From Acidobacteriota bacterium (GTDB lineage Bacteria; Acidobacteriota; Thermoanaerobaculia; Gp7-AA8): DNA of 64,000 nt. The stretch is taken from contig JAFATB010000019.1 of the NCBI GenBank assembly GCA_019244185.1, positions 1-64,000 on the forward strand. The letters run 5' to 3'. A program made the position numbers and the translations under genes. Of the stretch, positions 1-64,000 are shown in pieces (within the stretch, counting starts at the first letter, position 1; every line of letters starts with the position of its first letter). Under the pieces are notes generated by a model. That model saw only the letters and a program-made list of their open reading frames with translations. It ran no database searches and was not told the origin of the DNA.

Positions 1-568
1 TCGTCATGAAGATGGTCAGCCCTTCGCGTCGCCGGAGGTCGTTCAGGTAGGTCCAGATGTGGCGCCGCGTCTGGGGGTCCAATCCGAGCGTGGGCTCGTC
101 CAGGAACAGGATCTGCGGGTGGTGCAGGATGCCGCGGGCGATCTCCAGCCGCCGCCGCATGCCTCCTGAATACGTGAGAACGAGCGAGCCGGCACGATCG
201 CTGAGCTCGACCATTTCGAGTACCTGCGGGATCCGCTCCTTCTGGAGCTTTGTCGGCATGTCATAGATGTAGGCGTGCAGCCGCAGGTTCTCGCGGCCGC
301 TCAGCTGGCTGTCGAGTGACGGGTCCTGGAAAACAAGTCCGATCCTTGCGCGCACGCGATCCGCTTCGCGTGCGACGTCAAATCCCGCGACCCGCGCAGT
401 ACCTGATGTCGGACGCAGTAGCGTGCAGAGCATGCTGATAGTCGTCGATTTCCCGGCGCCGTTCGGGCCGAGGAAGCCGAAGATCTCGCCGGCGTTGGCG
501 CGGAGCGAGAGACGATCGACGGCCACGAAGTCGCCGTACTTTTTCGTCAGGTTGGCGATGTCGATCAT
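1..568 (-). CDS. ABC transporter ATP-binding protein (DrrA/ABC-2 type), runs off the window start
   Basis: Manual translation from ATG at 568: MIDIANLTKKYGDFVAVD...GFLGPNGAGKST (Walker A)...YSGGMRRRLEIARG (signature)...ILFLDEPTLGLDP (Walker B/D-loop). Not in the ORF track because no stop lies in the window. Confidence 0.9.
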   Translation of the reverse strand, partial: MIDIANLTKKYGDFVAVDRLSLRANAGEIFGFLGPNGAGKSTTISMLCTLLRPTSGTARVAGFDVAREADRVRARIGLVFQDPSLDSQLSGRENLRLHAYIYDMPTKLQKERIPQVLEMVELSDRAGSLVLTYSGGMRRRLEIARGILHHPQILFLDEPTLGLDPQTRRHIWTYLNDLRRREGLTIFMT

Positions 569-596
569 CGGGCCGAGGGTATCATCGCCCCGTTGC

Positions 597-623
597 GGCA
601 ACCTTCATCGACCAAAACCGTAA
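597..623 (+). promoter_or_regulatory. Putative ECF sigma autoregulatory promoter, AAC-N16-CGTA
   Basis: GGCAAC (597-602), 16 nt spacer, CGTAA (619-623), 6 nt before the sigma ATG at 630; fits the SigW/ECF AAC-N16-CGT pattern. Confidence 0.65.
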
Positions 624-629
624 GTACGC

Positions 630-1220
630 ATGGCAGAACGTGAGCAGCTCGATGACCGCACCCTCGTGGAGCGGATCCTCGGCGGCGACCGGGATCTGTT
701 CGGCGTGCTGGTGGCGCGGTACGAAAAACGCGTCGTCAACTACGTGTATCGGATCACGCACCGCTACGAAGAAGCGCACGACCTGACGCAGGAAATCTTC
801 GTGAAGGTGTATCTCGCACTCGACCGCTACGACCCGAAGTACCAGTTCTCGACGTGGCTCTTCCGGATCGCGCAGAACAGCGCCATCGACGCGCTGCGCA
901 AGAAGTCCATCGCCGAGGTGCCGCTGGCGCGTCAGGTAAGCGAGGAGGAGAACGGCAACAAGGAACGCGAGTTCGCCGACGACGGCGTCTCGCCGTATCG
1001 CGCGCTCAAGAACAAGCAGCTCAGCGCCGCCATCGACGACGCGGTGCTCAAGCTGCCGCCGGACTACCGCGAGCTCATCCAGCTCCGCCACTTCGCGGAG
1101 CTCTCGTACGAGGAGATCGCGTCGATGAAGAAGTTGCCCCTCGGCACGGTGAAGAACAAACTGTTCCGAGCGCGGAATTTGCTGAAGGAAGCGCTCGGCT
1201 CGTACGTGGAACCCTTATGA
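630..1220 (+). CDS. ECF RNA polymerase sigma factor (SigW/RpoE-like)
   Basis: Region 2 AHDLTQEIFVKVY...FSTWLFRIAQNSAID; region 4 LSYEEIASMKKLPLGTVKNKLFRAR. Confidence 0.95.
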   Translation: MAEREQLDDRTLVERILGGDRDLFGVLVARYEKRVVNYVYRITHRYEEAHDLTQEIFVKVYLALDRYDPKYQFSTWLFRIAQNSAIDALRKKSIAEVPLARQVSEEENGNKEREFADDGVSPYRALKNKQLSAAIDDAVLKLPPDYRELIQLRHFAELSYEEIASMKKLPLGTVKNKLFRARNLLKEALGSYVEPL

Positions 1221-1651
1221 CCTGCGACGATTACCTGCTGGAGCCGGAAGAGCACGCGGCGCATCTCGCGACCTGCGTGACCTGCCGCGAGCTCGAGGCG
1301 GCCATTCGCGGCGACTTCGACGAGATCGACGCACCGCGCGCGATGAACGTCGACGCGCTGCCGCTCGCACCGTGGGAAGGCGCGTCGCATCGCACCTGGC
1401 CGCTCGTCATCGCGGGACTCGTGGCCGTGCTCGCGCTCTCGGTCGGACTCACCGTCGCCGCGGGCATGTCGTCGATGCACGGCCTCACGTCGATGGTCTA
1501 CTCGACCGTGCCGCCCGTCGAAGGTCTCGTGAAGCTGTTCCAGCACACCGGCCAGGCACTCGGCGCGCCGATGGTCGGCGTGCTGTTCGTCGTGGTGAAT
1601 ACCGTGCTCGTTCTCCTGCTGCGGCGGGCGCCGAAGGGGATCGATGCTTAA
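1217..1651 (+). CDS. Zinc-binding (ZAS) transmembrane anti-sigma factor
   Basis: ATGA overlap with the sigma stop; MTCDD...HLATCVTC (HxxxCxxC) followed by two hydrophobic helices. Confidence 0.85.
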   Translation: MTCDDYLLEPEEHAAHLATCVTCRELEAAIRGDFDEIDAPRAMNVDALPLAPWEGASHRTWPLVIAGLVAVLALSVGLTVAAGMSSMHGLTSMVYSTVPPVEGLVKLFQHTGQALGAPMVGVLFVVVNTVLVLLLRRAPKGIDA

Positions 1652-2543
1652 GTTCTCGCGCCTGCTGGTGCCGCTCACGACGATCGCCGCGATGGTCGCG
1701 CTGGCGATGATTCTCCTGCCGACCGGCGCGACCGGCGCCGAGCGCGCGCCTTCGCCGCAAGCACGCTCGTACGTCTTCGGACACGACGTCACGATCTCCG
1801 AGCCGATGCAGGGCACCGTGCAGGTGTACGGCGGAAGCGTCATCGTGGCGAATCTCATCGCCGGCGATCTGCTCGTCGTCGGTGGAAGCGTGAAGTTCAC
1901 CGGCAACGGCCGCGTGAAGGGCAATCTCATCTACACCGGCGGCAACGTCACCGACGCGGAGAACCGCGTCGACGGCCACGTCTATCCGCTCGCATCGCTC
2001 GAAGGCGCCGCGGCGTCGATGACGAAGAACGCGATCGTCGCGTCGCTGCTGCTCGTGTGGCTCGTCGTCGCGATCGTGGTGACGCTGATGAGCGGCCGCG
2101 AGATCCGCCTGTCCTCCGTCGAAGTCCGCACGAGCGCACTGCATTGCTTCGTCCTCGGCCTCGTCGCGCTGACGAGCTTCGTCCTCACCGCGATCGCGTT
2201 CAGCTATCTGATCCCGTACGTCATCGGCATTCCCCTCCTCGCCGCACTCGCGGTCTTCGCGATCCTGACGAAGGTCTATGGCATGATCGCCGTCTTCCAC
2301 GCGATCGGTACGCTCCTCGCCGGTTCGCGGTCCCGCGCGCAATTCGCGAAACGCACGTGGCTCCGCGGCGACCTCGCCATGGTCGTGATCGGCGTCCTCC
2401 TCCTCGGCGCGATCCGCCTCATCCCCGCCATCGGCACGATCGCCTGGGGCATGGCCTCAATCTTCGGCGTCGGCACCGCCCTCGCGACGAAGTTCGGCCG
2501 CCGCGAGCCATGGTTCCTGGCGTGGCGGCCGGCTGAGGCATAG
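1644..2543 (+). CDS. Membrane protein with N-terminal bactofilin/polymer-forming-like beta-helix and multi-TM C-terminus
   Basis: Signal/TM segment, repeats VxGGSV / GDLLVVGGSV / GNLIYTGGNV, then about 6 hydrophobic segments; overlaps the anti-sigma gene. Confidence 0.7.
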   Translation: MLKFSRLLVPLTTIAAMVALAMILLPTGATGAERAPSPQARSYVFGHDVTISEPMQGTVQVYGGSVIVANLIAGDLLVVGGSVKFTGNGRVKGNLIYTGGNVTDAENRVDGHVYPLASLEGAAASMTKNAIVASLLLVWLVVAIVVTLMSGREIRLSSVEVRTSALHCFVLGLVALTSFVLTAIAFSYLIPYVIGIPLLAALAVFAILTKVYGMIAVFHAIGTLLAGSRSRAQFAKRTWLRGDLAMVVIGVLLLGAIRLIPAIGTIAWGMASIFGVGTALATKFGRREPWFLAWRPAEA

Positions 2544-2551
2544 AGCTGACC

Positions 2552-2714
2552 GACCGAGAGCGCCTCCGGCGGGGCGGCGCGGCCGCCTGCGCTAAGGGCC
2601 TAGCCGATCGACACGTGCGGCTGCCATAAACATCATTCAGAGCAGCCGCACGTGCGGATAGGCTAGGCCCTAAGCGCAGCCGGCCGCGCCGGCCCGCCGG
2701 AGGCGCTCCCGGTC
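2552..2714. repeat. Long imperfect palindromic intergenic element, copy A
   Basis: Arm GAGCGCCTCCGGCGGG...GCTAAGGGCCTAGCC...CACGTGCGGCTGC and its reverse complement around a ~17 nt loop; homologous copies at 14181, 20466 and 62569. Confidence 0.9.
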
Positions 2715-3948
2715 AGATATTCTCGACGATGTAGCGCGCGAACTCGCTCGTCTTCACCTTGGTCGCGCCTTCCATCTGGCGCTCGAGGTCGTAGGTCACG
2801 CGCTTCTGCTGGATCGTCTTTGCGACGCCGCGCTCGATGCCGTCGGCGGCTTCGAACCACTTCAGGTGGCGGAGGAGCATCACGCCGGAGAGGATCAGCG
2901 AGCCGGGGTTGATGACGTCCTGGTTCGCGTATTTTGGCGCCGTGCCGTGGGTGGCCTCGAAGATCGCGACCTCGTCGGATTCGTTCGAGCCGGGAGCCAT
3001 GCCGAGGCCGCCGACCTGGGCGGCGAGGGCATCGGAGAGATAGTCGCCGTTGAGGTTCGTCGTCGCGATCACCGAGTACTCGGACGGGCGGAGGAGAACC
3101 TGCTGGAACATCGAGTCGGCGATGCGGTCCTTGATCACGATCTTGCCCGCGGGCGCGGCGCCGCTGAGCTCCGACTCGGGGATCGTCACGTCGCCGAACT
3201 CCTCCTTCGCCAGTTGGTAGCCCCAGTCCTTGAAGGCGCCCTCGGTGAACTTCATGATGTTGCCCTTGTGCACCAGCGTCACGGAATCGCGCTTCGTCGC
3301 GATCGCATACTCGATCGCTTTGCGCACGAGGCGCTTCGAGCCGAATTCGGACACCGGCTTGATGCCGATCGCGGAGCCCTCGCGGATCTTGCCGGACGTG
3401 CGGCGCTCCATCGAGTTGAGGAACTCGATCACCTGATTGGCGAGGTCCGACTGCGCGGGCCATTCGATGCCCGCGTACACGTCTTCCGTGTTCTCGCGGA
3501 AGATCACCATGTCGACCTTCTGCGGCTCGCGCACGGGCGAAGGCACGCCGTCGAAGTAGCGCACCGGACGCACGCAGGCGTAAAGGTCAAGTACTTGACG
3601 AAGGGTGACGTTCAGCGAGCGGATGCCGCCGCCGACCGGCGTCGAGAGCGGTCCTTTGATCGACACGCGATAGTGCGCGAGCTGGTCGAGCGTCTCCTGC
3701 GGCAGGTACTCGCCGAACTGCGCGAACGCCTTGTCGCCGGCGAAGACCTCGTGCCAGTGGATCTTGCGCTTGCCGCCGTACACCTTCTCCACCGCGCCGT
3801 CGATGACATACCGCGTCGCGCGCCAGATGTCGGGGCCGGTGCCGTCGCCTTCGATGAAGGGAATCACCGGATCGTCGGGGACGACGAGGCGGTTGTTCTC
3901 GTAGCCGATGCGGGTGCCGGACGTGGGTTGCGCGATGCGGTTCGCCAT
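2713..3948 (-). CDS. icd: NADP-dependent isocitrate dehydrogenase (E. coli type)
   Basis: [85 protein letters not shown]; start taken at MANRIAQ. Confidence 0.97.
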
Positions 3949-3961
3949 ATGGCGCGCGACT

Positions 3962-4903
3962 CTACTGAAACCGCGCTTCTCGGGCAACACGCACGACGCG
4001 GCGCGGCGCGCGCACACGACGCTTCTTCGGCGCCTCGCCGATCAGCGCGCGCAACCTCGCGAGGTTCTGCTGATCGCTCACGGTCTCGATCGGCTTCGGC
4101 GTCTCGATGAGCTTCGGGATGCGCGTGAAGCGCGGGTCGTTGAGCAGGAAGCGGAACGGCTCGAGGCCGAGGTGGCCGTCGCCGATGTGCTCGTGGCGAT
4201 CGACGCGCGCGCCGAGGGGCTTTTTCGAGTCGTTGAGGTGAAACGCGCCGACGTGATCGAGACCGACGAAGCGGTCCATCTCGTCGATGGCGCGCTCGTA
4301 GCCGTCGCGCGTACGGAGCTCGTAACCGGCGGCGAAGACGTGGCAGGTATCGAAGCAGATGCCGACGCGCCGGTTGTCGTCGACGCGCGCGCGCATCTGG
4401 CCGAGCTCTTCGAACGTGCAGCCGAGGCACGTGCCTTGTCCCGCCGCGGTCTCGAGCAGCGTCACGACGCGATGGTGCGGAATCGCGGCGTGGATCTCGT
4501 CGAGCGAACGCGCGATCTGGTCGATGCCCGCATGTGCGCCGGCGCCGAGGTGTGCGCCGGGATGGAGGACGACGGCGTGGATGCCGAGGCGTTCGGCGCG
4601 ATCGAGCTCGTCGATCATGGCCGCGATCGACTTGCGCAGAACGACGGCGTCGGTCGAGGCGAGGTTGATGAGATACGACGCGTGCGTCAGGAGCGGCTGC
4701 ACGTTGCGCTGCGCGTGAAACGTCGCGCAGTCGTCATCGGTGAGCGTCTTGCCTTTCCATTGATTGCCATTCTTCGCGAAGAGCGCCGCGCAGGACGCAT
4801 CGATCGCCGACGCGCGCTCGAAGATCGTGTGCAGACCGCCGCGGGTCGAGAGGTGGGCACCGATGAGATCGCCGGGAGCATCCGGGAACGCGAAGCGGGA
4901 CAT
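3962..4903 (-). CDS. nfo: Endonuclease IV (AP endonuclease family 2)
   Basis: [63 protein letters not shown]. Confidence 0.95.
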
Positions 4904-4921
4904 GAGACGCGTCGGAACGCG

Positions 4922-5950
4922 TCACTGCAGTCTGAAATTCACCGTCACCGTGTAGTAGACGTCGATCGGCTCGCCGCGATACGTCGCGGGGCGGAACGTC
5001 CAGCGGCTGACGGCGCGTCGCGCCTCGTCGCCGAGGCCGTATGGGAGATCGCGGATGACTTCGACGTTGTCGATCGTGCCGTCGCGGCGGACGATCCCGC
5101 GCACGACGACGGGACCTTGCACGCCCGCGCGGCGCGCGGCGGCGGGATAGCGCGGCATCACGCGCGCGAGCTCCTCCGGCTGCGTGCCGCCGGGAGGCAC
5201 GGCGCTGTAGACGCTCGCCGTGCGCTCGGCAGGCTCTTCCGGCTGCGGCGTGGGCTCGGGCTCCGCCGGCGGCGGCTCCGTCATCGCGGTATCCGCGACG
5301 GCGGGCGGCGCCTCGACTGTATCGGTGCTCGTCGCCGTCGGCGGCGGTTCGGCGCTCGAGGTCTGCACGTCGAGCTGGCGCGAGCCGGAGGCGCTGACGT
5401 CGATGGCGTCGACGTCGGCGTATGCGATCGCACCGTCTTTGTCGATCGCGTAGAAGTCGTGGTCGCGCGTGAAGACGGTGACGTTGTTGCCGTCTGCGAG
5501 CTCGCCGACGAGCGGATAGAAGATGCCGGGACCGGCGTAGAGCTGCGTGCGTTCGGTGGCGACGCCTTTGAGCGGCGGCAGTTTGCGGATCGCGGCGTAG
5601 CGCGCGACGCGACGTTGTTGTTCGGCGGCGCGCTCGAGGTTCGCGCGCTCGGCCCAGCCGGTGAGGTTGTCGCTCGTCTGCACTTTCACCCACGCGCCGC
5701 GATCTTCGACGAGCGTGAGGCGCTCGCCGCTCGTGGCGGTCGCGACGACGGGCGCGCGCGCGTGCGGCTCGGTGCGGATGCGGATGCGCATCGGCAGCAC
5801 CATGAGCGTCTCGCTCGCGGGCGCGTCTTTCGATTCCGATTTCCCGCCGCCGGTCTTGAGAAGGATGAGCGCCAGCAGCGCGAAGAAGATCACGCCGAGG
5901 AGGATCACGACGACGAGCCCGCGTCCGTGACGCGTTTGGGAGTCGGCCAT
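4922..5950 (-). CDS. TonB family protein with tandem SH3-like domains
   Basis: N-terminal TM anchor; two SH3b-like segments (RIRTEP...WVKVQTSDNLTGW; LYAGPGIFYPLVGEL...IAYAD); Pro-rich linker; TonB C-terminus PRYPAAARRAGVQGPVVVRGIVRRDG...WTFRPA. Confidence 0.85.
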   Translation of the reverse strand: MADSQTRHGRGLVVVILLGVIFFALLALILLKTGGGKSESKDAPASETLMVLPMRIRIRTEPHARAPVVATATSGERLTLVEDRGAWVKVQTSDNLTGWAERANLERAAEQQRRVARYAAIRKLPPLKGVATERTQLYAGPGIFYPLVGELADGNNVTVFTRDHDFYAIDKDGAIAYADVDAIDVSASGSRQLDVQTSSAEPPPTATSTDTVEAPPAVADTAMTEPPPAEPEPTPQPEEPAERTASVYSAVPPGGTQPEELARVMPRYPAAARRAGVQGPVVVRGIVRRDGTIDNVEVIRDLPYGLGDEARRAVSRWTFRPATYRGEPIDVYYTVTVNFRLQ

Positions 5951-6874
5951 CTATTTCTTCATGAGCGCGTGCAGGATCGCCTTCTGGATGTGCAGCCGGT
6001 TCTCGGCTTCGTCGTAGATCACCGACTGCGCGCCGTCGATCACATCCGCGGAGACTTCCTCGCCGCGATGCGCGGGAAGGCAATGCATGAAGACGGCCTC
6101 CTTGCGGGCGAGACCCATGAAGCGCGCGTCGATCATCCACCCTTCGAAGTCGCGGCGGCGTTTCTCCGCCTCGTCTTCCTGTCCCATCGACGCCCAGACG
6201 TCGGTCTCGACGACGTCGGCGCCTTCGACGGCTTCCTCGATCGAGTGCGTGAGGATCAGCTTCGTGCCGGCGTCCTGCGCGTCCGACTGCGCCTGCGCGA
6301 TGACGCCGGGATCGGGGCCGTAGCCGGCGGGCGTGGCGACGGCGATGTCCATCCCCACTTTCGGCGCACCGAACATGAGCGAATGGGCCATGTTGTTGCC
6401 GTCGCCGACGTACGCGAGCTTGCGTCCTTTGAGCTCGCCGCCGAATTTTTCCCACGCGGTGAAGTAGTCCGTCATGGCCTGACACGGATGCGAGAGATCG
6501 GTGAGGCCGTTGATCACGGGGACGCTCGCGTATTCGGCGAGGTCGGTTACGGTCTTGTGCGCGAACGTGCGGGCCATGATGCCGTCGACGTAGCGCGCGA
6601 GCACTTTCGCGGTGTCGTAGATCGGCTCGCCGCGGCCGAGCTGGATGTCGCGCGCGGAGAGAAACAGCGCGTGGCCGCCGAGCTGGAACATGCCGGCCTC
6701 GAACGAGACGCGCGTACGCGTCGACGATTTCTCGAAGATCATCGCCAGCGTCTGTCCTTCGAGCGCGTCGCGGAACTTCTTCGGCTTCGCCTTCATCTCG
6801 GCGGCGAGCGCGAAGATTTCGAGGACTTCGGCGGCGGTGTAGTCGTGGATTTCGATGAAGTCTTTGTGGCGCAT
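5951..6874 (-). CDS. argF: Ornithine carbamoyltransferase
   Basis: FEKSSTRTRVSFE, HPCQA, GDGNNMA, TDVWASMGQE, FMHCLPAHRGEEV, AENRLH; start MRHKDF. Confidence 0.97.
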   Translation of the reverse strand: MRHKDFIEIHDYTAAEVLEIFALAAEMKAKPKKFRDALEGQTLAMIFEKSSTRTRVSFEAGMFQLGGHALFLSARDIQLGRGEPIYDTAKVLARYVDGIMARTFAHKTVTDLAEYASVPVINGLTDLSHPCQAMTDYFTAWEKFGGELKGRKLAYVGDGNNMAHSLMFGAPKVGMDIAVATPAGYGPDPGVIAQAQSDAQDAGTKLILTHSIEEAVEGADVVETDVWASMGQEDEAEKRRRDFEGWMIDARFMGLARKEAVFMHCLPAHRGEEVSADVIDGAQSVIYDEAENRLHIQKAILHALMKK

Positions 6875-6914
6875 ACGGGCGCGTATTCTATGCGCGGCAG
6901 CGTATGATCGCGCC

Positions 6915-7367
6915 GTGACCTGGCAGGTCCCGATGATCGAAGTGGCGGTCACGGTCGCGATCGCCGGTCTCGATCCCGAAGAGCACTTTCTGTATCTCGC
7001 GCCGCTGTCGGACCGGCGCGAAGGACCGGAGTCGGTCGCCGATTATCTGAACGGCCGCCGGCGCTTCTTCCCGATGATCTCCGCGGGCGTGCCGAAGATG
7101 ATCAACCGCGACGCCGTGCTGTGGCTGAAGTACGAGAAGCTGCCGGACGTCGCGGAGCTGGAAATGACGCTCATCGAGAAGCTGACGATCCTCGAGCTCG
7201 CCGACGGCTCGCGCATCGAGGGCGTGATCCCGATCGACCGGCCGCGCGAGCAGTCGCGCATCTCCGACGTCCTCAACGATCCGCGCGAGGAGTTCGTGCG
7301 CATCGACGACGAGAGCGAGACCTACTACGTGAACAAGAAGTTCATCCGGCAAGTCATCCCTCGCTGA
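6915..7367 (+). CDS. Hypothetical protein with two internally repeated small beta domains
   Basis: Host-like codon usage; repeated halves (ESVADYLN...FFP...MINRDAV and SRISDVLN...EFVR...YVNKKFI); TATGAT 6 nt before the GTG. Confidence 0.7.
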   Translation: MTWQVPMIEVAVTVAIAGLDPEEHFLYLAPLSDRREGPESVADYLNGRRRFFPMISAGVPKMINRDAVLWLKYEKLPDVAELEMTLIEKLTILELADGSRIEGVIPIDRPREQSRISDVLNDPREEFVRIDDESETYYVNKKFIRQVIPR

Positions 7368-7408
7368 ACTGCTGAATGAAGAACGCAGAACGCAGAATTG
7401 AGAAGCGA

Positions 7409-8161
7409 TCAGCGATCGAGCAGTGCCGCCGGTGCGCGGCCTTCTTCGACGAGCTTGATGAGATGCGCGGTGAGCTGGATCTCTGCGGCGTGCGCGAGGC
7501 GCGGATCGAGCTCGGGATAGATGCGCGCGCGCATCGCGGCGACGTTCGCGTCGCCGGCGGCGATGGCGTCGAGCACCTGGCGCTCGCGTTCGCGGCGGTG
7601 CGCGAGGTATTCGTCGATCAGCGCGACGGCGTCGTCGCGGATCGGGCCGTGCGCGGGAAAGATGCGGCGCGGAGTCCGCGCGCGGAGCGTTTCGAGCGAG
7701 CGGAGGTAGTCGCCCATGTGGCCGTCGGGCGGAAAGATCGCCGTGGTGCCGCTGCCGAGGATCGTGTCGCCGGTGAAGAGATCGCCGTCGTTTGTGAGAT
7801 AGCAGACGTGCTCGTTGGTGTGGCCGGGCGTGGCGATCACCTCGAGCGTGCCGTCGTCGAGCGCGAGCACTTCGCCGCCGTGGACGCGCGTGTCGACGAC
7901 GGAATCATCGAGCACGTTGCGCGGCGCGAGGACGCGCGCGCCGGTCGCGGCTTTCAGCGGGATCGCAGCAGGCGCGTGATCGCCGTGACGATGCGTGATG
8001 AGGATCGTGTCGAGTTGCGGCAGCGCGGCACGAATCGCGTCGATGTGCGACTCGATCGCGGGACCGGGATCGATCACGGCGCGGTCGCCGACGAGATAGG
8101 TGCGCGTGCCGTCGAGCGTGAAGGGGCCGGGATTCGGCGCGGTGAGGGAGCGGATGTTCAT
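7409..8161 (-). CDS. MBL-fold metallo-hydrolase (LACTB2-like)
   Basis: APNPGPFTLDGTRTY, THRHGDH, TPGHT, FTGDTILG, PAHG; start overlaps the NUDIX stop. Confidence 0.92.
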   Translation of the reverse strand: MNIRSLTAPNPGPFTLDGTRTYLVGDRAVIDPGPAIESHIDAIRAALPQLDTILITHRHGDHAPAAIPLKAATGARVLAPRNVLDDSVVDTRVHGGEVLALDDGTLEVIATPGHTNEHVCYLTNDGDLFTGDTILGSGTTAIFPPDGHMGDYLRSLETLRARTPRRIFPAHGPIRDDAVALIDEYLAHRRERERQVLDAIAAGDANVAAMRARIYPELDPRLAHAAEIQLTAHLIKLVEEGRAPAALLDR

Positions 8162-8802
8162 CGCAGGACCGGCTTGCCGTTGACGAGCACCGGCTCGATC
8201 GGCTCGATGATCGCGCTGCGGCGCGCGGCGAGCAGTGCGTCGACACTCGTGAACGTCGCGATCGCCTCGAGGTTCTTGCGCGTCGGAAAGACCAGTTGCA
8301 GGTCGCCGCGTAACGCATCGTGCGGCGCGACCCACGTGAAGTCGGTCATCTCCTCACGATCGACGCTGGCGCTCGCAGTCCGTGGAACGGCCGCGAGAAA
8401 AAAATACGTGTCGAAGCGCTTCGGCACGCCAACGGGCGTGATCCAGCGCGACGTCCAGACGAGCGCTTCGAAATCGATCGGCGCTTCGGCGATCAGCTCG
8501 CGAAATGCGATGCGTCCTTCGAGCATCGCGCGGCGTTTTTCTTCGGCATCGTGCAGTGCCGCGCCGAGCCAGAGTCCCGATTCCTCGAACGTTTCGCGCG
8601 CGGCGGTGATGCGCATCGTGGCGAGCGTGGAGCCGTCGCCGAGCTCCGCGTCCTGCGGCTCGGCGATGCCGCCGGGAAAGACCCACGCGTTCGGCATGAA
8701 CGAGCTCTTCTCGTGACGCCGCAGCAGCAGCACCTCGAGCGGCGCGTCGCGCACGACGATCGCGCTCGCGGCGGGCAGCGGCGTCACGAGCGTCCCTGCC
8801 AT
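8158..8802 (-). CDS. NUDIX hydrolase (Nudt19-like)
   Basis: WVFPGG...AARETFEESG Nudix box; RWITP...KRFDTYFF. Confidence 0.9.
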   Translation of the reverse strand: MAGTLVTPLPAASAIVVRDAPLEVLLLRRHEKSSFMPNAWVFPGGIAEPQDAELGDGSTLATMRITAARETFEESGLWLGAALHDAEEKRRAMLEGRIAFRELIAEAPIDFEALVWTSRWITPVGVPKRFDTYFFLAAVPRTASASVDREEMTDFTWVAPHDALRGDLQLVFPTRKNLEAIATFTSVDALLAARRSAIIEPIEPVLVNGKPVLR

Positions 8803-9197
8803 CCCACCCACTCCTCGCCGTCCGGTCCGCGTTCTTTCTTCCAGATCGGAACCGTCTCCTTGATGCGATCGATCAGCGCCCGGCACGCCGCGAACGCCTC
8901 GGCACGATGCGGCGACGCAGCCACGATGGCGATCGACGACTCGCCCACGTCGAGTTGTCCCAGCCGATGCTGTACCGCGACGGCCGTCTCCGGGAACTCC
9001 GTCTCGACGTCGCGCACGATGCGCGCGAGCTCCTTCTCCGCCATCGGCCGGTAGGCGTCGTAGAAGATGGACGTGACCGCCTTGCCGTGATGGTGATTGC
9101 GCACGACGCCTTCGAACAGTACGTACGCGCCGTCGGACGCGCGCATCACGCGCGCGACGAGCGCGCGCGGATCGAGGGGAGCGTCGGTGAGGAACAT
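8784..9197 (-). CDS. moaE: Molybdopterin synthase catalytic subunit
   Basis: GAYVLFEGVVRN, AYRPMAE, HRLGQL, SPHRAEAF, IDRIKETVPIWKKE. Confidence 0.95.
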   Translation of the reverse strand: MFLTDAPLDPRALVARVMRASDGAYVLFEGVVRNHHHGKAVTSIFYDAYRPMAEKELARIVRDVETEFPETAVAVQHRLGQLDVGESSIAIVAASPHRAEAFAACRALIDRIKETVPIWKKERGPDGEEWVGWQGRS

Positions 9198-9207
9198 CGG
9201 GGAAAGT

Positions 9208-9453
9208 CTATCCCCCCGCCACCGGCGGGATGAACGCGAGTTCGTCGCCGTCGCGCAGCACGCTGTCGGGCGCGGCGTAGCTCTCGTTGATCGCCGTCAT
9301 CGGCGGCTGCAGGTAGTCGTGCAGCAGCGGATGTTCGTCGCGCAGCGACTGCCAGACGTCGCGCGCGGTGGTGCCTTCCGCGAGCACGAGGTCGCGCGTG
9401 TCGGCGCCGGCGATGTCGCGCAGCACGGCGAAGAAGAGGAGCCTCACCTTCAT
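9208..9453 (-). CDS. moaD: Molybdopterin synthase sulfur carrier subunit
   Basis: MKVRLLFFAVLRD...GDELAFIPPVAGG with C-terminal GG; adjacent to moaE. Confidence 0.95.
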   Translation of the reverse strand: MKVRLLFFAVLRDIAGADTRDLVLAEGTTARDVWQSLRDEHPLLHDYLQPPMTAINESYAAPDSVLRDGDELAFIPPVAGG

Positions 9454-9487
9454 CGGTTGGATTCTAGTCGTTAGAATGACGTCCTCG

Positions 9488-9697
9488 ATGCCTCGCTTCG
9501 ACGCGCAAACGATCGTCCGCGACGCGCTTTCCCTCCATCCAAGCGCGCGCTGGGTCTTCGCCGCGTATCACCTCAGCGGCTGCCGCGGCTGCGAGCGTTC
9601 CGATCACGAAACGCTCGCCGAGCTCGCCGACGGTTACCGCATTCCGCTCGAACGCTTCCTCGCGGATCTCAACTCGCTGCTAGAACGCCCAGCGTAA
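9488..9697 (+). CDS. Small CxxC protein, DUF1858 / redox disulfide domain-like
   Basis: TIVRDALSLHPSARWVFAAYHLSGCRGC...ETLAELADGYRIPLERFLADLN. Confidence 0.75.
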   Translation: MPRFDAQTIVRDALSLHPSARWVFAAYHLSGCRGCERSDHETLAELADGYRIPLERFLADLNSLLERPA

Positions 9698-10348
9698 GCC
9701 GACCGTCGTGTGGACGTTGTGCGGCCGCGGGATGGAGAATCCCGGGACATCCGGAAAGTCTTCTCTGTGGAAGGGCGACGCGGTGGCGACGTCGGAAAGA
9801 TTGCCTTCCAGCGCAAAGTGATCGCTGAAGTTCCACGACACGCCGCCGCCGAACATCAGTCCCCAGTTCGAGCGCGTTCCCTCGAACACCGACACGTTGC
9901 CGGCCGCGTTCGTGCGTCCGTTCGCGTGATACATCGCGTACGCCGGGCCGCCCATCAGATGGAAGCGGAACGTCCCGTGCGGATTGATGCGGAAGACGAG
10001 CGGCACGCTGATGGTGGTGACGTCGAGGTTGCCGGCGTCGAGCGCGATGCCGTCGCTGTCGGATTGCTTGATCGCAAGCGGCGCGTGCGTGAACGTTCCT
10101 TCCGCGCGCACGGCCCAGCGGTCGGCGAACGCGTGCTGCAGATCGACGGAGAGTCCGGCGCGGGTCTTCGCCGAGAGCGTCACCTTCGTCGCAGGCGTCG
10201 ACTGGTCGCCGCCGACGAGGCGGATGCGGCGCTCGACGAAGTCGCCGAAGACGAACGGACCGGTGTGGATGCCGAGGCTCCAGTCCTGGGCCGCGGCGGG
10301 GAAGGTGAAGGCGGCGAGGAGCGCGGAAAGCAGCAGGGTTTTCTTCAT
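9680..10348 (-). CDS. Outer membrane beta-barrel protein (OmpW/OmpA-TM-like)
   Basis: Signal peptide MKKTLLLSALLAAFTFPAAA, amphipathic strands, C-terminal VGLRWAF. Confidence 0.85.
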   Translation of the reverse strand: MKKTLLLSALLAAFTFPAAAQDWSLGIHTGPFVFGDFVERRIRLVGGDQSTPATKVTLSAKTRAGLSVDLQHAFADRWAVRAEGTFTHAPLAIKQSDSDGIALDAGNLDVTTISVPLVFRINPHGTFRFHLMGGPAYAMYHANGRTNAAGNVSVFEGTRSNWGLMFGGGVSWNFSDHFALEGNLSDVATASPFHREDFPDVPGFSIPRPHNVHTTVGLRWAF

Positions 10349-10363
10349 GACGGCGGTCAGAAT

Positions 10364-10380
10364 TGCAACCGCGAAGCCAG
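10364..10380 (-). promoter_or_regulatory. Putative sigma54 (-24/-12) promoter of the beta-barrel gene
   Basis: Minus strand CTGGCTTCGCGGTTGCA = GG-N10-GC with TTGCA. Confidence 0.6.
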
Positions 10381-10461
10381 CGATGGCAAAAGTTTCCGGC
10401 GCGGAACGGCGCGCGGCGTCATGCGCCTTTTTTCACAAGCCTCGTCGTATGTCGCTTGAAA

Positions 10462-10779
10462 CCTGAGACTTCGACGGTTCCGGACGACGCCGCAGGGACG
10501 AAGACTGGTTATTCGCAGGCGTTCGGAGCAAGTTGGCCTGCTTCTGGCAGTAAGCCGGAGCACGATGATTTTGGTTTCGACAGAAATTGCGAAACCGCAC
10601 TTGCGCGGGTCCAACCTGATCTGCCTGCGCCAAGTGGCCGCTGCGGGCTCCCTCCTTGACTATTGGACCGATTTTGGACGATTACTCACTTAGCTTCCTT
10701 GAACCCTACCAACCAGCCGCAGCGGTCCAGCCTGATGTACCACAAACGGAGCCGAAAGGCTCCGTTAGTGCTTTCAGGG
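10462..10779 (+). ncRNA. Candidate structured non-coding RNA, family unassigned
   Basis: Lower-GC intergenic stretch with at least five helices (10540-61, 10573-96, 10598-636, 10638-46/10717-25, 10745-66 with GAAA loop); G-U pairs favour the + strand. Confidence 0.45.
10745..10774 (+). terminator. Perfect hairpin AACGGAGCC-GAAA-GGCTCCGTT (terminator or RNA 3' stem)
   Basis: 9-bp perfect stem, GNRA loop, weak T-rich tail. Confidence 0.55.
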
Positions 10780-10824
10780 GCAAACTGCGAACCACCGCGC
10801 TGACGAACCTATAATCCGCCCCCG

Positions 10825-13485
10825 ATGGCTCGCGCGAAAAAACCGTCGTTGTTCATCATCGACGGCTCGAACAACGTCTACCGCTCCTACTACGCCATCC
10901 GCAACCTGACGAACTCGGCCGGCTTCTCCACGAACGCGGTCTACGGCTTCGTCACCACGCTGCGCAAGCTGCTCAAGGATCACGACCCCGACTGCATCGC
11001 CGTCGCGTTCGACGAGGGACAGGAGACCGCGCGCTCGACGCAGTACGAGGACTACAAGAAAGATCGCAAGCCGATGCCCGACGACCTCGTCGTGCAGATG
11101 CCGCTGGTCTACGAAGTGCTCGAAGGCTTCCACATCCCGATCATCCGCTCCTCGGAATGGGAAGCGGATGACTTCATCGGCTCGCTCGCCTGCACCGCGC
11201 GCGACCGCGGCTACGACGTCGTCATCGCCACGAGCGACAAGGACTTTTTCCAGCTCGTCGGCGACGGCATCCGCTTCTACCACACGGGACGCGAGACGCT
11301 CTACGACGCGAAAGGCGTCGAGGAAGCGTTCGGCCTGCCGCCGGAGAAAGTCGTCGACGTGATGGCGATCTGGGGCGACTCGATCGACAACATCCCCGGC
11401 GTCCCCGGCATCGGCGAGAAGGGCGCGAAAGGTCTCATCCAGCAGTTCGGCTCGCTCGAAGACGTCTACGCGCATCTCGACGAAGTCGCGAAGCCGGCAA
11501 TGCGCAAGAAGCTCGAAGAGCATCGCGACAAGGCGTTCCTCTCGCGCGACCTCGCGCGCATCAAATGCGATCTCACGCTCGACATCGACTTCGAGACGCT
11601 GAAACGCCGCGATCCCGATCGCGCGAAGCTGCACGACGTCTTCTCGCGCCTCGAGTTCGCGTCGCTGATGCAGGAGTTCCTGCCTGCCGCCCCCGAGGAG
11701 CCGAAGGAGTACCGGATCGCCACCGCGCCGGAAGAAATTCAGGAACTGGTGAACGGCGCGGATGCGATCGCACTCTGGGTCGAGCCGCGCACGATCGAAG
11801 GCTTCGACGCGCCGATCGCGGCGTCGCTGTCCGTGCGCAATTCCGAGTCGCTGATCGTGCCGCTCACGGAGTCGTTCGGCGGCAACCCGGAGCTCGCCTC
11901 GGCATTCCGCGAAGTCCTCGGCAGCGACCGGCTGTTCATCACCTACGACGCGAAGGCGCAATCGCGCCGCCTGCGCGCCGCCGGCTGGCCCGTGCCCGCG
12001 CGCTGGGCGGACGTCATGCTGATGTCGTACGTCCTCAACCCCGGCCTGCCGAGCCACGCACTCGCGAACATCGCCCGCGACCGCCTCAAGCAGGACGTCG
12101 CCGTGCGCAAGGACGTGCAGAAGACGGCGCCGCTCTTCGCCCTCGATCACGAGCTCGGCTCCAGCCCCCTCTCGCCATACCAGCAGTATCTCGGCGACAA
12201 GTCCGATCTCGCGCTCGCGCTCCACGCGCAACTCGAGCCGGAGCTCCGCCGCGACGACGCGCTCGCCGACATCTACGAGCGCATCGAGATGCCGCTCTTC
12301 CCCGTCCTCGCCTCGCTCGAAGAGCGCGGCATCCGCGTCGACGTCTCGCTTCTCGACAGCATGTCGAAGACGATGGGCGCGACCCTCGCCGAGCTCGAGG
12401 CGCAGATCTACAAAGAGGCCGGCCAGGAGTTCAACATCAACTCGCCGCTGCAGCTCGGCCAGATCCTGTTCGAGAAGCTGCAGTACCCCGTCATCAAGAA
12501 GACCAAGACGACGAAGAGCTATTCGACGAGCGTCGAGGTCCTCGAAGAGCTCGCGAGCCACGGCTTCGTCGTGCCGCAGCTGATCCTGCAGCATCGCGAG
12601 CTGCACAAACTCAAGGGCACGTACATCGACGCGCTGCCGCAGCTCGTCGGCGCCGACGGCCGCGTGCACACGACGTTCAATCAGGCCGTCGCGGCGACGG
12701 GACGCCTCTCGTCATCCGATCCGAATCTGCAGAACATCCCCATCCGCACGCAGACCGGCCGCGAGATCCGCAAGGCCTTCGTCGCCGACGAAGGTTCCGT
12801 GCTGCTCTCCGCCGACTATTCACAGGTGGAACTGCGCATCCTCGCGCACATGTCGCAGGACGAGTCGCTCATCGAGACGTTCCGCCGCGGCGACGACATC
12901 CACCGCGCGACCGCTTCGAAGATGTTCGACATCCCGCCGCAGGACCTCACGGCCGAACAACGCCGCGCGGCGAAGGTGATCAACTTCGGCGTGCTGTACG
13001 GGATGTCGGCGTTCCGCCTGTCGAACGAGCTGTCGATCTCGACGGCCCAGGCGAAGGACTGGATCGACGCATACTTTTCGCGCTACCCGAAAATTCAGGA
13101 GTATCTCGACCGCACGCTCGACGAGGCGCGCAGCAGCGGCAAGGTCACCACGCTGTTCGGCCGCGTGCGCTACATCCCCGAGATTCACAACCGCTCGTTC
13201 ACCGTGCGCGGCAACGCGGAGCGCATGGCGATCAACGCGCCGATCCAGGGCACGGCCGCCGATCTGCTCAAGCTCGCGATGATCGCACTCGAGAAGAAGC
13301 TGAGCGCGAGCGCCGCGCGCATGTTGCTGACGGTGCACGACGAAATCGTGATCGAGGCGCCCGAATCCGCCGCCGACGACGTGGCGGGAATCGTGAAAGA
13401 CACGATGGAAAGCATTTACCCGCTCGCCGTGCCGCTCGCCGTCGACGCGCACTGGGGCAAGAGCTGGTACGACGCCAAAGAGTGA
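10825..13485 (+). CDS. polA: DNA polymerase I
   Basis: 5'-3' exonuclease IIDGS...EADD...GDSIDNIPGVPGIGEKGA; polymerase motifs TGRLSSSDPNLQNIP, ADYSQVELRILAH, AKVINFGVLYG, VHDE. Confidence 0.98.
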   Translation: MARAKKPSLFIIDGSNNVYRSYYAIRNLTNSAGFSTNAVYGFVTTLRKLLKDHDPDCIAVAFDEGQETARSTQYEDYKKDRKPMPDDLVVQMPLVYEVLEGFHIPIIRSSEWEADDFIGSLACTARDRGYDVVIATSDKDFFQLVGDGIRFYHTGRETLYDAKGVEEAFGLPPEKVVDVMAIWGDSIDNIPGVPGIGEKGAKGLIQQFGSLEDVYAHLDEVAKPAMRKKLEEHRDKAFLSRDLARIKCDLTLDIDFETLKRRDPDRAKLHDVFSRLEFASLMQEFLPAAPEEPKEYRIATAPEEIQELVNGADAIALWVEPRTIEGFDAPIAASLSVRNSESLIVPLTESFGGNPELASAFREVLGSDRLFITYDAKAQSRRLRAAGWPVPARWADVMLMSYVLNPGLPSHALANIARDRLKQDVAVRKDVQKTAPLFALDHELGSSPLSPYQQYLGDKSDLALALHAQLEPELRRDDALADIYERIEMPLFPVLASLEERGIRVDVSLLDSMSKTMGATLAELEAQIYKEAGQEFNINSPLQLGQILFEKLQYPVIKKTKTTKSYSTSVEVLEELASHGFVVPQLILQHRELHKLKGTYIDALPQLVGADGRVHTTFNQAVAATGRLSSSDPNLQNIPIRTQTGREIRKAFVADEGSVLLSADYSQVELRILAHMSQDESLIETFRRGDDIHRATASKMFDIPPQDLTAEQRRAAKVINFGVLYGMSAFRLSNELSISTAQAKDWIDAYFSRYPKIQEYLDRTLDEARSSGKVTTLFGRVRYIPEIHNRSFTVRGNAERMAINAPIQGTAADLLKLAMIALEKKLSASAARMLLTVHDEIVIEAPESAADDVAGIVKDTMESIYPLAVPLAVDAHWGKSWYDAKE

Positions 13486-14180
13486 CTCGCCGACGCCTCG
13501 CTTCCGTCCTGTTCCTCGTTTGCGTGACGTGCAAACCGGCGCCGCCGCAACCGGCAACGCCCGCCGCCTCCGGCCCGCAGATCCGCGCCACCGTCGTGAC
13601 GATCCGCACGACGACGCTCCCCGAGAACAAGAGCATCACGCACACGCTCGTCATCGCCGGCGACCACGCCCGCGCGACGAACGAGCACGACACGTGGCGC
13701 CTCTACGACACGAAGGCAAACACGGTCACGTACGTCGATGACATCGCGAAGACGATCCGCACGGAAACGCTCGCGCAAATCGTCAAACGCCGCCACGGCG
13801 CACTCGCGAACGCGCTCCCCGAGCACTACCCGCGCGCCACGCTGACCCACGGCACGAAACGCACGCTGCAAGGCGTCACCGCCGAGCAGTCGATCATCAC
13901 CGCCGCGACGTTCCGCCACGAGCTCTGGCTCGGCGAACATCCCGCCATCCCCCGCGGCCTCTTCGCGCTGATGCACGCGAGCGAACCGCTTTCGTCCCCC
14001 CTCGCCCCAATGATGCGCGACGTCGAGGAGCCGCTCCTCGCCACCCGCGCGTTCCCCCTCGCCGAGCACATCGAGATGACGTTCGGCAACTCGAAGATCG
14101 CCGTCGACCGCGAGGTCGTGTCGATCGCGCAGCAAAACGTGCCGGCATCGCTGGTGACGGTACCGGCGTATCGCCGTTGA
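13482..14180 (+). CDS. Hypothetical exported protein, possible lipoprotein
   Basis: GTGA overlap with the polA stop; RRRLASVLFLVCVTC signal-like N-terminus; beta-rich body. Confidence 0.7.
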   Translation: MTRRRLASVLFLVCVTCKPAPPQPATPAASGPQIRATVVTIRTTTLPENKSITHTLVIAGDHARATNEHDTWRLYDTKANTVTYVDDIAKTIRTETLAQIVKRRHGALANALPEHYPRATLTHGTKRTLQGVTAEQSIITAATFRHELWLGEHPAIPRGLFALMHASEPLSSPLAPMMRDVEEPLLATRAFPLAEHIEMTFGNSKIAVDREVVSIAQQNVPASLVTVPAYRR

Positions 14181-14356
14181 GGGACCGACGAGGAGCGCCT
14201 CCGGCGGGCCGGCGCGGCCGGCGGCGCTAAGGGCTTAGCCAGTACGCACGTGCGGCTGCAGTCAACGACGTTAACCGCGACCGCACGTGCGTCTAGGCTA
14301 GGCCCTTAGCGCTGCCGGCCGCGCCGGCCCGCCGGAGGCGCTCCCGGTCGGTTCCC
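14181..14356. repeat. Long palindromic intergenic element, copy B
   Basis: Same arms as copy A; fills the whole gap between two convergent stop codons. Confidence 0.9.
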
Positions 14357-16234
14357 TCAAAGCACGATTCGCGCATCGCCAGCGCGTTTCGTGACGCCTT
14401 CGCGGTCGAGCCATTCGAGAAGGGGGATCGCGACTTTGCGCGAGATGCCGAAGAAATCCTTGAAGGCGCCGACGTCGAGCGTCGTGCCTTTGCGGGCTGC
14501 GAGTTTTTCGCGGGCGTTGGCGAGCACGTCGCGGTGGAGGTAGACCCCTTCGGCGAGGCGGACGAGCGTACCTTGCTTCACGAGGTACGAGATCACGCCT
14601 TCGATGACTTTCGGCTTCTGCGGAATCGCCTTGATGATCTCGGAGACCGCGGGCGTTTGCAGGCCGGCTTCGGCGAATTTCGCCTCGATGGCGCGGGCCA
14701 GCTCGCCTTCGGCGCCGCCGAGGGTTTTGGAGCGGCCGGGGATGTCGAGCGCGTCGCCCTGGACCGTGGCGATTCGTTGATTGGCGAGATCGGCGAGGAG
14801 GAAATTGATGGGTGCGCCGTGCGGGAGGAGCTTCTGCACGAACTCGCTCTTGGGAACGTTCACCGCCATCTTGTTCGACTTGAAATAGCGGTCCAGGAAC
14901 TCCATCGCGCGGCGGCGAAAATCGGCGATCAGGTCGGCGTGCAGGAAGGTTGCGCCGACGCTCACGACGTTCGGCACGCGCTTCAGTTCCTTCGCGAGCG
15001 TTTGCGTGCGGATGCCGGTGCGTGCCTGCAGCTCGTCCATCGAGACGCCGCGTAAGCCGGCGAGCTTCGCCATCAGTTCGACGCGTTGGACGAGCGAGCC
15101 GTGGGCGAGCGTGTCGAGCAATTCCGCGCGCGTGCCGCGGCTCAGCTTCGGGAGATGCGCGTCGAGGATGGCGCCGCCGCCGATCGTGAACGCGGGCGAG
15201 TAGCGGCGGATCACGAAGCGATCGCCGGCGACGGCCACGATCGGCGCTTCGAGCCGCACTTGTGCGAACGCGGTGGCGCCCGGCGCGAGCTTGCCGTCGG
15301 TGTCGTCGACGAAGCGCAACGTGCCGAGGAGCTCGGCGGACAGGTGGTGGAAGCGGATGCGCGTTTGTTCGGCGAGCGGCTTCGCGTCAGGCAGCAGCTC
15401 GAGCTGCACGGTGATCACCTGCGATGGGCGGAGCGTGTCCGGATGCAGCACCTGCTGACCGCGGCGGAGCTCTTCGAGCGGAATGTCGCTGAGGTTCATC
15501 GACGTCCGCTCGCCCGCGGACGCTTGTTCGCGCGGCTCGCCGTGCACTTGGACGCCGCGCGCGCGGCTGCGGCGCGCGCCGGGGAGCACTTCCACCTCGT
15601 CTTCGATGCGCACGCTGCCCGAGTACGTCGTGCCGGTGATCACGGAGCCGAAGCCTTTCATCGTAAACACGCGATCGATGGGCAGGCGGAAGACGCGCGT
15701 CGTTGCGTCGCGATCGTCGACCTCCGCGACCGATTGCAGCAGCGCGGCGCGCAATGCGTCGAGTCCCGCGCCCGTCGTGCTGCTCGCGGCGACGATCGGC
15801 TTGCCGTCGAGGAAACTGCCGGCGACGAGGTCTTCGATCTCGAGGCGCACGAGGTCGAGGATGTCGGGGTCGACGAGATCGCTCTTCGTGATGGCGACGA
15901 CGCCGGTGCGGATGCCGAGGAGGCGGCAGATCGCGAAATGCTCGCGGGTCTGCGGCATGATCGACTCGTCGGCGGCGACGACGAGGAGCGCGGAGTCGAT
16001 GCCGCCGATGCCCGCGAGCATGTTCTTCACGAAGCGCTCGTGGCCGGGGACGTCGATGAAGCCGATCTGGTAGTCGTCGGTGAACCAGCTCGCGAATCCG
16101 AGGTCGATCGTGATGCCGCGGCGCTTCTCCTCGGGGAGGCGGTCGGTGTCGATGCCGGTGAGCGCGCGGACGAGCGAGGTCTTGCCGTGGTCGATGTGAC
16201 CCGCGGTGCCGACGACGCGTTTCTTGCGAGCCAT
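14357..16234 (-). CDS. selB: Selenocysteine-specific elongation factor
   Basis: [42 protein letters not shown]; C-terminal winged helix [16 protein letters not shown]. Confidence 0.96.
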
Positions 16235-16259
16235 GCGGGGCGCATCGTACATTCGCGCG

Positions 16260-16832
16260 ATGATCGAGTTCGAGGGGCGTGTCGATGCGGCGCTGCTGGA
16301 GCGCATCGGAAACACCGCGCCGCGCAACCGCGTCCTCGTCATCCTCGGCGGGATCCTGCTCGCCGCCGGCATCGCCGGATTCGTCCTGCAGCCGCCGCCG
16401 CTCGACTACCGCCGGCACTCGCTGGCGATCTTCGTCGCGCTCATCGGCGGCTACTACTTGACCCGCGGACTCGCGAAGCCGAACGTGCTGCAGACGCCGC
16501 TCGACATGCCGATGAACGGCGCGGCGACCGAAGAGCGGCTCACGCTGCATCGCGCCGACGACACCGAGCACGTGCCGTGGACGTCGTTCTCGCGCGCGCT
16601 GGTGCGCGACGACTACGTGCTGCTCTATCGCTCGCAGTTCTTCATCTACATCTTCGCGAAGACGTTCTTCCGCGATGCCGCGAGCTGGGACGAGTTCCGC
16701 GCGATCGTCGGGCGGCATGTCGCGCCGGAGCGGTTCGAGACGGTGCCGCGCGTCGTGACCGCGCTGCTCGTGTGGGCGGCCATCATCGCCGCGGCCGTCT
16801 TCGCGCGCATCTACTTCACGCGGTCGGGATAG
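16260..16832 (+). CDS. YcxB-like membrane protein
   Basis: Two TM helices, then the PH-like VPWTSF...YVLLY...FIYIFAKTFF pattern and a C-terminal TM. Confidence 0.65.
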   Translation: MIEFEGRVDAALLERIGNTAPRNRVLVILGGILLAAGIAGFVLQPPPLDYRRHSLAIFVALIGGYYLTRGLAKPNVLQTPLDMPMNGAATEERLTLHRADDTEHVPWTSFSRALVRDDYVLLYRSQFFIYIFAKTFFRDAASWDEFRAIVGRHVAPERFETVPRVVTALLVWAAIIAAAVFARIYFTRSG

Positions 16833-17647
16833 ATCTCTTTCAGCTGCGGCGGCAGCTTGTTGTCCTGACCGAGCGAGTCGCGCAGCTCGCCCGCGTTCAC
16901 GATGGCCTGTCCGCGGAAGTGATTGTTCGTGATGACGTACGTATCTTTGTTCTGCGCCATCGACTCGATGCGCGCGACCCACGGCTCGAGTTCTTTTGCG
17001 GAGTAAAGGTAGTTGTAGCGTTCCCACGACTCGTCGTGCGCGAACCACTTCTCGTAGTTGCGGCCGTGGAAACGCGCGTACGCGAGCGGGCCGGTCGTCG
17101 TCTCCGCGGGCTTGACGGAGTTATCGAAGAGCGGCTGATCGACGTTCACCCAGCCGACATTCCGGTCGTCGAGGAAGCGGTAGAACGCGTCGTCCTCGAA
17201 TGACGAATGGCGCACCTCGAGCGCTTTCGGATACGCATCGAATGCGGCGAAGAGCGCCTCGAGCTTCGCGCGCGACTCGGGCGTGTTCTTGAAGCTCCAG
17301 GGGAACTGCAGCAGGATCGCGCCGAGTCGGCCGGCGTCCATGAGGGGATCGAGATAGTTGCGGAAGGCTTTCACGTCGTCGCGCGCGAGGGCCGCGTTTT
17401 CATGCGTGAAGCCGCGGAAGACTTTCGTCGTGAACTTGAAGTCGCGATTCGCGGCGACGCGGCGCACCCAGCTGCGCGCATGATTGGGGGGCGGGATGCG
17501 GTAGAAGGGCGAGTTGATCTCGATGGTGTCGAAGAACGACGAGAGGTACGCGAGGTGGTCGAATCGCGAGCCATGCTTCGGGTAAACCACGCCTTCCCAG
17601 TCGGTGTAGCTCCAGCCTGCGGGACCGATGCGGATGGGATGCGCCAT
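16811..17647 (-). CDS. DUF72 (YecE-like) protein
   Basis: IGPAGWSY, EINSPFYRIP, LLQFPWSF, EVRHSSF, YARFHGRN, YNYLYSAKEL, NNH. Confidence 0.92.
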   Translation of the reverse strand: MAHPIRIGPAGWSYTDWEGVVYPKHGSRFDHLAYLSSFFDTIEINSPFYRIPPPNHARSWVRRVAANRDFKFTTKVFRGFTHENAALARDDVKAFRNYLDPLMDAGRLGAILLQFPWSFKNTPESRAKLEALFAAFDAYPKALEVRHSSFEDDAFYRFLDDRNVGWVNVDQPLFDNSVKPAETTTGPLAYARFHGRNYEKWFAHDESWERYNYLYSAKELEPWVARIESMAQNKDTYVITNNHFRGQAIVNAGELRDSLGQDNKLPPQLKEIYPDRVK

Positions 17648-17890
17648 TAATGGTCAATACCTTGACAGTCTTATTTGGACAAGCGTCGGTTTCGTTGCCT
17701 TCCCTCGGAAATCTATGCTAAAACGCGACCCATCGGACTCAATGGGATCGCCTACATCGGACAGCACACGTTCGTCGGGGGATCGTTTTGTATCCGCGGT
17801 TCGGAAAGGGGTCGATTCACAACGCACTCGCTGTAACGATCGCAACAGACCTTCACACCAGGCAACATTCGTTTAGGAGATCAAGGTTTC

Positions 17891-18211
17891 ATGGATACAT
17901 TCAACGACAAGTCTCTCAACTGCGCCGACTGCGGACAGGAGTTCATCTTCAGCCGGAACGAACAGGCGTTCTACGCGGAGCGCGGATTCACCAACGAGCC
18001 GAAGCGCTGCAAGAACTGCCGCGACAAGCGGAAAACGGCGCGCGACGGCAACGGCGGCGAAGGCCGCTCCCGTCAGATGGTCAGCGTCACGTGCGACAGC
18101 TGCGGGATCCCGACTGAAGTGCCGTTCACGCCCGTCAGCGGAAAGCCGGTGTACTGCCGCGATTGCTACAACCAGCGCCGCTCGTCCAGCCGTCCCTCGA
18201 GCTGGGCGTAA
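17891..18211 (+). CDS. Zinc-ribbon protein with CxxC-x17-CxxC domain
   Basis: CADCGQEFIF...EQAFYAERGFTNEPKRCKNCR and CDSCG...VPFTPVSGKPVYCRDCY; AGGAG RBS. Confidence 0.92.
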   Translation: MDTFNDKSLNCADCGQEFIFSRNEQAFYAERGFTNEPKRCKNCRDKRKTARDGNGGEGRSRQMVSVTCDSCGIPTEVPFTPVSGKPVYCRDCYNQRRSSSRPSSWA

Positions 18212-18250
18212 ACCCCCGAACGAACCAAGACCAAAATCGACCCGAACCGA

Positions 18251-18287
18251 ACGACGGCCGGCGCTCCAGCGCCGGCCGTTGTGTTTT
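18251..18287 (+). terminator. Intrinsic terminator
   Basis: ACGACGGCCGGCGCT-CC-AGCGCCGGCCGTTGT followed by GTTTT. Confidence 0.75.
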
Positions 18288-18345
18288 GATCGCAGGCGTT
18301 ACAGTCGTTGTGTTTGTAGGCGCCGCGAAACTAGAATCGCCCCGC

Positions 18346-19317
18346 TTGCGCCGCCCGACCTCACCCCCTCCCATCGTCGATTCCGTCCTCGATCTCGTCG
18401 GCAACACGCCGATGGTCCGTCTGCGCCGCATCGCCGCGGACGCCGACGCCGAGATCTTCGCGAAGCTCGAGTTCCTCAACCCCGGCCTCTCCGTGAAGGA
18501 TCGCATCGGCGTCGGCATGATCGAGCGCGCGGAACGCGACGGCTTGCTGCAACCCGGCGGCACCATCATCGAGCCGACCGCGGGCAACACCGGTGTCGGC
18601 CTCGCGCTCGCCGGCGTGCAGAAGGGCTATCGCGTCGTCCTCTGCGTCCCCGAAAACTTCTCCGTCGAGAAGCGCGAGATCATGTGGGCCCTCGGCGGCG
18701 AAGTCGTGCTGACGCCCGGCGATCAGGGCATCCGGGGCGCGATCGCCAAAGCGGAAGAACTGGCGCAGGGCATCGACGGCGCGTACATCCCGCAGCAGTT
18801 CCGCAACGCGTACAACAGCGACTCGCACTACGAGACCACCGGTCCCGAGATCTTCGAACAGATGGAAGGCCGCATCGACGCGTTCGTCTGCGGCGCCGGC
18901 ACCGGCGGCACCTTCACCGGCACCGCGCGCTATCTCCGCGAACGCCTGCCCGACTTGTGGTGTTCTCTCGTCGAGCCGCAAGGTTCGGTGCTCGGCGGCG
19001 GACAGGCCGGCCCGCATGATGTCGAAGGCATCGGCGCGTCGTTCTTCCCTCCCGTGCTCGACATGTCGCTCGCGAACGAAGTGATCACGATCTACGACGA
19101 CCCCGCGTACGCGATGGTGGCGCGCCTCTCGCGCGAGGAGGCGATCCTCGGCGGCTCGTCCGCCGGCGCGAACGTCGCCGCCGCGCTCCAGGTCGCGCAA
19201 CGCCTCGGCGCGGGCAAACGCGTCGTCACCATCATCCCCGACCCCGCCGAGCGGTACATGTCGAAGGGGATTTACTCGAAGTGGCGGAAGCCGACTCCGC
19301 CCGATCCAGCCGACTGA
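18346..19317 (+). CDS. mccA: PLP-dependent cysteine synthase family enzyme, MccA-like (O-acetylserine-dependent cystathionine beta-synthase)
   Basis: KLEFLNPGLSVKDR, EPTAGNTG, CVPENFSVEK, GAGTGGTFTGTARYL, VEPQGSVLGGG; paired with a gamma-lyase. TTG start inferred. Confidence 0.8.
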   Translation: MRRPTSPPPIVDSVLDLVGNTPMVRLRRIAADADAEIFAKLEFLNPGLSVKDRIGVGMIERAERDGLLQPGGTIIEPTAGNTGVGLALAGVQKGYRVVLCVPENFSVEKREIMWALGGEVVLTPGDQGIRGAIAKAEELAQGIDGAYIPQQFRNAYNSDSHYETTGPEIFEQMEGRIDAFVCGAGTGGTFTGTARYLRERLPDLWCSLVEPQGSVLGGGQAGPHDVEGIGASFFPPVLDMSLANEVITIYDDPAYAMVARLSREEAILGGSSAGANVAAALQVAQRLGAGKRVVTIIPDPAERYMSKGIYSKWRKPTPPDPAD

Positions 19318-19325
19318 GGTTTCCG

Positions 19326-20465
19326 ATGGGCTTTGCCACAGACGCCATTCACGCGGGCCAGGAGCCCGAGCCGCACACCGGTGCGGTGACGATTCCGATC
19401 TACCAGACTTCGACCTACGTGCAGCCCGAGCTCGGCCGCCACAAAGGCTACGAGTACGCGCGCACGAAGAACCCGACGCGCTCCGCGCTCGAGGCCAACC
19501 TCGCCGCGCTCGAGCGCGGCAAGTACGGTCACTGCTTCGCCTCCGGCATGTCCGCGACCGACACCGTCTTCCGTCTGCTGAAGAGCGGCGATCACGTCGT
19601 CGCCGGCGAGAACATGTACGGCGGCTCGTTCCGCCTCTTCTCGCGCGTGCTGGAGCGCTTCGGACTGCAGTTCACGTACGTCGACACGTCGAACGTCGAT
19701 GCGGTGCGTAAGGCGATCCGCGCCGAGACGAAGCTCGTGTTCCTCGAGACGCCGACGAATCCGATGATGACGGTGACGGACATCGCCGCGTGCGCCGATG
19801 TCGCGCACAACGCGAACGCACTCGTCGTCGTCGACAACACGTTCTGCTCGCCGTACCTGCAACGCCCGATCGAGCTCGGCGCCGACATCGTCGTGCACTC
19901 GACGACGAAGTTCCTCAACGGACACTCCGACTCCGTCGGCGGCGTGGTGGTCTCGAACGACGACGCGATCGGAGAACAGATCGGCTTCCTGCAGAACGCC
20001 GTCGGCGCGATTCTCTCGCCCTTCGATTCGTGGCTCGTGCTCCGTGGCGTGAAGACCCTCGCCGTGCGCATGAAGCAGCACGAGGCCAACGGCATGGCCA
20101 TGGCCAACTACCTCGCCGGCCACGCGAAAGTGCAGAAGGTCTACTACCCCGGCCTCCCCGACCACCCGCAGCACGAGCTCGCGAAACGGCAGATGAACGG
20201 CTTCGGCTCGATGATCTCCTTCGAGCTCGGCTCGTTCGACAACGCGAAGAAGTTCCTCGACCGCGTCCGCCTCTGCTCCCTCGCCGAATCCCTCGGCGGC
20301 GTCGAGACGCTGATCTCGCACCCCGAGTCAATGACGCACGCATCGGTGCCGGTCGAAACCCGCACGCGCCTCGGCATCACCCCCGGTCTCGTGCGCATCA
20401 GCGTAGGAATCGAGGACATCGACGATCTGATCGCCGACGTCGAGAACGCATTCGACGGCGTGTAA
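19326..20465 (+). CDS. mccB: Cystathionine gamma-lyase/synthase (Cys/Met metabolism PLP family)
   Basis: PIYQTSTY, YEYARTKNPTR, ETPTNP, VDNTF, HSTTKFLNGHSD, LAESLGGVE, SMTHAS. Confidence 0.88.
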   Translation: MGFATDAIHAGQEPEPHTGAVTIPIYQTSTYVQPELGRHKGYEYARTKNPTRSALEANLAALERGKYGHCFASGMSATDTVFRLLKSGDHVVAGENMYGGSFRLFSRVLERFGLQFTYVDTSNVDAVRKAIRAETKLVFLETPTNPMMTVTDIAACADVAHNANALVVVDNTFCSPYLQRPIELGADIVVHSTTKFLNGHSDSVGGVVVSNDDAIGEQIGFLQNAVGAILSPFDSWLVLRGVKTLAVRMKQHEANGMAMANYLAGHAKVQKVYYPGLPDHPQHELAKRQMNGFGSMISFELGSFDNAKKFLDRVRLCSLAESLGGVETLISHPESMTHASVPVETRTRLGITPGLVRISVGIEDIDDLIADVENAFDGV

Positions 20466-20523
20466 GCCGGCGCGGCCGGCTGCGCTAAAGGCATAGCGAA
20501 GCTGCACGTGCGGCTGCCCTGAA
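20466..20523. repeat. Single-arm partial copy C of the palindromic element
   Basis: GCCGGCGCGGCCGGCTGCGCTAAAGGCATAGC...TGCACGTGCGGCTGCCCTGAA matches the left arm of copy D. Confidence 0.8.
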
Positions 20524-20549
20524 TCCACGCGTCGGGTAGACTCGCGCGC

Positions 20550-20837
20550 ATGCGCGAGATCTCCGACGCGCTTCCCGGCGCAGATCTGATTCGCGATGGC
20601 CTGCGCGATCTGGAACGCGGCGTCGAGTCGATTCCGGCGCTGCTCGTGCTCGTCGGCGCGCCGCGCCTGCGCACGCTCGGCTTCGACGTGCCGGAGTTGC
20701 CCATCGACGGCTATCCGGAACACCGCCTCTACCACGTCATCGCCGCCGATGATCCCGACGCCGCGCATTCACGCTACAACGCGCTGATCCGAAAGCTCGT
20801 CAGCTTCGAGCGAACTGCTGCATGCGCGAGCGACTGA
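20550..20837 (+). CDS. Small hypothetical protein, partner of the downstream nucleotidyltransferase
   Basis: LPGADLIRDGLRDL...ALLVLVGAPRLR...PEHRLY...AHSRYNALIRKLVSFE; overlaps the next start. Confidence 0.75.
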   Translation: MREISDALPGADLIRDGLRDLERGVESIPALLVLVGAPRLRTLGFDVPELPIDGYPEHRLYHVIAADDPDAAHSRYNALIRKLVSFERTAACASD

Positions 20838-21158
20838 CGCCGCGCCATCTCGCCGACTTCATGCGCGCACTCGGGCGCGCCGCGCGCGAGGAAGGGCGCG
20901 TGTACCTCACCGGCGGCGCGACGACGAAGCGGCTGCGCTCCTGCCAGCCCGGCAGCGGCGGAATGAAGTCGACCGGCGGGGCGAGCTTGATGTGGATGCT
21001 CCGACGACGTGCGCCAGATGTTCGATCGCGACCTCGTCGAACGCAAGCGACTCGTCGCGCTGTTCGAGGCGATCGAGCCGCGGCTCGATCGTTATCCGGC
21101 CATCGATCCGCCGAGCTTTCGCCGCGCCGTGATCGCCGCGCTCGAGCCACTACAATAG
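20822..21158 (+). pseudogene. DUF6036-like nucleotidyltransferase pseudogene with internal inversion and deletions
   Basis: N-terminus FMRALG...VYLTGGAT (+, 20822-20923); middle IKLAPPVDFIPPLPGWQERSRF on the - strand (~20921-21000); C-terminus DDVRQM...LFEAIEPRLDRYPAIDPPSFRRAV in another + frame (21003-21158). Confidence 0.75.
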
Positions 21159-21165
21159 CCGCCGC

Positions 21166-21813
21166 ATGCTGCCCGTTCTGCTCGTTGCCGGCGCGTATCT
21201 GCTCGGCTCCATCCCCTTCAGCTTTCTCGTCGTGAAGGTCGCGTCGGGGAAGGACGTGAGGGAGCATGGGAGCCGGAACGTCGGGGCGACGAATGTCGCG
21301 CGGACGGCGGGGCGGGCGGCGGGGATCATCGCGCTGCTGCTCGACATCGCGAAGGGTTACGGCGCGGTGGCGTTGGCGCGCGTGCTCGTGGCGCAGCGCG
21401 CGTGGCCGTTCGAGCCGGGCGTCGCGCCGTGGCAGTCGCGCGAGTTCTGGATAGCGCTCGCGGGACTCGTGGCGATTCTCGGGCACATGTTCCCGGTGTG
21501 GCTGCGCTTCCACGGCGGCAAAGGCGTGGCGACGGCGGCGGGCGTGTTCGGCGCGCTCGATCTGCGCGTGCTCGCGGCGGCGCTGATCGTCTTCGCGATC
21601 GTGGTGCTGCTCTTCCGCATCGTCTCGCTCGCGTCGATCGTCACCGCGGCGACCATTCCGCTCTTCTTCCGCTTTCTCGCGCACGAGGCGCCGTTCTGGC
21701 GGATCGTGCTGAGCATCGGCATGGCGCTCGCCGTCATCCTCAAGCACCACTCCAACATCGCGCGGCTCGCGCAGGGGACCGAACGCCGGCTTGGACAGAG
21801 GAAGGAACCGTGA
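21166..21813 (+). CDS. plsY: Glycerol-3-phosphate acyltransferase
   Basis: YLLGSIP, GSRNVGATNVAR, DIAKG, GHMFPVWLRFHGGKGVATA, HHSNIARL. Confidence 0.96.
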   Translation: MLPVLLVAGAYLLGSIPFSFLVVKVASGKDVREHGSRNVGATNVARTAGRAAGIIALLLDIAKGYGAVALARVLVAQRAWPFEPGVAPWQSREFWIALAGLVAILGHMFPVWLRFHGGKGVATAAGVFGALDLRVLAAALIVFAIVVLLFRIVSLASIVTAATIPLFFRFLAHEAPFWRIVLSIGMALAVILKHHSNIARLAQGTERRLGQRKEP

Positions 21814-22811
21814 CGAAGATCGCGATCATCGGAGCGGGTGCGTTCGGCACCGCGATGGCCGTCACCGCCGCGCGCGCGGGCAACGAAGTCGTCCTCTGGG
21901 CGCACGATCCCGACGTCGTGCGCGCGATGCGCGAGACCGGCGTCAACGCCGATTACCTGAAGAGCGTGCCGCTCGCGGAAGGCATCCATCCGACGAACGA
22001 TCTCGCCGAAGCCGCGCGCTTCTCCGACACGATCTTCATGGTCACGCCGAGCCATCACTACCGTGAGGTGCTGACGAACCTGCGCGCGCAGCTCGACGGA
22101 CCGGTACGCATCATCTCCGGCACGAAGGGCATCGAGAACGAAACGCTCGAGCGGATGTCGCAGATCTCCGCCGACGTCCTCGGCGACCGCCTCTCCGCAT
22201 TCGCCGTGCTGTCCGGCCCGACCTTCGCGCTCGAAGCCGCGCGCGCCGATCCCACCGCCGCCGTCATCGCGTCGAAAAACGTGCAGGTCGCGCAGGACGT
22301 GCAGCAGGTGCTCTCGTCTCCCGCGTTCCGCCTCTATCACTCCGACGACGTCGTCGGCGTCGAGCTCGCGGGCTCGCTGAAGAACGTCATCGCCATCGCC
22401 GCGGGCGTCCTCGAAGGTCTCGGCCTCGGCTCGAACACCAACGCCGCGCTCGTGACCCGCGGCCTGCACGAGATCACGCGCCTCGGCCTCGCCCTCGGCG
22501 GCCGCCTCGAAACGTTCGCGGGACTCGCGGGCATGGGCGATCTCGTGCTCACGTGCACCGGCGCGCTCTCGCGCAACCGCACCGTCGGCGTGCAGCTCGG
22601 CCAGGGAAAGAAGCTCGACGACATCCTGCGCGACGCGAAGTTCGTCGCCGAAGGGATCAAGACGTCGAAGTCGGCCAAACAGCTCTCCGAACAACACGGC
22701 ATCGACATGCCGATCACGACCGAGATGTATCGCGTGCTGTACGAGAACGAGTCGCCGCGCGACGCCGTGAAGCGGCTCATGACGCGCTCGCTGAAAGCGG
22801 AAGCGGCGTAG
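21810..22811 (+). CDS. gpsA: NAD(P)H-dependent glycerol-3-phosphate dehydrogenase
   Basis: IGAGAFGTA, TKGIE, LSGPTFA, LKNVIAIA, GLAGMGDLVLTCT, SRNR; GTGA overlap with plsY. Confidence 0.96.
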   Translation: MTKIAIIGAGAFGTAMAVTAARAGNEVVLWAHDPDVVRAMRETGVNADYLKSVPLAEGIHPTNDLAEAARFSDTIFMVTPSHHYREVLTNLRAQLDGPVRIISGTKGIENETLERMSQISADVLGDRLSAFAVLSGPTFALEAARADPTAAVIASKNVQVAQDVQQVLSSPAFRLYHSDDVVGVELAGSLKNVIAIAAGVLEGLGLGSNTNAALVTRGLHEITRLGLALGGRLETFAGLAGMGDLVLTCTGALSRNRTVGVQLGQGKKLDDILRDAKFVAEGIKTSKSAKQLSEQHGIDMPITTEMYRVLYENESPRDAVKRLMTRSLKAEAA

Positions 22812-22823
22812 CCGACCCTTTCG

Positions 22824-24893
22824 TCAGGACGCGCGCGACTCGAACTGCTGCATCGTCGGCGCCTCGAGCGTGAAGAGGTGCAGCCAGACCGCGCTGAGAA
22901 ACAGCGCGATGAGCGAGATGACGATTCCGGCGTACAGACCGGTCGGATGATGATTCGCCGGCAGCGGCACGGGCGGCGCGTTCTCGAGCTCGTAAATGCC
23001 GACCGCCGGCGCGGGCGGCCCGGCAACGCGGCGCGCGTTCGGCACGTCGACGCGACTGAGCACGTAACGCACGCCGAGCGACGCGAGAGCGCGCGTCTCG
23101 TCCGGCGCGAGCATGGGATTGAAGGTGTGCAGGAGCGGATCGTAGCCGGCCGGCAGCAGCTGCGCGACGCGCGCCTTCGTCGTCAGCGCGTCGTACGAGA
23201 TCACGTCGCGCACCTGGTACAGCGTCGCGAGATTCGCGGGGAAGACCTCGAAGTGCTCCGCGATCAGCGACTGCCGCGCGGGATCGAGTTGCTTGAGCGC
23301 GGTGACGACCGGCGGCTCGGGCGGAATGGCGTCCATCCGCACGGCCGGATTGAAGCCGATGCCGAAGGAGAGCAGCTCGCCCGCCGCCGCGAGCGTCAGC
23401 AGCGCCGCGCGACGCCGCAGCGGCAACGCGAGCGCGAGCCCCGCGACGAGCCAGCACGCGCCGGGAATCGCGAGCCGTCGCACGGTCGTGAGTCCCGCCG
23501 CGTCGAGGTAGTACGCGAGCCGCGCCTCGTACACTGCCGGCGCCTGCTGCAGATGTCCGCGCGCGCGCAGTTGCTCGATGCCGCCGCGCGCGACGCGCGT
23601 CAGCGTCGCGTGCGCGCCGGGCAACAGCGGGAACACGCCGGTGATGACCGCGAGGAGTCCGACGATCGCCAGCGCCGCGCCGATCTTGCGGCGCCGGCGC
23701 GTCGCCGCGAACGCGATCGCGGGTCCGCCCGCCATCGCGCCGAACAGTACGAACAAGAGCACGCCGTATTCGAGCGTCAGCACGCGCAGCACCGGCACGT
23801 GCCGCAGCACGCTCCAGAGTCCCGGCGGATACCACGACAGCACGAGCGCGACGCTGCCGATGACGAGTCCGCGACGCAGCGCCGGCGCGAGTTGCCGCCA
23901 CGCGAGCACGATCGCGAGCAGCACGATCGCGCCGATGAAGCCGCCCGCGCGGAGATTGAAGTTCTCCGCGACGGGGAGCGCGGTCAGATCGAGCTCGCCG
24001 CGCAGCGGTGTGCCGAGGACGCCGGGCAGCACCTGCGAGACGACGCCCCAAATGCGGAACGGATGCGGGAGGCGCGGGCGCAGCTCGCCCGCGTAGCTGT
24101 CGCCGAGGATCGTGAGGAACGGCGCGAGCTGCACGGCGAGGATTGCGAAGCCGAGGAACGCGCCGACGGTCGACGGGATGATCGCGGAGAGGCCGCCGAA
24201 TTCGCGGCGGCGCTCCGCTTCCCAGGAGAGAAAGATCCAGATGCCGATGGCGCCGATGAAGAGCGACTCGGGATGGCCGCCGGCGGTGCAGAGCGCCGCG
24301 AAAACGAGCACGAGCAACGCGTTGCGGATCGACGGCGTTTTCATCAGCCGCAGCGCCGCGGCGGCGAGTCCGGCGAGCAGCGCGAAGACGTTCGTGATCG
24401 GATAGAGCAGCCACACGATCGTGTAGCCCGCGGTCGCGTAGACGAAGCCGCAGACGAGCGCCTGCTCGCGCGGCACGTCGAGCTCGCGCGCGAACCAGTA
24501 CGCGCAGAGCGCGGCCGCGAGCAGCTTCAGGATCGCGGTGAGCGCCCAGCCCTTCAGCCCGAACAGCAGCCGCGGCCACGTGAACGGCGAGAAGAGCGCG
24601 GTCTGCGGATTCGCGAACAGCGGCCCGCCGTCGCCGGCCCAGCGGTTCGTCCACGGCAGCTCGCCGCGCGCGAGGAGATGCGTGATCTCACGATCCCACG
24701 CGACGAACTGCACGACGACGTCGCCGAGGAGCGTGTTCGAGACGCGGATGCGTTGGGTGGGGTCAGGCTTCCACGCGCCGGCGTCGAGCGGCAGGTCGAG
24801 CGGCGCGAACGTACGTCCGGGCAGCAGCCCCAGGCCCGCGTAGGCGAGCGCTACGGCGAGGAAAAGAAGCACGACGCGGACGTGACTGCGCAA
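22824..24893 (-). CDS. YfhO-like multi-TM protein (probable GT-C fold glycosyltransferase)
   Basis: ELPWTNRWAGDGGPLFAN...FSPF, GGHPE, many TM helices, LGVRYVL near the C-terminus; TTG start inferred. Confidence 0.75.
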   Translation of the reverse strand: MRSHVRVVLLFLAVALAYAGLGLLPGRTFAPLDLPLDAGAWKPDPTQRIRVSNTLLGDVVVQFVAWDREITHLLARGELPWTNRWAGDGGPLFANPQTALFSPFTWPRLLFGLKGWALTAILKLLAAALCAYWFARELDVPREQALVCGFVYATAGYTIVWLLYPITNVFALLAGLAAAALRLMKTPSIRNALLVLVFAALCTAGGHPESLFIGAIGIWIFLSWEAERRREFGGLSAIIPSTVGAFLGFAILAVQLAPFLTILGDSYAGELRPRLPHPFRIWGVVSQVLPGVLGTPLRGELDLTALPVAENFNLRAGGFIGAIVLLAIVLAWRQLAPALRRGLVIGSVALVLSWYPPGLWSVLRHVPVLRVLTLEYGVLLFVLFGAMAGGPAIAFAATRRRRKIGAALAIVGLLAVITGVFPLLPGAHATLTRVARGGIEQLRARGHLQQAPAVYEARLAYYLDAAGLTTVRRLAIPGACWLVAGLALALPLRRRAALLTLAAAGELLSFGIGFNPAVRMDAIPPEPPVVTALKQLDPARQSLIAEHFEVFPANLATLYQVRDVISYDALTTKARVAQLLPAGYDPLLHTFNPMLAPDETRALASLGVRYVLSRVDVPNARRVAGPPAPAVGIYELENAPPVPLPANHHPTGLYAGIVISLIALFLSAVWLHLFTLEAPTMQQFESRAS

Positions 24894-24942
24894 ACGCGGA
24901 GAACGTAACACAACGCGCCGGCCGTAGAATCGCGCGGTCCAC

Positions 24943-26379
24943 ATGCACGGCGCGGAGACGGCGGTCGTGACGCTGTATTACGTCATCCTGCTCGTGCTCT
25001 CGGTTTACAGCGTTCACCGGCTGCACCTCGTCCGTCTGCGCCGGCGCACGCCGCCGCCCGCGCGCGTGACGGCGAACGTCTGGCCTTCGCTCACGATTCA
25101 ACTGCCGCTGTACAACGAGCCGAACGTCGCCGCGCGTCTGCTCGATGCCGTCGCGGCGATCGAGTATCCCGGAGCGCTCGACATTCAGGTGCTCGACGAT
25201 TCGACGGATGAAACGCCGGCACTCGTCGCCGCACGTGTCGACGTGTGGCGCGCGCGTGGTGTCGCGATCGCGCACCTCCGCCGCGGCTCGCGCGACGGCT
25301 ACAAGGCAAGCGCGCTTGCGTTCGGCATGCAGCGCAGCGCGGCCGAGCTCTTCGCGGTGTTCGACGCCGACTTCGTTCCGCCGCGCGACGTGCTGCTGCG
25401 CATGGTGCCGTACTTTGCGGACGCGCGCGTGGGCATGGTGCAGGCGCGGTGGACGCATCTCAATCGCGAGCATTCGCTGCTGACGCGCGTGCAGGCGCTG
25501 TTTCTCGACGCGCACTTTGCGGTCGAGTCGGCGGCGCGCAACTTCGGCGGACGCTTCTTCAACTTCAACGGCACGGCGGGCGTGTGGCGGCGCGCGGCGA
25601 TCGAAGAGGCTGGCGGCTGGTCGTCGTCGACGCTGACCGAGGATTTAGATCTGTCGTATCGCGCGCAGATGAAGGGATGGTCGTTCGTGTTTTTGCCGGA
25701 CGTCGAAGTCCCCGCGGAGCTGCCGTCGCAACTGCACGGCTTTCAGCAGCAACAGCATCGCTGGACGAAAGGCTCGATCCAGACGGCGCGCAAGCTCCTC
25801 GGCGCGCTCGTGCGCGGCGACTTCGACATACGCATCAAATGCGAGGCGCTCTTTCACCTCACGAATAACAGCGCGTATTTGCTCACGGTGCTGCTCGCGC
25901 TGCTCGTCGTGCCGGCGCAGCAGATCCGCGTGCGTCACGGCCTCGGCTGGAGCATCGCCATCGACCTCGCGCTCTTCGCGTTGTCGAGCGGCTCGGTGCT
26001 GCTGTTCTATCGCGAAGGCCAGCGTTGGGCGCGGCGCCCGCCGCCGCGGTTGCGCGAACTGCTCGCGGTGTTGCCGGTCGGGATCGGCATGTCGATGCGC
26101 AACGCGGCCGCGGTCATCGAAGGGCTCGTGCAGCGCGGCGGCGCGTTTCACCGGACGCCGAAACGCGGCGATGCGGCGGTCGCGCGAACGGAACGCGCCA
26201 CGCGGATTCCATGGAACGAGCTCGCGCTGACTCTGTTCTTCGCGGGCGTCATCGCCGTTTCCGCGAGCGCGGGACGCTGGGCTTCGCTGCCGTTTCCGAC
26301 GCTCTTCGCAAGCGTCTTCGGCCGGGTCGCGACGACAGGTCTGCACGAGCACCTAACTCATAGCAGATCAGGCGCTTAA
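24943..26379 (+). CDS. Family 2 glycosyltransferase, cellulose-synthase-like
   Basis: IQLPLYNE, QVLDDSTD, VFDADF, VQARWTH, FNGTAGVWR, TLTEDLDLSYRA, QQHRW; flanking TM helices. Confidence 0.93.
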   Translation: MHGAETAVVTLYYVILLVLSVYSVHRLHLVRLRRRTPPPARVTANVWPSLTIQLPLYNEPNVAARLLDAVAAIEYPGALDIQVLDDSTDETPALVAARVDVWRARGVAIAHLRRGSRDGYKASALAFGMQRSAAELFAVFDADFVPPRDVLLRMVPYFADARVGMVQARWTHLNREHSLLTRVQALFLDAHFAVESAARNFGGRFFNFNGTAGVWRRAAIEEAGGWSSSTLTEDLDLSYRAQMKGWSFVFLPDVEVPAELPSQLHGFQQQQHRWTKGSIQTARKLLGALVRGDFDIRIKCEALFHLTNNSAYLLTVLLALLVVPAQQIRVRHGLGWSIAIDLALFALSSGSVLLFYREGQRWARRPPPRLRELLAVLPVGIGMSMRNAAAVIEGLVQRGGAFHRTPKRGDAAVARTERATRIPWNELALTLFFAGVIAVSASAGRWASLPFPTLFASVFGRVATTGLHEHLTHSRSGA

Positions 26380-26381
26380 GG

Positions 26382-26398
26382 CTGGCGCTCCCATTGCA
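26382..26398 (+). promoter_or_regulatory. Putative sigma54 promoter
   Basis: CTGGCGCTCCCATTGCA = GG-N10-GC, followed by GGAGG RBS and ATG at 26424. Confidence 0.65.
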
Positions 26399-26423
26399 AT
26401 TCAGTACGCCGGGAGGCACCAAG

Positions 26424-26576
26424 ATGCTGCAATTCATCAAGAAACTGCTGGTGTTCCGACTCGGACAGAAATCGGCGAAAGGCGCCGCGCACATGCTCGG
26501 CCTCAAACGCCTGGGATTGGTCATCGGACTCATCGGCGGCTGGCGCGCGGTGCACCGCCACCAGCGTCACGCATAA
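26424..26576 (+). CDS. 50-aa basic amphipathic small protein
   Basis: GGAGG RBS, own promoter candidate and downstream hairpin; MLQFIKKLLVFRLGQKSAKGAAHMLGLKRLGLVIGLIGGWRAVHRHQRHA. Confidence 0.7.
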   Translation: MLQFIKKLLVFRLGQKSAKGAAHMLGLKRLGLVIGLIGGWRAVHRHQRHA

Positions 26577-26589
26577 CGAAATCTACGAA

Positions 26590-26624
26590 CCTACCCTCTC
26601 GCGCGAAGGCGCCGAGAGGGTAGG
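26590..26624. terminator. Hairpin between convergent genes
   Basis: CCTACCCTCTCG...CGAGAGGGTAGG, 12-bp perfect stem. Confidence 0.6.
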
Positions 26625-26684
26625 ATGCGCCGATGCAACGCCGATCACGCAGAGAAGGAGCGCGCCGCGAACCGCGGTAGCGCG

Positions 26685-27194
26685 TCAACGATGCGGCGGC
26701 TTTGCCTGCGGCGGCGGCGCGGACGCGTCGTCCTCGTCCCCGAACAACTCCTGATCGGCATCGCCATTCGCGGGCGCATTGGTCGCGCTCGTGTTGCGCG
26801 GACGCGGTTTGGACGTCTCGGTCTTCGCCGGCTTCGTCTCGCTGCTCTTCGCGGGCTTAGGCACGACGACCGGCTTCTGTGCTTTGGTCGTGGTGATGTG
26901 CGCGTGCGGCGTCGGCTGCTTGACGGTCGCGTTCGTGATCACGCGCGTGCTGCTCTTCTTCTTGTTGCGCTTGGCGAGCTTCGACGCGGCGACGAGGGGC
27001 GAGTCTTTCTCGAGGATCGGCTCGGGCGCGGGAACGACGGTTGCGTCGTACACCGGCTCCGCGTCGGTCGTCGTCGCGGTCTCGACCATCACGGGGACGT
27101 CGTCGGTCGTGGTCGCGGGCGGCGTTTCCTGGCCGAATGCGGGCCGCGCGAGTGCCGCCGCGAGCAGCGCAGACAGGACGAGAAATCGGGGCAT
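26685..27194 (-). CDS. Secreted low-complexity hypothetical protein
   Basis: Signal peptide MPRFLVLSALLAAALARPAFG; Thr/Pro/Lys-rich; SPLVAAS...RVITNA segment. Confidence 0.7.
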   Translation of the reverse strand: MPRFLVLSALLAAALARPAFGQETPPATTTDDVPVMVETATTTDAEPVYDATVVPAPEPILEKDSPLVAASKLAKRNKKKSSTRVITNATVKQPTPHAHITTTKAQKPVVVPKPAKSSETKPAKTETSKPRPRNTSATNAPANGDADQELFGDEDDASAPPPQAKPPHR

Positions 27195-27257
27195 CCAGCG
27201 CAGTCTAATCCCGCTCATCCGCGAAGCGTCCCGAATCTTGCAGGCTCGAGGGTCTGA

Positions 27258-27830
27258 ATGTCGCCCGAATCGCTACTGGCCGACTTCGGATACCTGGCGG
27301 TTTTCGTCGGGACGTTTCTCGAAGGAGAGGCCATCCTCATCACCGCCGGCTTCTTCGCGGCGCGCGGCCATCTGTCGCTGAGCATCGTGGCGCTGGTCGC
27401 GTTCGCCGGCGCGTACGCGGGGCACGTCTTCTGGTTTTGGCTCGGGCGCGCGCACGGCGTACGGCTGCTCGACCGCTTCCCGAAGATGAAGAAGCACTTC
27501 GGCAAAGGCATCCGCATGTTCGAGCGCTACGGCGCGGGCGCGATCATCATCACGCAATGGCTCTACGGGCTGCGCATCACCTGCGCGGTGATCATCGGGA
27601 TGTCGCGGATCTCGGTGCTGAAGTTCCTCGCGTACGAGGCGGCGAGCTGCGCGGCGTGGGCGATCGTGATCAGCGCGGGCGGCTACTACTTCGGCCGCGC
27701 CATCGAGACACTCCTCGGCCGCGTCGAGAACATCGAGAAGTACGGCCTCGCCGCGATCGCGATCTTCGCGATCGCCATGTGGGCGTGGCACCGGCGGAAG
27801 GAAAAGCGCGAAGAAGAAACGGCGGGCTGA
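27258..27830 (+). CDS. DedA family membrane protein
   Basis: FGYLAVFVGTFLEGE, AGFFAARGHL, FWLGR, FERYG, YGLR. Confidence 0.92.
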   Translation: MSPESLLADFGYLAVFVGTFLEGEAILITAGFFAARGHLSLSIVALVAFAGAYAGHVFWFWLGRAHGVRLLDRFPKMKKHFGKGIRMFERYGAGAIIITQWLYGLRITCAVIIGMSRISVLKFLAYEAASCAAWAIVISAGGYYFGRAIETLLGRVENIEKYGLAAIAIFAIAMWAWHRRKEKREEETAG

Positions 27831-27862
27831 ACGCCCGCCGTTTTCACAACCATCGAACGCTC

Positions 27863-28156
27863 TTAGTACTCGATGACGATCTTGCTGGCCTTGCCGTTGT
27901 CGGCGAAGACCGAGACGCGCTGACCGGTCGTGAGCTGCGACCGCTGCGCTTCGAGACCCGAGCGCCACCACACCTGGGTGCCCCACGGCGTGGTCACGGT
28001 GGTCGCGGCGCCGCCGCCAGCCGGCGTCACGGTGATCGAGTTGTCGGTCATGCCCGTGATGGTACCGGTGAGCGTCGGCGTGGCCGGCGCGCTGGCGCAG
28101 GCCGCGAGTGAAATGACGAATGCTGCAAGCAGGACGAACGAGAGAGTACGCTTCAT
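27863..28156 (-). CDS. Small lipoprotein (DUF5666-like beta domain)
   Basis: MKRTLSFVLLAAFVISLAAC lipobox; GTIT...SITV...LTTGQRVSV...ASKI. Confidence 0.8.
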   Translation of the reverse strand: MKRTLSFVLLAAFVISLAACASAPATPTLTGTITGMTDNSITVTPAGGGAATTVTTPWGTQVWWRSGLEAQRSQLTTGQRVSVFADNGKASKIVIEY

Positions 28157-28207
28157 GTCTAAACCCCTCAGCTGAAGTTGGACGCGCTCGCGCGCGTCAC
28201 TAACCAA

Positions 28208-28233
28208 TACGCCGGAGAGGTTTCGAAGTTTGC
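28208..28233 (-). promoter_or_regulatory. Putative ECF promoter GCAAAC-N16-CGTA
   Basis: Minus strand GCAAAC TTCGAAACCTCTCCGG CGTA upstream of the lipoprotein; same geometry as 597-623. Confidence 0.55.
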
Positions 28234-28291
28234 ATCAAATGAAACGATTCGGTTACGCGGAGATGTTAACGCGGTTAACTCCGAAACCGGC

Positions 28292-31072
<2,781 letters not shown>

Positions 31073-31097
31073 GGCGAGCTCGATTATGTTCCAAATC

Positions 31098-32255
31098 TCA
31101 GCGCGCTTCGATCTCGATACGGCTGGCCACGCGGCGCTGCAACTCGGTCACGACGGCGCTGATGTCGCCGCTGCTGCCGGAGGGCACGAGCTCGAGACGC
31201 GCGACGTCGACGCCGCGCGCGCGCAACGCCTCGCGCACCGCGTTGAGCCGCGCGACGCAGCGCGCGCGATTCTGCGCCGCGTTCGCGAGACGGTACTCGT
31301 GCGCGACGACGCGCACGCGCGGCGTGCGGCGCACGTACTCCGCCGCGGCGTCGAGCGCGGACGCGCTGGCCGCGGCGTCGATGCGATCGTTCGCGTCGAA
31401 CGCGACGCCGTACAACACGAAGCGGCGGTCATCGACGATGCGCGGCTGCGGCGCGCTCGCGCACGGCACGGGCGTGCCGAACCACGCGGCGCCAATGCCG
31501 AAGGCATCCATCTGGCGCTCGTAGAACGTGACGCCGGTGAGCGTGCGCGGCGCGGCGCCGATCGTCATCGCGGCCAAGCCCCAGGTCGGGCCGCGACGCC
31601 ACTGCAAACGCACGAGGCGCTCCTCGATGCCGCCGTCGACGAACGTGGGAGGCGTCGTTGCGAGCTCGCCGTAGACGCGCGCGCCCTGCCGCGCAAAACG
31701 CGCCGTTTGTCCGTTGATCACCCAGCAGCCTTCGGGCGCGGGCGGCGCGGCGGCGGCGAGCGGGTTGCCGATCGCGTGCACCGAGCGGATGTGCGTGTAG
31801 TAGCGCTTCGTGCGCGAGCGAATGCGGATGAAGCGCGCGTCGAACGTGCGCACGGTGATGAACTGCGGCACGTCCGCCGCCTGCAGATTCATCGTCACGA
31901 CGTCGCGCCACGTTTTGCCGTCCCTCGATGCGGAGAAGTGCACGTCCTCCGGCACGGTGGCGTCGTTCGTGGAGACGGTGAGGCCGACGCGCGTGATGCG
32001 CGAGAGCGCCGGCAGCGCGAACACCATCGTCTCGTCGAAGCCGCCCGGCGGCGTGCTCCAGATCGTGGCGCTGTCGCCGTCGATCGCGTGCACCGCGGAG
32101 TTCTCGAGGCTCAGCTCTCCGGTGCGCGAGACGACCGTCGCGCCGTAGGCCATGTTCAGCAGGTTGTCGCGATCGGTGTCGACACGCGGCCGCGGCGGCG
32201 CGAGCTCGCCGCCGACGGCCAGGAGCAGCAGCAGCGATGCGGCCTGCCGAATCAC
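31098..32255 (-). CDS. Exported protein with discoidin/F5-8 type C-like domain and degenerate OmpA-like C-terminal domain
   Basis: Signal peptide; AIDGDSATIWST...SRDGKTW...ARFIRI; C-terminal LYGVAFD...ARLNAVREALRARGVDVARL...RIEIE. Confidence 0.75.
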   Translation of the reverse strand: MIRQAASLLLLLAVGGELAPPRPRVDTDRDNLLNMAYGATVVSRTGELSLENSAVHAIDGDSATIWSTPPGGFDETMVFALPALSRITRVGLTVSTNDATVPEDVHFSASRDGKTWRDVVTMNLQAADVPQFITVRTFDARFIRIRSRTKRYYTHIRSVHAIGNPLAAAAPPAPEGCWVINGQTARFARQGARVYGELATTPPTFVDGGIEERLVRLQWRRGPTWGLAAMTIGAAPRTLTGVTFYERQMDAFGIGAAWFGTPVPCASAPQPRIVDDRRFVLYGVAFDANDRIDAAASASALDAAAEYVRRTPRVRVVAHEYRLANAAQNRARCVARLNAVREALRARGVDVARLELVPSGSSGDISAVVTELQRRVASRIEIEAR

Positions 32256-34348
32256 GGACGGTAGTCGCGGCGGTCGACGACGATCTTCGTCACGTCCGCG
32301 ATCTTCATCACGGCGCCGCCGACTTTGCGCAGCAGCGACATGCGGTTCCGGCGCACGCTCTCATCGTCGACCATCACCATGACGTCCTTGAAGAACGTTT
32401 CGAGCTCCGGCGCCATCGCCGCGAACGACTCGAGCGCGCTGCGGTACTGCCGCTCCGTCACGAGCTCGTCGATCTGTCCTGTGACCACGTCCGCGAGCTC
32501 GGCGAGCCGTCGTTCGGTGTCGTGCTCGAGCCGCGACGGATCGACGCGCGTCGCGTCGTGCCCGGCGGTGATGTTCGCGATGCGCTTCGCGGAATCGAGG
32601 ATCGAGAGGAAGCCCGGCTCGTCGCGCATCGTCTTCACGGCCTGCACGCGGTCGACGAGATCGGTGAGCGACGACGCCCAGCCCGCTTCCATCGCGGCGG
32701 CGACCTCGTCGTACGCGAACTTCCACGCCGACGCCTCGAGGATCGTGCGCACGCGTTCCGCGAAGAACGCGAGGAGATCCGCCTTCAGCGCAGGAGTCGT
32801 GGCGCGCTGCTGCGCGGCGATGCCGAGGTCGATGAGGCGGTCGATGCCGATCTTCACTTCGCGCTTGTCGCGGTTGAGCAGGATCTGCACGACGCCCTGC
32901 GCGGCACGGCGCAGCGCGAACGGATCCTTCGAGCCGCTCGGCTTCGCGCCGATGGCGAAGAAGCCGGCCAGTGTGTCGATGCGGTCCGCGAGCGAGACGA
33001 TCGCGCCGGTGATCGTGCGCGGCAGCTCGTCTTCGAGACTGACCGGCATGTAGTGGTCGTAGATGGCCTGCCAGACGTTGTCGGCGAGTCCTTCCTCGCG
33101 CGCGTAGATGCCGCCGATGCGGCCCTGCAGATCGGTAAACTCCTTGACCATCTCGGTGACGAGATCGGTCTTGCAGAGTCCCGCGGCGGTAAGCGCGTCG
33201 GCCGCATCGAGGCCGATCGTCTCGCAGATGCCTTTGGCGATGGCGACGATGCGCTCGGTCTTCGCGCGATAGTCGCCGAGCTTCTCCTGGAACTGCAGAT
33301 GCGAGAGCTGCTCGACGCGTTCTTCGAGCTTGCGGCGGCGGTCCGTCGCATAGAAGAACTGCGCGTCGGCGAAGCGGGCGTTGGTGACGAACGAGTTGCC
33401 GTACGCGGCGTTTTTCTCGGGGTCGCCCTCGTTGTCGAGCACCGCGAGGAAGGAGTTCGTGAGGCGGCCGTGCGCGTCGCGGATCGGCAGCTGCTTCTGA
33501 TGCACGCGCATCACGGTGACGAGCACTTCTTCCGGCAGCGCGAGGTACTCGCGGCGGAACTCCGCGCGCACGACGCCGGGATATTCGGTGAGGTACTGCC
33601 ACTGCGACCAGATCGACGGATCGTCCGACGGCGCGCCGTCGACTTCCTTCGCACACGCGAGCGCCGCCGCGGCCATGGCCTGTTTGCGGCGCTGCGGATC
33701 GACGATGACGCGCGCGAGCTCGAGATCGCGCAGGTACTCGCCGTACGACTTCACCTCGAAGCGCTTCGGTGCGAGCGTGCGGTGGCCGACGGTGGTCGTG
33801 CCCGAGGCGACGCCGAAGAGCGCGATCGGCAGATACGTGCCGATGCCGTCCTGGGAAAGCAGCGACACGACCGAATGAATCGGCCGGATGTATGAGGACT
33901 CGCCCGTGCTCCAGCGCATCATCTTCGGCCAGCGGATCGACTCGATCGTCTGCGGAATCAGCTCCTGCAGGATGTCCGCGGTGGCGCGGCCGGCGACGTT
34001 GCGATTCAGCAGCACGTAGTCGCCGCCGTCGGCGACGTCGTCAAGCGTGGCGTTGTTCTTCCGCAGGAAACCGTGCAGCGCCTGCGTCGGATTGCCGCTC
34101 GCGTCGTACGCGGCTTTCTTCGGCGGACCTTTCACCGTGTCGGCGTGATCGGCCTGCTTCTCCGGAAGATTGCCGAGGAAGAAGGCGATGCGGCGCGAGG
34201 TCGCGTTCACGTCGATGGTGACGGACGATTCGGCGGCACCGGTCTGCGCGACCACTTTCGCGAGCGACGCGCGCAGCGCGGACAACGCGCTGTCGAGCAT
34301 CCACGCCGGAATCTCTTCCGTCAGCAGTTCGAAGAAATAGTCAGACAT
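32252..34348 (-). CDS. glyS: Glycine-tRNA ligase beta subunit
   Basis: [57 protein letters not shown]...RRNR. Confidence 0.97.
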
Positions 34349-35228
34349 CGGTTTTCTGCAGCAGCGGGAAGCCGAGCTCCTCGCGCGCGGCGAGGAACTG
34401 ATGCGCGCAGGCGACGGCGAGCTCGCGCACGCGCTTGATGACGCCGACGCGCTCGGTCACCGAGACCGCGCCGCGCGCGTCGAGCGTGTTGAAGATGTGC
34501 GAGCACTTGAGCGTCCAGTCGTACGCCGGCAGCACGAGTTTCGCCTCGAGACATCTCCGCGCCTCGCCTTCGTACGCGTCGAAGAGCTTCCAGTGCAGGT
34601 CGACGTCCGCGACTTCGAAGTAGTACTTCGAGAACTCGTACTCGTCCTGCGTGCGCACGTTGCCGTAGCGGACGCCGGTCGTCCAGTCGATGTCGTACAC
34701 GGAGTTCTGCCGCGCGAGGAACATCGTCAGCCGCTCGAGACCGTACGTGATCTCCGCGGAGATCGGCGTGAGGTCGATGCCGCCCGCCTGCTGGAAGTAC
34801 GTGAACTGCGTGATCTCCATGCCGTCGAGGAGGATCTGCCAGCCCACGCCCCACGCGCCGAGCGTGGGCGACTCCCAGTTGTCTTCCTCGAAGCGGATGT
34901 CGTGCTTCGTGAGGTCGAGCCCGAGCGCGCGCAGCGAGTCGAGATAGAGCTCCTGCACCTCGAGCGGCGACGGCTTCAGGATGACCTGAAACTGGTAGTG
35001 CTTGCCGAGACGGAACGGGTTATCTCCGTAACGGCCGTCTGCCGGACGTCGGGAAGGCTGGACGTACGCCACGTTCCACGGCTCAGGGCCGAGGACGCGG
35101 AGGAACGTCGCCGGGTGCATCGTCCCGGCGCCGACTTCGAGATCGACCGGCGTCTCGATCATGCAGCCGCGCTCGGCCCAGAACGTCTGGAGCCGCAGGA
35201 TCATCGACTGAAACGTCATGCGCGACAT
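34341..35228 (-). CDS. glyQ: Glycine-tRNA ligase alpha subunit
   Basis: [60 protein letters not shown]. Confidence 0.98.
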
Positions 35229-35249
35229 CGGGCGCGCATTCTAGAACAG

Positions 35250-36563
35250 TCACTGCTTGAAATACGGCGCGACGTTCGAGGCGATGACCCGCAGCTCGTC
35301 GTCGGTGAGCGGCACCGTGGCGCGGATGTTCGCCCACGACTGGCGCGGCTGCGGCGGCCCGAGGTCGGTGCCGTAGAGGACGCGCTTCAGGCCGACCTGG
35401 CGGATTCGATCCGCGAACGTCTGCAGCGCGGCGTCGGTTTGTTCGTCGGCGACGGTGGCGATGTCGAAGTAGAGGTTCTTCGTGCGCGGGTCGTGCGCGG
35501 CGATCGCATCCGCGTACACGCCGAGGGCGGAGTCGGTGTATCCCGGGCCGCCGCCGGCAAAGTGCGCGATCTGCACGACGATGTCCGGCGCCTCCGGCAG
35601 CAGCTGCGCGAGGAAGACCTTCGCCTGCTCCGCGCCGTACTCGGGACCGGTCCAGAGGTGCGCGACGATCGCGAGATGGCGCGCGTTCGCGGCGCGGAAG
35701 ATCTCGCGCATGCGCGCGACGTGCTCGGGCTTCAGCAGATCTACCTTCGAGTTGCCGAAGTGCAGCTTGAGCCCGCGAAACCGCCCGCTCTTCGCGCAGC
35801 GGTCGAGCTCTTCGAGCGCGTAGTCCTTCAGCGGATTGAAGCTGCACAACGCGATGAGCCTTCCGGGATAGCGCTCGACTTCCGATGCGGTCCAGTCGTT
35901 CTCCGCGCGGACCTTCTCGTATTCGTTGTCGACCTTCGGGAAGAACGGGCTGCCGAACCAGTACGCGGTCGAGAGCACCGCCGCGCGCTGGATGTGCGCG
36001 GCGTCCAGTGCTGCGATGAGCTGATCGGCCGTGCGCGGCTCGCGCACGCGCGGTCCGGGGAACGCCGGCGTCTCCGCGGCGATGCGCCACTTGCCGTCGC
36101 TCGCGCGCGCAATCGAGAAGAGCACCTGTCCGAAGTGCTTCGCCGCCGCGCCTTCGCCGCGCGTGAAGTAGGCCGCGATGTAGCCGCTGTCGCCGCTCGT
36201 CGAATACGCTACCGGCGTGATCCTGTACGCGCGCGCGAAACGCCCGCTCACGTACTCGGCCACCTTGTCACGCCCGCGAATCCACTCCGGTTCGTCCTGG
36301 TTGAAGAGCAGCGCGTCTTCGACGTAGAGCTCGTTCAGCCCCGCGCGATCGTTCCAGTGCTGCTCGCGCGCGTGGAGCAACGCTGCGAGCTCCGCCGGCA
36401 CCGCAATCGCCGGCTGCAGATCCGCCGCCACCAGCTTCGCCGCGGCAGGACTGACCAGATGCTGGTGATGATCGGCGAGCGGAATCAGCGCGGTCTGTGG
36501 CGGAACGCTCGCGCAGGCGGTGGCGAAGAGGAACGAGGCGAGGACAATCGTTCGCAGGCTCAT
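35250..36563 (-). CDS. Amidohydrolase-family lipoprotein with inserted NTF2/SnoaL-like domain
   Basis: Lipobox ATAC; DHHQH; insert LYVEDALL...IRGRDKV...DGKWRI; then ENDW, GLKLH, AH, IAHFAGG, LYGTD. Confidence 0.85.
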   Translation of the reverse strand: MSLRTIVLASFLFATACASVPPQTALIPLADHHQHLVSPAAAKLVAADLQPAIAVPAELAALLHAREQHWNDRAGLNELYVEDALLFNQDEPEWIRGRDKVAEYVSGRFARAYRITPVAYSTSGDSGYIAAYFTRGEGAAAKHFGQVLFSIARASDGKWRIAAETPAFPGPRVREPRTADQLIAALDAAHIQRAAVLSTAYWFGSPFFPKVDNEYEKVRAENDWTASEVERYPGRLIALCSFNPLKDYALEELDRCAKSGRFRGLKLHFGNSKVDLLKPEHVARMREIFRAANARHLAIVAHLWTGPEYGAEQAKVFLAQLLPEAPDIVVQIAHFAGGGPGYTDSALGVYADAIAAHDPRTKNLYFDIATVADEQTDAALQTFADRIRQVGLKRVLYGTDLGPPQPRQSWANIRATVPLTDDELRVIASNVAPYFKQ

Positions 36564-36575
36564 CGTACGATGTTC

Positions 36576-36601
36576 TTCGTACGTGGCGCGAAAAGGTTTC
36601 A
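36576..36601 (-). promoter_or_regulatory. Putative ECF promoter TGAAAC-N16-CGAA
   Basis: Minus strand TGAAAC CTTTTCGCGCCACGTA CGAA, 12 nt before the ATG at 36563. Confidence 0.45.
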
Positions 36602-36604
36602 ACC

Positions 36605-37630
36605 TCATTCGAATGCGATGACGCTGCGCAGCGTGGTCGTGCCGCGATCGAGCTTGTCAAGCACTCCGTTGATGGCGTCGGCGTCGAATGGAACCGTCTC
36701 CGAGATCGCGGCGCTCATGTCGATCGCCTTCGTTTCCGCGAGCTCCATCAGCTCCTCGAGCTCGGCGCGCGTGTGGTCGGAGCAGCCGATGATGCGGCGT
36801 TCGCGCGCGAGAAGATCGCGATAGGGATTGACGGGCAGCGGCGCGGTGCTGAGCGCGACGAGGACGAGCGTGCCGCCGGGAACGAGCGCGCGCACCGCGC
36901 GGGCGGAGACGTCGGCGCGTCCAGCGAGATCGAGCGCGACGTCGGCGCCGCGGCCGCCCGTCGCGTCGAGGAGCGCTTGCGTGAGGTTCTCGTCGGAGCG
37001 CACGGGCGTCGCGCCCATCGATCGCGCGAAGGCGAGTTTCTCGTCGACGATGTCGACCGCGAGCACCTGCGCGGCGCCGAGCGCGCGGGCGAGCATGAGC
37101 GCGGAGATGCCGAGTCCGCCGAAGCCGAGGATGGCGATGGTCTTGTTCGCGACCGGCGCGGTGAGACGCAGCGCGTGATACGCGGTCGCGGTCGAGCACA
37201 TCATCACGGCCGCGTGTTCGAAGGGGACGCTCGCGGGGATACGCACGGCGCTCGCGGCGGGGACGACGACTTCCTCCGCGTAGCCGCCGTCGATGTTGTT
37301 GCCGAGCATGCCGCCCGTCTCGCAGAACTGCTCGCCGTGCTCGACGCAGCGCCGGCAGCTTCCGCAGAAGCGGAGGTAATGCAATGCGACGCGATCGCCT
37401 TCCGTCAGTCCGTCCACCCGCCCGCCCTTGCGTGCGACGACGCCGGCGACCTCGTGTCCGAGCGTGAGCGGCAGGCGGAGTTGGTTGAAGCCGGCGCGAT
37501 AGTGCGCGTCGCTGTGGCAGATGCCGGCGGCGCGGACGCGAACGACGATCTCGTCGTCCGCGGGAACGGGTGCGGGGACGTCGACCGCACGCAGCGGCTC
37601 GTGCGGCGCGAAGAGGCGGATCGCTTTCAC
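36605..37630 (-). CDS. Zinc-binding alcohol dehydrogenase (MDR family)
   Basis: GICHSD, GHE, CGSCRRC...C, GFGGLG; GTG start VKAIRL. Confidence 0.93.
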   Translation of the reverse strand: MKAIRLFAPHEPLRAVDVPAPVPADDEIVVRVRAAGICHSDAHYRAGFNQLRLPLTLGHEVAGVVARKGGRVDGLTEGDRVALHYLRFCGSCRRCVEHGEQFCETGGMLGNNIDGGYAEEVVVPAASAVRIPASVPFEHAAVMMCSTATAYHALRLTAPVANKTIAILGFGGLGISALMLARALGAAQVLAVDIVDEKLAFARSMGATPVRSDENLTQALLDATGGRGADVALDLAGRADVSARAVRALVPGGTLVLVALSTAPLPVNPYRDLLARERRIIGCSDHTRAELEELMELAETKAIDMSAAISETVPFDADAINGVLDKLDRGTTTLRSVIAFE

Positions 37631-37670
37631 GCGGTAAGAGTACGCGGTCGGGGCCGGCGATTGGCTCCGA

Positions 37671-37720
37671 TCCGCCGCGGGATGCTCTTCGGCCGTCGCC
37701 GCGCTGGTCATGTTCTCGTT
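37671..37720. repeat. Diverged 50-bp direct repeat of 38658-38707
   Basis: 43/50 identical by manual alignment; the last 24 nt are identical. Confidence 0.8.
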
Positions 37721-37878
37721 ACCGGTAAGGATCCGCGACCGTCACCAGACGAGGGACGATCGCGCCGTTGCGAAATGCGCATGCGCCGCGCGCACGGCGT
37801 ATGGCGGGCGGACGCCGCGCGAAAGCCAGTGCGCACTCCATGAATGCGGTTTGGAGCCGCGTGGAAGCCACGACACGT

Positions 37879-38172
37879 CGCGTGACATCCAGAACGTGAC
37901 GCGTGAAAACCAGAATCGGTCGCGTGAAATCCAGAACGCGACGCGTGAAAGCCAGAATCGGTCGCGTGAAATCCAGAATCGGTCGCGTGAAAGCCAGAAT
38001 CCGTCGCGTGAAAGCCAGAACTCGACGCGTGAAAACCAGAACGCGACGCGTGAAATCCAGAACTCGACGCATGAAAACCAGAATCGGTCGCATGAAATCC
38101 AGAACGCGACGCGTGAAATCCAGAATCGAACGCGTGAAATCCAGAACTGGTCGCGTGAAAGCCAGCACGCGA
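37879..38172. repeat. 21-bp tandem repeat array, 14 units plus degenerate units back to 37816
   Basis: Consensus CGCGTGAAA(T/A/G)CCAGAA + 5 variable nt (TCGGT, CGCGA, CTCGA...), exact 21-nt period. Confidence 0.95.
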
Positions 38173-38530
38173 CGCCTCGGTATGCGGCCCGATCTGATCG
38201 GCACAGTTGTCGTGCTTCGCACGTAGTCTGCCGTCACTTGTACGTTCGACGGAGCGCTGCCGCGACGGGCGATCATCTCGAACGTCTTCTGTGATGCTCC
38301 GGCCGCACGGAAACTCGTCAGTCGTCGAGCCGTCCCGTACGACCGGGTCGTGACGGTGAATGAGTCGCCAGTCGCCAGCGGGGCCGGAGCATACGGCGGC
38401 TCGGCCTCGGCCGCGCTCAGCTGCGCGGCGCCACGCGAGACGCGTGCATTGCTGGCAGCGTGGGAAGGCGCCGTGTCAGCTGCAGTGCGGCTCCCCGAAC
38501 CAGCGCGCGCACGTCAGAACAACGCGCGCG

Positions 38531-39202
38531 TCAGACGCCCGGAGGCGGAGGAGGAGGCTCCTCCTGCTCGCTTCCGGTCGTATCGTTGCTCGGCTGCTGC
38601 GGCTGCGCGGAGGCGTCCGGTTTCTGCTGCGCCGCTTTGTCCTTCGCAGGCGCGGCGTTCGCTGCCGGATGTTCATCGGCTGGCGCCGCGCTGGTCATGT
38701 TCTCGTTCGCTGTCGCGGTGTCGGTCTGTTCGGCTGGGCCGGTCGGCTCATCCGTCGCCGGTTGCGCGGCGGGCGCGGGGGCGGCGGACGGAGCGGGCTC
38801 CGAACGCCGGGCGACCGCGGCGGTCGGCGGCATGCCGGCGCGCGGCGCGGCGGTGACCGGCGCGGTCATCGGCGTGCCGTGGCTGGCGAGCGGCGGAACG
38901 ACGCCGGCCGCAGTCGAGGTCATCGGCATTGTGCCGGCGAGCGAGCCAGCTGACGTTTGTGCGCTGGCGACGCTCGTCGTCGCCGCCGTTGGATTGAGCG
39001 CGAAGTTCGTCGTGGTGTCGGCGTTCGTGCCGGTGATCGGCGGCAGCGTCTCGCCGGGGCCGTTGATGGTCGACGTCACGCCGCTCGCGGAGCCTTCCTG
39101 CACCACCGGATACTGCTCCTGCTGACTGGCGCGTTGTCCGTCCCGTCCGCCACAGCCACCCAACAACATCGCAAGGGTCATCAGAGTCAGAGTCGTCTTC
39201 AT
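38531..39202 (-). CDS. Pro/Ala/Thr-rich lipoprotein
   Basis: MKTTLTLMTLAMLLGGC lipobox; conserved-looking QYPVVQEGSASGVTSTINGPGE; disordered tail ending in poly-Pro. Confidence 0.8.
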   Translation of the reverse strand: MKTTLTLMTLAMLLGGCGGRDGQRASQQEQYPVVQEGSASGVTSTINGPGETLPPITGTNADTTTNFALNPTAATTSVASAQTSAGSLAGTMPMTSTAAGVVPPLASHGTPMTAPVTAAPRAGMPPTAAVARRSEPAPSAAPAPAAQPATDEPTGPAEQTDTATANENMTSAAPADEHPAANAAPAKDKAAQQKPDASAQPQQPSNDTTGSEQEEPPPPPPGV

Positions 39203-39228
39203 AGCGGGCCTTCTTTCACTCTCCGAAT

Positions 39229-39245
39229 CGCAAGGGGCTTGCCAC
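39229..39245 (-). promoter_or_regulatory. Putative sigma54 promoter of the lipoprotein
   Basis: Minus strand GTGGCAAGCCCCTTGCG = GG-N10-GC with TGGCA and TTGC. Confidence 0.65.
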
Positions 39246-39258
39246 TACAATCGAATTC

Positions 39259-39669
39259 ATGGAGCCGCGCCTGCAACACTTTGAAGCCGTCGTCCGCGAG
39301 AGCTTCGCGCGGCAGACGTTCATGGCCACGCTCGGTGCGACCCTCGCGCGCGTCGCGCCCGGTGAGGTCGACATCGCGCTGCCGTTTCGCGCCGACCTCG
39401 TGCAGCAGAACGGCGCGCTGCACGCCGGCGTCCTCGCGTCGATCGCCGACAGCGCGTGCGGCTACGCGGCGCTGACGCTCATGCCCGAAGGCTCGAACGT
39501 GCTCAGCGTCGAGTTCAAGCTGAATCTGCTCGCGCCCGCGACGGCCGCGTCGTTTCTCGCGCGCGCCCGCGTCCTCCGAAGCGGCGGCACGCTCACCGTC
39601 TGCACCGCCGATGTGCTCGCCGGCGAAACGCTCGTCGCCACGATGCTCGGGACCATGATCCGGCGTTAG
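39259..39669 (+). CDS. PaaI family hotdog thioesterase
   Basis: [35 protein letters not shown]. Confidence 0.92.
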
Positions 39670-39706
39670 CTCGCGCTGGAACAGGCTGTGCTCTCAAGCG
39701 GTTGTA

Positions 39707-39733
39707 GAAACCGTACCCGTATGGTACGGTTTC
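39707..39733. promoter_or_regulatory. Perfect 11-5-11 inverted repeat, probable operator of the Rrf2 regulator
   Basis: GAAACCGTACC-CGTAT-GGTACGGTTTC, ending 10 nt before the Rrf2 ATG. Confidence 0.75.
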
Positions 39734-39743
39734 GCGCCCGCTC

Positions 39744-40213
39744 ATGCTGAAGATCTCGAAATTCACCGATTACGGACTGCTCGCCAGCGTCTACCTCGCC
39801 CGTCAGGCGGGGCAGATCGTGGCCGCGCGCGAGATCGCCGAGTTCTATCACCTGCCGGTGCCGATGATCACGAAAGTGCTCAAGGCGCTGCATCACGGCG
39901 GCGTGATCGGCTCGCACCGCGGCGTCGGCGGCGGCTACTCCTTCGAAGGCGACGCCGAAAGCGTCACGCTCGGCGCACTGCTCGACGTGCTCGAAGGTCC
40001 GTGGGATCTCGTCGAGTGCGAGACGCTCGACGATGCCGGACAGGCCACCTGCGCGATCCGCGTCGCGTGTCCGTCGCGACGCCTCATGTTCGGCATCAAC
40101 CGCGCGATCAAAGGCGCGTTCGAGCAGGTCACGCTCGGCGACCTCCTGCGCGGCGGCATGCCGCTGCCCGTCATCGACAAACAACATCTGGCCGCCGGAA
40201 GAGAGGCCACGCA

Positions 40214-40217
<4 letters not shown>
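39744..40217 (+). CDS. Rrf2 family regulator of the SUF operon
   Basis: [24 protein letters not shown], three Cys (VEC...TCAIRVAC); first gene of the suf operon. Confidence 0.92.
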
Positions 40218-42395
<2,178 letters not shown>

Positions 42396-42399
<4 letters not shown>

Positions 42400-43580
42400 G
42401 CGCGGTCGCTCTCGACATTCGGGAACGCGCGTCCGAGGCGTTCGCGAAACTCGGCTGGCCGACGCCGCGCGTCGAGGAGTGGCGCTACACGAACCTCGCG
42501 CCGCTGCAGCGCGTGTCGTGGAAGACGGACGACGACACGCAGCCGACCGAGAGCGATGCCTCAATGGCCGGACGCGCCGCGCACGAATGGATCTTCGTCA
42601 GCGGACGGCAGGTCTCGGGCGCTGACGCGTACGCGACGTCGCAGGAACCGGGACGATGGGCCGACGTCGAACGCAACGCGCTGGTCGCGCTGAACACGAT
42701 GCACATGCAGGACGGCGCGCGCATCGAGATCCCGGCGAACGAAGTCGTCGACGGCTTTCTGCATCTGCTGTTCATCGGCAGCGGCGACGGCATCTGGTCG
42801 CATCCGCGCAACCTCGTCGTCGTCGGCCGCAACGCGCAGGTGACGATCGTCGAGACGTACGTCGGCACGGGCAAGTACTTCACGAACGCGGTGACGGAGA
42901 TCGTCGCCGGCGACGGCGCGGTCGTCGATCACTACCGCATCGAGTGCGAGTCGCTCGAGGCGTACCACGTCGGCAACGTCTTCATCCACGAAGAGCGCGC
43001 GGCGAACGTGACCTCGCGCAGCATCGTCATCGGCGCGGCGCTCGCGCGCAGCGAGACGCACGTCGCGCTCGCGGGCGAAGGCGCGAGCATCGCGCTCGAC
43101 GGCCTCTTCGCGGGCACGGGCACGCAGCACCTCGACAACCGAACCGTCATCGATCACATCAAGCCGCACTGCGAGAGCCTCGAGCTGTACAAGGGCGTGC
43201 TCGATCAGCACGCGCGCGGCGTCTTCGACGGCCGGATCATCGTGCGGCCCGACGCGCAGAAGACCGTCTCGCGCCAGGAGAACCGGAACCTCCTGCTCTC
43301 CGAAAGCGCGATCGTCGACTCGAAGCCGACGCTCGAGATCCACAACGACGACGTGAAGTGTAATCACGGCTCGACCATCGGCCAGATCGAGCAGGAGCCG
43401 CTGTTCTATCTCCGCTCGCGCGGCATCGGCGAAGACGAAGCGCGCAGCCTGCTGATCTACGCGTTCGCCAGCGAGATCGTCGATCGCATGAAGATCGAGC
43501 CGGTGCGCGAGCAGATCCGCCGGTCGCTGTTCCAGCTGATGCCGGAACGCCTGCCGGAGCGGCGTGGAGGGACGCGATGA
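42396..43580 (+). CDS. sufD: Fe-S cluster assembly protein SufD
   Basis: [43 protein letters not shown]. Confidence 0.96.
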
Positions 43581-44821
43581 GCGCGGTGATAGAGACCAAA
43601 TCGACCTACGACGTCGCGGCGGTCCGCCGCGACTTCCCCATCCTCGCGCGCGACGTGCGCGGCAAACGCCTCGTCTATCTCGACAACGCGGCCACGACGC
43701 AGAAGCCGCGGCAGGTGATCGATCGCCTCGTGCGCTATTACTCGGAAGAGAACTCGAACGTGCACCGCGGCGTGCACTACCTCTCCGAGCTGGCCACGCT
43801 CGAGTACGAGAACGCGCGCGCGTACATCCGCCGCTTCCTCAACGCGCGCGACGAGAAAGAGATCGTCTTCACGCGCGGCACGACCGAGTCGATCAACCTC
43901 GTCGCGCAGACGTGGGGCCGCGCGAACGTGCGCGAAGGCGACGAGATCCTCATCTCCGCCATCGAGCATCACTCGAACATCGTGCCGTGGCAGATGCTCT
44001 GCGCCGAGAAACAGGCGTCGCTACGTATCATCCCGGTCTTCGACAACGGCGAGCTCGATCTCGACGCGTACGAGCGCATGCTGAATCCGCGCGTGAAGCT
44101 CGTCGCGGTCGGCCACGCGTCGAACGCCCTCGGCACGATCAATCCGCTGCGGCGCATCATCGGCGCGGCGCACGCGAACGGCTCGCTCGTCCTCGTCGAC
44201 GGCGCGCAGGGCGTACCGCATCTCACCGTCGATCTGCAGGCGCTCGACTGCGACTTCTACGCGTTCTCCGGCCACAAGGTCTACGGACCGACCGGCATCG
44301 GCGTGCTGTACGGCAAGCAGGAGCTGCTCGAGGCGATGCCGCCGTGGCAGGGCGGCGGCGACATGATCCTCTCGGTCTCGTTCGAGAAGACGACGTACAA
44401 CGCGCTGCCATACAAGTTCGAAGCCGGCACGCCGAACATCGCCGGCGCGATCGGCCTCGCCGCCGCATTGCAGTACGTCGCCTCGATCGGCCTCGATGCG
44501 ATCGCCGCATACGAACACGAGCTGCTCGTCTACGCGGCGGCGCGCCTCCAGGAAATCGAAGGGCTCCGCCTCATCGGCACCGCGCGCGGGAAGGCGGCCG
44601 TGATCTCGTTCGTGCTCGAAGGCGTGCATCCGCACGACATCGGCACGGTGCTCGATCAGGAAGGCATCGCCGTGCGCACGGGACATCACTGCGCGCAGCC
44701 GCTCATGATGCGTTTCAACGTGCCCGCGACCGGACGCGCGTCGTTCGGCCTCTACAACACGCGCGAGGAAGCGGACGCGCTCGTCGCCGGCCTGCACAAA
44801 GTCATCGAGGTGTTTCGTTAA
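43577..44821 (+). CDS. sufS: Cysteine desulfurase, group II
   Basis: YLDNAATTQKP, NVHRG, EHHSNIVPW, SGHK, FEAGTP, RTGHHCAQP. Confidence 0.97.
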   Translation: MSAVIETKSTYDVAAVRRDFPILARDVRGKRLVYLDNAATTQKPRQVIDRLVRYYSEENSNVHRGVHYLSELATLEYENARAYIRRFLNARDEKEIVFTRGTTESINLVAQTWGRANVREGDEILISAIEHHSNIVPWQMLCAEKQASLRIIPVFDNGELDLDAYERMLNPRVKLVAVGHASNALGTINPLRRIIGAAHANGSLVLVDGAQGVPHLTVDLQALDCDFYAFSGHKVYGPTGIGVLYGKQELLEAMPPWQGGGDMILSVSFEKTTYNALPYKFEAGTPNIAGAIGLAAALQYVASIGLDAIAAYEHELLVYAAARLQEIEGLRLIGTARGKAAVISFVLEGVHPHDIGTVLDQEGIAVRTGHHCAQPLMMRFNVPATGRASFGLYNTREEADALVAGLHKVIEVFR

Positions 44822-45270
44822 TGTCCGATCTGCGCGAGCTCTACCAACAGGTCATCCTCGACCACAACAAGAATCCGCGGAACTTTCACGCGATGCCGGA
44901 TGCGTCGCGCACCGTCGACGGGTACAACCCGCTCTGCGGCGATCACTACACGATCTTCCTGCGCCTCGACGGCGAAACGATCCGCGAGGTGAGCTTCACC
45001 GGCAGCGGCTGCGCGATCTCGAAAGCGTCCGCGTCCGTGATGAGCTCCACCGTCAAAGGGAAATCGAAGGAAGAAGCGGGACAGCTGTTCGACACGTTCC
45101 ATCGCCTCGTCACCGGCGACGCGAGCGGGCTCAGCGCGGCAGAACTGGGGCGCCTCGCCGCGTTCTCAGGAGTGAGTGAGTTTCCGGCTCGCGTGAAGTG
45201 CGCGACTCTGGCTTGGCATACGCTCAGGAGCGCGCTCGAAGGCACCGAGGAAAAGGTCAGCACCGAATGA
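44821..45270 (+). CDS. sufU: SUF system NifU-family sulfur transfer protein
   Basis: LYQQVILDH, NPLCGD, GCAISKASAS, FPARVKCATLAW. Confidence 0.95.
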   Translation: MSDLRELYQQVILDHNKNPRNFHAMPDASRTVDGYNPLCGDHYTIFLRLDGETIREVSFTGSGCAISKASASVMSSTVKGKSKEEAGQLFDTFHRLVTGDASGLSAAELGRLAAFSGVSEFPARVKCATLAWHTLRSALEGTEEKVSTE

Positions 45271-45815
45271 GAGAAGAAGTCACGTTCAGCCGCAACGCCG
45301 AAGCCATCATGATCCCCAGCGGGGAACGCGTCCTCGTGCCTCAGGGCTCGCAGGCCACCATCACGCAAGCCCTCGGCGGCGCATTCACCCTCATCACCGA
45401 GCGCGGCCTCATGGTCCGCATCTCCGGCAAGGAAGTCGAAGCCATCGGCAAGGAGCCGCAGGAGTCGAACGAGATCAAGCCCGAGGATCTGACGCCGGAG
45501 AAGATCGAGTCGATGGTGTGGGAAGCGCTCAAGACCTGCTACGACCCGGAGATCCCGGTCAACATCGTCGACCTCGGCCTCGTCTATCTCTGCGAGCTGC
45601 AGGAGGGCGAAGAGGGCGGGAAGAAGGTGCACGTGAAGATGACGCTCACCGCACCCGGCTGCGGCATGGGTCCGGTGCTCGCCAGTGACGTGCGGATGAA
45701 GCTCGAAGCGCTGCCCGGCGTGAAGCAAGCCGACGTCGAAGTCGTCTTCGATCCGGTGTGGGACCGCAGCATGATGAGCGAGGCCGCGCGCCTGCAGCTC
45801 GGCATGATGTGGTGA
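45267..45815 (+). CDS. sufT: DUF59 Fe-S assembly protein SufT
   Basis: ITQALGG, CYDPEIPVNIVDLGLVY, MTLTAPGCGMG, MSEAARLQLGM. Confidence 0.93.
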   Translation: MREEVTFSRNAEAIMIPSGERVLVPQGSQATITQALGGAFTLITERGLMVRISGKEVEAIGKEPQESNEIKPEDLTPEKIESMVWEALKTCYDPEIPVNIVDLGLVYLCELQEGEEGGKKVHVKMTLTAPGCGMGPVLASDVRMKLEALPGVKQADVEVVFDPVWDRSMMSEAARLQLGMMW

Positions 45816-45822
45816 CGCGCCG

Positions 45823-47979
45823 TCAGGCGAGCAGCTGCTTGAGGTACGCGGCCACCTCGCGTCCGTTCTCGTCCCAGTAGTGCGTGTGCGCACCCGCGCC
45901 GCAGCAGAAGTCCGTGCAGCCGTCGACCGCATTCGGATTGCTGCGGATCCAAAGGCGCGCGTTCGCGTCGCCCGTCCACATGTTCCGCCCGACGTAGTCG
46001 CCGCTGCGATACGTGTTCGCCCATTCCTGCAGCGTGAGCGTGGTCGGATCGGGCGCGGTCAGCTGCGGGGCGGCGCCGTGGATCCAATCGTAGAGGTGCG
46101 GGAACGCCTGCGCGTAGATCTGCCGCAGCGGCGAGCCCATCGTGAAGAGACGCAGCGGAATGTGCTGCGGGTGCGTGTCGTCGTTGATCAGTCGCAGCTT
46201 CGCGTCAGGACGCGCGTTGAGATAGCGCAGCACGTCAGCCGAGATGACGGTGCCCTGGCTGTGCGCGACGATCACGATGCGGTCGTACGGCCGTCCGTCC
46301 GCGTCGCGCCATTCGCAGAGATGCCGCAGCAGCGAGACGTAGCGCTCCGCGATGCGCGCGCGCGGCGTGGCGTTGGCGGGACTCTGGCGCATGTAGTTGT
46401 CGATGTCGAGCACGACGTCGACCGCCGCGCGGAACGTGCCGATGAAGTACTTGCTGGTGAGGAGTAGCGCGATGATGGCGGCGGTGCCGCTGAGCAGCGT
46501 CAGACGCCATGGGTCGAGGAACTGCATCCCTCCGGTAATCGCAACCACCAGCACGAAGACCAAGGCGAACGTGAAGGATTCCGCCACGCGCACGATCCAG
46601 CGCATCCCGGCGGTGAGCCAGTCGCCGAGTTGTTCCGATTCCACATCGCCTGACGTGTGCGGGTGTCGCAACTCGGCGACGATCGATGGCCCTGTCGCCA
46701 CGAGCACGGTGACGATGAACAAAAACATCGCGAGCGTGTAGAACTCGAGTCCGCGCGCACTCTGCTTCAGCATGTCGCCGAGGTGGTCGGACACCGACAC
46801 GACCGGAGCAACGCGCCCGATCGACTGGACGAGCAGGTCCCAAATCGCCAGCGTGAACAGGACGAATACCGCCGCCGGCATGCCGAGGCTGAAGCGCGCG
46901 GTCCACGCAGCGGCACGCGCCTGGTCCCGCTGGTTTCGCGGGGTCATGCGAACGGCAACAACGCCCGCGATCGCGGCGAGCGTCGCCGTGAGGAAGAAAA
47001 GAGCCCAAGCGACACCGACAGCCGGGAAAAGAAGCCGTCCCGCATCCACCGTGGCGATATATACGTCGGCTTTGCTCGAAGCGTACGTGCCGATGAGGAA
47101 CACGATCGTCACGCCTGCCGCGACGAGCGCCGCGGCGACGCCGAACGCGACCGCGCCGTTCTTCATCTGCTGATAGCTGATCGCTACACCAATGCACGCA
47201 CCGGCGGCGATGACCGCCGCTTCGATCGCGAGCACGAGATAGGGGTTCCGGCCGTGCACGAGCAACCATGTGACGGTCGCCGCAACGATGACGATCGGCA
47301 ACCACCAGCGCCACAGCAGCGGCGCGGTCGCGCGCTTGCACATGACGAGCAGCGCGATGCCGGCGAGGATCACCGTCCCCGCCACGAGCGTCGCGGGCTT
47401 CTGATACGCCTCCGGCAGTTCCGCCGACGCGACGACGAGCACCAGCGAGAACAGCACGAGATTCAGCAGCGCCGCCGGCACGGTGAGCAGCCACACCGCG
47501 AAGGTCTGCAGCAGCACCGCGATCCTCCACGGCCGCCGGTTGTTCTGTGCGGACGACGCGGCCTGCAGCGAGTTCCGGCCGAGGCTCGGCAGGTGCAGGA
47601 TCAATTGATAGACCTCGGCGATCAACCGGTACCACGTCTCGCCCGCGCGCGAGAGATCGGCCCAGTACATCTCGTACACGTGCACTGGCGCCGTGTCGTC
47701 GATGCGCCGCCCTTCGAGACGCACCGTTTCGTAGACCGCGGCCGTATCCGCCCGCGGATAGTCTTTGAGTTGCTCGTACATGTACTGGAGGCCCGCGGGC
47801 GACTCGATCTCGTCGCCGGGCTCGAGCCGCGCCCGCGAGACGCGCAGCGACACTTCGCTGAACGAGCTGTACGCCTCGTCGTGACAGAGCAGATCGGCGA
47901 CGGCGCGCGCCGACTCGGCCGGCTTCTGGTCCGCGACTCCGTGAACTGCGACCACTGCGACAGCCTTCGGCTTCGGCAT
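45823..47979 (-). CDS. Alpha/beta hydrolase-like protein interrupted by a large multi-TM insertion
   Basis: VHGV near the N-terminus, EMYWADL, many TM helices, then VAHSQG, TMGSPL, DYVG, AHTHYW; GAGGTG RBS. Confidence 0.8.
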   Translation of the reverse strand: MPKPKAVAVVAVHGVADQKPAESARAVADLLCHDEAYSSFSEVSLRVSRARLEPGDEIESPAGLQYMYEQLKDYPRADTAAVYETVRLEGRRIDDTAPVHVYEMYWADLSRAGETWYRLIAEVYQLILHLPSLGRNSLQAASSAQNNRRPWRIAVLLQTFAVWLLTVPAALLNLVLFSLVLVVASAELPEAYQKPATLVAGTVILAGIALLVMCKRATAPLLWRWWLPIVIVAATVTWLLVHGRNPYLVLAIEAAVIAAGACIGVAISYQQMKNGAVAFGVAAALVAAGVTIVFLIGTYASSKADVYIATVDAGRLLFPAVGVAWALFFLTATLAAIAGVVAVRMTPRNQRDQARAAAWTARFSLGMPAAVFVLFTLAIWDLLVQSIGRVAPVVSVSDHLGDMLKQSARGLEFYTLAMFLFIVTVLVATGPSIVAELRHPHTSGDVESEQLGDWLTAGMRWIVRVAESFTFALVFVLVVAITGGMQFLDPWRLTLLSGTAAIIALLLTSKYFIGTFRAAVDVVLDIDNYMRQSPANATPRARIAERYVSLLRHLCEWRDADGRPYDRIVIVAHSQGTVISADVLRYLNARPDAKLRLINDDTHPQHIPLRLFTMGSPLRQIYAQAFPHLYDWIHGAAPQLTAPDPTTLTLQEWANTYRSGDYVGRNMWTGDANARLWIRSNPNAVDGCTDFCCGAGAHTHYWDENGREVAAYLKQLLA

Positions 47980-48104
47980 GGCGTTCACCTCGATTTTTGC
48001 GATGTCCTTGCGCTTGTAGGGAGGGACACAAGTGTACTTCTCCCCCGCTGCGGAAGGAGGGGCGGCGGTACAATGCGCCGATCTCATCCAATCCGGAGCA
48101 GCGA

Positions 48105-48701
48105 ATGGCGTTTTGCGCGTACTGTGGAACTCAGGTCGCCGCGGTGTCGTACGCCGCGTGTGCGACGTGCGGCAATTCGACGAACGGCGCGCCGCGGCCG
48201 CAGGTGCCGGCGGGCGGCTCGAACGTGGCCACGATCGCCATCATCGTGATCGTCATTGGCGTGTTCTTCGTCGCGATCGCCGGCATTCTCGCGGCGATCG
48301 CGGTGCCCAATTTCCTTACGGCGATGCAGCGAGCGAAGCAGAAGCGGACGATGGCCGACATGCGCGCGCTCGCGATCGCGGTGGAGGCATACGCGACGGA
48401 TCACAACGTGTATCCGCGCGCCGAGGACCTCACCTCGCTCCAGTCCGTGCTCACGCCGACGTACGTCAAAGCCATGCCGAAGACCGACGCCTGGGACCAT
48501 CCGCTGCGCTACCAATGCTGGCCCGAGCCGCAGTGCCAGACGTACTCGGTCGGCAGCGCCGGCAAAGACGGGCGATGGGAGCACGAGTCGCTGCAGGACT
48601 ACGACGCGAGGAGCGGCGGCGCGACCACGAAGTTCGACTGCGACATCGTCTTCACGAACGGCTCGTTCGTGCAGTATCCCGAAGGCGTGCAGGTGAAATA
48701 G
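48105..48701 (+). CDS. Zinc-ribbon plus GspG/pseudopilin-like protein without a prepilin cleavage site
   Basis: CAYC...CATC, TM, IAGILAAIAVPNF...KRTMADMRALAIAVEAYATDHNVYP...DAWDHPLRY...SAGKDG. Confidence 0.85.
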   Translation: MAFCAYCGTQVAAVSYAACATCGNSTNGAPRPQVPAGGSNVATIAIIVIVIGVFFVAIAGILAAIAVPNFLTAMQRAKQKRTMADMRALAIAVEAYATDHNVYPRAEDLTSLQSVLTPTYVKAMPKTDAWDHPLRYQCWPEPQCQTYSVGSAGKDGRWEHESLQDYDARSGGATTKFDCDIVFTNGSFVQYPEGVQVK

Positions 48702-48703
48702 CC

Positions 48704-49039
48704 ATGTACTGCACGAACTGCGGACATCAACGCGCCGACGCCGACCTCACGTGCACGCAATGCGGAGCGCGCGTGCGCACCTTCCCGCCGCCGCCCGTCA
48801 TCCCGAACTATCTCGTGCAGTCGATTCTGGTCACGCTCTGCTGCTGCCTGCCGGCCGGCATCGTGGCCATCGTCTTCAGCGCGCAGGTGAACTCGAAGCT
48901 CGCCGCAGGCGACGTCGCCGGAGCGAAGGCGGCCTCGCAGAACGCGAAGACCTGGGCCTGGGTGGCGTTCGGCGTCGGAGTCGCGATCGCGCTCGTCAAA
49001 GTCGTACTCGTCGCCATCGCGGCGATGCACAATGGTTGA
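48704..49039 (+). CDS. CD225/dispanin family protein with zinc ribbon (1)
   Basis: CTNC...CTQC; PNYLVQSILVTLCCCLPAGIVAIVFSAQV...GDVAGAKAASQNAK. Confidence 0.9.
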   Translation: MYCTNCGHQRADADLTCTQCGARVRTFPPPPVIPNYLVQSILVTLCCCLPAGIVAIVFSAQVNSKLAAGDVAGAKAASQNAKTWAWVAFGVGVAIALVKVVLVAIAAMHNG

Positions 49040-49055
49040 AGGAGAACAACGAGCC

Positions 49056-49502
49056 GTGAATTGTCCGAACTGCGGAACGACGAACCTCGACAACGCAACG
49101 CTCTGCATCAACTGCGGACGCCCGCTCACCACCGCGAGCGCAGCGCCTCCACAGCCGCCGGTGCAGTCGTACACGCCGCCCCCGCCACCGCCTCCCGGCG
49201 GCTCGCCGGGGATGGCGCCGCCGATGCCCGGCATGATGCCCGGCCCGGTGATTCCGAACTATCTCGTGCACTCGATCATCGCCACGCTCTGCTGCTGTCT
49301 GCCCCTCGGCATCGTCGCGATCATCTTCTCCGCGCAGGTGAATCAGAAGCTCGCCATCGGCGACGTGGCCGGCGCGCAAGAAGCGTCGAACAAGGCCAAG
49401 CTCTTCTGCTGGATCTCGTTCGGCATCGGCATCGTCGGCATCGCGCTGGCCTTCCTGATCAACGGAGCGGCGTTCCTTGCGGCGCTTCACAATCATATGT
49501 AG
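49056..49502 (+). CDS. CD225/dispanin family protein with zinc ribbon and Pro-rich linker (2)
   Basis: CPNC...CINC; SYTPPPPPPPGG; PNYLVHSIIATLCCCLPLGIVAIIFSAQV...GDVAGAQEASNKAK; AAGGAG RBS. Confidence 0.9.
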   Translation: MNCPNCGTTNLDNATLCINCGRPLTTASAAPPQPPVQSYTPPPPPPPGGSPGMAPPMPGMMPGPVIPNYLVHSIIATLCCCLPLGIVAIIFSAQVNQKLAIGDVAGAQEASNKAKLFCWISFGIGIVGIALAFLINGAAFLAALHNHM

Positions 49503-49842
49503 CAGCGCGATCGCGGCGGCGGGCGCGTGGGTGGTCTACACCTTCGCGCCCGCGGGCAACGCGTGGTTCCCGCAGTGCGTCTTTCATCAGCTGACGGGCC
49601 TCGACTGCCCCGGCTGCGGCTCGACGCGCGCGCTGCATGCGCTGCTGCACGGCGACGTCGCCGCGGCGTGGCGCTTCAATCCGATTCTGTTCGTGTTCGC
49701 GGCGGTCGCGCTGTGCGCCGTGCCGAGCCTCGCGCGCGGCGAGGAGCCGCGCTTCTACAAGACGCCGTGGTTCGGCTGGACGAGCGTCGTCGTGGTGACC
49801 GGCTACTGGATCGTGCGGAACACGCCGCTCTGGCCGTACTGA
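49477..49842 (+). CDS. DUF2752 domain membrane protein
   Basis: PQCVFHQLTGLDCPGCGSTRALHALLHGD...FNP...WIVRN; exact start uncertain. Confidence 0.9.
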   Translation: MRRFTIICSSAIAAAGAWVVYTFAPAGNAWFPQCVFHQLTGLDCPGCGSTRALHALLHGDVAAAWRFNPILFVFAAVALCAVPSLARGEEPRFYKTPWFGWTSVVVVTGYWIVRNTPLWPY

Positions 49843-49893
49843 CTCAGCGCTGAGCGGGTGCCGGACGCCGCATGGCATCCGGCACCACGCATC

Positions 49894-50238
49894 TCAGCGA
49901 TGGTCGTTGAAGAAAGTCCACTGGCCGACGGGGAAGCCGGCCTTCAGCTGCTGCGCCTGCAGGTAACCGTCGATCGCGCCGGCGATGGCGACCAGTCCCG
50001 CGCCCGCGCCGCACGTCGGGATGCCGATGGCGAAGCAGAGGATGATGGCCACGATGCCTTTCACCTTCTGCCCCATGATGATGTAGCCGACGCCGCCGAA
50101 GAGCAGCAGGTTGAGGATCAACACGATCACCGGATCCTTCGGCGGAGTGGTCGGATAAACGAGCTCACCGCCGGCTCCGCCCGTGGGCGGCGTGGCGGGC
50201 GGCGGCGTGTACGGCGGAGGAGGAGGAACGGAAGTCAT
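49894..50238 (-). CDS. Small Pro-rich membrane protein, TM2-like
   Basis: PPPPPYTPPP N-terminus; KDPVIVLILNLLLFGGVGYIIMGQKVKG...AIDGY. Confidence 0.75.
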   Translation of the reverse strand: MTSVPPPPPYTPPPATPPTGGAGGELVYPTTPPKDPVIVLILNLLLFGGVGYIIMGQKVKGIVAIILCFAIGIPTCGAGAGLVAIAGAIDGYLQAQQLKAGFPVGQWTFFNDHR

Positions 50239-50247
50239 CGCGTCTCC

Positions 50248-50682
50248 TTACATCTTCTCGGCGAAGTCGGTGATGACCGGGATGCGATAGCGCTGGCCGC
50301 CGACGGCCTTGACGATGCAGATGATGCTGATGACGAGGAAGGCGCACCAGACGATGCAGCTCAACGCACTAATGCCGCAACTGAGGACGCCGCGAAGAAC
50401 GATGCCGAGGATCAGCAATACGATCCACACGACGATTTCCGCGCCGAACAGCGCCACGCCGTTCTTGGCGTGCCACTGCACTTCGGGATCATCTTTCTTC
50501 GCGAAGAACGGCACCAGCGACAGGATGCCGAGGTACGAGAGCACGAGCCAGAGCGTGCGGTCGGAGCTGGCGCCCGGAGTCGGCGTGTAGCCGCCCGGTG
50601 GCGGCGGCGGAGGCGTGTACGACCCACCTCCCGGAGGCGGGGGCGTGGCGGGCGGGATCGTGGGCGGAGGAATCTCGCTCAT
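50248..50682 (-). CDS. DUF4870/Tic20-like membrane protein with Pro-rich N-terminus
   Basis: LSYLGILSLVP...DPEVQWHAKNG...IICIVKAVGGQRYRIPVI; AAGGAG RBS. Confidence 0.85.
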   Translation of the reverse strand: MSEIPPPTIPPATPPPPGGGSYTPPPPPPGGYTPTPGASSDRTLWLVLSYLGILSLVPFFAKKDDPEVQWHAKNGVALFGAEIVVWIVLLILGIVLRGVLSCGISALSCIVWCAFLVISIICIVKAVGGQRYRIPVITDFAEKM

Positions 50683-50724
50683 TTCATCTCCTTGCGTTCG
50701 GCCTGTTTTGGGCGACGCCTGATT

Positions 50725-52377
50725 CTAATCACTTTCGCCGATGCGGGTGAGGCGGCGTTCGGCGGCGAGGATTGGTATCACCGCGAGCAGCGCCGACAGC
50801 GTGAGCGCGATCACGAGCGGCGCGAGAATCACGATGCCGTGCGCGCCGCTGTTCGACACGAGCGTGAAGACGTACTCCATCACCGGCCGCGCCATGAGCA
50901 GCATGATCGCCGCGACGTACGCGAGTGAGACCGCCATGTACGCGAAACCGCCGAGCGAGAGTCCGACCTGCAGCGGGTTCTCCGCGTTGAAGTTCGGCGC
51001 GAGCGCGCCGAGTCCGACGCCGAGACTCACCAGCGTCACCGCGAGCAGCGACGCGCCGAACAGCGTGAACGCCCACACGACCGGCGCGGCGTCGAGCATC
51101 ACGTTCGCCACCGCCGTCAGCAGCAGCGCGAGCAGCGTCAGCGGCGCGGCGTAGACGAGCACCTTCACGACGAGGAACTGCCGGAACGACACCGGCGCCG
51201 TCTGCAAAATCCAGAACGCTTTCCCTTCCGCCGACACCGACGGATACGCGAAGCGCAGACCGATCGCCGCGATGACGAAGCCGGCCATGCCGAGGTTCGC
51301 GTAGGCCACGAGCGTCGCGCGGACGTCGCCGCCGAGCGGCAGCATGCGGATGTTGTACAGATAAATAAAGAGCAGCGCGCCCATCAGAAAGAACTGCGAC
51401 CACTGCGCGACGTCGCGCCCGAGCGTGCGGATCTCCTTGCTCACCATCGCGCGCAGCGGCGGCTCGGCGTTCGCCACCAGCCGGTCGAGCACGCGCGTTG
51501 CCCACGCGGAGCCGAGCGCCACCGGCGCGAGACCTTCACGCGCGCGGACGAACGCGACAAAGTACGTCGCGCGCGCGACGATCGCGAACACCGCGAATGC
51601 GACGAGCGCCGTGATCGCGATGCGCGGCGCGAGCGGAAACGCGTTCGCGTTCGTCATCAGCGTCGCCAGCGACGTGCTCGGATAGAGGTTCATCGACGGC
51701 AGCTCGATCGCGCGCAGCACGCGCCCGACGTCGCCGGTCGAGATCTGCATGAAGAAGCGCTCGGGACGGCTCATGCGGAACGCGATCACGACGCCGGTCA
51801 GCACGAGCACCGCGATCGATGCCACGATCTGATGCACGCGGCGCACGGGAAACCAGCGGACCAGCAGCAGGATGAGCGTCGACGCGAACGACACCGGGAT
51901 CGACAGCAGCAGCGCGAGATTGACGAGCACGATCGCGTAGAACGACGGCGGCTTCGCGAACTGCCGCGCGAACGCGACGAAGAGCGGAATGAGAAAGAGG
52001 TAGACGATGGCCGCGCTCTGCGCGAGCGTCTTGAGCCAGCGCGCGAGCGCGATGCGCAGCTTGCCGCGCGGCGACGCGTGCTGGATGTCGAGATCGAGAT
52101 CCGTAAAGTACGCGCCGATGGCCGCCGTCATCGCCGACGAGAAGAGCACCACGGTCGCCACGAGAAAGACGAGGGCGAGGAGATTGCGCAGCAGTCCGAG
52201 GGCGAAGAAGGGCGTCTCGGCTTCGACTTGAGCGATCGCCCGGAAGAGGCGGCGAAACAGCACGAAGTCGCCGAAGAGGAACGACGCCATCACCGCGAGC
52301 ACGACGCCGGTGCGCGTCGCGTTCGCCGCATCGAACGGCCGCAGTCTGGCGAGCGCGAGGCGGAGCGGCCACATCAC
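50725..52377 (-). CDS. Putative ABC-2 type exporter permease, 12+ TM
   Basis: KEIRTLGRD...SQ, RFAYPSVSAEGKAFWILQTAPV; GTGA overlap with the ddl stop. Confidence 0.8.
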   Translation of the reverse strand: MMWPLRLALARLRPFDAANATRTGVVLAVMASFLFGDFVLFRRLFRAIAQVEAETPFFALGLLRNLLALVFLVATVVLFSSAMTAAIGAYFTDLDLDIQHASPRGKLRIALARWLKTLAQSAAIVYLFLIPLFVAFARQFAKPPSFYAIVLVNLALLLSIPVSFASTLILLLVRWFPVRRVHQIVASIAVLVLTGVVIAFRMSRPERFFMQISTGDVGRVLRAIELPSMNLYPSTSLATLMTNANAFPLAPRIAITALVAFAVFAIVARATYFVAFVRAREGLAPVALGSAWATRVLDRLVANAEPPLRAMVSKEIRTLGRDVAQWSQFFLMGALLFIYLYNIRMLPLGGDVRATLVAYANLGMAGFVIAAIGLRFAYPSVSAEGKAFWILQTAPVSFRQFLVVKVLVYAAPLTLLALLLTAVANVMLDAAPVVWAFTLFGASLLAVTLVSLGVGLGALAPNFNAENPLQVGLSLGGFAYMAVSLAYVAAIMLLMARPVMEYVFTLVSNSGAHGIVILAPLVIALTLSALLAVIPILAAERRLTRIGESD

Positions 52378-53468
52378 GCGATGGGGTTCACTTCGCCGAG
52401 CCACTCCATCGCGCGCACGCCGCGCGCCGCGCGCGCCTTCGAGCGCTCGATGCCGAGGACGATCAGCCGCTCGATCAGCCGCGGGTACTTGAGCTCCGTC
52501 GCCTCCCACAACTTCGGATACATGGAGATGTTCGTGAAGCCGGGAATCGTGTTGATCTCGTTCACGTACAGCCGGTTCGTGCCGCGCTCGAGGAAAAAGT
52601 CGACGCGCGCGAAGCCGGACGCGCCGACCGCCTTGAACGCGGTGATCGCGTGGCGCCGCAGCTCGTCCGACTTGTCCTTGGCGAGCTTCGCCGGAATCAC
52701 GAGCTGCGATTTGTCGTCGACGTACTTATCCGTGTAGTCGTAGAAGTCGCGCCCCGCGACGATCTCCCCCGGCACCGACGCTTCCGGATTCTCGTTGCCG
52801 AGCACCGAGACCTCGAGCTCGCGCGCGTCGACGCCGCGCTCGACGAGCACCTTCTCGTCGAACCGCAGCGCGTGCTCCATCGCCGCGTCGAGCATGCCGT
52901 CGTTCTTCACCTTCGTCACGCCGACGGACGAGCCGCTGTTCGCGGGCTTGACGAAGTACGGCAGCCGCAGCGCGTTCGTGACCGCGCGCGTGACGCGCTC
53001 GCGCTCGTGGCGCCACTCGCGCTCCTGCACCGCGACGTGATCGACCATCGGCAGCTTCGCCGCGGCGAACGCGTGGCGCATGTGCACCTTGTCCATGCCC
53101 ACCGCGGACGCGGTGACGCCGCTGCCGACGTATGGCAGACCAAGGATCTCGAGGTAGCCCTGCAGCGAGCCGTCTTCGCCGCCGGTGCCGTGGATCAGCG
53201 GAAAAACGACGTCGATGGCCTGGCCGCGCGACCACGTCTCGAACGAAAAGTCCTTGTCGCCGCTCGCGCTCTTGTCGTCGCCCGCGAGGATGCGCGCGCT
53301 GCGCTCGGGCGCGATGAAGCGTCCGTCGCGCGCGATGCAGACCGGCACGAGCTCGATGCGCTGCCGCGGCGCGGCCGCGGCCACCGAGCGCGCGGAGAGG
53401 ATCGACACCTCGTGCTCGGCGCTGCGGCCGCCGAACAGGAGGATGACGCGAAGAGGCGACGTGATCAT
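52374..53468 (-). CDS. ddl: D-alanine--D-alanine ligase
   Basis: FGGRSAEHEVS, HGTGGEDG, MDK, VKPANSGSSVG, FYDY, NEINTIPGFT. Confidence 0.97.
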   Translation of the reverse strand: MITSPLRVILLFGGRSAEHEVSILSARSVAAAAPRQRIELVPVCIARDGRFIAPERSARILAGDDKSASGDKDFSFETWSRGQAIDVVFPLIHGTGGEDGSLQGYLEILGLPYVGSGVTASAVGMDKVHMRHAFAAAKLPMVDHVAVQEREWRHERERVTRAVTNALRLPYFVKPANSGSSVGVTKVKNDGMLDAAMEHALRFDEKVLVERGVDARELEVSVLGNENPEASVPGEIVAGRDFYDYTDKYVDDKSQLVIPAKLAKDKSDELRRHAITAFKAVGASGFARVDFFLERGTNRLYVNEINTIPGFTNISMYPKLWEATELKYPRLIERLIVLGIERSKARAARGVRAMEWLGEVNPIA

Positions 53469-53501
53469 GCGAGCAGCTGCCGGATGACGACCCGCGACGG
53501 C

Positions 53502-55043
53502 TCAGTGCCCGAGCGGGATGCTTCCCAGCAGGTACTTGAGATCGTCGTCGCGCCAGCGCACGCCGCCGCCGAACGTGAAGGCGGTGTCGTTGAGCGCGTT
53601 GTCGATGCCGCCGGTGATGAAGATGCGCGGCGTGCGCGGCTTCTCGTTGCGGATCGTGTACTCGCCGAAGAGGCGCAGGTGCGGCATGTCGTCGCGGCGC
53701 TTGCCGAAGTCGAACGCCTCGCCGGTGATGCGCAGGCGCGGGTTGTACTGGTAGTCGACGCCCGCGCCGCCGGTCGAGTCGAAGAGGCCGACGCGCACGG
53801 CGAGATCGTCGAGCACCCAGCCGACCTGGCCGGAGATGAGGAAGTCGCGGTCGAACTTGGTCGTCTTCGTGACGATGGTCTGCGACTCGCCGGTGTCGGC
53901 GTTGGTCACGGTCTGCACGTCGAACTTGTCGCGCCGGCGTCCGCGCGGATCGTCGGCGAGGGCGATGTTGTAGAAGCGGTTGTTCTGCGGATTCGGCGTG
54001 AGGCGCACGCCGAGCTCCGCGCGCGAGTTGCCGCCGAAGTCGGGGCTCTGGCCGCCGACTTCCTGCGGCTGGTTCGCGCCGGCGAGATACTCCGACTTGA
54101 TGCCGATGTCGAGGCCGAGGCGGTTCGCGCGGCCGAGCGTTTCCTGCAGCGACTTGACGCCGCTCTCGACGGAGGCGAGCGCACTCGTGAGCCGCTCGTG
54201 CGCCTCGTCGCTGTAGAAGAGTTTGCCGACCGTGCCCTGGCCGCTCTTCACCTGTCCCGTGATGGCGTTGAGGTTGTCGGCGGTCACGCGCAGATCGCCG
54301 GAGAGGCCGCGCAGGTTCTGCACGACGGCGCGGACGTCGTCGCGATTGTCGCCGACGGTTCCGCCGATCTGACTGGCCACGCGATCGATGGAGTTCGCGA
54401 GCCGCGGGATCTCGACGCGCAGCTGCGCGGTGATCTCGCGCGTGTTCGCAAGCGTGGCGTCGACGTTCGCGCGGTTCGCGACGATGAGCGCGCGCACGTC
54501 CGCCGTGATCCCGCGCACGTTCTCGACGATGTCGATGAGGCGCTGCTGTCCTTCCGGTCCGGCCATCACCGTGCGCAGCGACGCCGTGATCGCTTTCACA
54601 TCCGTCGCGATCGCCGCGACCTGGTCGGTGACCTGATCGAACGACGCGGGCGCGGAGCCCTGCAACACGAGCGTCTGTTCCGTGCCGACGGCGGGTGAGT
54701 TCGCGGTGCCGGGCGTGAGCTCGATGTACTTCTCGCCGAGGAGGCCGAGGTTCGCCACTTTCGCGGTCGCGTTCTGATGGAGCGGCACGTCGCCGTCGAT
54801 CTTCATCGTCACTTCGGCGCGGCCGTCGGGCAGCACCTTGATGTCGCTGACGTGACCCTTGCGCACGCCGGCGATGCGCACCGCGGACTCGCGATCGAGT
54901 CCGGCGACGTCGTTGAAGATCGCCTTCACCTCGCGCGCGTTGCCCGAGCGGCGCAGATTGATGTCCTCGATGCGCAGGATGAAGAACCCGAGCACCCCGA
55001 GCGCGACCAGCATCACCAACCCGACTTTTGCTGCAGACGTCAT
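53502..55043 (-). CDS. MCE/MlaD family protein with long helical region and C-terminal beta-strand-rich domain
   Basis: AKVGL TM; FNDVAGL...VRIAGV...GLLGEKYIELTPG; heptad helices; GQGTVGKL; amphipathic strands to the end. Confidence 0.9.
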   Translation of the reverse strand: MTSAAKVGLVMLVALGVLGFFILRIEDINLRRSGNAREVKAIFNDVAGLDRESAVRIAGVRKGHVSDIKVLPDGRAEVTMKIDGDVPLHQNATAKVANLGLLGEKYIELTPGTANSPAVGTEQTLVLQGSAPASFDQVTDQVAAIATDVKAITASLRTVMAGPEGQQRLIDIVENVRGITADVRALIVANRANVDATLANTREITAQLRVEIPRLANSIDRVASQIGGTVGDNRDDVRAVVQNLRGLSGDLRVTADNLNAITGQVKSGQGTVGKLFYSDEAHERLTSALASVESGVKSLQETLGRANRLGLDIGIKSEYLAGANQPQEVGGQSPDFGGNSRAELGVRLTPNPQNNRFYNIALADDPRGRRRDKFDVQTVTNADTGESQTIVTKTTKFDRDFLISGQVGWVLDDLAVRVGLFDSTGGAGVDYQYNPRLRITGEAFDFGKRRDDMPHLRLFGEYTIRNEKPRTPRIFITGGIDNALNDTAFTFGGGVRWRDDDLKYLLGSIPLGH

Positions 55044-55633
55044 GGTTCCACTCCGTTGGTTTGTAGAGGATCGATTCCGGCCTTCCGCAACATCAGGAAG
55101 AGCGTAGCAAGCGGTAGTCCGACCACGTTCGTGAAGCTGCCGTGCACGGAGTCGATGAACATCGAGCCGATCCCTTGCACGGCGTACGCCCCCGCCTTGT
55201 CGAGCGGCTCGCCTGTGCGAACGTACCATTCGATGTCGCTCGGCGACATCGGCAGCATCCGCACTTCCGACTCCGACACGCGCGTCTCGCAGTAGCGCAG
55301 GTCGACGTTCTGCAGCGTGACACCCGTATAAACAATGTGCGTGCGTCCGGCGATGGTGGCCAGCATGCGCTCGGCATCGGCGGCGTCGGCCGGTTTCTCG
55401 AGCAGCTCGTCACCATAGAGAACGGTGGTGTCGGCGGCGATGACCCACCGCGACGGATTCGCCGACGCGAGCGCCTGCGCCTTGTCGCGGGAGAGCCGCG
55501 CGACGTACTCCTCCGGCGCCTCGCCTTCCGCGCGCACTTCCGGCACGTGGCTCGGGAGGACGTCGAAGTCGAGGCCGATCATGGCCAGCAGCTCGCGCCG
55601 CCGCGGCGATGCCGAGGCGAGGATGAACTTCAC
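55040..55633 (-). CDS. maf: Maf family nucleotide pyrophosphatase
   Basis: ILASASPRRRELL, AADTTV, KP, DKAGAYAVQG, NVVGLP. Confidence 0.96.
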   Translation of the reverse strand: MKFILASASPRRRELLAMIGLDFDVLPSHVPEVRAEGEAPEEYVARLSRDKAQALASANPSRWVIAADTTVLYGDELLEKPADAADAERMLATIAGRTHIVYTGVTLQNVDLRYCETRVSESEVRMLPMSPSDIEWYVRTGEPLDKAGAYAVQGIGSMFIDSVHGSFTNVVGLPLATLFLMLRKAGIDPLQTNGVEP

Positions 55634-55643
55634 GCGCGCAAGT

Positions 55644-55901
55644 CTATCGCGCGGACTGCCGAACGCGCGCGATGGTCAGCACCACGATGAACCGCGCCTC
55701 GGCCACGATCCGATAGATGATGCGCAGCGCGCCGACGCGGTACGACCAGAGCCCTTTCAGCGGATCGAACAGCGGCGCGCCGGCGATCGGATCGTCGTCG
55801 ATGCGCTGCAGCGCGTCGCGCACGGCCGCGCGCTCGTCGCCGGTCAGCGCGTGAAAGTCGCGCTCGGCCGTCTCGGTGATGCGCAGCCTGTCATTCCACA
55901 T
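55644..55901 (-). CDS. RelE/ParE family toxin
   Basis: 85 aa; ITETAERDF...DPIAGAPL...LKGLWSYRVGALRIIYRI. Confidence 0.85.
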   Translation of the reverse strand: MWNDRLRITETAERDFHALTGDERAAVRDALQRIDDDPIAGAPLFDPLKGLWSYRVGALRIIYRIVAEARFIVVLTIARVRQSAR

Positions 55902-56151
55902 CGAACAGCTCTTCGACGAGCAGCACTTTCCCCGTGCGCCCTTCTTCTTCCGCGGTCTCGATCTGCGCGTAAAGCAACGGCTCGTTCACGATCTCGATCG
56001 TCTCGCGCAGCGCGAGGTACTCGTCGTACGAGACCAGCATGGCCACCGGGCGCTCGTTGCGCGTGAAGAGCGTCTGCGTGCCGGTGATCTCGCATTCGCT
56101 CACGAGCGCGCGCGCGGCGTCGTCGAGATCGAGCACGTCGATCGTTTTCAT
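55891..56151 (-). CDS. Phd/YefM family antitoxin
   Basis: 86 aa, acidic; TRNERPVAMLVSYDEYLALRETIEI; overlaps the toxin start. Confidence 0.85.
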   Translation of the reverse strand: MKTIDVLDLDDAARALVSECEITGTQTLFTRNERPVAMLVSYDEYLALRETIEIVNEPLLYAQIETAEEEGRTGKVLLVEELFDVE

Positions 56152-56159
56152 CGCGTCGC

Positions 56160-57071
56160 TTACGAGGCCGCGACGGTCTCGCTCTCCGGCGCGGTGACCG
56201 CGGGCGGCGCGGCCACGCTCTCGAGGTATGCGCGGAACTCGCGCGCGAGCTGCGGGTGGCGCAGCGCGTAATCAACGGTCGCTTTGAGGTAGCCGAGCTT
56301 CTCGCCGGCGTCGTAGCGCGTGCCTTCGAAGACGTAGCCGTAGAAGTCGCCCTGCTGCACGAGCGCGCGCAGCGCATCCGTGAGCTGGATCTCGCCGCCC
56401 GCGCCGCGTTCCGTTTGCTCGATGAGCGGGAACACTTCCGGCGGCAGGATGTAGCGGCCGATGATGGCGTAGCGCGACGGCGCGTTCGCCTTCGGCTTCT
56501 CGACCATGTCCGTGACTTTGAAGCGCCGTCCGCTCTCCAGCTCGCCCGCGACGATGCCGTAGCGCGACGTTTCTTCGGCGGAGACTTCCATCAGCGCGAT
56601 GACCGGCCGGCCCGTCTCCTCAAACACCCGGCGCATCTGCAGCAGACACGGCTCCTCGGCGAGGATGACGTCGTCCGGCAGCACGACCGCGAACGGATGA
56701 TTGCCGACGGCGTCGCGCGCGGTGAGCACCGCGTGCCCGAGGCCGAGCGCTTCCTTCTGGCGGACGGAGATGAGATCGACCATGCGGCTGACCAGATCGA
56801 CTTCCGCGAGGAGATCGTGTTTGTTGCGCTCGCGCAGCGAACGTTCGAGCTCCGCGGTGCGGTCGAAGTGATCGAGGATCGTGTCCTTCCCCTTCGAGGT
56901 CACGATCACGAGTTTGTTCATGCCGGAGTCGCGCGCTTCCTCGATGCCGTACTGGAGGATCGGCTTGTCGACGAGCGGCAGCATCTCCTTCGGGATGACT
57001 TTCGTCGCCGGAAAGAAGCGGGTGCCGAAGCCGGCGCAGGGGAAGACGCACGTGCGTAGCGTGTCGGTCAT
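56160..57071 (-). CDS. galU: UTP--glucose-1-phosphate uridylyltransferase
   Basis: PCAGFGTRFFPATK..PKEMLPLVDKP, RQKEALGLGHAV, VEKP, GGEIQLTDA. Confidence 0.96.
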   Translation of the reverse strand: MTDTLRTCVFPCAGFGTRFFPATKVIPKEMLPLVDKPILQYGIEEARDSGMNKLVIVTSKGKDTILDHFDRTAELERSLRERNKHDLLAEVDLVSRMVDLISVRQKEALGLGHAVLTARDAVGNHPFAVVLPDDVILAEEPCLLQMRRVFEETGRPVIALMEVSAEETSRYGIVAGELESGRRFKVTDMVEKPKANAPSRYAIIGRYILPPEVFPLIEQTERGAGGEIQLTDALRALVQQGDFYGYVFEGTRYDAGEKLGYLKATVDYALRHPQLAREFRAYLESVAAPPAVTAPESETVAAS

Positions 57072-57496
57072 GAGCGGGGGTAAGCATACAGCGAGCGTCC
57101 GCGCGGCAGAAACGCGCGCTTCCGCGGAGCGCGCGGACACGGACGTGTCACGGAACCGCGTCCGCGCTGCAAAGCAGGCGCGGAAATCCGAAGCGGCGAT
57201 TCGCTTCCCTGAATTGAATTTCCGAATTTCCGCTTCCAATTCCGTAATGCCGCACAATGAATTTCTCAGCCATTGAATAAAACCTGCTGAAATACAGGTG
57301 TAACAACCGTGACCGTTCCGTGCAAATCGCGTTCAATGAACGAGATGCGTAATTACAGGCCATTGAAGAAATGCGCTGTACACCGTTCGTTCACAATGCA
57401 TTGAAGGCGTTGGCCCACAATGAGTTCCGCGACATGGCACGAGCGGCTGCGATCGTGCACTGAGAGCGACTCCGAAAATTCGAAAGGAGTCGAAGA

Positions 57497-60400
57497 ATGA
57501 GACAACGCCCCATCGTCCGATCATCGCTCTCTCTCTTCACCGCGCTGCTCGCGTCACTGCTCGTGACCGTCAGCGCATTCGCTCAGCTGCAGACCGGCAA
57601 CATCTTCGGTACCGTCAAAGGTGCCGACGGCGCCGTGCTGCCCGGAGTCACCGTCACCCTCTCCGGCGTCGGCGCGCCGCAGACGACGGTCACCGACGAA
57701 ACTGGACGCTTCCGCTTCATCAGCCTCTCTCCCGCCACCTACACGCTCAAGGCCGAACTGGCCGGCTACGGCACGGCGTCGCGGAGCGGCGTCACCGTCA
57801 ACATCGGCCGCAATGCCGACGTCGAGATGAAACTCAGCCCCTCGATCTCGGACGCGATCGTGGTCACGTCGGACGCGCCGCTGCTCGACACGCGCAAGAC
57901 CGGCACCGGCAACGACGTGCCGCGCGTGGAGCTCGAGAAGATCCCGTCGGCGCGCGACCCGTGGGTCATCCTGCAGCAGACGCCCGGCGTCTCGATGGAC
58001 CGCAACAACGTCGGCGGCAACGAGTCCGGCCAGCAGTCGGTGTACGTGTCGAAAGGCACGGTCGGCACGCAGGCGACGTGGAACGTCGACGGCGTCAATG
58101 TCACGGACTTCGCCGCGACCGGCTCTTCGCCTTCCTACTACGACTTCGACTCGTTCGAGGAAATGCAGATCACGACCGGCGGCTCCGACCCGCGCATCAT
58201 GACGCCGGGCGTGCAGCTGAACATGGTCACCAAGCGCGGCACGAACGACTTCAACGGCTCGGCGCGCTATTACCGCACGTCCAACGCCTGGCAGGCCGAC
58301 CCGCGCATTCCGTCCGAGGCGTCGTCGTACCTCGCGCGCGTCAACGAGATCAACGGCATCAGCGACGCCGGCGGCGAAGTCGGCGGCCCGATCATCAAGG
58401 ACAAGCTCTGGTTCTGGGGTGGATACGGCAAGCAGAACATCAACATCCTGTCGGCGTCGATCGTCGCGGGCGCCCGCTTCCAGGACAAGACGCTGCTCAA
58501 AAACGAGAACCTCAAGTTCAACGCTCAGCCGTGGGCGTCGAACAGCCTCACGTTCGTCGACCAATTCGGCGACAAGATCAAGCTCGGTCGCAACGTCAGC
58601 ACGACCCGCTTCCCCGCCAGCGCGTGGAACCAGGACAACCGCTACGACAACGGCACCGGCAGCCTCACCGATCCGACGCTGCTCAAGGTGGAAGACACGC
58701 AGCTCTTCGGCTCGAACCTCTATTTCACCGGCCTCGTTTCGAAGGTGCAGGGCGGCTTCCAGCTCATCGCCGACAACGGCAAGGGCTGCCGGACGTTCGA
58801 CTGCGGCATGGACACGCTTCCCGCCTACATCAGTGAAGCGGACGGCGGCGCGTTCGAGCGCAGCTACCTCAGCGTCGAAGGCCTCCGCCCGCAGACACAG
58901 TACCGCCTCGACGGCTCGGCGTTCCTGAACACGGGCGCGATCAATCACGAGCTGAAGTTCGGTTACGGCTACCGCGAAGCGAAGGTCACCTCGCGCACCG
59001 CGTGGCCGGGCGGCGAATACACCGACCTCTATTCCGAGACCGGCGGCACCGACGTCGTCGCGCTCCAGCGCTTCCCGCTCCTCACGTTCTTCTCGAAATC
59101 GACCGATGCGTACATCGGCGACACGATGCTCCTCGGCAATCTGACCGTGCAGGCGGCCCTCCGCTTCGACCAGCAGAAGGGCGGCAACAGCGCCGGCGTC
59201 GCACAGGCGAACCCGGTCATTCCGGAGGTCCTGCCGACGATCAACTTCGACGCCGCGACCGGCCTGACGTGGCGCAATGTCTCGCCCCGCATCGGCATCA
59301 CGTACGCCCTCGGCGCGGATCGCCGCACGCTGCTGCGCGCCGGCTACAACCGCTATGTCGATCAGATGTCGGCGACCACGGTCACACCCACATCCGCCGG
59401 CGCCTATTCACTGGTCTACTACTACTTCAACGATCTCAATCACGACAAGATCGCGCAGCACGACGAGATCGACTTCGACTACGGTCCGCTCGCATTCGGC
59501 GGCTTCGATCCCTCCAATCCCACCGCCAGCACCGCGTTCACGCGCTGGGACCACAATCTCAAGGCGCCGACCACCGATGAAATCCTCCTCGGCGGCGAGC
59601 GCGAAATCCTCACGAACTTCAGCGTCGGCGTGAACCTCACCTACCGCAAACTGCGCGACTTCATCGGCACGTACGGCGAGAAGCACCAGGGCCAGAGCGA
59701 CTTCCTCACCTCCGCTGATTACGTGCAGGCCGCGCCGGTCACCGCGACGCTGCCGAACGGACAGACCCGTTCGCTCACGTATTACCAGCTCGCGCCGGGC
59801 GTCGCCGTTCCGGTCTACAGCGTCATCCGCAACATCCCCGATTACTCGCAGACCTACAAAGGCCTCGAGCTGAATCTCATCAAGCGCATGTCGAACCGCT
59901 GGATGATGCGCGGCAACCTCACACTGCAGGACTGGACGCAGGACGCCGGCCCCGGCGCCTCCGCCGATCCGACGCTGCAGCGCACGACGCAGGGCTCCGG
60001 CTTCTTCACCGCCTGCCTCACCTGCGACGGCTCGGTCATCTATCAGTCGACCGGCTCGGGCAGCAAGGGCAACGTCTACATCAACTCGAAGTGGTCGACG
60101 AGCCTCACCGGCCTCTATCAGATTCCGATCGTCGAGACCTCGCTCGGCTTCAACCTCAATTCGCGTCAGGGTTACGCGCTGCCGTACGTCTGGCTCGTGC
60201 GTCCGCCGACGGGTGAAGGCACGAAGGCGCTCATCGCCACCGAAGACGTCGACAGCGTGCGCCTCCCGAACGTGACGCAGCTCGACATGAACCTGTCGAA
60301 GGACTTCCGCGTCCACGGCGTCGGCTTCACGGTCTCCGTCGATGCGTTCAACATCCTCAACAGCAACACGATCCTGCAGCGCAATGTCACACAGCTCAAC

Positions 60401-60499
60401 TCCCAGGCCAATGTCAGCACTCCGGCCCTGTCGTCGAACCGGGTCGCGGAGGTGATGTCGCCGCGCGTCTTCCGCCTCGGTGCGCGGTTCTCTTTCTAG
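57497..60499 (+). CDS. TonB-dependent receptor, Oar-like, with carboxypeptidase-regulatory-like N-domain
   Basis: Signal peptide; GTVKGADGAVLPGVTVTL; RDPW; VDGVN; NMVTKRGTNDFNG; GGPIIKDKLWF; SPRIG; C-terminal PRVFRLGARFSF; AAGGAG RBS. Confidence 0.93.
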   Translation: MRQRPIVRSSLSLFTALLASLLVTVSAFAQLQTGNIFGTVKGADGAVLPGVTVTLSGVGAPQTTVTDETGRFRFISLSPATYTLKAELAGYGTASRSGVTVNIGRNADVEMKLSPSISDAIVVTSDAPLLDTRKTGTGNDVPRVELEKIPSARDPWVILQQTPGVSMDRNNVGGNESGQQSVYVSKGTVGTQATWNVDGVNVTDFAATGSSPSYYDFDSFEEMQITTGGSDPRIMTPGVQLNMVTKRGTNDFNGSARYYRTSNAWQADPRIPSEASSYLARVNEINGISDAGGEVGGPIIKDKLWFWGGYGKQNINILSASIVAGARFQDKTLLKNENLKFNAQPWASNSLTFVDQFGDKIKLGRNVSTTRFPASAWNQDNRYDNGTGSLTDPTLLKVEDTQLFGSNLYFTGLVSKVQGGFQLIADNGKGCRTFDCGMDTLPAYISEADGGAFERSYLSVEGLRPQTQYRLDGSAFLNTGAINHELKFGYGYREAKVTSRTAWPGGEYTDLYSETGGTDVVALQRFPLLTFFSKSTDAYIGDTMLLGNLTVQAALRFDQQKGGNSAGVAQANPVIPEVLPTINFDAATGLTWRNVSPRIGITYALGADRRTLLRAGYNRYVDQMSATTVTPTSAGAYSLVYYYFNDLNHDKIAQHDEIDFDYGPLAFGGFDPSNPTASTAFTRWDHNLKAPTTDEILLGGEREILTNFSVGVNLTYRKLRDFIGTYGEKHQGQSDFLTSADYVQAAPVTATLPNGQTRSLTYYQLAPGVAVPVYSVIRNIPDYSQTYKGLELNLIKRMSNRWMMRGNLTLQDWTQDAGPGASADPTLQRTTQGSGFFTACLTCDGSVIYQSTGSGSKGNVYINSKWSTSLTGLYQIPIVETSLGFNLNSRQGYALPYVWLVRPPTGEGTKALIATEDVDSVRLPNVTQLDMNLSKDFRVHGVGFTVSVDAFNILNSNTILQRNVTQLNSQANVSTPALSSNRVAEVMSPRVFRLGARFSF

Positions 60500-60521
60500 A
60501 TTTCAGTTTCAGCGTTGCGAC

Positions 60522-60559
60522 GGGCCCGCCGGTTCATTCCGGCGGGCCCTTTGTATTTG
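60522..60559 (+). terminator. Intrinsic terminator
   Basis: GGGCCCGCCGG-TTCATT-CCGGCGGGCCC followed by TTTGTATTTG. Confidence 0.8.
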
Positions 60560-60624
60560 TGCGCGGGTGATGGCGGCGCGTTTGCTAGGGCCGCGTATGG
60601 TAAAACTGTCGACCATCGGCCACC

Positions 60625-62556
60625 ATGCGTAAAGTCCTGATTCTCCTCGCGCTCGTCGTCACGACGAGCTCTCTCTCCGCGCAATGGCGCCGCGCAGGTC
60701 TCTTCGGCGCCGACGTGCGCGCCCTCATCGCCGATCCCGCTTCCCCCGACACGCTCTACCTCGGCACGAGCGGCGGCGAGGTGTACGTCTCCCGCGACGG
60801 CGCACAGACGTGGGTCACGCCGCGCAACGGCACGCCGTTCCCCGGCTACGTCGTCGACAACCTCGTCATCGATCGCGAGGGAAAACTGTGGGCGGCATCG
60901 TGGGGCCTCTGGGGCGGCGGCGTGATCGCGGTGTCGAACGACGGCGGCCGCACGTGGACGCGCCGCGACGCGGGACTCGAGGACTTTTCCGTGCGCGCGA
61001 TCGCGGTCGATCCGAACGACGCGAGCTTCGTGCTCGTCGGCGGCCTCACCGGCGTCTACGCGAGCCACGACGGCGGCACGACGTGGGCACAACTCTCCGA
61101 TCAGGTGAACGTCGAGTCGCTGGCCATCGACCCGCGCTCGCACGACCGCATCTTCATCGGCACGTGGCGCCAGGGCTGGCGCACCGACGACGGCGGCAAG
61201 ACGTGGAAGCACATCGACGAGGGGATGGTCCTCGACACCGACATGTTCTCGATCACCGTCGATCCGGAGAAGCCGGACAACGTCTGGGTGGCGACGTGCG
61301 GCTGGGTCTACAACTCGCAGAACGGCGGCGACAACTGGACGCGCTACCGCGACGGCTTCAACAACCGCCGCATCCATGATGTGGAGATCGACCCGTGCGA
61401 CAAGACGACCGTGTACGCGGGCTCGGTCGCGGGTCTCTATCGCTCCGACGACAACGGGAAGAGCTGGTACGCGGTGTCGGATGAAGGGCTGGTCGTGAAC
61501 TCGATCGTGCTGCACGCGCAGCGGCCGAACCGCATCGTGCTCGCCGTCGAAGGCGACGGCGTGTACGTGTCGAACGATCGCGGCAAGTCGTTCGCGCGCA
61601 CGAGCGACGGGCTGCACAACCTGCGCATCGCCACGATCGCGCCCGATCCGTTCCAGAAGAATCGCGTCTACTCCGCGGTGGTCTTCGGCGGCGCGGCATC
61701 CGGCATCTACCGCTCCGACGACGCGGGCCGCACGTGGGATCGCGCGAGCAAGACGCAGCTGCCCGAGGTGCTGTCGCTCGCGATCGCATCGGAAGCGGAT
61801 GCGGACGTGAAGTTCATCGCCGGCACGGAAAAGGGCTTCTTCTGGAGCAACGACGCGATCGAGTGGACGCAGGCGGAACCGTCCGGCTTCCCGATCCGCG
61901 TCGACAAAATCCTGCGCTTCAATCGCACGCGCTCGTTCGCCGCAACCGCGGAAGGGGTCTTCACGACGCGCGACGGCGGCAAGACGTGGTACCGCCTCGC
62001 CGGCGCAACGAATCGCGCCACCGACATCGCCATCGGCTCCATCGACGGGAAGAAGGCGCTCGTCGCCCTGACAAACGCGGGCCTGGAAGTCTTCGACGGG
62101 CAATCATGGATCGCGATCGCCGACGCGCCGACGCGCGGCCGCACGATCGCCGTCCGCAGCATCGACGGCTCCGACGTGATCTTCATCGCCGGCGCGCAAG
62201 GCGTGAAAGCAGGCTCGCTCGTCGAGCGCAAGTGGCAGCCGTCCATCGCTCCCGACGCGACGCTCGCCGCGGTCTACGGCGGCAGCCGCAGCAGCGGCCA
62301 GATGCTGTTCCTCACCTCACGCCAGCAACGCGAGATCCTCGTCGGCGAACCGTCCGACGCACAATGGAACGAGCTGACGCTCCCCACCGGCAATACGGAA
62401 GTGACGTCGATCGTCCCCGATCCGTTCGCCGTCGACCGCTATTACGTCGGCACCCTCGGCGAAGGCGTCTTCGTCTACGAAGGCAAGACCCGCCGCTATA
62501 CCGCACCCGCCAACCAGGAACGCGCGCAGCTGACGCCGGCGGGCACAGGGAACTAG
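60625..62556 (+). CDS. Secreted BNR/Asp-box beta-propeller protein (VPS10/YCF48-like)
   Basis: Signal peptide; many SxDGGxTW repeats. Confidence 0.9.
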   Translation: MRKVLILLALVVTTSSLSAQWRRAGLFGADVRALIADPASPDTLYLGTSGGEVYVSRDGAQTWVTPRNGTPFPGYVVDNLVIDREGKLWAASWGLWGGGVIAVSNDGGRTWTRRDAGLEDFSVRAIAVDPNDASFVLVGGLTGVYASHDGGTTWAQLSDQVNVESLAIDPRSHDRIFIGTWRQGWRTDDGGKTWKHIDEGMVLDTDMFSITVDPEKPDNVWVATCGWVYNSQNGGDNWTRYRDGFNNRRIHDVEIDPCDKTTVYAGSVAGLYRSDDNGKSWYAVSDEGLVVNSIVLHAQRPNRIVLAVEGDGVYVSNDRGKSFARTSDGLHNLRIATIAPDPFQKNRVYSAVVFGGAASGIYRSDDAGRTWDRASKTQLPEVLSLAIASEADADVKFIAGTEKGFFWSNDAIEWTQAEPSGFPIRVDKILRFNRTRSFAATAEGVFTTRDGGKTWYRLAGATNRATDIAIGSIDGKKALVALTNAGLEVFDGQSWIAIADAPTRGRTIAVRSIDGSDVIFIAGAQGVKAGSLVERKWQPSIAPDATLAAVYGGSRSSGQMLFLTSRQQREILVGEPSDAQWNELTLPTGNTEVTSIVPDPFAVDRYYVGTLGEGVFVYEGKTRRYTAPANQERAQLTPAGTGN

Positions 62557-62568
62557 GCCCCCGGTAGA

Positions 62569-62718
62569 GACCGACCGGGAGCGCCTCCGGCGGGCCGGCG
62601 CGGCCGGCAGCGCTGAGGGCATAGCCAGACTGCACGTGCGGCTGCCCTGAACGTGTTTGTGCGCAGCAATCAGCGCTGCCGGCCGTGCCGGCCCGCCGGA
62701 GGCGCTCCTCGTCGGTCC
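62569..62718. repeat. Palindromic element copy D, right arm internally deleted
   Basis: GACCGACCGGGAGCGCCTCCGGCGGGCC...CACGTGCGGCTGC...GGCCCGCCGGAGGCGCTCCTCGTCGGTCC between convergent stops. Confidence 0.88.
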
Positions 62719-63177
62719 TTACCGCGGGTCGTAGTACCGCACTGCCAACACGCCTAGGCCCTTCTTGCCGTTTTCCGTCTTCGGGTCGTCGTTCACGACC
62801 ACCATCACGTTCGGCAGTACGTTGTCGTAGATGAGGATCGACGACGTAGCCATGCGCGGCTTGCCGCGCGTGTCGCGGAGGCGGTCGCGCGTCTCATTGA
62901 AGGCACTGCGGATTTGCGGCAGGAGGGTGAAGAGCTCGAAGCGGATCGAGGCAAGGCGGGCGTTGTGGAACTCCAGCGTGAGGGACTTATCGCCGCCGTA
63001 ATCGACGACCAGCTCGTTCGCGTTTGGGCCGGGCTTCAGCTCCCACGCGTGCATCGCGTCGGTGACTTGGGCGCGCGACATCCCGATGGCGAGATGGAAC
63101 GACTCGGGGCGCATCCACGAGGTCGGGCTGTTCGATGGGAACGCGGTGGCGAGCAGCAGCGCGAAGAAGATCGGCAT
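62719..63177 (-). CDS. Hypothetical exported protein
   Basis: Short signal-like N-terminus MPIFFALLLATA; follows eda by 9 nt; no recognised motif. Confidence 0.65.
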   Translation of the reverse strand: MPIFFALLLATAFPSNSPTSWMRPESFHLAIGMSRAQVTDAMHAWELKPGPNANELVVDYGGDKSLTLEFHNARLASIRFELFTLLPQIRSAFNETRDRLRDTRGKPRMATSSILIYDNVLPNVMVVVNDDPKTENGKKGLGVLAVRYYDPR

Positions 63178-63186
63178 GCGTCGGTG

Positions 63187-63861
63187 TCAGTGCACGTAGG
63201 GGCCGTCGGCCTGCACGAGCGCGCGGCGTCCCTGCACGACGGCGGTCGCGAGTCCGACGCGGCGGCCGATCTCTTCCCAGTTCTCGCTGCGCACGAGATC
63301 GGGCAGCGCGAGCGACGCGCCGAGGTTCACGGCGATGCAGCCGGCGTCGAGATACGTGTCGATGATGTCGAGCGGCACGAGGCCTCCGGCGAGCATCGGG
63401 ACGTCGCGGATCGGGCCGCGGATCGTGCGGATGTAATCGGGGCCGCCGAGGTGATTCGCGGGATAGACCTTCACGACATCGCAGCCCGCTTCCCAGGCGC
63501 GGATGATCTCGGTGGGCGTCGCGGCGCCGGCGATGCAGAGCAGATCGTTTTCGTTCGCGTACTCGATCACGCGCGGATCGGTATGCGGCGAGACGATGAT
63601 CTGTGCGCCGGCGCGCCGCGCGAGCGCCGCATCGTTCGTGCTGCGCACGGTGCCGGCGGCGATCGACAGCTGCGGATAGCGATTGGCGAGGACGGCGATG
63701 AGCTGGATGGCGTCGGGCGTCGTGAGCGTGACCTCGATGATGCCGATGCCGTTCATCGCGTACGCATCGGCCACCGATTCCGCGCTCTCGAGACTGTCTT
63801 CACGGACGACGCCGACGATCTGTTCGGTCTGTACGCGGTTGAGGAGAGTTTTGCGGGACAT
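63187..63861 (-). CDS. eda: KHG/KDPG aldolase family protein
   Basis: VGVVR, IEVTLTTP, AGTV, AGAQIIVSP, GAATPTE, VKVYPA, GGPDYI. Confidence 0.88.
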   Translation of the reverse strand: MSRKTLLNRVQTEQIVGVVREDSLESAESVADAYAMNGIGIIEVTLTTPDAIQLIAVLANRYPQLSIAAGTVRSTNDAALARRAGAQIIVSPHTDPRVIEYANENDLLCIAGAATPTEIIRAWEAGCDVVKVYPANHLGGPDYIRTIRGPIRDVPMLAGGLVPLDIIDTYLDAGCIAVNLGASLALPDLVRSENWEEIGRRVGLATAVVQGRRALVQADGPYVH

Positions 63862-64000
63862 GGGTTACGCCCCGAATTTTACACGCGTCAATGCAGCGCG
63901 GCGACGATCTCCGCGAATCCAGACACATCTCGCAGAGCATCCAGTCGGGGATCGACGTTGAGAAACACCATCCACGCCGAGCGATCGTCGAGCGCTTTCT

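Follow-up and report, generated by a model that had tools for sequence, protein, structure and literature searches.

The stretch of DNA analysed here, 64,000 nucleotides in length and referred to below as the window, came from a soil Acidobacteriota bacterium and contained a locus of two convergent operons, in which two CD225 genes lay upstream of a DUF2752 gene on the + strand. By position in the window, its features were:

48105-48701, + strand: g1, 198 aa, T2SSG (PF08334) in Pfam
48704-49039, + strand: g2, 111 aa, Zn_Ribbon_1 and CD225, the copy distal to DUF2752
49032-49502, + strand: g3, 156 aa, Zn_Ribbon_1, proline-rich linker and CD225, the copy proximal to DUF2752
49477-49842, + strand: g4, 121 aa, TTG start, DUF2752
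49857-49886, no strand: inverted repeat, 9 bp perfect with a 12 nt loop, read from the sequence
49894-50238, - strand: g5, 114 aa, proline-rich N-terminal tail with YTPPP, two hydrophobic helices, last gene of its operon
50248-50682, - strand: g6, 144 aa, proline-rich N-terminal tail with SYTPPPPPP, DUF4870 membrane domain
50725-52509, - strand: ABC_tran_2, polytopic membrane protein, PF16949 at E 2.4e-76

The + strand unit ran from the zinc-ribbon, pilin-like g1 through the CD225 genes g2 and g3 to the DUF2752 gene g4, with a gap of 2 nt between g1 and g2 and overlaps of 8 nt between g2 and g3 and 26 nt between g3 and g4. The - strand operon, ordered ABC_tran_2, g6 and g5, converged on it tail-on, with 42 nt between the end of the upstream ABC_tran_2, the true start of which is probably later than 52509, and g6. 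The inverted repeat sat between the convergent stop codons of g4 and g5; it had no T tract and was not among the sites listed by a consensus terminator scan, and is a likely two-way transcription stop. The flanks held cysteine-desulfurase-like, Fe-S-assembly-like and D-Ala-D-Ala-ligase-like ORFs, which were named by eye from their translations and appeared to be housekeeping genes.

A first-pass annotation had described positions 48105..50682 as a module of six small membrane protein genes; its observations were confirmed in part, and its interpretation was supported in part. All six ORFs were present in the translations, as were the motifs it had listed, namely CxxC-x11-CxxC in g1, CxxC-x10-CxxC in g2 and g3, TLCCCLP in g2 and g3, and C-x9-CPGC in g4, and the products were indeed small inner-membrane proteins of uncharacterised families. 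Five of its six family labels held against Pfam (T2SSG, CD225 twice, DUF2752 and DUF4870), the exception being the TM2-like label of g5. The two - strand genes it had paired, g5 and g6, were real but formed only the tail of the longer operon headed by ABC_tran_2.

Starting at its N terminus, the g1 product had a zinc ribbon and a linker, then a single long hydrophobic helix and a globular domain resembling those of GspG and type IV pilins. It matched T2SSG over residues 70-160 (E 1.7e-8, 34.9 bits, cut-off 21), and its 44.7 bits against TIGR01710 fell under the 88.85 cut-off, below equivalog level. Its pilin domain was 58% identical to that of a classical prepilin paralogue of the same genome. 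The likeness to GspG/PulG and type IV pilins covered the C-terminal half of the pilin helix and the globular domain, whereas the prepilin leader (G at -1, F/M at +1, E at +5) was missing. In the alignment, the G-F-T-L-I-E prepilin start was kept in two classical paralogues of the same genome; all 19 zinc-ribbon rows, made up of g1 with 18 orthologues, had the zinc ribbon, the linker and plain hydrophobic residues in its place, which confirmed the earlier reading of g1 as an uncleavable pseudopilin. Lacking the prepilin start, g1 would therefore not be amenable to prepilin peptidase cleavage or to the usual fibre assembly.

Both g2 (E 7.3e-27, 93.7 bits) and g3 (E 8.3e-27, 93.6 bits) matched CD225 (PF04505, cut-off 27.1) as well as Zn_Ribbon_1 (E 1.4e-6 and 9.5e-8, respectively), and a whole-genome search found no further CD225 copies. 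The CD225 profile also matched the solved structure of PRRT1 (9zks_M, an AMPA-receptor auxiliary subunit) at E 6.7e-20. Like animal IFITM1-3, PRRT1/SynDIG4 and PRRT2, g2 and g3 had the conserved loop as well as a di-cysteine located in their first hydrophobic segment; they differed in carrying a zinc ribbon in place of the animal N-terminal region, in the extension of the cysteines to a tri-Cys (TLCCCLP, within that first segment) and in being co-encoded with DUF2752. CC or CCC was present in 100 of 103 related CD225 ORFs. The CD225 proteins include the IFITM antiviral factors and the synaptic regulators PRRT1 and PRRT2, their mode of action is debated, and bacteria hold the presumed ancestors of the family. 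To our knowledge, no DUF2752 partner exists in animals, and we know of no native function for any bacterial CD225 protein. Bacterial CD225/dispanin members were catalogued in 2012 (PMC3282796). Passages of PMC4488726 describe the restriction of influenza in human cells by two mycobacterial members, the S-palmitoylation of the equivalent cysteines of animal IFITM3, and the palmitoylation of mycobacterial IFITMs expressed in human cells; those same passages make no mention of the gene neighbourhood of bacterial IFITMs.

The single DUF2752 copy of the genome, g4, matched PF10825 with an E of 5e-21 (75 bits, cut-off 27). The AlphaFold2 model (mean pLDDT 93) was a three-helix membrane protein in which the cysteine triad, C-x9-CPxCG, was located between helices 1 and 2. 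Among 116 distinct DUF2752 sequences, C34, C44, C47 and G48 were kept in all 116, N68 in 114 and R51 in 109. The K+R density of DUF2752 was 0.25 in the N-tail and loop 2 vs 0.067 in the cysteine loop, a low value that places this loop outside the cytoplasm; by the positive-inside rule alone, the triad is probably on the periplasmic side. No solved structure matched the g4 fold (Foldseek best E 5.8; VIA wide best Z 2.9), and therefore no chemistry could be read from structure. DUF2752 was not mentioned in the literature library searched.

CD225 was present in 78 of 100 examined loci that had been chosen for DUF2752 (20 + 80, at least six of the 100 being duplicates). The larger set consisted of the best 80 of at least 592 loci by DUF2752 similarity and thus over-represents relatives of this CD225-linked subfamily; within these best 80 of at least 592, CD225 lay upstream on the same strand at 150 nt or less in 54 loci and at 1.5 kb or less in 60. 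By group, again within the best 80 of at least 592, the 150 nt limit held for 14/14 Thermoanaerobaculia-like loci, 37/42 in Bacteroidota, 2/8 in other Acidobacteriota (7/8 at 1.5 kb or less), 1/12 in Verrucomicrobiota/Kiritimatiellota and 0/4 elsewhere. The CD225 stop and the DUF2752 start often overlapped. In the reciprocal test on 41 genomes, 35 of the 36 CD225 matches above cut-off were about 0.9 kb or less from DUF2752 on the same contig, and the remaining one was at a contig end. The same four genomes of the genus lacked both families, and DUF2752 was found in 13 of 16 non-genus genomes without CD225. Twenty of the 116 distinct sequences in the DUF2752 tree carried the neighbour label "none seen", one of them from a locus cut by a contig end. 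No CD225-DUF2752 fusion occurred among 12 longer DUF2752 relatives and 19 longer CD225 relatives. At the conserved core of the + strand operon, CD225 precedes DUF2752, and the functional tie between the two families proposed earlier was upheld by the recurrence of this same-strand pair in Acidobacteriota and Bacteroidota and, less often, in Verrucomicrobiota/Kiritimatiellota.

Where CD225 was absent, Pfam assigned the gene before DUF2752 to Yip1 in seven loci, to GYF_2-DUF4190 or GYF_2 with another membrane segment in seven, to DUF4870 in two and to a zinc ribbon-TM2 protein in one. DUF4870 stood directly before DUF2752 in L116 and L117, from two other families of the class, and the order CD225, zinc ribbon-TM2, DUF2752 was seen in three Pyrinomonadaceae-type loci, where the middle gene was typed by eye from its likeness to the L035 protein. 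The earlier grouping of DUF4870 and TM2 in one set with DUF2752 was borne out in that both serve as its partners in other lineages, in which GYF_2 domains were also carried by CD225, DUF4190 and TM2 partners. Most of the non-CD225 partners had cysteines within a membrane helix, as single cysteines rather than CC in the DUF4870 and TM2 proteins. In Yip1, CC in the last helix was found in 9/9 DUF2752-adjacent genes and 0/16 non-adjacent ones, an enrichment that belongs to one subfamily and therefore counts as one evolutionary event. Partner type tracked the DUF2752 tree (a quick tree), with 20 label changes vs a shuffled mean of 41.5, and none of 200 shuffles gave a value as low.

On the - strand, g6 matched DUF4870 (PF09685; E 3.4e-9, 37.1 bits, cut-off 25), and g5 had no Pfam match at E up to 0.1. 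TM2 (PF05154) matched 2 of 22 members of the g5 family (best E 0.031) and DUF4190 matched one, and the TM2-like assignment of g5 did not hold. A protein atlas gave g5, as a weak lead, a score of 0.90 to a cluster with TM2 in 27% of its members. In 25 of the 27 loci holding both g6 and g5, ABC_tran_2 lay in synteny with them, as it did in L121-L123. Of the four genomes of the genus in which CD225 and DUF2752 were missing, three had all three genes intact and the fourth was 71% complete. The spacing of DUF2752 and g5 varied between 0 and 1855 nt, and g5, g6 and ABC_tran_2 remained grouped throughout.

These results bear on the unit of six genes envisaged by the first-pass annotation, in which all six products would form one inner-membrane complex or pathway. 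The six genes were syntenic in most Thermoanaerobaculia-like loci, and the positions of DUF4870 in L116 and L117 and of TM2, in or beside the CD225-DUF2752 pair in other phyla, are consistent with such a module. One cross-operon link survives, the YTPPP motif common to g3, g5 and g6: it occurred three times in all six frames of the entire genome (5,304,552 bases), in these genes only, and was conserved in their orthologues. In the g3 linker it read SYTPPPPPPP, and g2 had no proline motif; Y-x-PPP was found in 18/26 proximal and 0/17 distal CD225 copies and in 20/23 g6 orthologues. Against a single unit stand the stem-loop between the two operons, the variable spacing of DUF2752 and g5, and the persistence of g5 and g6 with ABC_tran_2 in genomes devoid of CD225 and DUF2752. 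Moreover, across the 100 DUF2752 loci examined, g1-type genes, g5 and g6 adjoined DUF2752 only in Thermoanaerobaculia-like loci; of the co-occurrence suggested earlier, the CD225-DUF2752 part recurred across phyla, and the other genes were confined to this lineage or belonged to the adjacent operon. A six-gene complex is thus unlikely.

The preferred reading, to which an even chance is given, is one of two convergent operons in which DUF2752 is the obligate partner of helix-cysteine membrane proteins, with a role in membrane organisation or sensing. CD225 (IFITM/PRRT-like) is duplicated in this lineage, with an unprocessable pilin-derived protein added in front. DUF2752 would be an obligate partner, within the membrane, for small proteins that have cysteines inside a membrane helix, its own cysteine triad most likely being a site of metal binding or thiol reactivity through which the partner is bound, stabilised or modified. 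Against such a partnership stand the absence of CD225-DUF2752 fusions among the longer relatives, the occurrence of DUF2752 with no recognisable small-membrane neighbour and in genomes without CD225, and the chance that the partner cysteines lie in the cytoplasmic leaflet, away from the probably periplasmic DUF2752 site. Zinc ribbons and proline-rich tails would act as cytoplasmic docking modules, joining the + strand proteins and g5 and g6 to common partners in the cytoplasm, which may be proteins with a GYF_2 domain. Physiologically, the most likely role would be inner-membrane organisation or sensing, rather than phage defence. Gene order, conservation, the invariant residues and the genome-unique motif are observations, from which a physical complex, its topology, the cysteine chemistry and the role are inferred. 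Presumed IFITM/PRRT ancestors are co-encoded with one specific partner in several phyla, and this partner, with its invariant cysteine triad, pairs also with other small helix-cysteine membrane proteins. The two small genes, found in cultivable Bacteroidota, would offer a testable handle on the purpose of the CD225 cysteines.

DUF2752 could instead modify the membrane cysteines of the partner enzymatically, as a lipid-dependent protein S-acyltransferase or a small membrane thiol-disulfide oxidoreductase. The palmitoylation of animal IFITM3, and of mycobacterial IFITMs in human cells, as given in passages of PMC4488726, fits such an activity. The three cysteines together with R51, N68 and R114-N115 were kept family-wide, which is more suggestive of an active site than of a scaffold, and CC occurred inside a helix in at least three unrelated partner families (CD225, DUF4190 and the Yip1 subfamily). 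However, C-P-x-C-G is a classic metal-binding knuckle, and the sole local likeness of the DUF2752 profile, at a non-significant E of 0.74, was to the zinc site of queuine tRNA-ribosyltransferase. The DHHC motif was absent from g4, neither Foldseek (best E 5.8) nor VIA (best Z 2.9) matched its fold to DsbB, VKOR or acyltransferases, an outcome compatible with a new fold of similar chemistry, and a periplasmic site may fail to reach cysteines in the cytoplasmic leaflet. An enzyme of this kind is quite improbable. It is likewise distinctly doubtful that DUF2752 is a dedicated catalytic or metal-bridging partner for the membrane cysteines of IFITM-like, DUF4190 and Yip1-subfamily proteins, one possible form of the catalytic version being a periplasm-facing, lipid-dependent protein S-acyltransferase. 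If true, the latter would be the first bacterial system modifying cysteines inside integral membrane helices, and would give an indication of the biochemistry ancestral to the IFITM/PRRT family.

Homology to IFITM also invites a role in anti-phage defence or the blocking of phage entry, as in the animal proteins and as the first-pass annotation had suggested, and among the 19 longer CD225 relatives two carried TIR and one a protein kinase. An Argonaute/SIR2-like neighbour was present in 1 of 30 sampled loci. Nevertheless, none of eight window proteins matched PADLOC-DB 2.0 at E up to 0.01, and the 12 matches among 144 neighbour proteins of the 30 loci (two very long proteins left out) were mostly generic enzymes (cysteine desulfurase, dGTPase), none of which recurred by the pair. 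The flanks, as named by eye, appear housekeeping, the CD225-DUF2752 pair is single-copy and its presence follows genus phylogeny, and of 50,697 phage records only 2 contained the families, each a short faecal contig without annotation. The search for a defence island thus argues against this role, which is very unlikely.

The pair could scarcely be a handler of thiophilic metal that, on the model of the Mer mercury transport proteins, passes it from the periplasmic site to the helix cysteines and from these to the cytoplasmic zinc ribbon. MerT and MerF have vicinal cysteines that those of the pair may resemble, and the probably outward-facing triad (K+R density, alignment), the CC-x-x-P inside the partner helix and four further cysteines in the cytoplasmic ribbon would suit such a path. 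Against it, the six proteins gave no match to a Mer, metal-ATPase or metal-regulator family, many partners have GYF_2 or proline tails in place of ribbons, and metal-resistance genes were not noticed in the flanks.

The docking elements of the preferred reading, in which DUF2752 partners helix-cysteine proteins, resemble known ones in part. GltJ of Myxococcus xanthus and ZitP of Caulobacter have an N-terminal cytoplasmic zinc ribbon on a membrane protein, as do g1-g3; they also have a GYF module, whereas the locus proteins have a ribbon or a proline motif and no GYF domain. The membrane modules of GltJ are unrelated to those of the locus proteins, and gliding or polarity genes are not involved here. 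According to passages of PMC11135422, N-terminal zinc ribbons act as protein-binding modules, and one bacterial GYF domain has micromolar affinity for a proline-rich sequence. Many small membrane proteins may be linked to one another through cytoplasmic zinc ribbons, GYF domains and the proline motif unique to this genome. The genome encoded three GYF_2 proteins, possible readers of the motif, one of them fused to an SPFH domain.

Six short ORFs, four on the forward and two on the reverse strand, were read from the window sequence between 48105 and 50682, confirming the gene positions of the first-pass annotation. With the adjoining features they are arranged as follows:

48105-48701, + strand, g1, zinc-ribbon pilin-like protein (Pfam T2SSG, E 1.7e-8)
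48704-49039, + strand, g2, CD225 copy distal to DUF2752 (E about 8e-27)
49032-49502, + strand, g3, CD225 copy proximal to DUF2752 (E about 8e-27)
49477-49842, + strand, g4, DUF2752 (E 5e-21)
49857-49886, 9 bp perfect inverted repeat lying between the stop codons of g4 and g5, which converge
49894-50238, - strand, g5, no Pfam family
50248-50682, - strand, g6, DUF4870 (E 3.4e-9)
50725-52509, - strand, ABC_tran_2 (E 2.4e-76)

The forward-strand genes were tightly packed: g1 and g2 lie 2 nt apart, g2 overlaps g3 by 8 nt and g3 overlaps g4 by 26 nt. On the reverse strand, g5 and g6 were separated by 9 nt. Pfam upheld the families proposed for g1, g2, g3, g4 and g6 but not the label "TM2-like" for g5, since a TM2 match occurred in only 2 of 22 g5 relatives (best E 0.031); the protein atlas gave only a weak lead for g5. 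The translations also contained the motifs that had been described, namely three zinc ribbons, including one at the N-terminus of each CD225 protein, the TLCCCLP shared by g2 and g3, and the C-x9-CPGC of g4. A whole-genome search detected no further copy of CD225 or DUF2752 elsewhere in the same genome.

The conserved core of the forward-strand operon is CD225 followed by DUF2752. Loci were chosen by DUF2752 (n = 100), 20 from 41 related genomes and 80 from contigs representing one genome per species, the latter being the best 80 of at least 592 matches and leaning towards relatives of this DUF2752 subfamily. Among the 100, six or more of the named loci repeat ones also listed under genome handles. 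The genome and locus tallies, and the Yip1 sample described below, include the unpublished genomes G002, G024, G087 and G030, with no claim resting on these alone; one locus of G002 (L020) is a row in the alignments, in the DUF2752 tree, and in the counts of CD225 presence, cysteines, residue conservation and Y-x-PPP, while one of G030 (L146) gave no match. CD225 was present in 78 of the 100 loci, and its position was most regular in Thermoanaerobaculia-like and Bacteroidota loci. The 80 loci include ones from the cultivable Dysgonomonas gadei, Sphingobacterium and Mucilaginibacter.

CD225 on the same strand upstream of DUF2752, among the best 80 of at least 592 matches
Group; within 150 nt; within 1.5 kb
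Thermoanaerobaculia-like; 14/14; 14/14
Bacteroidota; 37/42; 37/42
Other Acidobacteriota; 2/8; 7/8
Verrucomicrobiota/Kiritimatiellota; 1/12; 2/12
Other groups; 0/4; 0/4
Total; 54/80; 60/80

In the reciprocal test on the 41 genomes, 35 of the 36 above-cut-off CD225 matches lay within about 0.9 kb of DUF2752 on the same contig, and the remaining one was at a contig end. Outside the genus, 13 of 16 genomes had DUF2752 and 0 of 16 had CD225; in a phylum sample, 183 of 301 genomes had DUF2752. Co-occurrence across genomes, which the first-pass annotation proposed to count, held for CD225 with DUF2752 (54/80 within 150 nt), but the pilin-like gene, g5 and g6 were seen to adjoin DUF2752 only in Thermoanaerobaculia-like loci. 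The pair was fused in none of 12 longer DUF2752 relatives and 19 longer CD225 relatives. Besides zinc-ribbon and GYF membrane genes, clustering of the neighbours in 71 loci revealed only lineage-specific synteny and no conserved third gene. Divergent from g1 lies a gene for a 754-aa protein (window 45823-48087, - strand) with many hydrophobic helices and, near its C-terminus, only a weak match to the DUF676 serine esterases (E 0.045); it was excluded from the unit because the 100 related loci contained no relative.

On the reverse strand, g6 and g5 close a longer operon, in which the ABC_tran_2 gene ends 42 nt before g6. The three genes always occurred together in related loci, at a distance from DUF2752 varying from 0 to 1855 nt. 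CD225 and DUF2752 were both absent from 4 of the 24 genus genomes sampled, and the trio was intact in three of these four, the fourth genome being 71% complete; therefore g5 and g6 are independent of the CD225 unit, and the first-pass view of the six genes as one module was not sustained. A promoter scan found none, and two weak intragenic terminator-like sites showed no excess over shuffles.

Where CD225 was missing, the same-strand neighbour of DUF2752, upstream unless noted, was typed by Pfam. The partner was Yip1 in seven loci (carrying a zinc ribbon in one of them), DUF4870 in two, zinc ribbon-TM2 in one, GYF_2-DUF4190 in three (flanking DUF2752 on both sides in two), GYF_2 joined to a membrane segment of no assigned family in four, and GYF_2-TM2, downstream, in one. 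The grouping of DUF4870 and TM2 with DUF2752 proposed earlier therefore stands in the sense that both belong to its wider partner set at other loci, but outside this operon. Three Pyrinomonadaceae-type loci had the order CD225, zinc ribbon-TM2, DUF2752, the middle gene being typed by eye from its likeness to a Pfam-typed protein of locus L035. On a quick tree of 116 distinct DUF2752 sequences, to which 126 had been collapsed, partner type required 20 label changes; 200 shuffles averaged 41.5 and none came as low. The Yip1-linked clade had an SH-aLRT of 97. Because relatives share labels, this test shows clustering and not independent events. One of the DUF4870 loci also carried a YidD membrane-insertion-efficiency-factor gene (L116:1320-1661, E 2e-20) directly after DUF2752. 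In L106, L109 and L110, three loci from other families of the Thermoanaerobaculia, DUF2752 was adjoined by genes for OPT oligopeptide transporters (E 1e-82 to 1e-87), and an RDD-family-like membrane gene, recognized by eye, was syntenic near DUF2752 at L053:3941-4684 and in five related Sphingobacteriia-type loci.

The DUF2752 partners were small polytopic membrane proteins with a putatively cytoplasmic N-terminal module, either a zinc ribbon, GYF_2 or a proline-rich tail, and most had cysteines within a helix. CC or CCC was present in 100 of 103 CD225 ORFs, the exceptions being one fragmentary gene and two second copies in the distal position; most DUF4190 partners examined had CCC or CC, and five of six aligned Yip1 partners had CC-x-C in the last helix, while the DUF4870 and TM2 partners had single conserved cysteines only. 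Thirty Yip1 loci were sampled across the class, five of which were undetected by the profile. All nine Yip1 proteins with DUF2752 next door had CC and 4-11 cysteines each, compared to 0-3 cysteines and no CC in the 16 non-adjacent ones, a contrast that counts as one event because the nine form one subfamily.

An AlphaFold2 model of the DUF2752 protein based on 58 sequences (mean pLDDT 93) consisted of three long helices, the first two linked by a short-helix region. Nothing similar was found among solved structures (Foldseek against the PDB, best E 5.8; VIA wide, best Z 2.9). The cysteines C34, C44 and C47 of the C-x9-CPxCG triad and G48 were invariant in all 116 distinct sequences, followed by G41 (115), N68 (114), P45 (113), R51 (109), H58 (99) and R114 (99). 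K+R density in the cysteine loop was 0.067, compared with 0.25 in the N-tail and the helix 2-3 loop; under the positive-inside rule, the periplasm would be the side faced by the triad, N68 and R114-N115 alike. C-P-x-C-G is typical of metal-binding knuckles. Against solved structures, the DUF2752 profile showed a single local likeness, a non-significant one (E 0.74) to a zinc site, that of queuine tRNA-ribosyltransferase. Our literature search found no paper mentioning DUF2752, alone or together with CD225, and nothing relevant linking GYF_2, TM2, DUF4190, RDD, DUF4870 and DUF4339 with one another.

The description of g1 as an uncleavable pseudopilin proved correct. The genome encodes two tandem classical pseudopilin paralogues (L129:944-2127, contig C26, - strand), the closest to g1 with 58% (over the pilin domain) and 46% identity. 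The pilin domain is common to both types, but the paralogues keep the G-F-T-L-I-E prepilin start, whereas g1 and 18 aligned orthologues have in its place a zinc ribbon and linker plus ordinary hydrophobic residues; g1 scored under the GspG equivalog cut-off. Directly after DUF2752 in a Verrucomicrobiae locus (L062:6439-7329) is a gene for GYF_2 plus DUF4190 (Pfam), with a C-terminal part matching a g1-derived profile; this gene may have arisen independently as a counterpart of g1.

Searching all open frames of at least 60 aa in six frames of the own genome (5,304,552 bases) revealed YTPPP three times, in g3, g5 and g6 only, versus 62 six-proline runs. Among relatives, Y-x-PPP was present in proximal CD225 copies (18 of 26) and in the relatives of g5 (13 of 22) and g6 (20 of 23), and in none of 17 distal CD225 copies, 23 pilin-like proteins or 28 DUF2752 proteins. 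Binding of a proline-rich sequence by a bacterial GYF domain, and of protein partners by N-terminal zinc ribbons, has been described (PMC11135422). The proline tails could thus serve to dock these proteins onto a cytoplasmic partner that they have in common. Three GYF_2 proteins are encoded in the genome, one of them an SPFH/Band_7_1 protein (E 9e-94) with a C-terminal GYF_2 (E 5e-13) flanked by proline runs on both sides (L163:565-1698, contig C17:17558-18691, + strand), a candidate reader of the YTPPP tails. Such tails, common to both operons, would be consistent with a looser form of the first-pass idea, in which the six products form one complex; however, the persistence of g5 and g6 with ABC_tran_2 in three genus genomes lacking CD225 and DUF2752 makes this rather unlikely.

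A role of the cluster in anti-phage defence is more doubtful still, and we consider it very improbable. None of eight window proteins matched PADLOC, and the suggested test for proximity to defence islands found none: 12 of 144 neighbouring proteins from 30 loci (two very long proteins left out) matched any model, mostly generic enzymes and none recurrent, with one Argonaute/SIR2-like protein among them. Judged by eye from their translations, the flanking ORFs in the window appear to be housekeeping genes resembling those for cysteine desulfurase, Fe-S assembly and D-Ala-D-Ala ligase. Only 2 of 50,697 phage records, both short and unannotated, matched these families, and a phage origin was rejected on this count. 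One record, the 7.5 kb unannotated faecal contig MT839860.1 ("Bacteriophage sp."), has CD225 and DUF2752 matches adjacent on one strand at about 3064-3807 and may in fact be a piece of bacterial DNA assigned to phage in error. Bacterial dispanins have been catalogued (PMC3282796), and mycobacterial members have been examined solely in human cells (PMC4488726); on anti-phage activity of bacterial IFITM homologs, our search found nothing beyond a discussion remark in the SNIPE preprint. In favor of a defence role, three of the 19 longer CD225 relatives, all from metagenomes (P0144, P0149 and P0136), had CD225 fused to TIR (two proteins) or to a protein kinase (one), suggesting that signalling or immune-type proteins can use CD225 as their membrane module.
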